64,000 nt of DNA, from assembly GCA_964187785.1 (NCBI GenBank), contig OZ076409.1, positions 47,866,001 through 47,930,000 of the forward strand, written 5' to 3'. How positions within the stretch are numbered: position 1 is the first letter of the stretch; each line of letters begins with the position of its first letter. The notes beneath the pieces are model-generated. The model worked only from the letters and a program-made list of their open reading frames with translations, made no database searches and was not told where the DNA came from. The translations under genes were made by a program, and so were the position numbers. Origin of the DNA: Amphiscolops sp. MND2022 (Eukaryota). Of this stretch, positions 1-64,000 are shown piece by piece.

Positions 1-2277
1 TTGTTTCTTCCTCAATAATTTATCAAACTTTTTAAATGATATTTTGACTCGCTTTTTCGAAACTTTCATTTGGTCAAAGGCTACCCTCCCGCTTTTATGG
101 CGGAAATTCAGCTTCAGAAAAGGTAGGTTTTTTTTGAAAACTTTTGTTTTAATGACCTTTGCATTATCAAGAAACTTGAGCGGGGCATCGACTTGGGCCG
201 GCCCCGGCTTGTTATAGACTGCTGTTTTTTATCAAATTATTTTGTTTATCGACAAAATGGAATTACAACAGGAAGTTTCGAACTAAATGTCACAGCCAGC
301 TCCCGGCTGTTGTTACTTTAAACGCGATTGCTTCGGATAACTATACTGTTGTGAACCAATTGGAATGCTTTTTGTGACGTCATCAAGACAGCTATGCTAG
401 CGATACGTTATTATTTGGAATGATTTCGTGACGTCACTAGTTAGATAATTGGAGTGATTTTCTAACGCTCGCCGTAACGTCTCCGTCACGCCTTGGTCAG
501 CTATACCTAATCTCATTACGTACGGAGACGTTACGGAGCGAATTGTAAGATTGTAGCAGCCAGAAATGCATTGTAAGGGCAACGTCACATGAATGGATAT
601 TTTCTTTTGAATTAAGTTTATTCTAATGTTTTCATAGAGTGTTTTGTATTTATACTATGTCAATCAATGTAATAACGTGTTTATGTCATTAACTGATGTT
701 CAGAATACTATTTCCAAAGTGTGGATTTTGTTGACCGAAAGGTCTCGATTCTATCAGCATTTATGTAGTTGAATACTTAAGTAGACGTAACTGCATCGTT
801 TTAAGTTTGTACTTTTATTGAACTTTGTAACTGGAATGTTATTTCGGCATCATTTGGTTCTTTTTATCAGCGTTCAGATATTTCCGTTCTCGAATTTATT
901 TGCTCTGTTCAACTTGCGTTGCCATTTTCGCGAGTCATACTTTTGTCTTGAATTCATTATTCCTTAGTTGGAAAGTTGACTTAAAGGTTCACATCTGCGT
1001 GCTTTCTTCGTTAGAAAGTTATCTAGACTCTTATTTTGCCGCCATTTTGACGCTCAAACAGGAAATGTACCGGTTTGAACAAGTATAATTTCAACAATCG
1101 TGACGCAGAGTTGACGTAACTTGGATTTTCGATACCTGAATTATAGACGCCGGACTGAAATGATATGAATCAACTGGGTTTTTGTATGAACAAACCCGAT
1201 TTTTATGATACCTAGGAAGTTTTAGGTGAAGAACAGATGATGCTAGGAAGGTATAAATATGTTGGTTTTGTAAATTAAATTAGTTAGTTAATAGTGATCA
1301 TTGTTGCACTGTTTCACACCGTTGTTAAAACTATTTTCTTTTGGAAATTCGAATTCTTTCAAATTCCTTGTCTCAACTCAAATATGAAAACCCGAAGTCA
1401 GAAAAGCCTGAAAATATATTCATTGCACCCACATCTACTTCCATAAGAACCAAAACGACTACCCAAAATAACACTCCGTTAGGTAGTCGTAACACTGAAT
1501 AAACGCCGATAGGCTTTTCTGGTTTCAAAAGTATTTTGAAGAATGGAACCCATATCTATTACACAAAGTTTCATCATATCATCGTTAATTTCAGCGAGAT
1601 TTGGCGAAGTACAGTTTGAGCACTGAAGATTACTTCCGGTTGGCTCCTCAAAGAGTGAGAAACATCTTGGACGAGGTGAATTCTTTTCAATTTTACTGCT
1701 ATCGACTTCAGATGCCAAAAATATGCCCTGGTTTTTAGGCGGTATTCTGATTTTTTTTCGAAGGGGATACAGTTCATGTTTGGAAACTGCTTTCGATTTC
1801 GATTAACAATATGTAGTGTAGTTTAAATAATATGAATCGTGTAAGTCGAATGTGATCTTTGTGTGAATCTATACATTCGGCGTAAGTTGGTCCTCTTAAT
1901 AAGATTTAAAAAAAATCAAAATAATCCGAGTGCTGTAGTACTAAAGTAGTCGTCTTAGACTTTTTCGACTGCAATGCTTGAAAACTTTCAAAACACTAAA
2001 TAGGAAACTCTTAAAAATAAAAAAAAATTCTTGAGAATAAGAAATTTTTCTTTATCCTGAATTATTAGAAGCATTGTATATATGCCCCGAGTGACCCAAA
2101 AAGCTGACCAGAAGTTCTAAAAGTAAAGTATTAAGTTTGATTTGGGAGAAAATCTTGTAACCGATTTACAAACTTTGTCGCCGCCTTGTAATAGCTAAGA
2201 AGCACAAACTAAGCACTGGCATTAAAGTTTGGAATCCGTCAAATTGCATCTCTAACATCTAACTTTCACATGAGCAG

Positions 2278-2913
2278 GTTGGCAGGAGGTATGCCTTTTT
2301 TGGGTCAGCTGTAGACAACCAATTAAAGACGGAGCGAGACTCTTTTCTACAATTCATCGACCAGATGAGTAGAAACCCCTACAAGCGAGAGTACCTCTAC
2401 CAGCAGAAACAGCGTTTCCTGAACGAACTCAGGTGGGAAAATGGGATCTAAATCTCTGAAAGAACTAATCAATTGATTGATTTTTGAAACTCATCCTCAG
2501 AAAGAGGTTAGTTAAAGCGAATAAATAGTCATATACTCTTTTTGGAGAGTTGAATAATTTAAAAGATCTTGTTGATGTTAAATCAATTCTTCTTTTCGTT
2601 CTCAATAAACCATTGTCTACGTCATTGCCGACAAGTTTTGCTTTTTTTCAAAGGTTTTTTTCCAAAAAAGTTGGTTTCTTTTAATGATCTCTTGTTCAGG
2701 AGGAAGGAGCTTCATTGGAGGGAGGAGCTGAAGAAGAAAGCAGCCGAGGAGAGGGCAAAGGAGAACAAACGTGAGCTTGAACTCAGAGATGAGATGATGC
2801 GAAGGGTGGCCCACTCCGCACTGAGGGAGAGGGAGATTAGCACCAAGGTGTACCATCTGGTCGACGACGAGATCACCCGAATCCACGACACTGATGCATG
2901 TTCCATCATGTGA
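2278..2913 (+). CDS. Last two coding exons (2278-2432, 2700-2913) of a gene starting upstream; probable AIG1/GIMAP-like GTPase C-terminus with coiled coil and CaaX box
   Basis: The exons cag|GTT...CTCAG|gtggg and ttgttcag|GAGG join in frame across a phase-2 intron. Translation: VGRRYAFFGSAVDNQLKTERDSFLQFIDQMSRNPYKREYLYQQKQRFLNELRRKELHWREELKKKAAEERAKE...DTDACSIM*. 'GRRYAFF...FLQFIDQM...PY' resembles the end of the AIG1 domain (inference). Confidence 0.6.
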
Positions 2914-3411
2914 ACACGTGACGACCCCAAACTGACACATTAAACACTGAAAAGTTAATCGTGTAACCACATGCATCCATGGCAGAAACTCGAAATCCAG
3001 GGCAGAAACTCGAAGAGCTGATTATGCTCCTTTTCTGTCCTGCTTGAACGTTGTTTTCCTTTAATTTTTGATAAGTATCATCATGTTGGATTATGTATGC
3101 GGTCAAGAAAATAAAACTTTCCATGTTTCTTCGAATAACGGCCGCGTCTCTTGAAAACCAAACTTGCACTTGTGAAATGAGTCACCTTCGAACAAACTCG
3201 TTCCTCGACACACTTCCATGCAGGGGGAAAATAAATGTCCTTCTTAAAATCTGGGTTTCCCGGCCATGTTGATAATAGTTGGGAACATACACTGAACAAA
3301 AAAGTACAGACTGCTAGAGTTGCAGGAGAAAAGCATTATTTATTTACATATGCAATTGATGAAAAATCTCAAGAGCAAAAATCTGGTATTTTGATCATAA
3401 TTTTACCGTTA

Positions 3412-4310
3412 TTAGTCGGCACTTTTCGAAGACAAGAACCGACTATAGCGGTGGTTTTTTAAAAGAGCAGCGAACTGGCACAATTTTATAAGCACATTTG
3501 TGTAAGGTCGAGGTATCTTGTATCTTCTAACTGCCACTTGGCATAGAGGTTAGCTCGGATTTTCTGAGGTCCGAGAAGCAGGAGAATGGGGTTTCGAATC
3601 TCGCACTAAACCAATTTTTTATTGCTTGAAAAAATAGAGGGGAGACCAAATGGTTTTTTTTCTGCACTATGCGACTTTTCTCCCAAATTATTTTCAATGA
3701 AAGTTTTTTCGCAGAAGCGAAGCGTTTTACGAGCATAGACGACCACTTTTGGTTTTTTTTTCGGCACGATGCGATTTACCAAAGAAACAATTTGTGAAAA
3801 AAACTTTCTAAAAATTTGTACTTTTTCGGAACAATTTCCCGTATTTTGAGATTTTCTGAGAACAAAATCTTCTTCGAGTCCTAAGGGTGACATCTTCAAT
3901 CATTTTTTGGTCCTCTGAGACTGGCGAAAGGTTTTTCATTAATTGTGGAAAAAATCCACGGTTTTTTCAGCAATGCAACTTTTTTCTGAAAAATTTTTAT
4001 TTGGTCACACCCCCCTCATTTTTATAATCTTATGCTTTCAGGACTGAAAAAAAGCGTTTGGCAAGCTTGAGGCTCCCTTGTCGGCACTATAGAACTTTTT
4101 TCCGAATGAATAAGTTTTCCGAAAAATCTAACAAATTTTGAAAATGCATTTGGGGAAAAGCGTTTTTAATCTCAACATTGTTACTGCTCCGTGTATTTTC
4201 CAGCACTGTGAAATTGATAACATCAACACAATAGTGTCTCAGCATATTTTTTAAAAACATGCTTTTTGTGAACCTTGAGCGAGTCGCCGACTTGGGCTGT
4301 TCTGGCTAGT
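3412..4310 (+). mobile_element. Helentron/DINE-1-like non-autonomous repeat copy containing a tRNA-like segment
   Basis: 5' TTAGTCGGC...CCGACT hairpin; 3' GCCGACTTGGGC...CTAGT end; internal 'gcactatgcgactttt' family motifs; A-box TGGCATAGAGG (~3538) and B-box-like GTTTCGAATC (~3591). Confidence 0.5.
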
Positions 4311-5149
4311 CTTTTCTTTTGCAACCAAATCAAACTTTAGAAACCTAACGGAATTTTGATATCGTTTCAATTTTTTTCCTGCAGTTTGTCGAAAACTACT
4401 GACCAAGAAAAAATCCTCCACAGTTCAAGTTTGTAACCTTCACACCGTTCTCAAACTTTTAGATCCAACACTTTCTCTAGATTTGCTCTTTTGAATAAAA
4501 AACAGCCAGAATTGTTGTAATTCAGTCGAAACATTGTGTTTTTACGGAGTAAAATTGGAAATATTTGCATTTTGTGACCATTTTGAAGGTGTACAAAAGT
4601 CATGCCAGGAAAAGTTAAGGAACAGCGTCAACCGTACAAAATTTGTCGATCGAACGTTTCTCTATGACCAGCGATTTGCTAAATAACGCATGATGAATTT
4701 CCAAAAAAGCAAACTCTCACAAATAAGTGACGTAACTTTTTTGCTTTTCCTTCAATTTCAAAACTCTAAAAAACAAACGGATTTTTGTCTCGAGACTTTT
4801 TTTGAAATAGATAAAAAACGCCGATTTCAAAATTGATACTAGCGAATTCTCGCGTCTTTATTGCTAACCTAATTTTTGTCACCCTAGTGTATTTGGCACC
4901 ATTCAAGTCATACAAAATTTCTTCTATGATGTTACTATGAACAAGCTAGAAGCATATATGGTTCAGATTGTGGTCAGCTTGGAACCGTAACCTTTAAAGC
5001 CACATTCATTGATTAGTATGGAAATGAATTTGCTTATCCCGTGCTCTTACTGGTCATATATGCTAATAGGGTTTTCTGAAAAGTCCTAAGTTTTTGAAGT
5101 TGGCGGTAAAATCAGCACCTAGGTTACCGTTGGCCTTATGAATTCAGCA

Positions 5150-6330
5150 GAGAATTGTCTCGAGGTTACTTAGTGGATTATTTGCAGCAGGTTTGCAGCA
5201 GGTATCAGTCTTTTTCTATACTACCATTAGTAAATTGCAAACCTTGCCCTGAGGAATTATCGATCCGATAGATGTTGTGTTTTGTATTTAAATCCGAAGA
5301 AGGTTCAATTTTAGTTGTTGAAACACGCTTTAATGCCCAGATCAGTTGTGTTTCTAATGTCAAAAGGTATTCAGATATATCAATCAAAAGTATTGCTGGA
5401 TATTGTAAGTGACTGATAACGAGAGTATTCAAAAGCAGGAGCGAGTTCTCAGGGGAAATTACTTGCGGATTGAGTTGATGGTTGTAATACTAAGGCCATA
5501 TTACGTATTATATGCTTGACCTGCTCTTGAAACGTTAGATTTTTATCAAAATAGACTCCGAGATATTTGACGGAATTGGTAGCTTTTTTGTATTGGCCTT
5601 TCACTTCAAGTTTCAAATTTTCCATCACTGGAATTTTGTGAGGTTGACGAAAGACATTGAATTAGCATTTATTGTGACGATGTGACTTTCAAAACTAGAG
5701 TTTCATAAAAAAGACTATTGTTCTCCAGGGTTTCAATGAGTCATATACATCTTTGTTAGATGTGAAGATCTTAGTATCATTTGGGTATTGCACAAGATTG
5801 CACGAATTGTCAATAGTTTCAACCATGTTGCTACATAGATAATGAACAGAAGAGGCCCTAAAATAGTCCCTTGTGGAACACCTTGATAAAGCTGAATCCA
5901 ACCAGATTCGCAGGTAGATGACGATTTTGAATAAGGTTCTGAATACGTTCATTGAGGTAGCTTTTGATCATTGAAACAGCCTCATCAGTGAAGTTAGGTT
6001 CCGATTGTTTCTTTGTGATATTAAGTTACGATAGTTTCTTTATACTTCTGTACTTTACCGTTTGAAGGTTGCCTTTTTGTCTTATAACACAAAACAAGAT
6101 AAATGCGCTTCATGGGACGTTTTATGGTATTTCCCACTAATATCGTATCTTGAGAAGACCAAAGTAAAGTACATACTTTTTTCAATTTGCCATTGCGGAA
6201 CTCTATTTGCATCAGTTCATGAACTTGTTTTCACAACAGCAGAGACCTTTTTCGCGCAAAATGCCCCTGTACATTTTTTGCAAATAAATGGGTCCTGAAG
6301 GTATCTGTCTAAAGACATCTCAATGTCGCA
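5150..6330 (-). pseudogene. Decayed non-LTR retrotransposon (LINE) reverse transcriptase remnant
   Basis: Minus strand reads GVPQGTILG (~5855-5883) and NLVQYPNDTKIF (degenerate YADDT); many stops and frameshifts; ends approximate. Confidence 0.75.
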
Positions 6331-6659
6331 GTGCCACTAGGCTTTATTGGTTGCTCATCAAAAAAAGGCGAAGGCCTGAATCTAATTTACCATGAACATT
6401 TCAAAACCAACGTTGTTGCTCCGTTTTACTATAGCGAAAAGTTCTCAAATAACACCCCTGAGCAAACTGAAGAAAATGTGCTCGCTTTGAGTTTCAAATG
6501 AGGCACCGACGTTTGCTTCTTTCAATTTGTTTCAAATACGTTTGCGTCTCTTCACTAAGGCCCAAAATGGTATTTTTATTCAAATGAGTACTAAAGTTTG
6601 TCATAATTTAACAAATTAAACTTGCAACAAACTTTGTATAGAGAAACTTTTAATTACTC

Positions 6660-6778
6660 ATGGTACGATAAAGAATTTAGATTTACACTCCTAAAGGTAC
6701 CGTTCACAATAAACGTTTCAAACGTTTATTGTGAACGGTACCTTTAGGAGTGTAAATCTAAATTCTTTATCGTACCAT
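6660..6778. repeat. Perfect inverted repeat with 59-bp arms and a 1-nt loop (C at 6719)
   Basis: ATGGTACGATAAAG...AATAAACGTTT-C-AAACGTTTATT...CTTTATCGTACCAT. Confidence 0.95.
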
Positions 6779-7575
6779 AAAGTTTATTTCGGAAAAAAAG
6801 TTTTAACTAACACTTCAAAAATGTCTTTGCTTTCAGTAGGGACGAATTTTTTCAGCGATTTTCCCAAACTTTTTCTAAGATTTGAATCAATATTTGATTT
6901 AGGCGCCAAATAATTGAAACTATTTCAGGTTACCACTTTACATTTTTTTCAAGATTTCGAAAATCTGAACTTTTTTGAATGTTGCCTGTCACGAACCAAA
7001 TATCGGCAAAGACTGCGCTGATTAAGTCATGACTCGGTTTTCTACTAATGAAATTATCAAAAACTAGTGGCGTGAGGTATCACTGATTATGTAACCATTA
7101 TTTGCTTGTGCAGGGGTTTATGTTGAATTTTTAGAATAATTTGAGATGAAATAGTTTTTTATTTGGAATTGCACATGACTGAATTTTCTGTCTTGAGCTA
7201 TTTTCTATATTGGAACGCTTTTTTGCCATATTACACAGAAAAGAACGCAAAAAAGATTTCCCTGGTTTCTTGTCGGTGGTAACTTTAGTCTGTTAACAAA
7301 AACGTTTGTCAATAGAAGCTCCAAAAAGGCATTGAATTCAGCTCATATATGGCATGCTTCTAAGACACGGTAAAACTGTAACTGCGCTATACTTTTTCTA
7401 TCGATACCAAGACACATAATTTCAACCGTTTATATCTGTTAAACTCAACAAAACTTCATGAAATGGGGAGGAGAGTCGAAGTTAAATGATATTGCAATAT
7501 TGTGTAACATAGTTCTAAGCCCATATGTTGTGGGGTGCTAAAGAAAGAACTGTTGTTACTGGGGATAACTGACAA

Positions 7576-10500
7576 TCAATATCTGGGGTATATAATGACC
7601 TTTCCTCTAGTTTCCCGACTTGAAGAATTGTGTTCGCTGTGGTTGTCCTTCATAAGGGCTCTCTTCATTCCAAAAGATTGGAACCCGAAGCCTCGGATTC
7701 TTCGACTTCTTCGTACTTTTGCACTTTCGTCCTGATTGCCTTCTTCAAACTCCACGCCATTGAAAGTGGATGATACTGCTTCATCTACAAACAGACTACT
7801 GCATTTTCTAACTCAACAACAAACAAAAAGTGTAATACTTGTACACAATAAATTGGTTATCAGAAAGATTGACAAATCACTGAACACCACCCAAGGGTTC
7901 GCTGTAGTCAATAACCATAATACTAGAATTATAATTCTAGTTCTGCAGAACTTAACAAGTCGTTACCAGTCCTTGGGAATCCTTAGCAGTCCTGGAATTC
8001 AAATTTTTGTCAGTACGGGTAAGTTTACAATGATTCTTAGAATTTTACAATTTACAATTTTGTAGAATTAATGTTGACATGATATGGACCCCCGATGGAA
8101 AGAAACATTTTGGACTAATGATAGATTATACCGAAAACCTAATTGTTCTTGACACCGTCATCCCGAACCAGTTTTCATTTTCATTTAAGTCATGGAAGTA
8201 GTTCGATACATCTAGACAGTATATTGATTTGCTAATGAAAAATCGGTAATCACATTCTTCTTTTCGGGTGTGCGCCTTTCGCTTATTCCACTTATTCTAA
8301 ACAACCGCTAACCGCATAGCGGTCGCTAATGAAAAATGTGTTTCCATGGATTTGATTTTATTGAAATTTAGAGTTTGATTTTCAGATCTAACAAACTTTC
8401 AAGTTTCTTGAGTTGTAGTTGATTGCGTTGGGCAAAGAGGATGAGCCACTTGTCGAGAAAAGTTTTTCGACTTTCGCAGTATCAGGAGACGCTGTATTTC
8501 TACAGTCTCAATTTTTGCGTCAATTTAACTATCTGCCTCTTAAATTCGGAAGGCGCTGAATGGTTGCGGAAAAAGTATTTATCTATTATTGTTTCAATGT
8601 GAATCCTATAACTAACCTTAATACACTGTCAATTTTTTCTCACTTGATGATATTTTTACTCAAAGTTTTGTGATATCAAAAATCTCAGCGATTAGTTTTT
8701 TGGTAGCACATGGAGAAAACGTAAATTGTAATTTCCATGGCCCCCGAATTGTTTCCTGGAATCAGCTGGGTACCAACTCAGAGATGAAACATATTAAAAA
8801 CTATGTTTCTGTATATTTACCCAAAGTTTTCGAACACATTTTTTTTGTAATTCAATTGTAAATTCCACAAGTTTTCAGTTTTTGAAAGTGTAGCCTCCCG
8901 TAGGAGAAAAAATTGTGAAGGCCGGATTCTAAACAAAGTCTTCCAACCAAATGCAACAATTCCCTCTGGCGAATGGTGACAACATGAGAAAGAGAAGCAG
9001 TAAAAAATCGAGTTGGCCAATGAAAAGCTTTCGAGCATGTCTTCAAAAGCAAGACGGTTGGCGAGAGCAGAACGAAGTGCGAAACAACGATACCGAAGCG
9101 ATACCGAAACGATACTAGATGCGAACCTCACACGGAGAAACATTTTGATAGGTATCGTTTTCACCATTGCAAAACTTTTCCGTATTATCGTTGTATTGAC
9201 AAGTTGTACCTACCTTCGTTTCAGAAGCTACAGAAAGCGGTTTTCTTTCTGTGCAAAGAGTTTAAGCGGGCGAGCTGCGATGCCACTTGTTGTGTATTTT
9301 AAAGGTTTTGTACAAGGTGTTGTTGAGAAGTACCTTTGGAGCTTAGAAATTATTCTCAACAGGATTACATACAGATTTTGCCAGTTTCCTTGACGTTAAA
9401 CTTTTTGGCAAATGGGGTTCGTCTTGTACCGTTCAGCAAAAGGGGCGCATACTAGAGCTGGCACAATGCCTAGGTTGCCTGGACAGTAGACCATAGTCTA
9501 TCTACAGGACTAGCCATCAGTTTTGCTCCCAAAAGTCGTCTTCTGGGGAATTTTCCAACGTCGACAAGACTCGTCATTCTAGAGCTCCGAGGCGCCGTGC
9601 TGGCACACTCAAAGTCCAAACACGTCCCACAAGCACGCAAAAACGATTCCTAGCGTTCCTGAAACTTTTTGCATACTCCCGACGTCCAAAAACGGTATTT
9701 AAGTGAGATACATTATTTTGGATATAAGTGATCACAAAAAAAGATCTAGCAGATCATACATCTGCAAATGTCTGAAAATTAGTGCGAATACATTGAAATA
9801 CGTCAGAAAAACTCCGAAATACAGTCTCAGAGAGGTAGTCAGAGACTTGCTAGGTAGACCATGCATATTTCTTCTGATGAATTTACGCATTCCCAGGGCA
9901 ATACTTCTGGTGCTGATGCAAAACGCGACGTTTTGCGGCACGAGCAGGCACAACACGGGTTGTTTTCGGGGATGTCTCGGTGTCTCTGGAAGATTTTCTA
10001 GATGTTATCTGTGTGTTTTTCGTGATCTGTCTGCCAGAATGATTTTGGGTACCTGCCAGATCAACTGTTTTTAGTCGGCGCTTTTCTAGTGAAAAGAGCC
10101 CGACTTTTACAGCGGCTAGCTTTGTTTCTTTTTTTTTCGTCAGACTACAATCCTCACCCTGATTGGTCCACTTTTCTTACAACAGAAACTACTAAAACTA
10201 CTAATGCCTAAGGTCAAGTCGGGCCAGAGGAAACTTAGTGCAAAGGGTCCCCCTTTCATTTTTTACTTTTTCAAGGAAACCTACAAAACCGGGCGTGCCT
10301 AAAGGGTCCCCCTTTGGATTTTTTTCGACACTGTGCGACTTTTTTTCGAAAATTTTTAAATGTCCCCAACGGGTCCCCCTTTCATTTTTTACTTTTTTAA
10401 CGTAACCTACAAAACCAGACGAGACTGAATGGTCCCCCCTTTTGATTTTTTTCGGTACTATGAGACTTTTTCCCAAAATTTACTAATGTCTCCAAAGGGC

Positions 10501-11187
10501 CCCTAACATTTTGTTGACTTTTTGCAACTGATTTTTAATAATAGAAAGTATGCTAAGTTCTTGTTCTTAATTTTTTCTGGAAGTGTTCTGGACGTTATTC
10601 CTTAGACGTTATTCCCGCTCCAAGAGGTGCATCGTAGAAGTCTATTTACACAGCTCGGTCGACTTCGAATTTTTCAGACATGTCACCTTTTTGAATCCGT
10701 CGAAGTTCCATGCATGATCCATCAATGAACATTGCTACTGCAAAATTTGCCCATGGAAGAACCATAAATGACCATGCGTTGTAATCGATGTGATTTCAAA
10801 ACGGACTGCAAAAAATGAATCACAGGTTTTCCAACAAACATGAAAAAGCTATAGAGATGTACCTGGTAGGAGTGTAAAGTCTTTTTTTGTTTTTTGTTTT
10901 CAAGTGACTTTTGACAACATTCTGGATCCATTAAAAAATCCATGTCCCGTTTTAACTTCTATTAAGTCATCTATTCACTTTGATCGAAATCTCAAGGTAT
11001 GCTCTACATTTTTGAGATGTAGTTTCTGCGAGGTTAACTAATATAATGGATAATGACACCAATAAGTCAACAAAGAAGATAGACCAAAATAAAACTAACC
11101 ACTTTCTTCTATAGCGACACACGTTCTACCAGCAAAAAGGATGAAGATAGTGGCAAAGGATATGAGAGTTAGTTTTGAGAGAAGCAT
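7576..11187 (-). CDS. Putative neuropeptide/peptide-hormone precursor, coding exons 11187-11100 and 7784-7576 (98 aa if there are no further exons)
   Basis: Exon 1 MLLSKLTLISFATIFILFAGRTCVAIEES (signal-peptide-like) ends G|gttag. Exon 2 starts after ctgtttgtag in matching phase 1: DEAVSSTFNGVEFEEGNQDESAKVRRSRR-IRGFGFQSFGM-KR-ALMKDNHSEHNSSSRETRGKVIIYPRY*. An acceptor (ttttttcag) at ~11243 suggests a 5' UTR intron. Confidence 0.6.
10067..10530 (+). mobile_element. Helentron/DINE-1-like repeat copy (5' end and body; no 3' end seen)
   Basis: TTTTTAGTCGGCGC...CCCGACT 5' hairpin and repeated AAAGGGTCCCC subunits. Confidence 0.55.
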
Positions 11188-13597
11188 TGTGGCTTGTCAA
11201 GAGAAACTGTGATGCTGTTCAGATTTCGAAGACAGCTGCAGCTGAAAAAAATGGGAAGAACTGACTAATTTCAGGAAACCAAAAAAAGGATAATGCAAAT
11301 TTGTATCCGGGCGTTGAAAAAAAAGACTAAACAGAAGGCGTGCTTTGCTTTTGTCTACGCGGGGGTAGCGGGTACTCTGTTTTGTCTGTTTTGTGTTGTT
11401 CCAAGCGCTGACAGTTAAAAAGATGTTTGCAAACATGAATCGAAGTTGTTTGTTTCAAACCAAAACACAATCTATAATTTACATTAATTGGGGCGAAATG
11501 CGATCAAATTCCCAGTCCGTGAAATGAGACAAATAATTGATTGTCTTTTATTGTAACTGCAACTTGCCTCGAGATCACGGAAACACGGAAACTATACTTC
11601 CTCGTAAGCGATAGTTTACTTTTATACAATATTTAATACCATAACTCAAGGCATCAGCAAATAGTCAGTTAAAAACTAGAAGCTTCAGAACATCAGTGCT
11701 AAAAACTCAAACATACAAAACAACATGTTGGTGCAAATAGTCTTTTAGGAAATATGGGAGATTTTTTTGGAAGAACAAAACTCCCAACCCAGGTTGACCC
11801 CATACTCAGAAATGGTGAATCATACTATGTCATAGTATGATCATGGTGGAAAATGATCATCATAATATTATGACTAGCATGACAACGATTATGGTCATAG
11901 TATGAGTGACCATGTTTTAAAATTTTCAAAAATTCGAAGTCCCCTTAGCGGAAATATTTGAAATTTGAAAAACATCAAAAAGTGACTCATTGGCTTGCTC
12001 TTTGGTTTTGGAAGATCTAAGGTTACCTTAATGACCCGGGTAGCATTAAGGACGCTTTCCGGCACCGCGTTTCCTGAAGCCACTGGGTTAGGTAGGATTT
12101 TTTCGGTATATTGAGAGCAAATTTCGAGATTTCAAGATGGAAAAGCGCTTATTTTAGATGATAAGTTATTTTGCCCAAGTTTTAGATATTAATCACGATT
12201 CAGAGACGAAATTATTCATAATTTAGATAGTCTTCGCTGTTTTCCCAGAGTTTAAGTTAAAAAAGCGATACTTTACCAGAATAATTGTTTTTATATTATA
12301 ATAATTATCATATTGAAACATTAAAATTTAATTTCAGCTAAGAAGTTATTGTAGGCAAATGTGAAATCAATGATACACTAGGGTACCAAAGAGTTAAAGA
12401 CACTCGACAAAGTTCATATCGCAATAATTTTCTAAATAAATAACTGGCGCAAAGTCCCAAAAGCACAACTTTCTCAACGTTTGATCATAACAACACGAGA
12501 AGTTTTTGTTGGAAATCAAACAAGAATTACAAAAGTTATAGCACTTGACTCATTTTTGATTTTTGGATCTTTCCGAAACTTATCATGTAATACCTCAAAA
12601 ACCGCCTTTGGTGGCCAAAAATGCCAAATGTTGTACCTCTGACTCAGAACTTTAACTTTTGAAATAAGCACTTTTTCCATAAACACTCGCACCAAAATTT
12701 ATCTCAAAATGGTTAGAAAATGCAAATTCTTCGATTTTTACAAAAATATTGTTTCTAGGGAATTACAATATTTTTCGGCTGTTGAGAAAAAGCCTTTCCA
12801 AAAAAGTGTTCGATATGAAAGTCAAAGAACGGTGTCAAAGTTACAAAAATGATCGAAGGAGGTTTTTCCTATGACCGGTAGTTTTTGAGATAATGCGTAA
12901 AAATTCCAAAAAGGCCGAAATTTTTCAAAAAACCGAGATCCCTTTTTAGGTTCCCACTCAATTTCAAAACAAAAAACATCGTTATAATTCTCATTTGAAT
13001 TTCAAAAACTATTGCACCTGGGACTTCTCGAATGCATGTCCTAAGGAAAAATGCTATTCCAAAGTTTTCGAATATGATAATAGCTGTCTTTAGTTTTTGG
13101 TACCGTAGTGTTTCATATGTTGTTGCAGATTTGAGTTGAAGGGTTCAAACTCACCTGGAATTATGAAGGCATTCTTTGATAACGTACCCTTGAGAAAACG
13201 ACGGGAGCAAAACAGCAAATGAGTTCTGGAGTCCACTGATACTTCATGAAGCTACCATTTTAATTTACAAAATCCTTAGAACATTTATGACGTCCTCATA
13301 AGGAAAATTTAAAATCAGCACTTTTTCCGCAAGTATTTTGAGGATAAATTTCGTTTATTAACACCAAAAAAATTACCAGCAAATTCAAATTGAAGCGAAA
13401 TTCCTGAAAGAAGCAGGTTGATGAAGCAGGTTGACGTCTCAAAGCATCATATTTTTCAAATACCAATAAACTGGATCACCACCAGTGTGACAAAGGTTTT
13501 AACCATTCCTGACAAAGGATTTAGTACAAGACGCCCGCTAAGCACCGGGATATTTTCCTCCCTTTTCGCCTTCATCACTTGAGCCATAGCTATTTTG

Positions 13598-13746
13598 GGA
13601 GGGGAATAGGATCTAAATAATAAGATCTAAAATTTAGTGATTTTAGATCTTATTCCCTTTAGATCTTATTCCCGTCCTGAAATTTTAGATCTTATTCCCT
13701 TCGGATCTTAATCCCATTTTTGACTTTAGATCTTATTCCCCCCTCC
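13598..13746. mobile_element. Short foldback/MITE related to the Mutator-like elements at 48.5-52 kb
   Basis: GGAGGGGAATAG...TTATTCCCCCCTCC inverted ends with repeated TAGATCTTATTCCC subunits; followed by ~3 copies of AAATAGTCAAGTAACT (13752-13795). Confidence 0.6.
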
Positions 13747-14599
13747 TACTAAAATAGTCAAGTAACTAAATAGTCAAGTAACTAAATAGTCAAGTGATGG
13801 AGCGTGGAGATTTGGCAGAATTTGGAAAAAAAAACGCAACACAGATGATGATTTTTCTCCACATTGAAAATGTGGTTCGGAAAATAATAAAAGACGCAAA
13901 GTCACAAAAGCTTACCGACAAACGAATGGTATGGAAATTAAACTTCCACTAAAAGGTTTTAATATTTAGCTCGATCTCTTCTTGAGCCCACATGATTGGT
14001 GATTTGAAATTTTAACTATGCTTATTTTAAATGTTTTTATTTTAGGAAAAGCAATAGGAATAGTTAATTTAATTGGGTATTCATAACTGTTGTAATCTCT
14101 TTTGATAAGCAAGAATTGATCATGACACTGTTTTTCATTGAGTACACTTTAAATAATAAATTTGATTTAAAACATGATAAAGAGATAATAGCAGGTACTT
14201 CAGACAACCTAATTAAATTACCATAAACATAAACATAATGAATTCATTGTCTAGATGTTGCTCTCTAGCTCTACTTCAATAACAAAAACCTCAGTTATAT
14301 AGATTTGAAAAAGTACCCAATAAGGGCGAGGAAGGAGCAGTAATTCTCTTATTCTCACTCCAAAGAACCAATTTTGGCGCATAAAGTTGATCAATTTTTT
14401 CTCCTGGCGACAGTAATTGGAATTGTTGCAACTTCATTAATACATTATAAAGAGATTTCCATTGTCAATAACAAATAACGAAACAGGTTTCTGATGATAT
14501 TGCTAAAATGCGCCGGAGTCATTCTTTTTAGGTCTAATGGTATACAATTAAACTCAATCAGTCAGTTATAGACTTTCTTTCAGGAATTTTCAATTGATT

Positions 14600-15275
14600 T
14601 TTTCGTGCTGGTTGTTTGACAGTATTTTGGAGAAGTCCTTCAGTTAGTTCCTTGTTAAAGATGAGATGCTTTTGATTTCAGGTAAAAATTGCACAGGGGC
14701 TTTGTGGGGCAAATCTCCAAATATTCCTTCAGCAGTTCACAAAAATACAGTTTGAAAAAAATAAGAATTCCGTTGTCGAGTGAAAGGTCTGTGAGATCCA
14801 ATGTTATTTGGAAATCGTTGCTCTCATTATTCTACGCTGCACTCTTTCTTAAACTTGTTTTAACCGCTGAAACATAGATTAGCAAGCTATCACTTATCAT
14901 CGGTTTCGTAAATTAGTGGTATAATAGAAGGAGATACTTGCGTGGAAACTGAGGTCGGCAAATGTATCCTAGGCCCCAAAATTTGTTCAGTCTATTAACA
15001 ACGTGATCGATGTGTTGATTGAACTGTAGTCAATTCTCTATAGGAACGCCTAAATACTTACAGGACGTTTTGTAGTTCTGTGGCTTATTATCTATTTTAA
15101 AAGGCGTCGGATTCAGTTCACACTTATCTACATTAACAGTAAACTTTCTAACGATTAACTAGTCCAAAACCGCATCAATTTCCTCTTGTAATGAGAAAGT
15201 AATATTTTCCAGCGTTGATCAATGTCGTGTCATCCGGATACATTCTTACAATACTATCGCCATACATTTTACATT
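14600..15275 (-). pseudogene. Decayed LINE reverse transcriptase remnant
   Basis: Minus strand NVCDSIVRMYPDDTT (YADDT-like, ~15225-15270) and KYLGVPIEN*LQFNQHIDHV (~15000-15060). Confidence 0.7.
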
Positions 15276-15276
15276 T

Positions 15277-16047
15277 TACTCTGGACATATATGGTCCAGT
15301 CTATGATCAGCCTGTAACCATAAAATAGCAAAGTTTATTGGGCCATATTCTGGGCCAAATATGGTTCAGTCTATGATCAGCCTGGAACCATAAATCTTTA
15401 TGGCCCAGAGTATGGTCAAGCTGGAGCCATAAATAGAAAATTAGGATAATGTAGTCAATTAACGCATACACTAATGAAATTACAAGATATTTTTCAACCA
15501 AAGGTTCAATACAATCACCAAATTGAAAACAAGGTAGCAATCGTCAATTTTGGGCATCTTTTGCTGAATTATTGGTAATTTTTCTCGAAATAATCGAAAA
15601 TCATACTGCAAAGTGGGTACTTCTGTAACAAAAGAGTTATTTTTTAAATTCATGAGTGGCTGAGAACAAATTGAGTTACTATAGTTTGTCTTTAACTCCA
15701 CTTAGAGCTTAACGGAGTTCTGACCTGCAATGTATCGTTCGCAGATGCAAAAGGTCAAATGTGGCTCCATTGCCCTCAGCCTATAAAGCTGGCGGTTCTC
15801 AATATTTGAAATTTTTTGTTTGGGTTGCAACACACGTTTGGAACAAAAATTTATGATTCCAAGCTGACCATACTCTGGACCATATATGATTCCAGGCTGA
15901 TCATACTCTGGACCATATATGATTCCAGGCCGATCATACTCTGGACCATATATGATTCCGGCCCGATCATGGCAAGATCATAGTAAGGAAATTTGTATGA
16001 TTTTTATGGTGCCATAATATGGTCAGAATATGATTGGCCTGGTCGGG
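15277..16047. mobile_element. MITE-like insertion with inverted ~33-bp subterminal repeats
   Basis: TGATCATACTCTGGACCATATATGATTCCAGGC occurs ~3 times at 15865-15965, with degenerate inverted copies at 15290-15430; right end ...GGTCGGG; left terminus unclear. Confidence 0.5.
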
Positions 16048-17242
16048 AAACCCGGGCAAACAATTAACTGTCTATTCGTTCATGGTAGTTGTCAGGAAAA
16101 AGCATGAAGCTGCATTTTTCTACTGAATTTTATTCTTGAGAGGCTGTGCATGTTTTTGAAAAACGCCAACGTGTATCTGACATAGATCCGAAAGCATTAG
16201 TATTCAGAGTTGAAAATAACTACGGATATGTCACGTCAATCCGATATGGACATTTGCGTTTCTGTTCGCTTCGGTAGCCGGTAGATATAGGTTCCATTTG
16301 TGTCTGAACATTCTTCAGCTTTCTTTGAATCTTGGGTTGGTTCTAGTGGACCATTAGAAAAAACGAGAAAGCCAGAAATGTTCTCTATTTTCTGTTCGAA
16401 AAATCCTTTTATCTGAAGGAGATGTAAAACCGAACCACATTTTTGATACAGTAGATGTTATTTGTAAACAGTAATCATCGAAAAAGCCTTCGAAATTCTT
16501 TAATCAGAGCCCTGAAGAAATTTAAACTGAACGTATTGGATTTAAAATATATGTCGTTTGATTCAAAAAGTGAAAATGTTTATTATTTGACCCTCTTATG
16601 CATTTTTGAACAATATTTGAATTGTTAAATGAGTATTTCTATCTTTCTATCCAGCGCATTCCAGAGAAACAAATTTTCTCTATTTTTTCCTTTTGGGGCT
16701 TCGAGCTTCGCGAGATGCAGATATCGTCGAGTTTTTTTCGCAGATTCCGTAAAATGTGCCTAAATTTCAAACTTGTGAGGCAATTTTCTCAAAACCGAGA
16801 ATAGATAAGGATACCATAAAAATTGCGCAAGATCCTAGACTACCTTTTCTCCGGGAAAAAATTCGACTTCATGATTTTTTGCAGAGAAAATTTGAAAAAA
16901 CGCAATTTTTGATTGTTTTCCATCTTTAATCCCTTATACCTCAGAACTGAGACGCAATACAGAGTCCATGAATTCGTAAATTGTTCAAGGTTTTTAAAGG
17001 CTACATTTTAGCTGAAATATGATGTCAAAAATTTTTTCAATCTTAGTTTCTTTCGGCAAAAAGGAATAAAAAAATTATCTGAATTTTTTTCTATTTGTAG
17101 CTCTCATTTCTAAAAACTGAAAAAGGATATGAAAACAATTTTTCCTCAAAAGTAAAGCAAGGAGGCAGGCTAGTTGTTGTACCATCAAAGTTTACGTTAT
17201 CAAGTATGACGCCTTCGTTTTTCTGCAAAAATATTTTTTCCA

Positions 17243-17705
17243 TTTTTTAGTCCGCGCTTTTTCTACAGTGGAAAAAAGTCCGACTATTACAGTGGGTAGT
17301 TTTTTTCAGCCTACAATCTCACTCTGAATGGTCCATTTTTCTTACAATTCTTAAAATCTGACAATTTTTACAATTCTTACTTAGCTTACGAAGTAGTATT
17401 TTTACATCATCTAAGAAACTCAACGGGGCCAAAGGGTACTCCTTTGAAGTATTTTCGGCTCTGTGAGACTTTTTTTGAAAAAGAATTTAACCAAAGGGTC
17501 CCCCTTCAATTTTTTGATAGTTTCCGACAGAATGGATGTTGAAAAATCCCAAAGGGTCCCCATTTCAGTTTTTTCGGCATTGTGAGACTTTTTTCATTTT
17601 TTTTCAATAAAGGGTCCCCAATTCACCAATACTTTGACATTTTGAAGTCCTTTGCTATTTTTGAGCCCTAGATAAGGCGCCGACTTGGGCCGTTCTCGGC
17701 TTTTG
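17243..17705 (+). mobile_element. Helentron/DINE-1-like repeat, near full-length copy
   Basis: 5' TTTTAGTCCGCGC...GTCCGACT; 3' GGCGCCGACTTGGGCCGTTCTCGGCTT; AAAGGGTCCCC subunits. Confidence 0.6.
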
Positions 17706-18549
17706 TTTCTTTATTCTTTTATACTTAAGCTTATAATCAAGACCAAATACGGAGTCCATGGCTGCGTAAATAGTACAATATGTTCTGTAGGCTACATTTT
17801 AGCTTAAAAATGACGTCGAAATAGTTTTTTTTGTTCTGGTATTTCTGGGCAAATGAAGGGATGAAAAAAATGTCCGATTTTTTTCACTTCGTAGTTGATT
17901 TTCCTCAGAACTGCAAATAGATAAGTAAGTACCTTCAGTAAGTATGACAAGGATATGGTCTAGTTTTTATCATCATTTTTTTCAATTTTACGAATGAAAA
18001 TTTTTCAGTTTTCGTTTTAGTTTTTTCATCAAAAATTCCTGATCTGAAACTAGATAAGACCAACGGGTGTTGGGCCCTGGAATGTACACAAATAGTAGCA
18101 CTTTCTGCAGACCATTGAACGTTTTTACTTGAATCCAAGCGCGACATGCCATTGCGCCCATGTTTTTTCAATGTTTTGAGTCCGGGAAAGACATCTTTGT
18201 TTCGGTTACCTTTTAAACTAATTTAAAAATTAGAACTAGTCCAAAGGGTCTCTCGCTTTAGGTTTTTATCGGCATTGTGTGAATCTTTACGAAGTTATTT
18301 TCATTCCACTAAAGGTCTCCCCTAGATTTTGTTGATGTTTTCAGTAAAGGAGACGCCAATTTTCAAGATTAAAGGACCCTACTTTGCGTTTTCGGTACTG
18401 TGTGATTTTTTTTCTATCGTTTTTGAAATAATTTTCGTATACCGTTTTTTCGACATCTCTTGTTTTTTTTCCAGTTTCAAAGAGAACTTTTTTCAACAAT
18501 CGAAAATTCCTCAAGTGGGTCATTTAGGAATTTTTTGATATAATTTTTC

Positions 18550-18910
18550 ACCAATTAATCCCCCAGGGCGAAAGTTCGCACTTAACCAGTAAATTTCTGC
18601 ATCTTTTCAAATTCAACGGTAACGATGGAAAAGCGCTACTACTTTTTGTTGACGCTATATTTGATTTTTCATTACCTTTCGTTTTATATAATACCATGAA
18701 AAGTGTAGAATTCGACATTGACCCCTGAGGAACTCTTTTCAATTTGAACAAAAGATTCACCGTTTTCGTTACAACATATTACAATAAAAATTCCATAAAT
18801 CCGAATTAAGATTATCTCTCAGTCGCATTAATCTTGAGAGAACGAAGGCAAGAGCTTTTTATCCATTTGACATTAGGGAAATTTATTAGCATTTTTGCAT
18901 GACCTAGTTC
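18550..18910 (-). pseudogene. Short LINE RT remnant
   Basis: Minus strand KRVPQGSM (GVPQGS-like motif) in ORF 18548-18760. Confidence 0.45.
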
Positions 18911-18973
18911 TCAGGAATTTTTTAATTTGATCTAATAGTCATCTCAATTTGTTTAAATTTGATCAAATGGTCA

Positions 18974-19503
18974 CCCAGTGTAAAAACTTTTGCAACTCTT
19001 GATAAGAATCTTGGACATTCCTGGATTTCCTGGTAAGAATCTTGGCAAGATTCTTACCAAGAAATCTACGAATTTGCAAGATCGAGCCAAGAAATTCAAG
19101 AGATGAACTGACAAAAGTGAATGGAAACAAACAAAACTCGACGCCAACTGCAGCTTGATCAGCGTACCTTATATGCCGCAGCTTTTCGCGCTACCAACCA
19201 AGCTATCACGCTCTGAAACTCACTACTTTGTGTTGTCCTATATCCAATATTTCAAAGAATGATAGTGTAGCTGGTAGTGTGAAAAACAGCAAAGTACTTG
19301 TAAACAAAATTGCTGTTTGTTTCACACCTTATCCATTTTCTTGACACTCTTGATAAGACTCTTACCAAGAATACTATCAAGAAATTCAAGAGGTTTGTGT
19401 GAAGCAAGAATAAACAAGATCTTATCAAGACTTTCAAGAGTAAACAGGAATATGTAAGAATATGCAAGATCTTGGCAAGAGTTTCAAGAGTTTTTACACT
19501 GGA
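18974..19503. mobile_element. MITE with CCC-initiated TIRs (CACTA/EnSpm-like) and probable 2-bp TSD CA
   Basis: CCCAGTGTAAAAACT ... AGTTTTTACACTGG(A); internal CAAGA/TCTTG subrepeats; CA on both flanks. Confidence 0.7.
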
Positions 19504-20565
19504 CACCGTTTCTGCAGCATTTGATCCCAGAAAATGTCTGATTTTTCCCTACAGTATTTTTCCCTACAGGCATCTGATTTTGCCTAAATATGAAAACTAT
19601 TGCAGTGCAGATGCACCTCTTAGATTTCAACTGGGAGAACGAATATTTGGAGGTGTATTTCGGACAGCGTATGTTGTTTTAAGCAGCTGATACTGCAATG
19701 TCCACTTTTTATCTTTTTTGCAAAAACATTGGTGGTTTTTATGGGATCAGTTTGGAAAATTGTATGGATTTGGAAAACAATGTTTGGCAAGACAAGTTTT
19801 TTTGAACATTTTTGCTCAATTCCGAAGTTTTTTGGAGCTTCTAGCTTTACGTTATTTCGTAAATAAAATTGCGTCTATTCTCCATCTTTTTGACGGCGCT
19901 TTTCAAAATACAAAAAATTCCCAAGTGTACAAAGGCAAATTGTCAATGGTGTTCTATTTTTATTCATCTTTTTCAATTGTTCATCTTCTTTATTTTGTTC
20001 AACTTCTTCCGTCACTTCATATCATCATTAGGAATATTAATTTTAGCCGGAGCCTATTTTGCCGTTTTAGCCTATTTTGACCATTTTCCGTCTATTTTAA
20101 CAAGAATTTCGCTTCCGGTTTCTGAGAAGCGTTAGATATTTCTGAGAAACGCTCAATACAAGCTATGCACAACAAGTCGCCTGATATTCTGCGTGACAGC
20201 TAATCACAGCTCGACAGCAAGCTGGCCAGTATTGTTTGTTTAACCCTTTGCACTCCGCAGATCTGCAGCTCGCTGTGCACAAAGTTTTATCAAGCTTCGA
20301 TGAGCCCGTTCCAATGTCGGAAAGTTCCAGACCTTTGCAGAATATTAGGCACGTAATAAGGTAATAATTTTTAATAAAAAGTGCAATGGCGGAAATTTAA
20401 TAGACTTTTCAGTAATTTCCTATTGCGGTTATTATTTTATATTTATTATTTAATGGCCACCACTGCTTCCAGGACTCTTCTCGACCCAAATTTCCCATTC
20501 CCGCTATTACGACGTGTGGAACGTGGTTAACTTCTGTAGTATACGTCAGCAAGCACTGGGTAAAC

Positions 20566-21132
20566 TTGAAAGGTTATCTTTCGACTATTCCCAAAGGCGA
20601 GAGTTCGGCAGCCCGAAAAGCTCTGGTCGAAATGGAAGATCCCGAATTATTGCGTAACATTGGGTTTTTGTCAACGTTTGAATTCCGTGTTCCATATGGT
20701 ACTCTTTCTGAAGGCGCGGGATTCACAACAATGAAAGCTTCGTCTCAAATTGACAAAATCACCGGGAAGTTCATTGAACCTTTGGAGACAGGAAACATAT
20801 TATCTGATCTTCTCCTCAAAAAATTTCAAGACCTGATCCAGAAAAATGAAGGACTGAGGAAAGTTGTTGAAATTGCTCGAGGAATCAACGCAGAAACTTC
20901 GGAGCCTGAAGAAATTGGTCTACTATCGTTTGCCCCATGCACGTCAGTACCCGTGGAACGACTATTTTCGGTACGTAACGCCTTTGTGAGTGACAGACCA
21001 TACCGTCTTGAAGAAACACTCAATAAATTGGTGTTTGTTAAGTACATTTCTAAGCTTTTGTACTTTTCGCCTAATTCACGTGTTTTCCCGACTATTTTCA
21101 TCCTTTTTCGCCTGAAAAAGGTGTCTATTTGA
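20566..21132 (+). pseudogene. C-terminal fragment of a hAT-like DNA transposase
   Basis: FAPCTSVPVERLFS...SDRPYRL matches the hAT C-terminal 'P.TS..VER.FS' motif; no ATG start and N-terminal part absent. Confidence 0.7.
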
Positions 21133-22411
21133 GGGATTTTCAGCCTAAAGTTATTTTTCCTATTCATCATGCAGCCAGTCATTGGGAACTATCTGGGATC
21201 AACTAGAAACATCAACAGGGCTAGAAAGTGTCGAAGCCTCCATTGAGGTTTGTCGGCACTATGCGACGTTTTCAAAACGTTTTTTAAAACTTTACCGAAT
21301 GGTCCTCCCTTCGGTTTTCACACAGTTTCAAATTCGAAAAAGTTGTTTATCGAGCATAAATTTTCACCTCTTCCGAGTATTCCGGCACTTTGTGACTTTT
21401 CCAGGAAAGTTTTTTCTCGAAATTTACTTTCTAAAATGGTAACTTTTGAAGATTTCCAGTAAAGAAACGCGTGAAAGAAAGCCTACCCAGTCGCTCTTTA
21501 GACTGTTTAGTTACCGTCGTTCAAAAATGAAACCTGTGAAAATTACAATGTTAAAACATTTATGGTGCGAATTTTGCACTCACACAATTGCCAAATACAA
21601 ACTTCTAGAAAATAGGACAGAGAATCAAAATGAAATAGATTATGAAAATCATTAAACTTGAGCCTTGAGCAAATAAAATAAACATTTGTTCATCAACATG
21701 AACTAACAATAAAGAACAAAGGACAGCAAAGTTCTTTAAAATGTATTTTTCAAAGTAGTTTGAGATATTTTTAATCAAAGAATATATAAATTCACTGCAA
21801 TGCGAATTATTATCGATACGAAAGGAAAACTGAAATTTTTGCAATGACCATATTCTTCTGGCGAATTTCTGTCAAAAATGAAGCGCTAACTTACTTTTTG
21901 TCGAAGTTTTGATAGAAACACGGTGTTAGTATCCGTGACAGGTCTTTGAAGTGAAATGATTTTAGGCAGCCAATTGTGATCTTAAGATAATAAAATTTTT
22001 GCTGCTTTTTGGTTCGAAGTGACGTCAACAAAATTGTTGAAATGTTTGCAAAGTGTGAAAAAAAGAATGTGGCCAGCTTTCAATCACATCAATTCAGTTA
22101 GATACGCTAAGTAACTACATATTTGACAGGAACTAACACTTTTATCAGCCGCCGCGGCGTATTACGTCATCGTAACAGAGGGACCAGTTAGATCTGGTTG
22201 CACTGTGATCAAGGATAAACACCTCAAGGAGTCCTGCTTACAGGGATACCGGAAGCCTCTTTCCAATGGTACTAAATCCTTATAAATGATACTTTTCAAA
22301 CTCATCGTATCATCTATTTTCAATCATCTTACCTGTGCAATCAAAGATGCGTGAACAAGTTCCACAGTAGACATAACCCATCATTGACAACTTCCTTGGC
22401 CTTTAAAACCG

Positions 22412-24378
22412 CCCGTACTGAGACTCCATTCAATCGATGGCCATTGCAACTTTTTCCGATGAGCATCGATGGCCATCGATGGGATTTGAATTTTGGCCCA
22501 GCGCATGGGGGCAGTTGTGGAGCATTTTTGGGTTAAATATATCTAATTTTAACCTACTCTCATTTCCTTTTGAGCCTGAGCAAGCTTTCTCGAGCCTGAA
22601 AATCACTTTTATCGGAGACTTGCCCTTGAATTATTTGAAAAAAAAAGAAAAACGTTGCAAAATTGCAGTTATTCGCATAATAATGCGACGGAATCGAGCT
22701 TCAATTGCTGAGAAAACCATCTGCTTGTAAGAAGAGAAAAGATCTGAAATATGCAGAAATTTGACTCTAAAAATACGTATTCATATCAAAAAATTTGGAA
22801 GTTTTTCTCTGGAAAAGCAGGAAAACCTTGCAAAATTGCAATTATGCGTATGAAAAGGCGACGGAATCAAGCTTCCATTGCTGAGAAAACCATCTGCTTG
22901 TAAGAAGAAAAAAGATCTGAAATATGCAGAAATTTGACTCTAAAAATACGTATTTATATCAAAAAATTTGGAAGTTTTTCTCTGGAAAAGCAGGAAAACC
23001 TTGCAAAATTGCAATTATGCGTATGAAAAGGCGACGGAATCAAGCTTCCATTGCTGAGAAAACCATCTGCTTGTAAGAAAACGTATCTGAAATATGCAGA
23101 AATTTGACTCTGAAAATACGTATTTATATCAAAAAATTTGGAAGTTTTTCTCTGGAAAAGCAGGAAAACCTTGCAAAATTGCAATTATGCGTATGAAAAG
23201 GCGACGGAATCAAGCTTCCATTGCTGAGAAAACCATCTGCTTGTAAGAAGAAAAAAGATCTGAAATATGCAGAAATTTGACTCTAAAAATACGTATTTAT
23301 ATCAAAAAATTTGGAAGTTTTTCTCTGGAAAAGCAGGAAAACCTTGCAAAATTGCAATTATGCGTATGAAAAGGCGACGGAATCAAGCTTCCATTGCTGA
23401 GAAAACCATCTGCTTGTAAGAAAACGTATCTGAAATATGCAGAAATTTGACTCTGAAAATACGTATTTATATCAAAAAATTTGGAAGTTTTTCTCTGGAA
23501 AAGCAGGAAAACCTTGCAAAATTGCAATTATGCGTATGAAAAGGCGACGGAATCAAGCTTCCATTGCTGAGAAAACCATCTGCTTGTAAGAAGAAAAAGA
23601 TCTGAAATATGCAGAAATTTTACTCTAAAAATACGTATTTATATCAAAAAATTTGGAAGTTTTTCTCTGGAAAAGCAGGAAAACCTTGCAAAATTGCAAT
23701 TATGCGTATGAAAACGCGACGGAATCAAGCTTCCATTGCTGAGAAAACCATCTGCTTGTAAGAAGAAAACGTATCTGAAATATGCAGATATTTGACTCGG
23801 AAAACACGTGTTTATATCAAAAAATTTGGAAGTTTTTCTATGGAAAAGCAGGAAAACCTTGCAAAATTGCAATTATGCGTATGAAAAGGCGACGGAATTG
23901 AGCTTCCATTGCAGAGAAAACCATCTGCTTGTAAGAAGAAAAATATCTGAAATATGCAGAAATTTGACTATGAAAATACGTTTTTGTATCAAAAAATTTG
24001 GGGTTTTTTTCCTAGGAAAATCAACAGAATCCGGTTTTTCACAAAGGTAAATAAAATGGATAACTATGTATAACTTCATTTCCGAATAAAATATTTGGGC
24101 ACCCTCGAAATCCCAAACAAAGTTTAAATAGACTGAATGAAAAACTTAAATGGCCAGAGTTTAGTTGAAATTTTGAACATGGCGAAGTCGAACGAATTTT
24201 TATGATGGAAAATTTTGATTCCCATCGATGGGTCATTGATGGTCCATCGATGACCCGTCGATGGGATGATCGTTGGAAAAACCTCATCGATGCCCATCGA
24301 TGGAACATTGATGGCCATCGATGGGCCCCATGGGACTGCGATGGCCATCGATAAACTGCGATGGGATCTCAGTACGGG
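22412..24378. mobile_element. Non-autonomous TIR element (CACTA/EnSpm-like) with an internal satellite array
   Basis: TIRs CCCGTACTGAGA / TCTCAGTACGGG with CG on both flanks (possible 2-bp TSD); clustered (C)ATCGATG(G) subterminal motifs at 22433-22483 and 24222-24352. Confidence 0.8.
22640..24010. repeat. Tandem array of ~8 monomers of ~169-174 bp with a 343-bp dimeric higher-order period
   Basis: Monomers alternate AAGAAGAAAAAAGATCTG and AAGAAAACGTATCTG; identical ORFs at 22954 and 23297 are 343 bp apart. Confidence 0.95.
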
Positions 24379-25290
24379 CGTCCAAAAATAAATTGAACTC
24401 CGAGTTTGCCATTGCGACAGCAAGGGACTTTGACCTTTCGAAAGTCAAAACTTAAACTTAAAGTAATAAGTATACCGAAGGAAACTAGTTGGGGAATCCA
24501 AAGATTTCACCCGAATGCATGAAAGCTGAAATTATTGCAGATTTATTTGTTTGTCGAATTTGATTGTGGAACTTTTGCGGACTACAAGATTTTGTTGACT
24601 AAATTATGTTCACCCGAGTCAGTATATAGGGTCATCCTTGGTTCATCAGCATAACATGAAAAAAATGGTTGCTAACGCTTTCGGGGAAAGTCGTCAGTCA
24701 TCAAGCAGACAAATTTGTAAACTTTGTAGTTGTGTTTTGAACAAATGAACAATTAGATTGTGATAATGAATCGAAACAGCTCTGGAACGTTTCAATTCAG
24801 GGTACAGCGAGACAATACCTGATAACAGGTACGAATGAAGAAAGGTATACCAATGGCAAACCAAATTAGGGGTTCGAAATAACTTCAAGGCCTGCTATTG
24901 CATAATAAAGCACAAACGTGTCAACGAAAAGCGCTAGAGAGCGTCGTATATCCACTCGCGCTGACAGAGCGTTTCTATATTCACCGAAGATAGTCAGAGC
25001 GTTTCTATTGCCACCTTGCGTAATCATGTACAGTTGAAAATTAAATTGCGACAATAGTATTTTTGTATGACCCAATCACAATGAAATAATAACCCAAACC
25101 CATAATAGATCTGAAACGCCAACCTTTTGAAGTAAAAGTACCCCAAAGGCGGTCCAGTGACCCCTTAAGGTTGCTTAGGTCTTTTGCCTTTTAGGAGTAT
25201 CTTCTGGCGGTTTTTCCTCTTTCGTCTTGTTTTGGCAGGCAAGAAACGCTTTGCCGAGGTATTTTGTTAGTCTCTTCTTCAAGCGTCTCA

Positions 25291-25353
<63 letters not shown>
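25291..25353 (+). repeat. (CAT)21 microsatellite, left boundary of YR unit 1
   Basis: Read directly. Confidence 0.98.
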
Positions 25354-25647
25354 GATGATCAGATACGCTCCAGGACCCAGGAAACTCCAAAAGGGGGGTC
25401 AGGCAGTCTCTCTGGCAATTTTAGTCGGGGGTTGGAAAGTATTTTAGAAATTTTTTCTTTTTTTCAAATGGTACAATTTTTTCGATAATCGTTATTGAAT
25501 CGCGAAGCAATAAAAAACTTTTCGGCATAGTTTTCAGTTCGATTCATTCACGGTTTAAAAAAATCTTTTTTAGAATATAGACTCGCTTCAACTGTTTTGA
25601 GTGAATATAGAGACGTTTCAACAGTAGGGAAGATAATAATATGCTTG

Positions 25648-25888
25648 CTGACGTAATATCACGTGACTTAAATTCTCTTATTTTATTAGCGTAAGAACCA
25701 ATCAGAATCGCTCAAGCTTACTTTTCTCATCGCTGCAGGTAATTTGTACGCACTCTCGCATAATAAGCGGTCGTATAATCGTTGTCAAAGTGAATGTGAT
25801 TTGAAAGTAAACACGGCAGAGACGCGCTGTCAACTATTTGCACCTTTTATCTAATTTCATGTGAAATTTCAAAATCTTGTATTTTCAG
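25648..25888 (+). promoter_or_regulatory. Putative Pol II promoter and 5' UTR intron of the YR gene (repeated in unit 2, ~29042-29282)
   Basis: TGACGTAA, TCACGTGA and AACCAATCAG motifs; CAG|GTAATT donor at 25739 and TTTTCAG acceptor at 25888, five bases before ACC-ATG (25894). Confidence 0.5.
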
Positions 25889-25893
25889 ACACC

Positions 25894-28035
25894 ATGTCAC
25901 AAGCTGATACGTCCTTCGATTGTATTTCCAACCTCACAGAAATTGCCGGATTGGCGTATTCTCCGAGTACAAACGCTCTTGTGAACAGAACTTGTATGGA
26001 TATCATGGAGTCTGTCAACGCATGTTCAAGCCGAATTTTGGATGATTCTGATATGCCTACGCAAGCTCAGTCGCCCAATGAGATAGTTTCTGAACCAAGG
26101 GAACCAAGTGATTCAAATGAGCCACAAACAACGACGCGCCGAGGCAGACAATTGCAGCGAAACCAATTGCAAGGCAAACGGCCCAAACAACCACAGGTAA
26201 AACAGTGTGTACTTTGCCTTACAAAAGTGGCGAACCTGAGACAGCATTTCTCCAAGAGCCATAATCTCACAACCCAACAACGAAAATTCTTGCTATCTTT
26301 TTATGCTACAAGGATTTGTGTGTCTACAGTGTACCAATGCAACGGCTGCTTCATAAGGTTCACTGGAAAGAAGAAACACAAAAAAAATTGCAGAAAGCAT
26401 GAAATTATCAAAGTAAACCCCAAATCTATGGACGAATTCCCCTCACACTTCCGCTTTGACATTCCTGGTATACGGGGAAAAACTTTCAACCACCATAAAC
26501 TGCTCGACGAGTATGATGAGAACCGGAACGAGGCCGGTGATGAAAACATGACCCGCTTCCAGAAGACTTTTTTGGCTCAAATTCTTAGTGGAACGTCCTT
26601 TTTGAGGAAACCCGAGGCTGTCAAGTCAACATTTTATCGAATCAAGTCAGAAAAAAACTACACGTTCCAAACAATGCGGAAATTAATGTTTGAATTCAAT
26701 CGTTTTCTCGAGTTTTGCAACTCCTACAAACAAAAAGAATTGAGATTCAACATGGCTTTGTTCAAAGGAGAGGTCAGAAACCTGCTGAAAAAGACTGCAA
26801 AGGAGGCTTCGAAAGAGGTTAATCGGCGTATGCAAGCCAGGTTCGATTCGGTGCCAAATTTGTACCAAGTTAGCCATCTTCGTCAAATGGTTAAAGAAAT
26901 GCTGGGTCAGAACGTCTACAGCTCGTTCACTTACCTCGAGTATTTATGCCTTTTGGTGTTTGTAATCCATTCAGAATCGAACTGCAAAATCGGTGCATTG
27001 CTGAACTTGACCTTTGAGGACTATAAAGTCATGCAAGAGAAGAAGGTTATGACTTCATTCGAGCACAAAACTGGGGCGAAGTTTCCCAATTTCATACGGA
27101 TAACAAAAGAGAATAGAAAATGGGTAGATGACCTTCATCAATACTTCCAGGAAGAAAACAATGGTCTGACGCCTAAGCTCGCTTTTCCATCCAACACCAA
27201 CAAGAAGTTCACCTGCCAAGCCAAATATTTCAAGGAGGCCATATACAAATACTTTCGAATTGACGACAAGCTGTATAACCCCGACAATGTTAGAAAAGCA
27301 TGGGATACCTTCTTCGAGAAGTCTCAGTTTGTCACAGGTCAAAATGCCCTGCTATACCAGATGAACACTGGCCATTGTGAGGCTACACGTCGAAAATACT
27401 ACCTGAAACCGGCGACCGATAATGAAATTGAAAGCTTCTTAGATGAGCAATTGAAGATAATTGATGACCCCGAAAGCTGCTACGTGGCCGAAGACGATCC
27501 CCCGCCCCCACCACCAGTTGAGCAAGAGGACAATCCTGAACAGCACGAAAGTGAAGAAGAAACTATGGACACAGGAAACGTTGGTGATACACAGGAAGAA
27601 AACGTCGACGGAGGCGCTCTGACACCTGACAATGAAGACGCCAACAACAACTCATTGGTGATTGACGAGGATGACATGTGTGAAGATGATGCTCCAACAC
27701 CAATCCCTAGCGACCAAGACGATGAAGATTATAAGCCCGATCCAGGGGTAAAGGTCAAATGGGAAACAGAAAGAACATTGAAAACTAGAGAAAACGATGC
27801 GACAAAATGGGAAGCTATAGGTGAAAAACTGATGAAATTCAAAGGACCTGCAGATCCCGTGCAACCATTTCTCGAGGAACTGTTTACCAAAGTTGTTGCT
27901 GCTCAGTTCTACACAGGTCGGGGCCAACTCAGAGACCTGTGCAAGCTGATGAAGCTCAGTAATGCTGATCGTGAGAAGGTACTTGATAAGGCTACTAAAA
28001 AGCTTTCAAATGTAATGAAAAACACGAAAAACTGA
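25894..28035 (+). CDS. Zn-finger plus tyrosine-recombinase-fold protein, 713 aa from the first ATG; first catalytic Arg position is Lys in this copy
   Basis: CVLC..HFSKSH and CNGC..HKKNC Zn-finger-like motifs; SNC(K)IGALLNL box I, EHKTG, PDNVRK and TGHCEATRRKYY box II appear in canonical R-K-(H)xxR-H-Y order; acidic C-terminal linker. Confidence 0.85.
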   Translation: MSQADTSFDCISNLTEIAGLAYSPSTNALVNRTCMDIMESVNACSSRILDDSDMPTQAQSPNEIVSEPREPSDSNEPQTTTRRGRQLQRNQLQGKRPKQPQVKQCVLCLTKVANLRQHFSKSHNLTTQQRKFLLSFYATRICVSTVYQCNGCFIRFTGKKKHKKNCRKHEIIKVNPKSMDEFPSHFRFDIPGIRGKTFNHHKLLDEYDENRNEAGDENMTRFQKTFLAQILSGTSFLRKPEAVKSTFYRIKSEKNYTFQTMRKLMFEFNRFLEFCNSYKQKELRFNMALFKGEVRNLLKKTAKEASKEVNRRMQARFDSVPNLYQVSHLRQMVKEMLGQNVYSSFTYLEYLCLLVFVIHSESNCKIGALLNLTFEDYKVMQEKKVMTSFEHKTGAKFPNFIRITKENRKWVDDLHQYFQEENNGLTPKLAFPSNTNKKFTCQAKYFKEAIYKYFRIDDKLYNPDNVRKAWDTFFEKSQFVTGQNALLYQMNTGHCEATRRKYYLKPATDNEIESFLDEQLKIIDDPESCYVAEDDPPPPPPVEQEDNPEQHESEEETMDTGNVGDTQEENVDGGALTPDNEDANNNSLVIDEDDMCEDDAPTPIPSDQDDEDYKPDPGVKVKWETERTLKTRENDATKWEAIGEKLMKFKGPADPVQPFLEELFTKVVAAQFYTGRGQLRDLCKLMKLSNADREKVLDKATKKLSNVMKNTKN

Positions 28036-28666
28036 ATTGATTTGAGTTTGTGACATTGTATTTATCCCTGTTACTTTGTTTCTTTTGGCAACTTAGCCAG
28101 TACTTGTTGTTTGAATGCTTTGAGTTCATGATATGTTACCTTGATATGTAACTTGAGTTTTAACCAGAACGTCTCTATTTACCAAAGTGGGTTGAAGGTT
28201 ATCTGATAGTCTTCCTTGAAAGTATGAAACGTCTCTATATGCACATCAATGGACCTTTAAAGTAGTCGTTGAAAACATTTTATCAGTTGGAAATACGGTG
28301 AGACTGGAAGAAAATAATCATAAGAAGGTTAAAAAAACTTGAAAGAGGTCAAAAGTTGAATTCTAATTGAACGCCTCTGAACCCGTAATTGTCACTCATG
28401 TTAGTATCAAAAAGTATCTATATTCTCATTTTGACATAGACAAAATAAAATTTCTAGATTTTCTAATTCCTGCAATGATAGGACTCCAGCCCACCGGCAT
28501 GAAATTCTTGACATTTCCCCCAAACTAAGGCGTGCTCAACATTCCACTTTCTATCTTTTGGGAGACTCCAGAAGGGCAAAAAAATCAAAGCGTTTCTGTA
28601 TAATCACAAAAAGGGGTCAGGGGTGCCTAATATTGTCTGGAATTTTGACAGAGCGTCTCCGATAAA

Positions 28667-28741
<75 letters not shown>

Positions 28742-28747
28742 TATCAT
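28667..28747 (+). repeat. (CAT)25-TAT-CAT microsatellite at the junction of the two YR units
   Basis: Read directly. Confidence 0.98.
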
Positions 28748-31700
28748 GATGATCAGATACGCTCCAGCACCCAGGAAACTCCAAAGGGGGGGTCAGACAG
28801 TCTCTCTGGCAATTTTAGTCGGGGGTTGGAAAGTATTTTAGAAATTTTTTCTTTTTTTGAAATGGTACAATTTTTTCGATATTCGTTATTGAATCGCGAA
28901 GCAATATAAAACTTTTCGGCATAGTTTTCAGTTCGATTCATTCACGGTTTTAAAAAATCTTTTTTAGAATATAGACTCGCTTCAACTGTTTTGAGTGAAT
29001 ATAGAGACGTTTCAACAGTAGGGAAGATAATAATATGCTTGCTGACGTAATATCACGTGACTTAAATTCTCTTATTTTATTAGCGTAAGAACCAATCAGA
29101 ATCGCTCAAGCTTACTTTTCTCATCGCTGCAGGTAATTTGTACGCACTCTCGCATAATAAGCGGTCATATAATCGTTGTCAAAGTGAATGTGATTTGAAA
29201 GTAAACACGGCAGAGACGCGCTGTCAACTATTTGCACCTTTTATCTAATTTCATGTGAAATTTCAAAATCTTGTATTTTCAGACACCATGTCACAAGCTG
29301 ATACGTCCTTCGATTGTATTTCCAACCTCACAGAAATTGCCGGATTGGCGTATTCTCCGAGTACAAACGCTCTTGTGAACAGAACTTGTATGGATATCAT
29401 GGAGTCAGTCAACGCATGTTCAAGCCGAATTTTGGATGATTCTGATATGCCTACGCAAGCTCAGTCGCCCAATGAGATAGTTTCTGAACCAAGGGAACCA
29501 AGTAATTCAAATGAGCCACAAACAACGACGCGCCGAGGCAGACAATTGCAGCGAAACCAATTGCAAGGCAAACGGCCCAAACAACCACTGGTAAAACAGT
29601 GTGTACTTTGCCTTACAAAAGTGGCGAATCTGAGACAGCATTTCTCCAAGAGCCATAATCTCACAACCCAACAACGAAAATTCTTGCCATCTTTTTATGC
29701 TACAAGGACTTGTGTGTCTACAGTGTACCAATGCAACGGCTGCTTCATAAGGTTCACTGGAAAGAAGAAACACAAAAAAATTGCAGAAAGCATGAAATTA
29801 TCAAAGTAAACCCCAAATCTATGGACGAATTCCCCTCACACTTCCGCTTTGACATTCCTGGTATACGGGGAAAAACTTTCAACCACCATAAACTGCTCGA
29901 CGAGTATGATGAGAACCGGAACGAGGCCGGTGATGAAAACATGACCCGCTTCCAGAAGACTTTTTTGGCTCAAATTCTTAGTGGAACGTCCTTTTTGAGG
30001 AAACCCGAGGCTGTCAAGTCAACATTTTATCGAATCAAGTCAGAAAAAAACTACACGTTCCAAACAATGCGGAAATTAATGTTTGAATTCAATCGTTTTC
30101 TCGAGTTTTGCAACTCCTACAAACAAAAAGAATTGAGATTCAACATGGCTTTGTTCAAAGGAGAGGTCAGAAACCTGCTGAAAAAGACTGCAAAGGAGGC
30201 TTCGAAAGAGGTTAATCGGCGTATGCAAGCCAGGTTCGATTCGGTGCCAAATTTGTACCAAGTTAGCCATCTTCGTCAAATGGTTAAAGAAATGCTGGGT
30301 CAGAACGTCTACAGCTCGTTCACTTACCTCGAGTATTTATGCCTTTTGGTGTTTGTAATCCATTCAGAATCGAACTGCAGAATCGGTGCATTGCTGAACT
30401 TGAACTTTGAGGACTATAAAGTCATGCAAGAGAAGAAGGTTATGACTTCATTCGAGCACAAAACTGGGGCGAAGTTTCCCAATTTTATACGGATAACAAA
30501 AGAGAATAGAAAATGGGTAGATGACCTTCATCAATACTTCCAGGAAGAAAACAATGGTCTGACGCCTAAGCTCGCTTTTCCGTCCAACACCAACAAGAAG
30601 TTCACCTGCCAAGCCAAATATTTCGAGGAGGCCATATACAAATACTTTCGAATTGACGACAAGCTGTATAACCCCGACAATGTTCGAAAAGCATGGGATA
30701 CCTTCTTCGAGAAGTCTCAGTTTGTCACAGGTCAAAATGCCCTGCTATACCAGATGAACACTGGCCATTGTGAGGCTACACGTCGAAAATACTACCTGAA
30801 ACCGGCGACCGATAATGAAATTGAAAGCTTCTTAGATGAGCAATTGAAGATAATTGATGACCCCGGAAGCTGCTACGTGGCCGAAGACGATCCCCCGCCC
30901 CCACCACCAGTTGAGCAAGAGGACAATCCTGAACAGCACGAAAGTGAAGAAGAAACTATGGACACGGGAAACGTTGGTGATACACAGGAAGAAAACGTCG
31001 ACGGAGGCGCTCTGACACCTGACAAAGAAGACGCCAACAACAACTCATTGGTGATTGACGAGGATGACATGTGTGAAGATGATGCTCCAACACCAATCCC
31101 TAGCGACCAAGACGATGAAGATTATAAGCCCGATCCAGGGGTAAAGGTCAAATGGGAAACAGAAAGAACATTGAAAACTAGAGAAAACGATGCGACAAAA
31201 TGGGAAGCTATAGGTGAAAAACTGATGAAATTCAAAGGACCTGCAGATCCCCTGCAACCATTTCTCGAGGAACTGTTTACCAAAGTTGTTGCTGCTCAGT
31301 TCTACACAGGTCGGGGCCAACTCAGAGACCTGTGCAAGCTGATGAAGCTCAGTAATGCTGATCGTGAGAAGGTACTTGATAAGGCTACTAAAAAGCTTTC
31401 AAATGTAATGAAAAACACGAAAAACTGATTTGATTTGAGTTTGTGACATTGTATTTATCCCTGTTACTTTGTTTCTTTTGGCAACTTAGCCAGTACTTGT
31501 TGTTTGAATGCTTTGAGTTCATGATATGTTACCTTGATATGTAACTTGAGTTTTAACCAGAACGTCTCTATTTACCAAAGTGGGTTGAAGGTTATCTGAT
31601 AGTATTCCTTGAAAGTATGAAACGTCTCTATATGCACATCAATGGACCTTTAAAGTAGTCGTTGAAAACATTTTATCAGTTGGAAATACGGTGAGACTGG

Positions 31701-32058
31701 AAGAAAATAATCATAAGAAGGTTAAAAAAACTTGAAAGGTATCAAAAGTTGAATTCTAATTAAACGCCTCTGAACCCGTAATTGTCACTCATGTTAGTAT
31801 CAAAAAGCATCTATATTCTCATTTTGACATGAACAAAATAAAATTTCTAGATTTTCTAATTCCTGCAATAATAGGACTCCAGCCCACCGGCATAAAATTC
31901 TTGACGTTTCCCCCAAACTAAGGCGTGCTCAACATTCCACTTTCTATCTTTTGGGAGACTCCAGAAGGGCAAAAAAATCAAAGCGTTTCTGTATAATCAC
32001 AAAAAGGGGTCAGAGTGCCTAATATTGTCTGAAATTTTGACAGAGCGTCTCCGATAAA
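28748..32058 (+). mobile_element. Tyrosine-recombinase DNA element (Crypton-like), unit 2
   Basis: Direct repeat of unit 1 at offset 3394; followed by (CAT)5(CAA)3(CAT)2 at 32059-32088. Confidence 0.8.
29288..31428 (+). pseudogene. Second YR gene copy, frameshifted in an A-run (A7 at 29774-29780 vs A8 in copy 1); catalytic Arg intact
   Basis: ORFs 29255-29809 and 29710-31428 together reproduce copy 1; SNCRIGALLNL with AGA at 30379-30381. Confidence 0.8.
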
Positions 32059-32089
32059 CATCATCATCATCATCAACAACAACATCATA

Positions 32090-33910
32090 TCAAATTTGAT
32101 TTTGAAAGCACCGAGATGACTTTGCTCCGACAAAAGCTGCAAAATCAGGTTCACTCAAACGCTAAGCATGTCCATTGTGGAATCACATAGGATTGCACAA
32201 AATATTTCCTGTTGAAATGGTTTAGAGGTTCTTATATTCAGATGGCTGCGCTTCAGAATGCTCTTCGCTTGAGAGGCCTAATTTGTTGCTTTTTGAACTG
32301 CTCAAGTTACAGAGTACTATTTATGTGGATCCCCAGCACCTTGATCGCTGGAGGGAATTCGACGTGCAAGTAATTTAGCCTGCGGACAGGGGTGTGCTCT
32401 GCAGATTTGTTCTATGTTTTGCGGAAATTTTTTGCTTTGGTTTTGTCGATTGATGCCGTGAATCTTTCAGTGAATACATCTTCCACATTATCCCGTCAAA
32501 CCACACGCTGTCGAAAGCTATCTCCAATTCCACCGAAAGTACAACCGGAATTTGGCTTGAGGCCCAAGCAAGTTGGATAATGTTAAAAAGGTCAGTATTG
32601 TATCTAGCTGTTGGTTTGCGTTTCCGGAAAACTTCTTGGAACGGGTCGTCCATGCCGTTACAATTCATATAATGCGATATTTCATTCTTCCAAATCCGTT
32701 CAAGGAGTTTAGCAACGTAAGATGATTTGGTAATGGGGTGATAGCTGCTTGTTTCAAAATACAACTCTTTCCATGATTTAAAAAACAACTTCATTGTTTC
32801 TGAGCGGCCAACTGCTTTTTACGAGTTTCATTGAACAAGGGAATGAGGAATTCTTCAAGGTTCGGGCTCATTTGTTCAAGCACAGCTGTATGGATTCCGT
32901 AAGGATCTCCAGATTTATCACTGGGATTCACTTCCTTTGAGAAGTTTTCTTTAGAAATCGTATTCAGTTATTTCGTCATAATTTTGCACTCTATCCTCTG
33001 CACGGTAAGTGAGGTCAACGTGCTGCGTTACATGCTCATAAAAAGTTTCATTGAAAGTCTCAGTTTTCTGATGGGTTCCTGAGAAGTTCTTGAAAAAATT
33101 ATCGGAACGCTTTTTGTCATCCGTAACTAGTAGGCCATTGCCGATAAGGACTTCTATCTGGGAACTTGAGTGTTGAGTGAAAATTTTCTTGTAACTTGTG
33201 GAGACCGTTTGGTTAGTTTCTATTTCCAACCAATTGTGGTTGACGTTTTGCAGCTCAAAGTTGAAGATTTCTTGATTTGGCTGAGCTTGTTGTTGTTTAC
33301 GGGGTCCGTAAGTTTATTGGTAAGTTTTTGGATCCTTCTCAGCTCGTACGAAATCTGTGTCAGCGTCGGGTTCCAGTATGCTTTCGGCATACACCAAATT
33401 TCGTGAAAATTCAACACGTGAAGCCTGCGATCGAGAAGAAAGACGCTAAATTCGCCTTTTCAGCTTCTTTTACCGACTTACGCAATGTGGAGTGTCTGAA
33501 ATTTAGTTAGATATATAATCTGTGCTTCGCGCAAAAATGATTAGGTTTTTCTAAAGTCGCCAAAATGTAAAAATCCTACAATGCCGCACGATCATCCAGG
33601 TCAGCAGTCAAGTTTTAGAGCTGCTAACGGTGAACATCAATGGGCTAACTGAACCAAGTCGTGTTTAATTAGATTCTTACATCTCAAAAAAAAACAGGAA
33701 TTCCGCCTTGTCTCGTCGGGTGGGCACTTCTGTTATTGTGATATGTAGGTAATAATTCGTCTTTCGTTGTTTCAGTAACTGCTGTGAAGCTAACTTTGTT
33801 TTTTTTGAGATGTAAGAATCTAATAAAACACGACTTGGTTCAGTTAGCCCATTGATGTTCACCGTTAGCAGCTTAAAACTTGACTGCTGACCTGGATCAT
33901 CGTGCGGCAT
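32090..33910 (-). pseudogene. Decayed LINE ORF2 (endonuclease start plus RT), related to the copy at 46108-48260
   Basis: SFKLLTVNINGL (APE endonuclease N-terminus), SSYHPITKSS, ELEIAFDSVW; co-linear with ORF 47020-48171. Confidence 0.85.
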
Positions 33911-34046
33911 TGTAGGATTTTTACATTTTGGCGACTTTAGAAAAATCTCATCATTTTTGCGCGAAGCAAAGATTATATATCCAACTAAATTTCAGACACT
34001 CCACATTGCGTAAGTCGGTAAAAACAGCTGAAAAGGCGAATTTAGC
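33445..34046. repeat. Inverted duplication (~250-bp arms, ~100-bp spacer) spanning the LINE/LTR junction
   Basis: 33445-33696 is the reverse complement of ~33798-34046 and includes the GGCAT|TGTAGG junction. Confidence 0.9.
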
Positions 34047-35661
34047 CTATTTCGGTAATGATTTTGGCAAATGGATTATAGAAAGAGTGAATTTGATTGT
34101 TTGAGTAAGATAGATTTGACGTCAACAACGAAATTGTTCGAATTAGCTGAGTTAGAATCGACCGCTTCGAGCGAAGTTTGCTAAGTTTTATTTTGGACGG
34201 AAACAGAGATCTGAAGGAAAAAACACCACCCCCCTTTTTTTGGGAAGGACTTACCCGATCGAGCTGAAATTTGGCATGCATAAACTAGAGGTGTTACCTC
34301 AACTTTCGACTCGGAGTACCCGACCTCGTACCTCCCCCCAGTCCTGGGCTATTAGCACCGGAAGTGACCCAGGTCGACCCCCCTACGAACTCATCGGCGA
34401 AGCACGGGATAAGTCGTATTATATATGGAATTGATAGCCCACGTGATCTTAAGCCATTCGCGTTAATTTTTGGAACCCTACGACGCGTGTAGGAGGAGTT
34501 CGGACCCTAAGTAAATGAACCCCAAATGTTATGTAAATAGCCACCGGATGGCCCGAAGATCATGAAACATACCCAATATGTTCACCTAGTAACCCTAACT
34601 AATATACATAAAAGATACATGTCTCGGTCCACCACGGGCGGAGTAATGTTTGTTTAAGGCATGCGGGACCTGACGCGCGGGCCCGACCGATAAGGGACAT
34701 TGACATTGGCTTGTAATATCTCAAACGAACCGGAATGGTGAATGTAGTTGATTTACAACGTGAATGAAACCGTATTTATAACCCATGCGGGGGTAAACGC
34801 CTTAAGTAAACAAATGATACGCATATCATGTAACTCGTGAACTGTTGACCGTAGAAGGATATAACTTGGCATGTAGCAACTTTGGATAAGGACAACTAAC
34901 TTCAAGGTCACCGATGGACCTCAAGGTCATTCTGGATGCAACCTATGAACGTATAGAGAAACGTACGATAAAACATGTAAATCAGCGCCGTTTGTGTGAT
35001 AGTTTATGCAATTCAGTCAGGCAAAAGAATTCGCGATACACCGCTCAGAACAATAGAAAATTACCCCTTACCCGTAGAGAACAAGTAAACCATGTAACCG
35101 AAGGTCATTGAACGATTGCGCGACGAACAAATGTAATTGAGGCGGATTGGAATATAATCGAATAGACAGAACCGAGTTAGAAGGCTGGAAGCAAGTTGAG
35201 TCTCGCGGAGACAAGATACTTCTTCGGATTAACACTCGCGCTTCTCGACAACAGAGTTAGAGAGCTACCGGCAAGTTGAGCCTTAAGACGAAGGCAAGAG
35301 ACTTGGCTAAGCGAAAGAACTCGTTCGTCAGTAGTATTTCTAACGACAGAAATTGTACAAGTCTGTGGCTTGTGGTTGCATAGTTGGCTGAATTGTGGAT
35401 ACCAATCTTAGCCAGTTTAGTTAGACCTGATTGATGGTAATAAGGAAGTTAACTGATTTTCGCTGTTGATTGTAATTATCTTATTCAACCCCTTCTTTTC
35501 TTGATCAATCGGGCAAAACCGAAGAAGAGTGTTTTGGAGAGAAAACTAGCTGAGCTAGTCGTTTTGACGCAAAGCACTTACCCACCAAATAAAACCTTTT
35601 CCTGATAGAGTTAGATCCTCGGGAATTTCTCTCCAGCCCTTCCTATCTAAAAATTTCTACA
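33911..35661 (+). repeat. 5' LTR (1751 bp)
   Basis: TG...CA termini; homologous to 39798-41565. Confidence 0.92.
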
Positions 35662-35662
35662 G

Positions 35663-35680
35663 TGGCGCTCCTGGGTGGGC
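35663..35680 (+). promoter_or_regulatory. Primer binding site complementary to a tRNA-Asn-type 3' end
   Basis: TGGCGCTCCTGGGTGGGC, 1 nt after the LTR; its reverse complement GCCCACCCAGGAGCG-CCA resembles animal tRNA-Asn(GTT) 3' ends as I recall them. Confidence 0.75.
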
Positions 35681-35795
35681 TTTGCTTTGCTTTGCTTTTT
35701 TTGTTACTGGTTACGTTTTACAACATTTGTTTCGAGTTCTGGATTCCAACTTGAATGTATATTCGTAGAGTTGGATATTATACGAGGATTTAATT

Positions 35796-36663
35796 ATGGA
35801 GCAAGACGCAAAACGTGAGCTGCTTGAGTTTGCGATGCAGGCCGTTGGAGGAGCAGTGAATGGCAATCAGAATCGAATCTTCAATTGCGGAACCATTCGA
35901 CCGGATAGGTTTCCTTCGAGTTCGTTTGCCGATTGGGTTCAATGGAAGACCCACTTTATCGCAGTGGCAGAAGCGAAAAGGTGGACAGACCCAGAGGCTA
36001 TCGGTGCACTGCCAGTGTGTTTGAGTGGACTAGCCTTGGAAGAGTTTCAAGCAGCACCCCGGGAACTGAAGACGCAGGTAGTGAATCGACGGGCGCCTAC
36101 TTTACGAGCACGCACTCTTTGAGCACTTGGACCAAGTGATGGGAGTCACAAGGAACAATAGAGCAGGGCGCAACGAATTCCAAAGTTTGTTTCAGAAGGA
36201 GAGCGAACCCTTGAAGGAGTTTGCACGTCGCGTTCGCAAATGGGGTCTGCTGGTCTTTGGTCATCAGGAAGCAGATCAGCGAGACGAATTGTTCCGTGAA
36301 CGTTTTTTAGAAGGACTATCAGATTCAGACCTGCTAGAAGTTTTGCTACGAGAACGAACGCGTGGATTTGTTGGTACTGTGGATCGAGCGGTGGAGTTGG
36401 AAACTATTGCCAACTCAGCAAGAACTAGGCCGAGGAGACGAGTTGCTTCGGTCAGGCTTGCACAGGAGCCAGCTGTTGCGGCTGAAGATCAAACTGCAGT
36501 GACGGAGATGAAGCAGCAGTTGAATGAAATGACTAGGGTATTGGGCAGTCTGACGAATATGGTTGGCCAATTTGTTTCTACAGTGGTCAGTGCCCGTCGA
36601 TGCGATGTGTGCGGCGAAGATGGTCACCTGCAGAAGTTTGTCGCCTCATCAGGAATCCTTTAA
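35796..36663 (+). pseudogene. Retrotransposon gag, frameshifted near 36120
   Basis: DWVQWKTHFIAVAEAKRWTD...LSGLALEEF; FQSLFQKESEPLKEFARRV; FLEGL; terminal CDVCGEDGH knuckle. Confidence 0.8.
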
Positions 36664-37453
36664 ACTTGTGAGGGCCGGGAGACCGTCACAAGATAAAGTT
36701 TTCTCGGCCGCACCAGAAGCTACGCTATCGCAACAGCAATCAGAAGACATTGTGAAAGCGGCAGCGTCAAGGATAGCTACACGAAAAGTTCGCCAAGTAT
36801 GTACCAGTGAGATTCTCCGAGATGAACAGATGAGAGTGGAAAAGGTAGGGGAGGCGCGTGAGGTAACACCCAGCAACAGCAGTGCTCAGCAGGCGGACAC
36901 CATTGGGTTGAAAATGGACCGACTCCGAACGGTTCGTGAGGTGACAAAGACGCATGGGCGAGAGTCTGACAGCACTTTAGAAGATGTATCGAAGCTGGGA
37001 AGCTCCTCTAGAGAGGTTTTGAACATTGCCGACACAGCTGCCGACAGATTTGGGGTTAGCCTCGCAAGCCCTATTGTTGTTCCTCGGTCCCAACTGGGTG
37101 GCATTAATCCAGAAGGGAAGCATGTGCACCAGGTAGCTGTGATGACGTGTACTCCATTGACTGACGACTTTAACTTGCTTGTTCGAAGTCGAGAGAGAAT
37201 GGTTGAAGATTTAAACTGGGAAAAAGGGCAGTTGGCAGAGGTAATGGTCGTCGAAAACCACCATCAGAGACTAATGGAGGAGCGTTGGAATCCCGCAACT
37301 GTCGCAGTGAAAGACGTAGACCATGCAATGCTCGATGAGATTTTGAGAGAAATGGAAGAGCTTGATGAATCCCATAAACTGTCCGATGAAGACGAAACAA
37401 TCATCGATGCTCTATTGGACGAACTGGAACTTGAAAACGCAGACCAAGAGTGA
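36563..37453 (+). CDS. ORF of unknown function overlapping the gag end inside the LTR element
   Basis: 296 open codons with an acidic C-terminus; no protease or RT motif recognised. Confidence 0.4.
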   Translation: MANLFLQWSVPVDAMCAAKMVTCRSLSPHQESFKLVRAGRPSQDKVFSAAPEATLSQQQSEDIVKAAASRIATRKVRQVCTSEILRDEQMRVEKVGEAREVTPSNSSAQQADTIGLKMDRLRTVREVTKTHGRESDSTLEDVSKLGSSSREVLNIADTAADRFGVSLASPIVVPRSQLGGINPEGKHVHQVAVMTCTPLTDDFNLLVRSRERMVEDLNWEKGQLAEVMVVENHHQRLMEERWNPATVAVKDVDHAMLDEILREMEELDESHKLSDEDETIIDALLDELELENADQE

Positions 37454-38475
37454 GGCGAACGGTCTGAATTTCTTGACGTGGGAGAAGTCCCTGTACCCTG
37501 CACTGGCGTGTACAAAGTGTCAGCTGAGTGTACTTGTGATGTCACCAAGGCAACTGTCAGATCAGAGACGGACATCGAACCAGAAGGGAAGTCCTCCTTC
37601 CAGAGTACCGAAGTGGATTGCAGTCATGACCGACACTACTGCCAGATCCCAGAGGAAGTTATCCCCCAACACTCAGCTCTTACCCACAGGAAGCAATTCT
37701 GGGTACCCCACAGGAAGCATTGTAGGCGCAAAACAGAAAATCAGCAGATGGGCTTGCGTTGGCTGTGCTGGCCGACCCACCGAAAGCATGGCAGGTGGAA
37801 ACCCGACAAAATAGTGATGCCACCGCTGCCAGTGCAGCCGAGACCGGATGGGACCCGACGCTGGGACCCGAAGGAAGAGATCAAGGTGGAAGTCTGTAAA
37901 TCGATGAAGTGTCCGATGAGGCGATACGCTGCTGCGATGTATGTGAAACCCCATCCACCGAACACTTAAGTATCCATTTCAACAAAACTGATTTTTTATC
38001 ATTAAGTTTTTAAATTATTCACTTTCGTGAAGTTAGTAAACTTCTTGTTGTCCAGGCAAATCGAGGTTCCGCCGACCGTAGTTTTTTTTGCAAGACGATG
38101 AAATTGTATGTAATTTTTTTGATGAGTAACATTTCAGAGGCTGAACTTCGAGGAGCCCAATTCGTGTGTTTATATTCACTTCAATGTATCAAGACCCAAC
38201 CCTGACCCAAACAGATTACATTTATGAAAGCGCCTATGAACATGCCCAGACCCCCTCTCTCGCGACCCTACCCTAGTGCTTCTCTCCTTGTTGTTCTGTA
38301 GAAGCGATAAATAACCCCAACCAATCCAAACTTATCCTCGACCATGTAAATTAGGACCGGTAGGACCACTCCCTTGCGCATTGCCGAAAAGAAAGATGGT
38401 ATAAATTATTTTTACTGGGTTAAAAAGGGATGAAGCAATAAATGATTAAATTAGAATGAAAATGATCGTTTTTAT

Positions 38476-38748
38476 TCAAGTGAAATCAGGATAAAAATCC
38501 GGGGGCGACGTCTTCTCGAAGGCTCTTTGAAGCGTTTGTCGGTCCAATCGGAGTCGAAACGTCTGACCCTCGACCCTGTCCCCCGGAATAGGAAGACTCA
38601 GCAGAAAAAGGGTAAATTCGACCCAGCCAGGCGACAGATTTTCTAGAAAGAGCTGCTCCCTCCTTCCAATAATATTCTTATGTCGTAACCTCCGTCCACA
38701 CTCATGTTCTGTGTTGAGAAAACTCTCCGATAGAAAAGTGATGCCCAT
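38476..38748 (-). CDS. Antisense ORF of unknown function inside the LTR element
   Basis: 90 aa with ATG start; AATAAA overlaps the stop codon. Confidence 0.35.
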   Translation of the reverse strand: MGITFLSESFLNTEHECGRRLRHKNIIGRREQLFLENLSPGWVEFTLFLLSLPIPGDRVEGQTFRLRLDRQTLQRAFEKTSPPDFYPDFT

Positions 38749-39142
38749 TGCATTCGTATTAGGATATTCTCATGCATCATTGCTTTCACGTATCACGAAA
38801 ACGAGAGGATGTAAGAGTACAATTTGGTAGTTCCGAAACGTCAAGTTGGCGAAAGCTGTTGGTGAAGAGTAAATTTGCTGAGTAAACAAAACTTTCAACG
38901 GCGGGAAACACTTCTCATATAGTTTTTGACTCTTTGACGTACTTTTGAAAGTGAGTATCTAAGCAAGCAAGTGAAGAACCATGAAAACCCGTACCCGAAT
39001 GTTGCTGAAAGTAATAAGACTACAGGAGAGGCTTTTGTTTGCTCGACAACAAGATCCCAAAATCAAACTCGGTATAACGAAGTGCATTTTTCATAAAGAA
39101 AAACTACTCATTACCAGATACTTTCTCTCCTCAACAGAATAG

Positions 39143-39547
39143 ATGGCTTTTAGAAAACTCTGCTTCGACTGGCCTCTTCCGGGGTATTCTCGACCCGTTA
39201 GACTAGATTGGATTAGGTGCTGGCTTGACGGTGAACCTATCCTCGCAACAATATTCTCTCGTGATAATTACCGTCAAGAATTAATTACGATACCTCCACT
39301 CACATTACTTTGGAACATTTTTTTCGATTTTTTATGTGACTGGGCAATAATTCGAACTCATCAAGAGGGTCAAGAAATTGAGGACGTCATAAGTTTGATC
39401 GAGTATATGAGCGACTTTATTCGACCCCCCTGGTGCATCGAAGAACGGAAATTAGCTTTAATAAAAATTGGTTTATTCGAGGACGCGTTGTTCAATATGA
39501 TTCACTTAGTTTCTTTCTCTGATAGTCTCTGTTTATATGGTGTTTGA
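39143..39547 (+). CDS. Unknown 134-aa ORF before the 3' LTR
   Basis: ATG start preceded by a pyrimidine tract and CAG; Trp-rich; no family recognised. Confidence 0.4.
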   Translation: MAFRKLCFDWPLPGYSRPVRLDWIRCWLDGEPILATIFSRDNYRQELITIPPLTLLWNIFFDFLCDWAIIRTHQEGQEIEDVISLIEYMSDFIRPPWCIEERKLALIKIGLFEDALFNMIHLVSFSDSLCLYGV

Positions 39548-39797
39548 ATCTTGACACCCCTTTATAACTAACGGCGCTATAAACTTTAACGAGGTTCGAT
39601 ATTTTTTTTATTTATCATCTTTGAAGTCATTCTCTATACTAGTTCATCATTATTGTAGATAAATATCCAGCGGAGCTATGAATACATTGACCAACCCTCC
39701 TCCTTCCCATTATAAATGTGTAACCTAGATCCCACGATTCAGCCAACGACAATACCGCTGAGTTTATTCGGGAGAATAAAAGTCCAGAAAGGAAAAG

Positions 39798-41565
39798 TGT
39801 AGGATTTTTACAGTTTGGCGACTTTAGAAAAATCTCATCATTTTTGCGCGAAGCACAGGTTATATATCCAACTAAATTTCAGACACTCCACATTGCGTAA
39901 GTCGGTAAAAACAGCTGAAAAGGCGAATTTAGCGTATTTCGGTAATGATTTTGGCAAACGGATTATAGAAAGAGTAAATTTGATTGTTTGAGTAAGATAG
40001 AATTGACGTCAACAACGAAAATGTTCGAATTAGCTAAGTTAGAATCGACCGCTTCGAGCGAATTTTGCTAAGTTTTATTTTGGACGGAAACAGAGATCTG
40101 AGGGAAAAAACACCATCCCCCCTTTTTTGAGAAGGACTTACCCTTCGAGCTGAAATTTGGCATGCATAAACTAGAGGTGTTAGCTCAACTTTCGACTCGG
40201 AGTACCCGACCTCGTACCTCCCCCCAGTCCTGGGCTATTAGAACCGGAAGTGACCCAGGTCGACCCCTCTACGAACTCATCGGCAAAGCACGGGATAAGT
40301 CGTATTATATATGGAATTGATAGCCCACATGATCTTAAGCCATTTCCGTATATTTTTGGAACCCTACGACGCGTCTAGGAGGAGTACGGACCCCGAAGTA
40401 AATAAACCCCGAATGTTATGTAAAAAGCCACCGGATGGCCCGGAGATCATGAAACTTACCCAATTTGTTCACGTAGTAACCCTAACTAATATACATGAAA
40501 GATATATGAATCGGTCCACCACGCGCGGAGTAATGTTTGTTTAAGGCACGCGGGACCTGACGCGCGGGCCCGACCGATAAGGGACATTGACATTGGCTTG
40601 TAATATCTCAAACGAACCGGAATGGTGAATGTAGTCGATTTACAACGTGAATGAAACCGTATTTATAACCCATGCGGGGGTAAACGCCTTAAGTAAACAA
40701 ATGATACGCATATCATGTAATTAGGGAACTGTTGACCCTAGAATGATATAACATGGCATGTAGCAACTTTGGATTGTCTCGATATTAGAAATATCTTGGG
40801 TGACTTGAATTATTATTGAAATGTGAACTTCGAACGAGATGTGAATTATTTGTTGTTGGCGGCAAAGAATGTTTAGTCGAAGTATAATTAGACGCGTTCA
40901 CCATGCCATAAAAGCAATAGTAAACATGAAGGTAAACTCATGCAGATTTAGACGCTGACGCCCTGTATGTAACGAAAATGTCAAGTATGATAGATAGTGA
41001 AGATGAAAGCACCCAGAACACGCGCGACGAACAAATGTAATTGAGGCGGATTGGAATATAATCGAATAGACAGAACCGAGTTAGAAGGCTGGAAGCAAGT
41101 TGAGTCTCGCGGAGACAAGATACTTCTTCGGATTAACACTCGCGCTTCTCGACAACAGAGTTAGAGAGCTACCGGCAAGTTGAGCCTTAAGACGAAGGCA
41201 AGAGACTTGGCTAAGCGAAAGAACTCGTTCGTCAGTAGTATTTCTAACGACAGAAATTGTACAAGTCTGTGGCTTGTGGTTGCATAGTTGGCTGAATTGT
41301 GGATACCAATCTTAGCCAGTTTAGTTAGACCTGATTGATGGTAATAAGGAAGTTAACTGATTTTCGCTGTTGATTGTAATTATCTTATTCAACCCCTTCT
41401 TTTCTTGATCAATCGGGCGAAGCCGAAGAAGAGTGTTTTGGAGAGAAAACTAGCTGAGCTAGTCGTTTTGACGCAAAGCACTTACCCACCAAATAAAACC
41501 TTTTCCTGATAGAGTTAGATCCTCGGGAATTTCTCTCCAGCCTTTGCTATCTAAAAATTTCTACA
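39798..41565 (+). repeat. 3' LTR (1768 bp)
   Basis: TG...CA termini; preceded by a purine tract and followed by the TSD. Confidence 0.92.
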
Positions 41566-41570
41566 GGCAT

Positions 41571-42180
41571 CAAGATTCAGTTTCTTCTTCAAAATTTCGC
41601 ACTCATATGATACACTAACAAGATTTCCTCCACATTAGAATCGATTTTGCGGCCCTCAGAACTGTGTCCATCTTCACCACGAAGGCTACATTTTTAGACT
41701 GCTTTGCATTGTGAAGATAGATGTCCAAAACGAAGACATTTGTAGAATTGAATAATCCGTGGAGTAGCTCGGTTCCAGTTCATATTTTTGTAACAAATTT
41801 TTGTTTCAAATCATTTCGTAACAAATTTCGAGCTTGTTCTTCAATTTCAGTTGTAACTTTTACGATATGGTAGGGTGTACGATCTTGCCATTTAAACCTC
41901 TCCATTTTGGATTCACGGTACTTTTGCAGAATCAGTGCTTTCGGTTGAGATTCGTTGATACCTGTGATAGTTGAAGAGTTTGGTGTTTCCTTGAAGTCAG
42001 TGATACCAGTGATGACAACAGGTTTCTGGATTCCATGATAACTTCACAACTGCAGATTTGGTTTGCTTTTCATCTACCACCATCTTGCTCCACCAAGTTG
42101 AGTTGCATATGGTCGACATTGCTCTGTCTCCTTTTTGAACTGTGTCCTGCAGCTGTTGCATGTTTGGCCCAATACAGGTT
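41571..42180 (-). pseudogene. Decayed LINE ORF1 (CCHC knuckles), 5' part of the LINE interrupted by the LTR element
   Basis: Minus strand TPRIIQFYKCLRFGHLSSQCK..KCSLRGEDGH (~41670-41765); continues across the TSD into the endonuclease start below 33910. Confidence 0.75.
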
Positions 42181-42189
42181 TTTACGCCC

Positions 42190-42900
42190 TCGACAAGCTA
42201 TCTGATTATTAGAAAACGTAAAGCGTGAGCTAATTGCATTTTGAAGTCGAGTCTATCATCGATCCAAATTTCTAGAATCTTTGTTTCGGAACCTTGGTTC
42301 ATTGTTTTGTCACTCAACTTTTTTTTTATTTTCTCTTCGATTGAGCAGGAACGTCTCTCCAAAACGGAGTGTGTTTGGTTTGACGCGCTATCGAGTCGCA
42401 TGAAGGAAGACTGTCGCAATGTTCTTGTAGTTCCGTCGAGCTCTCATTAGTACCTTCGCTCGAAACCTGTAAAGTAGCATGGTCAGCATATTTGAAATTT
42501 GTTTTAGTGCAGCTTCAAACATGTCGTACGTACAGCGAGGAGAACGCTGACGACAAAAACGAACATTGTGGCACGTTCACCCAGTGTCACGTTCAGAGAA
42601 TCGCTGATAAAAATATCAAGTTTGATTCTACTGTTTCTGCCGAGGAGGAAGTTAGCTAGGATTTTCCAGATTCTTCCTTGGATTCCTATGACTTTTCATT
42701 TCCATCGGTGCTTTTTTGTCACACTGAGTCGAAGGCCTTACAATGATTGAAAACAACAGTTACAGGTTTCCTCTTGCACGGTAGTTCACTTTGTGTGTTG
42801 GCAAATAAGCGAGCAAAATACCGTCCCGTTGATCTTTGTTTTCCGAACGCTTCAAGATTTCCATCCATTTGCTTCGTGATTTCCAAAAATTTACTTTACA
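42190..42900 (-). pseudogene. Further decayed LINE RT remnant
   Basis: YADHAT (~42475-42490) and TKILEIWIDDRLDFK on the minus strand; ends approximate. Confidence 0.55.
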
Positions 42901-43110
42901 CAAGAGAATACTTGACACTTTGAAGTCCTTTTGCTATTTTTGAGGCTGGCTTGTTTGAATGTTTCTTTCATTCATTTCGGCTGACTTCTTCCAAAAAGCC
43001 GGACAATCGTTGCTTGTTGCATCATACTTTAGGCCGTTATAGCATTTCAGGTTTCTTTCGGGTTCAGCACAGTCCGTTTGTTTATGTCAGTCACCCGAAC
43101 ACCTAGGTGA

Positions 43111-43340
43111 TTGGAGGCTAGAAGCAGAACCCGCCGAAACCCAGAATCACTCAGTGTTGTAAATGTTTGAAATTCGGCCACATAGCCACTCATGTTTAAA
43201 CAAACAGGACAAGTCGACGTAGCAGCTGCTACGTCGACTTGTCCTGTTTGTTTAAACATGAGTGGCTATGTGGCCGAATTTCAAACATTTACAACACTGA
43301 GTGATTCTGGGTTTCGGCGGGTTCTGCTTCTAGCCTCCAA
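43111..43340. repeat. Perfect 230-bp palindrome with no spacer, made of LINE ORF1-like sequence
   Basis: Centre CAG|CTG at 43225/43226; the arm encodes PKPRITQCCKCLKFGHIA (zinc-knuckle-like). Confidence 0.95.
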
Positions 43341-43409
43341 CGGAAATGCCTCCGTCCTTGAAAACACACTTATAGCGCTCATATTCGATTATATATATTC
43401 AAGAAAACC

Positions 43410-43696
43410 AACAAAACCGGACGTGCCTAAAGGATTTTTTGGATTTTTTTCAGCACGGTGCGACTTTTTTCGAAATTTTTTTAATGTCCCCAAAGGGTCC
43501 CCTTTCGAGTTTTTTGATATTTTGAAACATAATGTATGTTAGTAAATCCAGAAGGGTCACCCTTTCACATTTCTCGGCACTATGCGACATTTTTCGAAGG
43601 AAAAAAATTCAAATTATTCAAGTTTTTTTCCAAAAAAAAGTTTTGCGCTTTTTGAGTCTTAGATATAGCGCCGACTTTAGATGTGGTCTTCTTGTT
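43410..43696 (+). mobile_element. Helentron/DINE-1-like repeat, 3' portion
   Basis: AAAGGGTCCCC subunits; ends AGCGCCGACTT...CTTGTT. Confidence 0.55.
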
Positions 43697-43749
43697 TCAT
43701 CGGGAGCACCAATAAAAGCGCTATAACTAAACTACAAAAGTGATTGACT

Positions 43750-44170
43750 TTTCTCAAGTTTTGCTTTCGCACTGAATTTTTGGCTTTTGGAGATTTTTTG
43801 CGTCCAAAAATATTCAATTTTTTCTTTCCATCTTTGAGGGAAATTGAGGCCGGTTAAAGACAAGGGGTTTTCCGACATTTTTGAGCACCATTACTTTCTG
43901 AGCAGTCTTTGTTCAAGTTGAACTTTGTCGCGGCTCTTCTAGAAACAAGTCCAAATTTCTTCGAATAGTACATCTAGAAACAGTCTTTGACGTTGATAAA
44001 AAGCTTTGCAATGCTATTATTCCTTCTAATATTGTTTTTTAAAGAGTCTCGAAATTTAAGGCCCAACTTCTCTTGAATTTCGTTGAATGATAAACCTAAT
44101 TCGCGAAGTGTAACGACTCTGCAAACAACGTATGAATAATCCAACGGTGGGACCATTTTCAACAATGTCG
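43750..44170 (-). pseudogene. Possible Tc1/mariner transposase N-terminal remnant
   Basis: VVTLRELGLSFNEIQEKLG (HTH-like), then a stop, then KFGLVSRRAATK, similar to the Tc1 'GL..RR..KK' motif. Confidence 0.45.
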
Positions 44171-44319
44171 GTTAAGATTGAAAATGAAGACGTTCTTCAC
44201 AAACTGAATACGATTAAATTTTCAGCTGTACATCGCTTTCTGCTACCGTAGTAGTTATATATAAGTGCATATTCAATAAAACAGTGTTCAAGATTTACTT
44301 CCGTAGTTTTTCCCAGAAT

Positions 44320-44958
44320 TCTATAATCGCTTCGCTGCTTCTACAAATCCTACTGTGCTTTTCCAGTCATCTGTTTTATTGTTGCCGACTAATTTCTCTA
44401 TTGGCTTTGGCTCCCAGATAACTCTCAAGTTTTCATAAAACGGGCAAGTTTTTAAAAAGTGGTCTGCAGTTTCATCTTCTATCATGCATGTACATAATGG
44501 AGTGAAACACCGACCAATTTCGAATTTGAAGGATCCAAGAGCAGCTGCACCACCTTGTTCATTTGCGATTTACTCAGCCACTTCGGTAGCATTTCTGTTT
44601 CGTGAACTCGCAATGCCAAATTGTCAATCGGGTTATTGCTCAGTCTAACGTTCCAACGCTTTCTAATTTCGTTTGTAATTGTTTCAGGATTGTAGGAATC
44701 AAATTGTCCAAGTATTCTACTGTCTGTGTTTATTTTTCTCGCAATAAGACTCGTATTCGTCATTAAAAATGAGCGGATGGGGTCACTTTCTGGTTATTGC
44801 ATCGCTTCTATACAAAACTTGGCTGCATGCGATTCCAATTGAATATCTATGTGGACACGATTGGTAAACACTTCTAGCAGTCTTTTAGGAGGGTTCCATC
44901 TTTTGCAGGTTATTAAAGCTATAATTTCGGACCACAGCTTTGAGTTTTGGAACTTGAG
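44320..44958 (-). pseudogene. 3' part of a LINE ORF2, diverged paralog of 46108-46760, cut by the assembly gap
   Basis: Co-linear with ORF 46108-46818 (DIQLESHAAKFC, TNEIRKRWNVRLS). Confidence 0.85.
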
Positions 44959-45158
44959 NNNNNNNNNNNNNNNNNNNNNNNNNNNNNNNNNNNNNNNNNN
45001 NNNNNNNNNNNNNNNNNNNNNNNNNNNNNNNNNNNNNNNNNNNNNNNNNNNNNNNNNNNNNNNNNNNNNNNNNNNNNNNNNNNNNNNNNNNNNNNNNNNN
45101 NNNNNNNNNNNNNNNNNNNNNNNNNNNNNNNNNNNNNNNNNNNNNNNNNNNNNNNNNN
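44959..45158. other. Assembly gap (200 N)
   Basis: Read directly. Confidence 1.
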
Positions 45159-45419
45159 GGATTACAATGTGTAAACATATGTCAAGCTGAGACACGAGAG
45201 TTTCTTTCAATTGGAGACCGGGGGCCCTCGGTTGAAGAATAGAAAATTAATTTTGAGCGGACTTTTGGTTTCAGAGGAGGACTTGTGAACTTTCTTTTGA
45301 TGTTTTCCTCCTTCTGTGATTCTAGTAATGTCGTTTCATTGTGACGTTATATTAATTTTGCGTCAGAGAAGCTTGCGACAATTACGGAACTCCCCGTGAG
45401 ACGTCTGAAGTCAAAGCGA

Positions 45420-45710
45420 GAATTCAACAAAATTCAGGGTTGTTTTCCAATTCTCCCAGCTACAATCATCCAGCAGATCATCCAGAGGCTTGGGTGGTTC
45501 TGAGCTACGCAAATTTTAGGAAAAGGGACATCTGTATAAAACGTGCTCTGTAGATGCTTCTTCTAACATGCATGTGCAGACCGGAGTGAAACATCGTCCA
45601 ATATGGAACTGGAAGTTGCAGAGAACACTGTGTTGTGTTAGGAGTTGTACCACCCTTTTTGTGTGTACCTTGGTCAAGTTTTGGCAGAATCCCTTCTCTC
45701 TTGGCATTTA
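45420..45710 (-). pseudogene. 3' fragment of a related LINE ORF2 (CCHC tail)
   Basis: IGRCFTPVCTCMLEEASTEHVLYRCPF. Confidence 0.75.
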
Positions 45711-46107
45711 TATATTACTCTACCGTACAAATAAAAATAAATTTGTAGGTAAGACGCCACTATTTGCTGGCCATGATGGGCATTTAGAAAATTAACCAAT
45801 GTATAATGAAAGAACAGTTGTTAAAAATTGTAGAACACAACACCGAGATTCATTCTCCTGTTCCTCATTTCAATTCAGGCCTCGAGCTCACACCCCAGCC
45901 CGGTGAGACTCCGTCCGCTCCCTCCACATAATGCTGGGGCCCTTAGATAGGAATGACAGATATCACAATTTGAGCGGACTTTCTTATAATTGCACGGCGG
46001 ACTCTTTTTTTTTCTCGTGTCGATCTTTCGCTTCTCATCCTCGTCACCATCATAAGCATCCAATCATCCACACACCTCCTTCGTTCTCCGGTAGTTTACT
46101 CAAAAAT

Positions 46108-48260
46108 TTAAAGTCGTTTCGCTGCCTCTACAAATCTAACTGCGTTTTTCCAGTCTTCTTCTTTGTTGTTGTCAACTAAATTTTGTATTGATTTAGGCTG
46201 CCAGAGTTCTCTCAAATTTTCATGAAAAGGGCAAACTTTTAAGAAATGGTCTGCAGTTTCATCTTCTATCATACATGTACATAATGGGGTGAAACACCGG
46301 CCAATTTTAAATTTGAAGAATCCAAGATGACTTTGTTCTGACAGCAGCTGCACCATCTTGTTCATTTGCGATTTCCCCAACCATTTCGGTAGCATTTCTT
46401 TTTCGTGAACTCTCAATACCAAATTTTCAATTGGGTTACTGCTTAATCTAACGTTCCACCGCTTTCTGATTTCGTTTGTCATTGTTTCAGGGTTGTAGGT
46501 ATCAAGTTGGCCAAGTATTCTTCTGTCTGCATTTACTTTTTTTGCAATTTGACTCGTATTTAACATTAGGAGAGAACGAATGGGGTCACTGTCTTGTTGT
46601 TGCATCGCTTTTGTGCAAAACTTCGCTGCGTGCGATTCTAATTGAATGTCTATTGGGACGAGATTTGCAAGCAGTTCTAGCAATCTTTTTGGGGATTCCA
46701 AGTTTTGCAAGTTATTAGTGCTATCATTTCGGACCACAGTGTTGAGTTTTGGAACTTGAGTTTGTCTCCCCACAGAAAAGCAAGATATGTCCACTGTGGG
46801 ATAACAATCGATTGGCACAACTTTTTCATTGTATGTGGTTTAAAACTTTGAACATTTAGATAGCTTCGTTTTAAAATACCCAGGGTTTGCGCGGCTTTGT
46901 TGGTAGAGTTCTCAAACTGTTCTTTGAAACACAAATGCCTGTCGATGAGTATACCCAACACCTTTATCGTTGAAGGGAAATCGACTTTGGAACCATTTAG
47001 CTCCAGGACAGGAACAGTTTCAATTTTTTGTCTGTTTGATTTCTGGAATATAATAGCTTTTCTCAGCAGATGCTTTAATATGCCATTTCTTCATCCACCA
47101 GACTGATTTATCAATATCCCGTTGAAGACACTCGACAGAATTTGAGAGTGTGTCACTTACAGCCAGCAAAGTGAGATCGTCAGCATATTTGAAATCTTCA
47201 CTTAGACAGTCCTTACAAAGGTTCATGACGAAAATTGTAAATAGGATTGGTGATATTACTGAACCTTGGGGAATGCCCACACTTGACTTGTACTCGTTGC
47301 TACAGTAATTATTCACTTTGATTTTGAATTTTCGTCGGTATAGGAAATCTTTAATCAAACACCAGATTTTTCCACTGATACCGAGAGAATAAAGTTTCCA
47401 CAAAAGCCCGTCGACCCACACACTGTCGAATGCTTTCTCCAAATCCACTGTAACTGCAACTGGATTTTGGTTTGAGGCCCACGCAAGTTGAATGTTATTT
47501 ATTAGGTCAGTTATATATCTAGCTGTTGATTTCCGCTTCCGGAACCCTTCTTGACGTACGTCGTCCAGATCATTTGAATGCAGATAGTGCATGATTCTAT
47601 TTTTCAGTATTCTTTCAAGTAGTTCCCCAACGTAAGAAGATTTAGTTATAGGGCGATAGCTACTAGTTTTAAGGTATGAGTCTTTCCCAGATTTTGGTAT
47701 GAATATAACTACATTGTTTCCGAATGGCCAAATACTGCTTTCAAAAACTTTGTTGATCAGGATAAGGAGGAGATCTTTAACGCTTGGGCCCAAACGTTTC
47801 AGCACAGCTGGATGAATTCCATCCGGATCTTCAGTCTTTGAACTTGGGTTTACTTCCTTCAGAGCTGTTTCCAGCTCGTATTCCGATATTTCGTCAAAAT
47901 TTTGCTGCATTTGCTCAGAACTAGAAATGAAAGCAACTTGCTGGGTTACATGTTGATAGAAATTCTCATCGAAGTTTTCAGGTGTGAGATGGGTTCCTGA
48001 GAAGAAGTCCCTGAAGAGCATATCTGCTCGATCTTTGTCATCCGTCACTAGTGTCCCATTGTTCAAAAGAACTCCGAGTTGAGAGTTCGAGTGCTTACTG
48101 AAGAACTTTTTATACTTTTTCCAGAAGGTTTGACCAGTGTTGTAATTCAAAGCTTCAGTTTCTTTTTCCAACCAGTTTGATTTGGCGTTTTGTAACTCGG
48201 TTAAAGAGTTCCTTAACTTGTCCGAGCTTGGTCAAGTTAATAGGATCTGAACGTTTCCTA
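46108..48260 (-). pseudogene. LINE ORF2 (RT plus C-terminal CCHC), 5'-truncated, with frameshifts
   Basis: PDGIHP, SSYRPIT, QEGFRK, DLEKAFDSV, GIPQGSVISPILF, KYADDL, then CTCMIEDETADHFLKVC. Confidence 0.92.
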
Positions 48261-48486
48261 GTGAGTTTATGGAATATGACAGTCCAGAAAACGAGACGAA
48301 GTTTATTTGGAAATTTGGTACTATTGTCCATGAAGTCTACAGTTAGTTAGGTCAATGGATGATGACAATTTGGGGTTCGTCCAACATGCCCAAAATTTTG
48401 GGTTGAAGTCAAAATTTCTAATAATTTCCTCAAGTCAATATTTCGACACGAATTTCCACAATTCACTTCGAAATGATGTTTTAAAA

Positions 48487-49240
48487 GGGAGACAGGAATA
48501 AGATCGAAAGAATAAGATCGAATGGAATAAGATCGAATGAAATTGACATGCTCAAAATTTTCACTTGAATAAGATCGAATCCTGACTTGAATAAGATCGA
48601 ATTTTCACTTGAATAAGATCGAATCCTGACTTGAATAAGATCGAATGTTGGATTGAATAAGATCGAATTTTGACTATTTTTTTTAAGGATATCGATATGA
48701 ATTTTCAAAAAATTGAAGGTTTGAGAAAGGGCTCAGTAAATTATGTCTATGAAGGCTATCTCTTTATCAAAAACAAAGCGGATAAAGAAACTACATATCT
48801 ACGCTGTTATCAAAACAAACGCTTTATCAAAACAAACAAAAAGGTAAATTCAATCCATATGGACTTTCTGAAAGCGAAAATATCAATGTGGGGCATATGC
48901 GATGTATGCACGCTCGCCCTCACCGTCGCAAAGACCAGCTCCCACTACGATCGCTTCGCGATCTCCGTTCCCGCTAGGTCTTTGCTCCTGTTCGACCTCG
49001 CTTAGCAAGATGGGAACATAAGCGGCCCCAAGGGGCCGCGGGGCACTAGACGAAATGGGGACATATCCGAGGCACGATATATGTAATATATTTTTTTTCC
49101 GTAATTTTTCGATCTTATTCCATTCGATCTTATTCCATTCGATCTTAGGCGATGAACGATTTCATTCGATCTTATTCCGTTCGATCTTATTCCATTTTCG
49201 TATTTTCGATCTTATTCTTTCGATCTTATTCCGTTCTCCT
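48487..49240 (+). mobile_element. Mutator/foldback-like non-autonomous element A with a FLYWCH-like remnant
   Basis: TIRs built from GAATAAGATC subrepeats; 9-bp TSD GTTTTAAAA (48478-48486, 49241-49249); MNFQKIEGLRKGSVNYVYEGYLFIKNK...TYLRC resembles the start of a FLYWCH finger. Confidence 0.8.
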
Positions 49241-49249
49241 GTTTTAAAA

Positions 49250-50222
49250 GGAGAAACGGAAATCGGACTAAAGAAATTGAACTAATGGAATTAGGACTAA
49301 CATGCTCAAAATTTCTGAAACGTTCATGTGAAATAGAACTAATTTCGTATTTCCTCAAACAGGAATTAGAACTAATTTGTTACGGGAAATGGAACTAAAA
49401 ACAGGAATTAGAACTAATTTGTTACGGGAATTGGAACTAAAAAAGTGGGAATAAGACCTAAAATGCGGAATGAGACCCGAGGGGAGAACGGGATAGTATC
49501 TGAAGGAATAATATCTAAAGTTTTTCGAAGTATAAAACGTGCCTTTGATATTTCCCCATTTCCTCTAGTGCCCCGCGGCCCCTTGGGGCCGCTTATGTTC
49601 TCATCTTGCTAAGCGAGGTCGAACAGGAGCAAAGACCTAGCGGGAACGGAGATCGCGAAGCGATCGTAGTGGGAGCTGGTCTTTGCGACGGTGAGGGCGA
49701 GCGTGCATACACCGAATATGCCCCGAATTTAGAAGGGGACAGTACTGAAAATTTTGTGAGACATTTACGAAAGGTAAAATTTTATTCTTGAATGAAATGA
49801 TTTGAGATCTGACAGTTTTATAAAATTAATGGAAGGAAAAAATAATGATTGTATTAATTTTATGTTGATCAATTGTATTACGTTACTTTTGTACTACTTT
49901 CATTGAGGTATAAGTGTCATTTCCTACTTTCATGTTCCACGTTTCCAATTTGCATTTTGTACCATGTTTTTATCAGCTTCTGCGTTTTTTTTGTTGTACC
50001 ACTTTTATGTTGGATGTTTACAACTGAACATGTCGTGATTTTGTCAATTTGATCTCCGTATTTGCAAATTTTCCGTGCCAAAAGTTGTGTTAGTCCTATT
50101 TCAATTAGTCCTATTTCCATTAGTTCTAAGGCGGCACTAAAAAAGAATTAGTCCTATTTCCATTACTCCTATTTCAGTTTTGATTATTAGTCCTATTTCA
50201 TTAGTCCGAATTCCTGTCTCCC
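49250..50222 (-). mobile_element. Mutator/foldback-like element B, inverted relative to A
   Basis: TIRs with (G/A)GACTAA / TTAGTCC subrepeats; flanked by GTTTTAAAA (49241-49249, 50223-50231). Confidence 0.8.
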
Positions 50223-50241
50223 GTTTTAAAATGAATTCTAC

Positions 50242-51157
50242 GGGGAAACGGAAATCGGACTAAAGAAATAGAACTAATTGAATTAGGACTAACATGCTCA
50301 AAATTTCTGAAACGTTCATGTGAAATAGAACTAATTTCGCATTTTCTCAAACAGGAATTAGAACTAATTTGTTACAGGAATTGGAACTAAAAACAGGAAT
50401 TAGAACTAATTCGTTACGGGAATTGGAACTAGAAACGTGGGAATAAGACCTTAAATGCGAAATGAGACCCAAAGGGAGAACGGAATAGTATCTAAAGGAA
50501 TAATATATAAAGTTTTACAAAGTATAAAACGTGCCTCTGATATTTCCTCATTTCCTCTAGTGCCCCGCGGCCCCTTGGGGCCGCTTATGTTCCCATCTTG
50601 CTTAGCGAGGTCGAACAGGAGCAAAGACCTAGCGGGAACGGAGATCGCGAAGCGATCGTAGTGGGAGCTGGTCTTTTCGACGGTGAGGGCGAGCGTGCAT
50701 ACACCGAATATGCCCAACTTTGGAAGGGGAAAGTACTGAAAATTTTGAAACATTTACGATAGGTAAATTTTTATGCTTGAATTTATTTGAGATCTGACTA
50801 TTTTATAAAATCTATGGGAAGAAAAAATAATGATTGTATCAATTTTATGTTGATCAATTATTACGTTACTTTTGTACTAACGTCATTATTGTACTATTAC
50901 GTTACATTCATGTTCCATGTTTCCAATTTGCATTTTGTACCATGTTTTCATCCGCTTCTGCGTTTTTTTGTTGTACTACTTTTATTTATGTTCGATGTTT
51001 ACAATTGAACATGTCGTGATTTTCAGTCCTATTTCAATTAGTCCTATTTCCATTAGTTCTAAGGGCACTAAAAAGAATTAGTCCTATTTCCGTTAGTCCT
51101 ATTTCAGTTTTGATCATTAGTCCTAGTCTATTTCAATAGTCCGAATTCCTGTCTCCC
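50242..51157 (-). mobile_element. Mutator/foldback-like element C, diverged copy of B
   Basis: Co-linear with 49250-50222; GGGGAAACGG...CCTGTCTCCC; no matching TSD. Confidence 0.8.
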
Positions 51158-51159
51158 GA

Positions 51160-51600
51160 CTTTGTCTATCAGCTTTATTGACAGGAGTATTTTAATGAAC
51201 TTTCGTTGCATGATATCAACTTTTTTTCTCTCTGCTTTTGGTCAGTGACCATAATTCGCTTTTATAGAGAAAAATAGTTTCTAATAGCGATTTCCAAATT
51301 GTCTCCAGGGTTGGCATGTCTGCTTTTGTCTCACTTTTGCCATTGCAGCCCATTGATTCGTGATGACCTCGTCTGCATCGATGTAGGAGCCTAAATATTC
51401 GAGGTTGCGAGGTCTCAGTTGCCCTGAAACGAAGGTTCTAACTCTGTGTTTTGCTGTGATTAACGGTCAAGCCAGCTCGTGAAAGATTTTTTGAGTCCCT
51501 ATACATTTTTTGGTCAAGTTTTTCAAAGTCTCGGTCGATAAATGCGATATCATCAGCATATTGACGAGTGATCACTGACAAAGAGGGGTCACCTGAGAAC
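51160..51600 (-). pseudogene. RTE-like LINE RT remnant
   Basis: Minus strand QYADDIAFI, AGLTVNHSKTQ, EYLGSYI. Confidence 0.7.
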
Positions 51601-51802
51601 CGAATCCTGGGTTTCCGATTTGATTGAATGAACGATGCCCTCGGGCGTACATGTTAATTAGATGATGATATTTTTTCCAATAACCAAATTTTTAATAATT
51701 GGATGTTTCATTTAATTTGAAACACACTGTAAATGAAGATTTGTCAGATTTTATTATGTTGAAATTCAACTCTTCTTTCTACTATTTTTTCAGGATTTTC
51801 TT

Positions 51803-52330
51803 GGGAGGGGAACAGAATAAGAGCTACGGAACAAGACCTAACATGCTTCGCAATTTTCGGCAATAAGACCTAATAGTGGAATAAGACCTAAAAACGGGAG
51901 CATTTTTTCGAGTACTTCAGGTCATTATGGATTTCGAAAAAAATGAAGGTAGTCGCAAGAAGTTTGTTCCAATTATTGGTGTATGATATTCTATTGAAAT
52001 ATCAATATATTTCACACCGTTGGACCACAGAACGTGCCTTGGATACGTCTCTATTTCTTCTAGTGCTCCACGGCACCTGGTGCCGAATATGTTCCCATCC
52101 GCTAAGCGAGGTCGAGCAGGAGCGAAGACCTAGCGGGAACGGAGACATTTGAGTGATCTTGCCTTCTGTCAAAGAGACATTATTCCATATCATCATGCCT
52201 CTAAGTTGATTTTGTAATTGTTTCTTCAAATCCCCGTTGGATCTTAGGCGTATGCTAAAATTTTTAGATCTTAAGCACTAGATCTTTATCAGTTTTGGAA
52301 TTAGCCTGCAGTGATCTTAGGTGTTGGGTC
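51803..52330 (-). mobile_element. Degenerate member of the same Mutator/foldback-like family
   Basis: GGGAGGGGAACAGAATAAG terminus, AATAAGACCTAA subrepeats, partial shared core at 52033-52146; right end approximate. Confidence 0.55.
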
Positions 52331-53609
52331 CTTATAGCGGCTCTCACAATAGAATCTAACTATTTGACGTACTCAAATTCTTTTTTTGTGCTCAAGATCT
52401 GAGATGGTCAAACGCCTAAAATCTAATTAATAACTTGGATATTTTCCGTAGAAAGACTCGCTAGTTATCTGTCTCAATTTTAAACCATGTCTCTTCATTC
52501 TCTAGTGCCCCGCTGTCGCATGGAAGATATTCCACCAAAAAATTATCATGAAGAGCGTATAATTTTGAATGTTGGAAGTCAAGAAGGGGCATTTTTTCAT
52601 TGTGGTACTTTCCGTCACAGAATAAAAAAACTGTCACAGAATTTCTATTTCTTCCAATTTCTTGATTCTTATGAATTTTCTTGATTAAAAAAATTGATCC
52701 ACAATGTTGGCGTAGTTGGCTGGGCAGGAGGATGGGAATCATTAACAGACGAAAAGAAGGGTCGGAGTTTCGAAATCCAAGAAATTTTTTCTTTATACTT
52801 TAGTCAGCGCAATTCCTGAAATCGTTTTATGTACTCGTTCTATTAAACGAACAACAAGTCAAAAAGCAAAGGCGATGAGGCTGTCTGGTTTTATTAGATA
52901 AAAATATTGGAGTCAGTTTCTGTGAGTTTCCTTTCCGTCTACGCTTGTACCAGGCGAAGTTATTCAGAGGTGGAATTTAACGCATGTTATATAAATTTTT
53001 GAGAAATTATTCCAGTTCCTGGAAACTCTATTTTCACAAAATCCCGAGTCTTGGTGTATTTAACATAGAAAGACGAAAGTTTCAAACTTTTCCTGATTTT
53101 AGCTAGTTTGCTAGCCACAATTAACGCAACTATTCAGTGATTTTTCGACGTTTTTATGCCGAATGCCAAAATACTACTTCCAAAATTTTACAAAAATTCT
53201 TCAAATTAGCAAATTATTCGGAGGGTCTCATCATTCCGTTTTTCACATACTTATTTCGAGTAAAAAAGTTCTTTCAAACTTGATAGAAAATTTTGGAACT
53301 AAGACTTTTTTAAAAAATCTATTTTCCACAAGGATCCCCTTTGGTTTTTATGCCAAAAAACTTTTGGATAGGAAAAAACTTTTTAAATTTCGAGTTTCAT
53401 GCTGCTTTAGCAGAGTTGTCTAAATGTTTCGAAAACAATAAACTCACTGTAATTTTAACAAATTTGAACCTTTTGCTTGAACGTTTTGTTTTAAATTGAC
53501 ATTATCACCATTTTAGTCAGCGTTTCATGAAGTGAAACGCGACGATAATAGTGACTCTTTCTTTTTAATCCACACGAGTTCTACAAAATTTTCAGGGGCC
53601 AAATTAACA

Positions 53610-53862
53610 TACAATACCGGACGAAACTAAAGGGTCCCCCATTTGATTTTTTTCGGAACTGTGACTTTTTTGAATTTTTTAAACTGTCTTCAAAGGGTCC
53701 CCTTCTTTTTTGATATTTTGCAACAGAATGGATGTTAAAAATCTCAAAGGGCCCCCTTAGGGTTTTTCGGGTACTATGGAAGAGATTACTGGACGCTTTA
53801 GAGTCCTTTTGCTATTTTTTAGTCTTAAGCGGGCCGCCGACTTATGCTGTTCACGGCTTGTT
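53610..53862 (+). mobile_element. Helentron/DINE-1-like repeat, 3' portion
   Basis: AAAGGGTCCCC subunits; ends GCCGACTT...CGGCTTGTT. Confidence 0.55.
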
Positions 53863-54189
53863 TGGTTTTTTATTTCAGTTTTAGATCTTATTCCGTTTTT
53901 TTTTCATTTTAGATCATTCAAATTATCAAAAAATAGTATTCCATTAATGCTACATTTGACTTTAATGGGGGTTGATCTGGTGGAATCGGGATCCATCATC
54001 ATGTAATAGTGTGAGTTGAAAAAGTGATCATTAACTTTGGTTTGTTTGAGCTCATCAATGTTTTTTATCATTCCAATTTTCAGTTTTCTTGCCTTCTAAT
54101 TTCATCATTCGCAAAATAGGAGCCTGCCAGTTTGTTGAAACGTAACAGCGGGCAATTGAATTAGATATTTTTCAGATTTTGTTCATACA

Positions 54190-54573
54190 ATGGAACAATC
54201 GGAGGAGATAGACACATCGGGCAACACGTTTGTAATTCGGCCCAACTACCAACACAAGTTCAGACCTGTCACAGTGAGAGCCCTCGTGAACAAAATTTTG
54301 TCTCAGAACTTATCCGACAAATCTTACAACGCCGAAGAAGTGCCTGATCTCACTCGCTCCTTGACTGAACAGATCAAAGAGGAAGTGAAATCTTTGGGCT
54401 ATGACCGCTATAGGATAATAGTACAGGTCGCCATAGGAGAGCAGAAAGGGGAGGGTGTTAAAATGGGTTGCAGGTGCTTCTGGGACCCCGATACTGACAA
54501 CTACGCCCAAGAATTATTCATGAATGAGTCATTATTTTGTGTCGCCGCAGTCTTTGGACTTTTTTATTACTAA
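54190..54573 (+). CDS. DYNLT2B: Tctex1-domain dynein light chain (TCTEX1D2/DYNLT2B-like), intronless CDS
   Basis: NTFVIRP...KFRP, GYDRYRIIVQVAIGEQKGEGVKMGCRCFWDPDTDNYA, MNESLFCVAAVFG signature. Confidence 0.9.
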   Translation: MEQSEEIDTSGNTFVIRPNYQHKFRPVTVRALVNKILSQNLSDKSYNAEEVPDLTRSLTEQIKEEVKSLGYDRYRIIVQVAIGEQKGEGVKMGCRCFWDPDTDNYAQELFMNESLFCVAAVFGLFYY

Positions 54574-55075
54574 TAAATATTCAGTTGCATAGTTTTAAAA
54601 ATTGTTTGATTGATTCCTCCATGAATATATTATCTGTATACTCTGTATCCATTCTGCTATAACAGAATCAAGTCAAGTATTGGAATGGAATGGGTAATAA
54701 TGCTACGCAATCACTTATTCCTTATTCAAATGGCAAAAATTCACTGTTTGGACTCTGAGTCAAATTTCATTAGTATTGCAGTCATTTTGCGCAACTCAAA
54801 AATTGATATCATGACCAGAAAACTGCCTAGAATTGAAACGTTCACATCGAGAAGTTTATTCAAGATGAGATTTTGTTTCGACAAATCTACCTGGAAGTGA
54901 TTACATTTCTTGAATTTCATTTAGACAGTTGCACAATCTTTGCCCAGATTTGTCAGGTACAAACACCGGAAATATTATCAAGTTATCGGAAGGCGTCTTT
55001 CGGAAGCAAATGATATCAAACAAGACGCCCGCTGAGCACCGAGATATTTTCCGTGATTATGACATTTTATGATTC

Positions 55076-55561
55076 TTTTTAGTCGGCGTTTTCGGAGAAA
55101 ATCCCGACTCTTGCAGTGGCTAGTTTTTTTTCGTCAGTTCAACGCCATCGGTCCATTTTTTGTTCATTTGTTCAACTTCTTGGCCGACTAATTCTCTGGT
55201 GTCTGAGAAGCAGGAGAGCGTGGGTTCGGTTCTCGCACTAAATCACAAATTTTTTGTGCTTCAAAAGTATAGTGGAGACCAAAGGGTCCCCCTTTGCGGT
55301 TTTTTTTCGGCACTGTGCGACATTTTTCCGAAAAGTTTTGAATTTCATCAAAGGGTACCCCCTTGAATTTTTTTGAAGTTTTCGGTTTGTAAAAAACGTT
55401 TATTCAGCCTAAAGGGTCTCTTTTTGGGTTTTCGGCAATATGAGACTTTTTTACCAAATACTTTTTTTTGAAAAAAAATTTTCCAAATGTTTCCAATTGT
55501 TGTTCCTTGAATATTTTTGAGCCTTAGATATGAAGCCGACTTGGGCCGTTACCGGCTTGTT
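55076..55561 (+). mobile_element. Helentron/DINE-1-like repeat, near full-length copy
   Basis: 5' TTTTTAGTCGGCG...CCCGACT; 3' GCCGACTTGGGCCGTTACCGGCTTGTT. Confidence 0.6.
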
Positions 55562-56142
55562 GGTTCTTTTTAGGCTGTTCCAAAATGAACTTCAGATGTC
55601 AAAAAGTATGCTAATTAGCATATAAGGAGCTAACATTCTGTCATTGAACTCTGTTGAACATTAAGAAATTATACGAAACTTCCATGAAAACAACAAAAAT
55701 TTAAAGTTTTTGTACTTTTGAAACATTTTGGCACTTTTTATTCTAGTCACTTTTCTTAGAAAATTCAATTGTCTCAATAAATACATATACTGGAACCTAA
55801 TTTTTAGTCGTTGAATTCTCTCGAAGAACCTCTCTATCTTTTGGGTATAAAATGACAAAATTTGGGAAAAAATAGTATCCAGAAATTTCATTTTTCTTTC
55901 CCACATGGATTGCGGTTGGAATGTCAAAACACATTTACAAACTAGGAATCGCTCAATGTCATTCTGAAGCTCCTTTTTTGACCTTCCGGTAAAATATTTG
56001 TTCACTTTATGATTCTCGTAATTGTAGCAGTTTTATCGGTTATATTTTTACTCAACTATTTTATACATATAAGCTTTTGTTTTGTTTTCCCTTTCTCATA
56101 TCGTTAAATTTTTAAAGGTTGTGATCATGATTTCTTGACAAA

Positions 56143-59100
56143 ATGCCCGAATCTCAAATGGATGGAGTCTCGTATGTGTACCACAAATCAATCGAGGCAG
56201 CTGTGAAGAAGTATGCTCTCTGTTCCAATCCGCGAGATGGCGCTGTTTCCAGAACTTACTTTCCTCCCAGCAGTTACGAGTTGTCCCAACAGAGTGCTTT
56301 TATCCACAAAGAGCTCAATCGCAGGTAATAAATTTAGCACCTAACTACAAATGTTAGAATTCTGGTGAGGAAATACAAAGCTGTATAAAATCAATATTAA
56401 AGAAAAACACAATTCACTTCAAGTCTAGCCAGTGATTCAAGTTTTAAAATAGAATAAATAGCCATATATGGCAAAATTCGTGAATGACGCAGTTGAGATT
56501 TCAATTTTTCTTTCCCATTTAGATAATGGGCGGCAAATAATCGTTAATAATCGTATTTAACGATCTGTTCAACAGAAGGCAATTTAATTTGTTTCAAATA
56601 ACTCATCGTTTCTGAATTTCATCCTTCAAATAGATTATAATAGATTCAAGTCTGGAACAAGTCAAATATTGTTGCCCTATCCTTAGAAATATCATGTTTT
56701 GCGACTTATCCAGTAGTTTGTATGAGAAATACATTTTGTCAATCCATAACACCACTGATTGATTGCCCGGTTTTCTAGTTGGCAACTTCATGAGCTCAAC
56801 AAGCGATCGGGCGAAGAGATCCGATTTTGAGAGATTTTCAAAGTTAACGCTTCGTACTTATGTTCATCATTGTCTGTTGTCACTGGTTTCTAACGACGAA
56901 ACTTTCCGCCCATATTCCATTTTGGAAAAGAAAATGAATCTCTCAGTGTTTTTTTCCAGTTTTTGTCATGTTCCACTTTTTTCGTTATTCAATTATTTCA
57001 TGCAACTTGGTACAGTTTTGGAATGGGTATGAAAATCCAGAGTTCAATGACGAAGGAATTGGCGGCCTAGCATAGAAAGTAATTTTATCTCCTGCTTAAG
57101 TTTCAAAACCACACTTTTTTCCAATTTGCTGTTGCAACGCATAGGAAATGTTCAGCATTGGTATATTGAGGGTTAAAGTGGTGTTTCAAAACACCAATCA
57201 AAATGTTTCGAAACATGCTACATAAACATGAATACAATTTGTTTAATTTCCAAAACAATACCTAGTTGCATTTGCAGGGAAGTTTTTTATACTCTCATTT
57301 TTGCTCTCATGAAAACATGTGTATTTTTTTTTTACAAATTTTGGAAGATTTTACAGCGGCCACTAACTATTTCATTTGAAATTGAAAAATTTTCCACTTC
57401 TCCACCGTCTCGATCAAATTGTTTTGACACTTAATTTCTGGAATATTCAACTTATGTAATCCGCGTTAGCACAATTGCACGCTAAGATGACGCTACTTCG
57501 AAATCTAAAAAGTGACTGAAGTTGATTTGCATTGAAATAGTGATAAGGATGAAAAAGGTCTCAGCTGCACCTGAAAATAGAACTGTTGCATATTATAATT
57601 TGTAAAACTATTGGCTCCCTAATGCAGCCAAATTCATCTTTTAGGCAGCTTGGTCGCATTCAACTGAATGAAGTTTTGATGCATGGAAGTTTCCCCGAGA
57701 GTTCTGTATAATCATGATAAAGTTGATTGACAATCTACGAAAACTTGTAAAAAGTTCAAGCAGTTTCAACCAGGGATTCCAGTCGCATTTATTAAAACCT
57801 GCTGAAATGGCTCCGGCTTCTTCCATTTAGATAATTTTGAATGATTTTCTAGATTTGTATTTAAACTTTTTGAAAATTGTCTTTTGTTTCTAAGTTTAAA
57901 ATTACAACAGGAGCAGTGGCGCAGCGTTATTTTTCGTATAGTTGAAACAGAAAGTTTCCAATGGGAATTTTTAGGATGGAAAAGACTTTTCTTACTGAAA
58001 ATACCACAAAAACTCGCTTTTTTCGAGAACTTTTTGTTCGAAACAAGTCACACAGTGCCAAAATTAGCTGAAGGTCTTACTTTTTAAGATCGAAAATGCG
58101 TTAAATGAACTGAAAACCTAAAAAACCCGAAGCAGCAAACTAATGAAAATGCTCTAGTGAAAAAAAATCATAAGCAGTCGAACGCGGCTGAAAAATAACC
58201 GTGTCTTTTCCACAGCTCTTGAGAAAACTCATTTGTCCCACATGACCAGAAATATCGGAGCGGTCACCCTTGAGACTGAGAAAACGGTTGTTTTACACGA
58301 AACCTCACAAACTCAAAAACTGTGATTTTATTTGAAAATTTCGGAAATGTTTTCTTCGCTGTATTTTCTTCGATGAGTCACACAGTGCCGATAAACTCTA
58401 AGGAGCCTTGTATGCTCTCAAAACGCTCTTTCTGCTAAAAATCAAAAGTGGGCCCGCTTCAAAAATTCAGAAAAAAGTCGCATAGTGCTGAAAACCCCTT
58501 TCGTCTACCCTCTACTGTACACGCATTAGGAATCTACATTAGGAATCGTCTACCCTCTACTGTACCGCGCAGCTAATCGACATGTGAAAACTGTTTATCT
58601 GCACTTTCCTCTATAATTCGGGAAAATAAAAACTGTCATTCTACCAAGTTTTGGTTTCGATGCGCACGGTCTTTTGTTCATTGACCTATTTTGTTTGTAG
58701 CACATGTTTGTAGACAATTTCAGGGCGAATAGTTTCTCGATGTATAGGTTCAATAATTGGAACCTAAGTGGTTTTTGCGAAACCAACTGAAAATCAAATA
58801 TGAGATGATTTTTAATTTATTTCGCCATTTACTTTGGTGTTCATAAATTATTTGAAACATTATTTTAGGGCTGGATTCCAGCGACGCAAAGTTCAGACTG
58901 TGATTGATTCCGGAAGACATGAATCAACTAAGCGAGAAAAGTCTTCCAAACTGCCGCCAATTAGATTGAGCGAGAGAATCTTGGATGATTACGAACCGGG
59001 CAAGGTGTTCCAGGAATCTATTTTGCCCAATCATCAGTCGCCTCGTTTCAACGACGACAAAACCCTAGCTCTGGCTTCTCTGGAACCTATCAAGCAGTAC

Positions 59101-61801
59101 TTGGCTCCCTTGAAGTCACTGGGTAAAAGGCGAGGCAAGTCAGAGATGCAACTGAGGTTCGAGATGGAAGAAGAGTATATAAACAGGATGAGACTCAACA
59201 AAAAACTCACAACCACCATGTCACACAGGATGGAAAGATTCTACTATCTGCAGGGTTAGCTTGGAAATTGCCCTATTGGTTCACTAGGAAATTGATAGCA
59301 GAAAGTTCGTCTCGCAGCTGCTTTTAGCAGGAGCGTTTACTTTTAAAATAACTAACCGTGTTGGTGGTCTCGAACTAACTTTCTGCGCGGTGACGGTGTG
59401 AAGCATACATACAACACTATCGTGCATCTAAATACTATGTAGCTTTCGATAATGTCTCGGTTATGTGAACGCCTTTAAATTTTCGACACTGAGAGACTTT
59501 TTAGTAACTCTTAACGAAGCCGATATAGGGGTGATTTTTTCTGTTAGAACCTTGGGATTTTCTTTTGTTATTGCTTCTTTTTGCAGTTTATTGTTGATTA
59601 GCTATCCATACAATAAAAAAATGTTTGCTCTAGAATTTTTACACTTGCGATAAGCAAGTGTTATGGGAAAGTGCGAGTTTTTTTTTCCGCGCGACAACTC
59701 TCTCGTTTCAGACCGCAAGTCGCATAATTCAGACTTTTTTGGTCTAGCGGTAAGATGCTTGCTTTTCAACCCAGAGGTTTTTTTACAAAATTTTCGAAGC
59801 AGAAGATTCTCACTTTTTTCGACAATATGAGACTCCCCCTTTTCGGCTTTTTGAGACTTATTTTCGAAAATTTTTTAATGTCCCCAAAGGGTCCTCCCTT
59901 CATTTTTTTGATATTTTGCAACAGAACGAACGTTAAAAAATTCAAAAGGGTCTCTTCTTTCAGATTTTTCGGCACTATGAGACTGTTAAAAATTCGCATT
60001 TTTTTCGAAAATTTTTCGAAGTCTCCAAATGGTCCCCCTTCAATTTTTTTGAATTATCGCAAAAGAATGGATGTTAAAAAATCTCAAAGAACCCCCCTTT
60101 CACAGTTTTCGGCCTTGTGAGATTTTTCAAAAGTAATAATTTTTGTCTTAAAGTTAGGTTTTCTCAGGCCCAGCACGCTATATCCGATTTTTTTTTCAAA
60201 GACCGGTGTTTTTCATATGCGACTTTTTCAATTTTTTTTTCATCGAAGTCCCCCCTCAATTTTTACCAAAAATGAAACGTTTTGTGACTCTAAAGGACTC
60301 GTCAAGGTTTTCGGCACTATGCGACTTCAAAAAAATTGCCGGTGTCTTTCAAAAAAATTTTTCGAAAATATTTTGGAAAAATTTCGGAAAATTTTTGAAA
60401 AAAAAATTTCCTTCAATTTTCTGTTTTTTTAAAGGTTTTCCGTTGAGGAAGATGGGTTTTTTGCTGTTTTCAGTTGGGGAAGAATGGTTTTCGAGACTTA
60501 TGCCCATCCCTTCGGGTATTTTTTGGCGCTGTAAAATTGATGAAATTTTAACATACTCCTTTTACCCTTGGTTCTACGTATAATATTGCTTATTTGGTTT
60601 TCAAAACTTCGCAAGTGTTTGCGAAGCTCGGCTTCGCCTCTGTGTAAAAAATTTTAGACTGATTTTTTTCTTTTAAGGTTGGTTTTAATTCGTTCTTGGT
60701 AACCTTTCTTGGCAATGTTGCAGGTGGCATGGCCAACCTGTCATCCCGAGAAAGAAACGCCTTAAGTCTCCCACCTCCTTCTCAAAACTTCAGTACGAAA
60801 CAGCATGACGTCATAAACGAGCAGAACGCTTTCATTACACAGCAGAACACGGAAAGTGACATGAGTCCTATCACCCATGTAACCACCCATAACATTGACA
60901 GACAGATTATGACACCCACCGGCAGACAGGAAGACTCCGATACGCCCGCCTTTGGAGGGGACACACCTGTAGTTAATACAAAGGTGGAATCAGTTGAGCT
61001 GGAAAACGATCCAGAGTCGGCTGTTGGAAACGAGACTGAGGTTTCAGGTTAGCTGCTCGTTGTTGTGTGAAGATTGAAAAAAAAACTTTATTTCAATGAT
61101 TAAGCAACTTTGCCAGCTAATTTGGAAATTAACGCGTTTATTTGTCTGGACTGCAAATTACGTCTCGTTGAGCTCTTATTTTTAGTTAGATGTAAAATTC
61201 ATGATCATCGTTGATGGGAAGTTATATAGCGAACATTTTCTCATGAAATTTGCATGCGCAATGAAATTCTTGGAAACTTCAAGCGAAGATTTGATTATTT
61301 TCAAGAATAATCTAGTATTAAATAAATTAGACATACTTGTTCTCTGACTTCACAAATTGTAATGAAAGCCTCAAGTTTGCAAAATTCTTTTATCTAGGTT
61401 TAGCTGAGAAACCAGCTGATGAAGACGGTGCTAAAAATGACGGAACTGGCATCTTAAACCAAGAGGCAGACAATTTGGATGATTCTAGAATTTCGCTTGC
61501 AGAGCCAGAGTCAGCCAGAAAGGAAGAACCTGGTTCAGTTGAAGTTGTTGCGACATCTGATAAAATTGCAAACGAAGAGAATGAATCCGAAAAGCAGGAT
61601 GAAAAAAGCGAGACTAATAGTGTAGATGACCCAAAAGAGATGCAACATGTCAATAATCAGCTGGAGAATGCAGAAACTGCTGATGATAATGATGAAAGTG
61701 TAGTCGAGTCCGATGGTCCAAAAACAGAGGAAGCCGAGAAACAAGAAGTTACCCCAGTCGTTGAACCGAATGAAGAATCCGCCGACAATATTGCGAGTTG
61801 A
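56143..61801 (+). CDS. Four-exon gene of unknown function (56143-56324, 58869-59254, 60724-61047, 61398-61801; 431 aa)
   Basis: All three GT-AG introns are phase-compatible (2,1,1); 1296 nt in total from ATG to TGA; basic/helical N-terminal half and acidic low-complexity C-terminal half. Confidence 0.75.
59750..60640 (+). repeat. Intronic copy of the AAAGGGTCCCC-subunit dispersed repeat family
   Basis: Repeated 'aaagggtcc', 'cggcactatgagact' and 'gaatggatgttaaaaa' motifs; related inverted sequence at ~57990-58500. Confidence 0.6.
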
Positions 61802-63031
61802 GCGAACTCTTCTGAAGTTCTCAAAAATGCCTCTTACATCCTCAATCATTTCATTACCACAACTTTGCCAAATACACAAATCTTCAAAGGGAATGGCTCA
61901 TTAAACGTGCTAGATAACTTTATTTAGCCAATTTTATGCAGTTTTGAATTAAGGTCAAATGTAATTTTGAAATTAAAACTTAAATAAATATAGTTTTTTT
62001 TTAAAAAAACAGCTTTTTTATCTCAAAGTGTTGAACAGAAAACATATCCCATAAAAATATTGACCCTGGGAGTGTTGTATATTTGGTTTGCCAAGCACTT
62101 TATACTTTCTGAAAACGTTTACTTTCGCACTGAAAACGTTACGCACTGAACACTTTTCCGCAACTGAGAAATTCGTTAGAAAGGAAATATATCAATGAGT
62201 TGATACTCGTTGGGAAGTTTCCTATCAAATAGACAGAAAGATTCTCTTTTATAGATTCAGTAGACTCTTGTATATTTTATCTTTTGCATGTTTTTTTTTC
62301 AATTGAAACTAAATTCAAATGAATCTGAAATTCAATCAGCAAGAAAATTTATTGTACGTTTCAAAGTAGTAAACAGTGCATGTGCAAATGGCCGCTGAAA
62401 CTTGAGCAACTTTTGATAAAGTACATCGTACAACTTTACATCGTAGCCTTCGTGGTTCAGTCGTCACTTCTTTTTGAAATCTGTTTTTGAATTTGGAAGA
62501 GTTCAAAACTAAAATTTTGAGACATTTGTTCTACACAACTTTTTTCTCAATATATCATTGTCTTTTGACTTTGTTGTCAACGGGGCTTATCTTGTCTGCT
62601 AACTATTAATTACAGCGTTAATAAGTGATGATTGTCGAGTGCCGATCATTAGGGCAAATACCAGAACACATGAAAATATATCAATCATCTACAATTTCTG
62701 GTACTTACAAAACGGATGTTAAAAATTGTCATCTTTGTTCATGCTTGAATATGTTGAAACTGGTCCAAAAAGAGTCCCGTTGAGGCTATTAGCAGTCGCC
62801 TCAAATAATTAATTAAGTAACTTGAAACCATAAACACGCCTTTACCTGACAATTCATTTCTATTACAAAACCTTCAATTTGAATCAAGTTGATTCGAGTC
62901 AATCCGTAATATCAAATCTCACCATCGAGTATTGTGTGTGTTTTATAGCAACTCATATAACTATAAAAGCAACAAACGTTGCAAAACGTTCATCCAAAAT
63001 TTGCATCTTCGTAGAACCTTTAAATTTACCC

Positions 63032-63538
63032 ATGCCTGGGTACAGAAATCTGCCACCTTGCATGTTGGATTTGAATCACAACATGGAAATATTTCCCGTT
63101 GGGCGCCAAATCTCCTTGGCGAATCTCTTGTGTCCTTGGTGTTATAGACGATTCTGCCTTGAATGCTATCAACGTCGAAACCAACGTACTGCGGCAACTC
63201 GGGAAACCCCTAATTCCAGAGAGAACCTGATTCGCCAGAACCTAAATCCACGAAAACGGAATCGGTTGACCAATCGCCATGCGGCACATCGACAACGACG
63301 TAGTCGAGTAATCAACGAAGTATCGGTGGTTGAAAACCCTGGTGACTTGTATTTGCAAGAAAACGCAATTGAGAGAAGGTTGAAAGAGGAGCGGGAAGCT
63401 GACCGAAGAAGCAGAAGCTCATCATCGGATCAAAGAAGTAGCAATAATTCTGGCCGACCTGTCTCCAGAAGCCTAGTTCAAAGAAAGCTCCAATTGAAAA
63501 AGCCCGCATTAAAAGGAAATGATAGACTTAAAACTTAA
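63032..63538 (+). CDS. Unknown 168-aa protein with CxxC-x3-CxxC and Arg/Ser-rich tail
   Basis: ATG at 63032 shortly after an acceptor-like TTCGTAG; long ORF in AT-rich surroundings; CPWCYRRFCLEC. Confidence 0.45.
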   Translation: MPGYRNLPPCMLDLNHNMEIFPVGRQISLANLLCPWCYRRFCLECYQRRNQRTAATRETPNSRENLIRQNLNPRKRNRLTNRHAAHRQRRSRVINEVSVVENPGDLYLQENAIERRLKEEREADRRSRSSSSDQRSSNNSGRPVSRSLVQRKLQLKKPALKGNDRLKT

Positions 63539-64000
63539 GCTGCTCACTCGAGACGAACTTTCACCCGAAATCCCAGGTACATATTCAGAAACATAAATCA
63601 GCCTTGAGCCAAACGTCATGGGTGGCGATAGAAACTTTTGCGCTAGAGAAATATCTTTAGCATCAATTGATAACGTTTGATCCCTCTGCTGCACCCTTCA
63701 TTGCCCAGAAGGTTCATACCGAAGTCAAGCAACTTTACGGAGTAATGGTCTTTCGCACAAATTTTGCTCTGATGAGTCTCACTTTTTGCTACCAAATAAT
63801 TTCCTAAAAGCTTTTATGTTTCTATAGAAATTTATTTCAGTTTCAGCAACAACTCTAATTTGTGTTTATTTTTTTTCTATTTTTATGCATTATTAGATCT
63901 TCAACGTTACAAATGATACATGTCAGCACGTTTTTAAAGAGTTCACTACAGATGTGTATACCAAGTTTTTTGGTTACTGTGATATATACAAATTTAGGTA

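Follow-up and report, generated by a model that had tools for sequence, protein, structure and literature searches.

Cryptons are transposons in which a tyrosine recombinase (YR) is the sole mobility enzyme and reverse transcriptase (RT) is lacking. In passages of PMC3212892 and PMC9977147, these YR-only elements are credited with a proposed circular intermediate, a short repeated crossover core and non-autonomous derivatives. The same portion of the first source (Kojima and Jurka 2011, PMC3212892) defines Cryptons as elements without terminal inverted repeats, ties CryptonA to the domain DUF3504, and gives YR sites a spacer of 6-8 bp. One member, CryptonF-1_cRei, is described in the passages of PMC9977147 as active, with a 5-bp core and the target CAYCG, whereas the elements reported here, which we call family A, have a microsatellite as their target. 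The closest description is that of CryptonV. A single sentence in PMC8869645, citing Kapitonov and Jurka 2012 (Repbase Reports) on cnidarians, states that some CryptonV families insert specifically in microsatellites, as the preliminary description of this locus had said of CryptonV; the passages of PMC4455052 and PMC5753468 mention CryptonV by name alone.

A second parallel comes from endogenous nimaviruses, whose YRs, according to passages of PMC10871703, combine C2H2 and SAM-like domains and insert in the telomere repeat (TAACC)n, with possible concatemers or episomes and integrase-defined niches. Compared by description, nimaviral YRs belong to viral genomes of 280-580 kb and have a pentanucleotide target, whereas family A consists of stand-alone 3.3-kb units. 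Microsatellite targeting by YR transposons is thus already published; what is added here is the anatomy of such elements and a testable model of how they insert.

The window array and its recombinase

Within the window, meaning the whole 64-kb stretch of DNA that was analysed, two units of 3313 and 3311 bp alternate with trinucleotide tracts in the order (CAT)21, unit 1, (CAT)25-TAT-CAT, unit 2, (CAT)5(CAA)3(CAT)2. The coordinates confirm the arrangement given in the preliminary description, as does the near-identity of the units, which agree at 98.8% (38 substitutions and 2 one-base gaps over 3313 columns). The features of the locus are as follows.

24667..25290, plus strand: right-end remnant of a diverged family-C-like element, the first array member, with its gene expected on the minus strand
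25291..25353, plus strand: (CAT)21, left junction tract
25354..28666, plus strand: unit 1, a family A element of a young subfamily, its nearest dispersed copy ~0.45% away
25354..25374, plus strand: left terminal inverted repeat arm, GATGATCAGATACGCTC, matching the reverse complement of the right end at 12/20 (null 0.037); putative recombinase half-site
25660..25702, plus strand: CACGTG and CCAAT boxes, both conserved; candidate Pol II promoter
25894..28035, plus strand: 713-aa tyrosine recombinase ORF of unit 1, assigned by ORF, alignment and predicted fold
26206..26391, plus strand: zinc-finger-like motifs C105-C108-H118-H123 and C149-C152-H162-C166, conserved in full-length homologues
26482..27435, plus strand: YR core, ~residues 197-514, placed by fold-match range and conservation
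28647..28666, minus strand: right terminal inverted repeat arm, GAGCGTCTCCGATAAA on the plus strand
28667..28747, plus strand: (CAT)25-TAT-CAT, middle junction tract of 27 triplets
28748..32058, plus strand: unit 2, a family A element of a slightly older subfamily, with a frameshifted ORF (29288-29809 and 29731-31428)
32059..32088, plus strand: (CAT)5(CAA)3(CAT)2, right junction tract

The left flank of the window array is not unique host DNA. It represents the right end of a diverged, family-C-like element, with 70-73% nucleotide identity to family C ends over ~490 bp and a further match in the last 50 bp, and it terminates in AAGCGTCTCA just ahead of the (CAT)21 tract. The window array consequently has three members. 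A search with a candidate left end of the remnant, near 22095, found no match. Chance can be dismissed as the source of this arrangement, because perfect (CAT) runs of at least 11 units number only 503 in the 1.07-Gb assembly (7159 minus 6656 matches).

The ORF listing of the window contains no second long ORF in either unit, and a single ORF per unit is the rule across families A-I. The YR is therefore the only mobility gene, as originally proposed, and as in the Crypton superfamily. No unit has an RT/RNase H ORF, which rules out a DIRS/Ngaro retrotransposon and upholds the earlier statement that an RT gene is lacking.

The 713-aa protein comprises two Cys/His zinc-finger-like motifs, a helical core-binding domain, a catalytic domain, an acidic linker and a conserved C-terminal helical tail. 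A search of 1.84 billion representative sequences returned 111 relatives; the alignment used here holds the window protein and 23 relatives, and fold prediction used 65 aligned sequences. Conserved in the alignment are R365, HKTG (containing K392), R467 within N/D-x-x-R, H494, Y503 and the Cys and His positions of both fingers, so that the two Zn-finger-like motifs of the preliminary description are retained among full-length homologues; their profile matches to Ros and C2H2 fingers are weak (E 0.017-1.4). The catalytic set in unit 1 is K365 (R in other copies), K392, D464-x-x-R467, H494 and Y503. Unlike the textbook tetrad, the family has D or N throughout at the histidine position of HxxR.

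Tyrosine recombinases present their catalytic residues in the order R...K...xxR...H...Y, with an H-to-Y spacing of 9. Lambda Int, Tn1549 Int, XerA and Cre share this order and spacing with the family A protein, together with the core-binding and catalytic fold, at 8-17% identity; family A differs in being eukaryotic, in its N-terminal zinc fingers and in its microsatellite target. The YR identity claimed at the outset is upheld by structure prediction (pLDDT 91.2, pTM 0.73, against pLDDT 38 for a single-sequence prediction). All top structural matches in the PDB are YRs (XerA, XerH, Cre, Tn1549 Int and lambda Int; Z 10-12.6), with XerA at Z 12.6 (rmsd 12.9, 245 residues aligned) and Cre at Z 11.3 (rmsd 5.6, 260 aligned), and the presumed catalytic residues sit on the expected secondary-structure elements of the model. 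Foldseek E-values are modest (best 3.5e-4). As modelled, then, the protein has the core-binding and catalytic fold of a YR, and we regard this as established.

Sequence searches recover far less. A Pfam scan and a PDB sequence search with the window protein gave no YR match and no match, respectively. Across 24 proteins scanned against Pfam, Phage_integrase is matched by one, Phage_int_SAM_1 weakly by five and Ros/C2H2-like fingers by three; none matches DUF3504, the CryptonA feature, at E 0.1, and the C-terminal GCR1_C domain of CryptonF is absent from the window protein and the 24 scanned. Viral structural matches include viral integrases and VLF-1, with no nimaviral protein among the 50 viral fold matches listed. 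Language-model neighbours, useful as a lead only, are eukaryotic clusters without informative names, most commonly from Chordata, Arthropoda and Cnidaria.

Both window copies look crippled. The R/K difference that the preliminary description had seen in C[R/K]IGALLNL falls on catalytic position 365, which is Lys in unit 1 and Arg in unit 2 and all other 713-aa copies, and nearly invariant as Arg across the 24 aligned homologues. The ORF of unit 2 is broken near 29773, where an A-run has lost 1 bp. Both copies are probably dead, as judged from these lesions.

Copies, families and arrays in one genome

Family A has at least 40 copies, the searches with its two ends returning at least 40 and at least 41 matches. 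On the left, 39 of 41 ends in the fetched stretches adjoin (CAT)3 or more; on the right, 43 of 45 motif matches do, and none adjoins (ATG)n, so that the repeat always runs one way relative to the element. The genome-wide (CAT)n flanks that the preliminary description had proposed to tabulate are thus present, and they establish fixed termini with near-strict flanks of one polarity. Two copies on separate chromosomes (L032 on C8 and L036 on C2) differ at 0 of 3310 bases within different flanks; on the evidence of such identical copies, family A is a young multicopy family that has recently been mobile. Among 37 aligned copies, 14 carry the 713-aa ORF and 13 the full catalytic set, and an internal deletion is common to several.

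Assemblers can get repeat-bounded tandems wrong, and a single gene at one locus might also be a domesticated host gene. Either explanation is scarcely credible here: 40 columns separate the two window units, and the dispersed copies that they resemble are not the same; the dispersed copies, at least 40 of them, have distinct flanks; and the same anatomy recurs in an independent assembly. The latter is a metagenome contig (L111) holding a whole element between (CAT)n tracts, with 82% amino acid identity in the core (dN/dS ~0.04, with dS saturated). Its end motifs are altered at both ends in the same box, and ahead of the gene it retains CACGTG and CCAAT boxes while neighbouring bases have diverged, which points to these as a candidate Pol II promoter. 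L111 was the one relative among 84 in the metagenome search; 130 pattern matches in viral contigs included none.

The neighbours of family A, stacked with it head-to-tail, are often other ~3.3-kb elements with the same kind of gene. These belong to family B (29% core identity; also present as a 2.4-kb deletion form), family C (55%, its gene reversed relative to the repeat), family D (26%), family E (62%) and at least one further family. By hand count, 33 family A loci comprise 23 arrays, 22 of them of mixed families, with nine solo copies and one unclear case. Family B has 157 exact left-end matches, and the first 100 listed form 32 clusters, of which the largest spans 44.7 kb and contains 14 copies; the extent of such long arrays is taken from match coordinates, base-level reading being confined to fetched stretches. 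The ends of these families also lie in (CAT)n, at 41/41 left and 34/34 right ends for B, 11/11 left ends for C and 6/6 and 1/1 for D, the right-end motif of C (14/70) being too loose to enter the counts. Mixed-family arrays are therefore an established feature of this genome.

How such arrays form can be read from the relationships between copies, taken here from pairwise distances. The preliminary description had offered two routes to the window tandem, a second integration into the regenerated repeat or a dimeric circle. Each window unit stands well down the other's similarity ranking (20th and 19th of 36); the two are not each other's nearest copies, which argues for separate insertions, and the dimeric circle is not borne out at this locus. 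A second integration is supported: in seven of eight adjacent A-A pairs the partners are likewise not each other's closest copies, so that most tandems stem from separate insertions. Dimeric circles, local duplication or unequal exchange by the host between tracts might still build arrays without repeated targeting, and some loci look the part: the exceptional pair at L026 consists of two deletion derivatives with 5 differences (0.21% apart), as fits local duplication; L052 repeats a chimeric unit; and a near-duplicate array recurs at a spacing of 53 kb on C2 (L065/L066). Against this stand the ranks of the window units, the mixing within arrays, in no constant order, of families with 26-62% protein identity, and the solo copies, which are tract-flanked on both sides as well. 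An origin of the arrays by these processes is very improbable and, judged from the copies' relationships, refuted as their sole cause.

A parallel niche, likewise established, is occupied by more distant relatives. Among 676 candidates from a protein search, 150 were scored, and 20 stretches were fetched from the more distant matches. Three families with 29-32% core identity, G, H and I, occupy (AAT)n, again with a fixed polarity and in mixed arrays; (AAT)n stands at 8/9 and 8/9 ends of G, 10/10 and 10/10 of H, and 2/2 and 1/1 of I; (CAT)n was never seen among the ends counted. In all, at least eight to nine such families coexist in one genome. A 37-row protein tree joins the groups (A,C,E), (B,D) and (H,I) and family G in an unresolved fork that gives no order for the switch between repeats.

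Element ends, target sites and a model of insertion

Cryptons are defined as lacking terminal inverted repeats, whereas seven of the eight elements compared here have imperfect ones (12-17/20 matches; null 0.0005-0.037 in a scan of element letters only); that of family B is not significant (null 0.11). The arms follow the phase of the repeat's AT in A, L111, B, D, G, H and I, the phase of H and I having been read by hand, and are one base out of phase in C. A phase test that includes tract letters is biased toward in-phase results, and the element-only scan is the one we trust. The in-phase register would imply a spacer of 3k+1 bases between the arms. A terminal box also recurs inside both ends above shuffles, significantly in six of eight elements, the exceptions being G and I.

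Taken together, we favour an autonomous DNA transposon family that has a YR as its sole protein, moves through a circle, targets (CAT)n tracts and forms arrays by repeated insertion, at a probability of roughly 0.7. The element would exit as a circle whose joined ends make an attachment site, consisting of an inverted arm, a (CAT)-phase spacer of 3k+1 bases (7 bp if k=2) and a second inverted arm. Such a spacer around a repeat-phase core would resemble the 6-8 bp spacer of YR sites given in the passage of PMC3212892. The recombinase would then synapse this site with a chromosomal (CAT)n tract mimicking both inverted half-sites, a substitution that is feasible because AT[CG] describes the repeat and its complement alike. 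The pattern ATN, into which both (CAT)n and (AAT)n fall, complements itself at two of its three positions, and the in-phase arms suggest that quasi-palindromic (ATN)n supplies both half-sites; the third repeat position and the asymmetric spacer would confer specificity and polarity. Boxes resembling AGAGACGC, repeated inside both ends, are candidate accessory sites, perhaps for the zinc fingers. Every insertion would split one tract in two and so add a target; any family that recognises the repeat could then insert in its turn, independently and repeatedly, and the arrays would grow. The window copies would have inserted separately, the enzyme now coming from intact copies elsewhere. Any rise in copy number would need a replicative step in addition to these.

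On a different account of the tracts, integration is really aimed at a short site of the ATGAT/ATCAT type, in many cases the left junction of an element already in place, and long tracts are borne on the circle or expand after insertion, so that the elements are mainly makers of microsatellites. Both element ends otherwise carry (CAT)n or (AAT)n, and a case for a short site is L029, an intact copy with only ATGAT duplicated, no (CAT)n upstream and (CAT)3 downstream; a long tract is evidently not required for insertion. Searches for empty sites found the left flank of L029 in single copy, and for L034 the flank part of the query, which also took in the right end of the element, matched itself alone. 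L034 itself has 23 and 21 CAT within a CTT(CAT)4 compound repeat. The tracts themselves lean the same way, as 374 of the 503 runs follow T, the base that the right ends of B, C and D also place there, and the first 30 tract matches listed, all preceded by A, C or G, represent 26 distinct tracts, of which 19 adjoin an element end (18 by BLAST and one by end motif). The other seven are free, however, and at 13 to over 100 units free tracts could account for the observed flanks; short sites are also vastly commoner than tracts, yet a tract is missing at just 2 of 41 left ends. We consider the short-site account unlikely as an alternative to tract targeting, although the two are not mutually exclusive.

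Probable kinship with CryptonV and implications

Likened by description alone, CryptonV as given in PMC8869645 and family A are both YR DNA transposons with microsatellite-specific insertion. By this analogy, family A works like a microsatellite-specific Crypton, and on balance we judge it to be CryptonV or its near kin. Mixed-family arrays, zinc fingers, inverted ends and a division between (CAT)n and (AAT)n do not appear in the CryptonV passages of PMC8869645, PMC4455052 and PMC5753468, and the Repbase entries may have them; the literature searched, which did not extend to Repbase Reports, yielded no description of mixed-family arrays or of such end structure. More speculatively, these elements could form a distinct, undescribed YR clade apart from CryptonV, reading (ATN)n, divided into (CAT)n and (AAT)n guilds, building multi-family arrays from kilobases to 45 kb, giving rise to most of the long (CAT)n in this genome, and active now. 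We hold this only tentatively and think it doubtful as a whole. If true, it would make the family a compact integrase whose repeat specificity could be mapped by comparing sister families.

In the literature searched, YR transposons specific to microsatellites trace back to a short database report, and no mechanism is given. With at least eight to nine families, identical copies on different chromosomes, intact enzymes, defined ends and two targets in one genome, the circle, the crossover point, the recognition of a non-palindromic repeat and the switch from CAT to AAT become directly testable questions. A one-gene integrase that avoids double-strand breaks and is aimed at a defined repeat could also be a lead for genome engineering. 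For the genome that carries them, mixed arrays offer a way for unrelated transposons to share and multiply a target niche, and they tie transposition to the birth of microsatellites.

A homopolymer run and an acceptor-like motif in the recombinase gene

Two short features of the family A tyrosine recombinase gene recur in L111, a metagenome contig that carries a whole relative of this family between (CAT)n tracts.

Window 26373-26380 (L111 counterpart about 1133-1141): A8 run, second zinc finger
Window 25884-25896 (L111 640-650; also in family B): TTTCAG acceptor-like motif

In the second zinc finger, the A8 run forms a hotspot for frameshifts. Among the 20 copies matched, 16 have A8, three A7 and one A9, and the reading frame of L111 is broken at the same place. 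These changes in length could represent mutation, sequencing error or a slippage site. The TTTCAG motif lies immediately upstream of the start codon in family A, in L111 and in the diverged relative family B; the candidate donor upstream of it lacks conservation. The motif may mark either a 5' UTR intron or trans-splicing.

Other elements and frames in the window

Window 22649-24008: 173-bp tandem repeat, 7.9 copies, inside 22410-24381
Window 32091-33332 and 46108-48273, minus strand: decayed non-LTR retrotransposon pieces, with RT-like and RNase-H-like frames recognised by eye

In 22410-24381, the tandem repeat is flanked by inverted CATCGATGG-rich ends, so that the whole has the appearance of a non-autonomous element that carries a satellite inside it. 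One of the decayed retrotransposon pieces begins directly after the last tract, (CAT)5(CAA)3(CAT)2. At 36085-37969, a Gag-like frame with a CCHC-type motif is followed by further frames; together they are probably the remnant of an LTR retrotransposon. The frame at 20416-21132 contains the motif CTSVPVERLFS, similar to the dimerisation region of hAT transposases, and an ORF without introns (54160-54573) has a putative resemblance to a Tctex1-domain dynein light chain.

Triplet repeats and probable exchange between families

Elsewhere in the same genome, stretches L091-L107 hold the sister families G, H and I, which target (AAT)n; family H has numerous copies that score identically and whose 748-aa frames are open. 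Across the whole assembly, the control pattern (TAC)11 gave 148,686 matches vs 7,159 for (CAT)11. The long (CAT)n tracts of stretches L158 and L160, which are separated by 7 kb, have common flanks that are unrelated to the YR families tested, and could belong either to another (CAT)n-carrying repeat or to a segmental duplication.

In a further stretch (L052, 222-3129), chimeric units arranged in tandem join 295 bp of the family A left end to the body and right end of family C, a diverged relative sharing (CAT)n tracts with family A. Their composition points to the swapping of ends between families.
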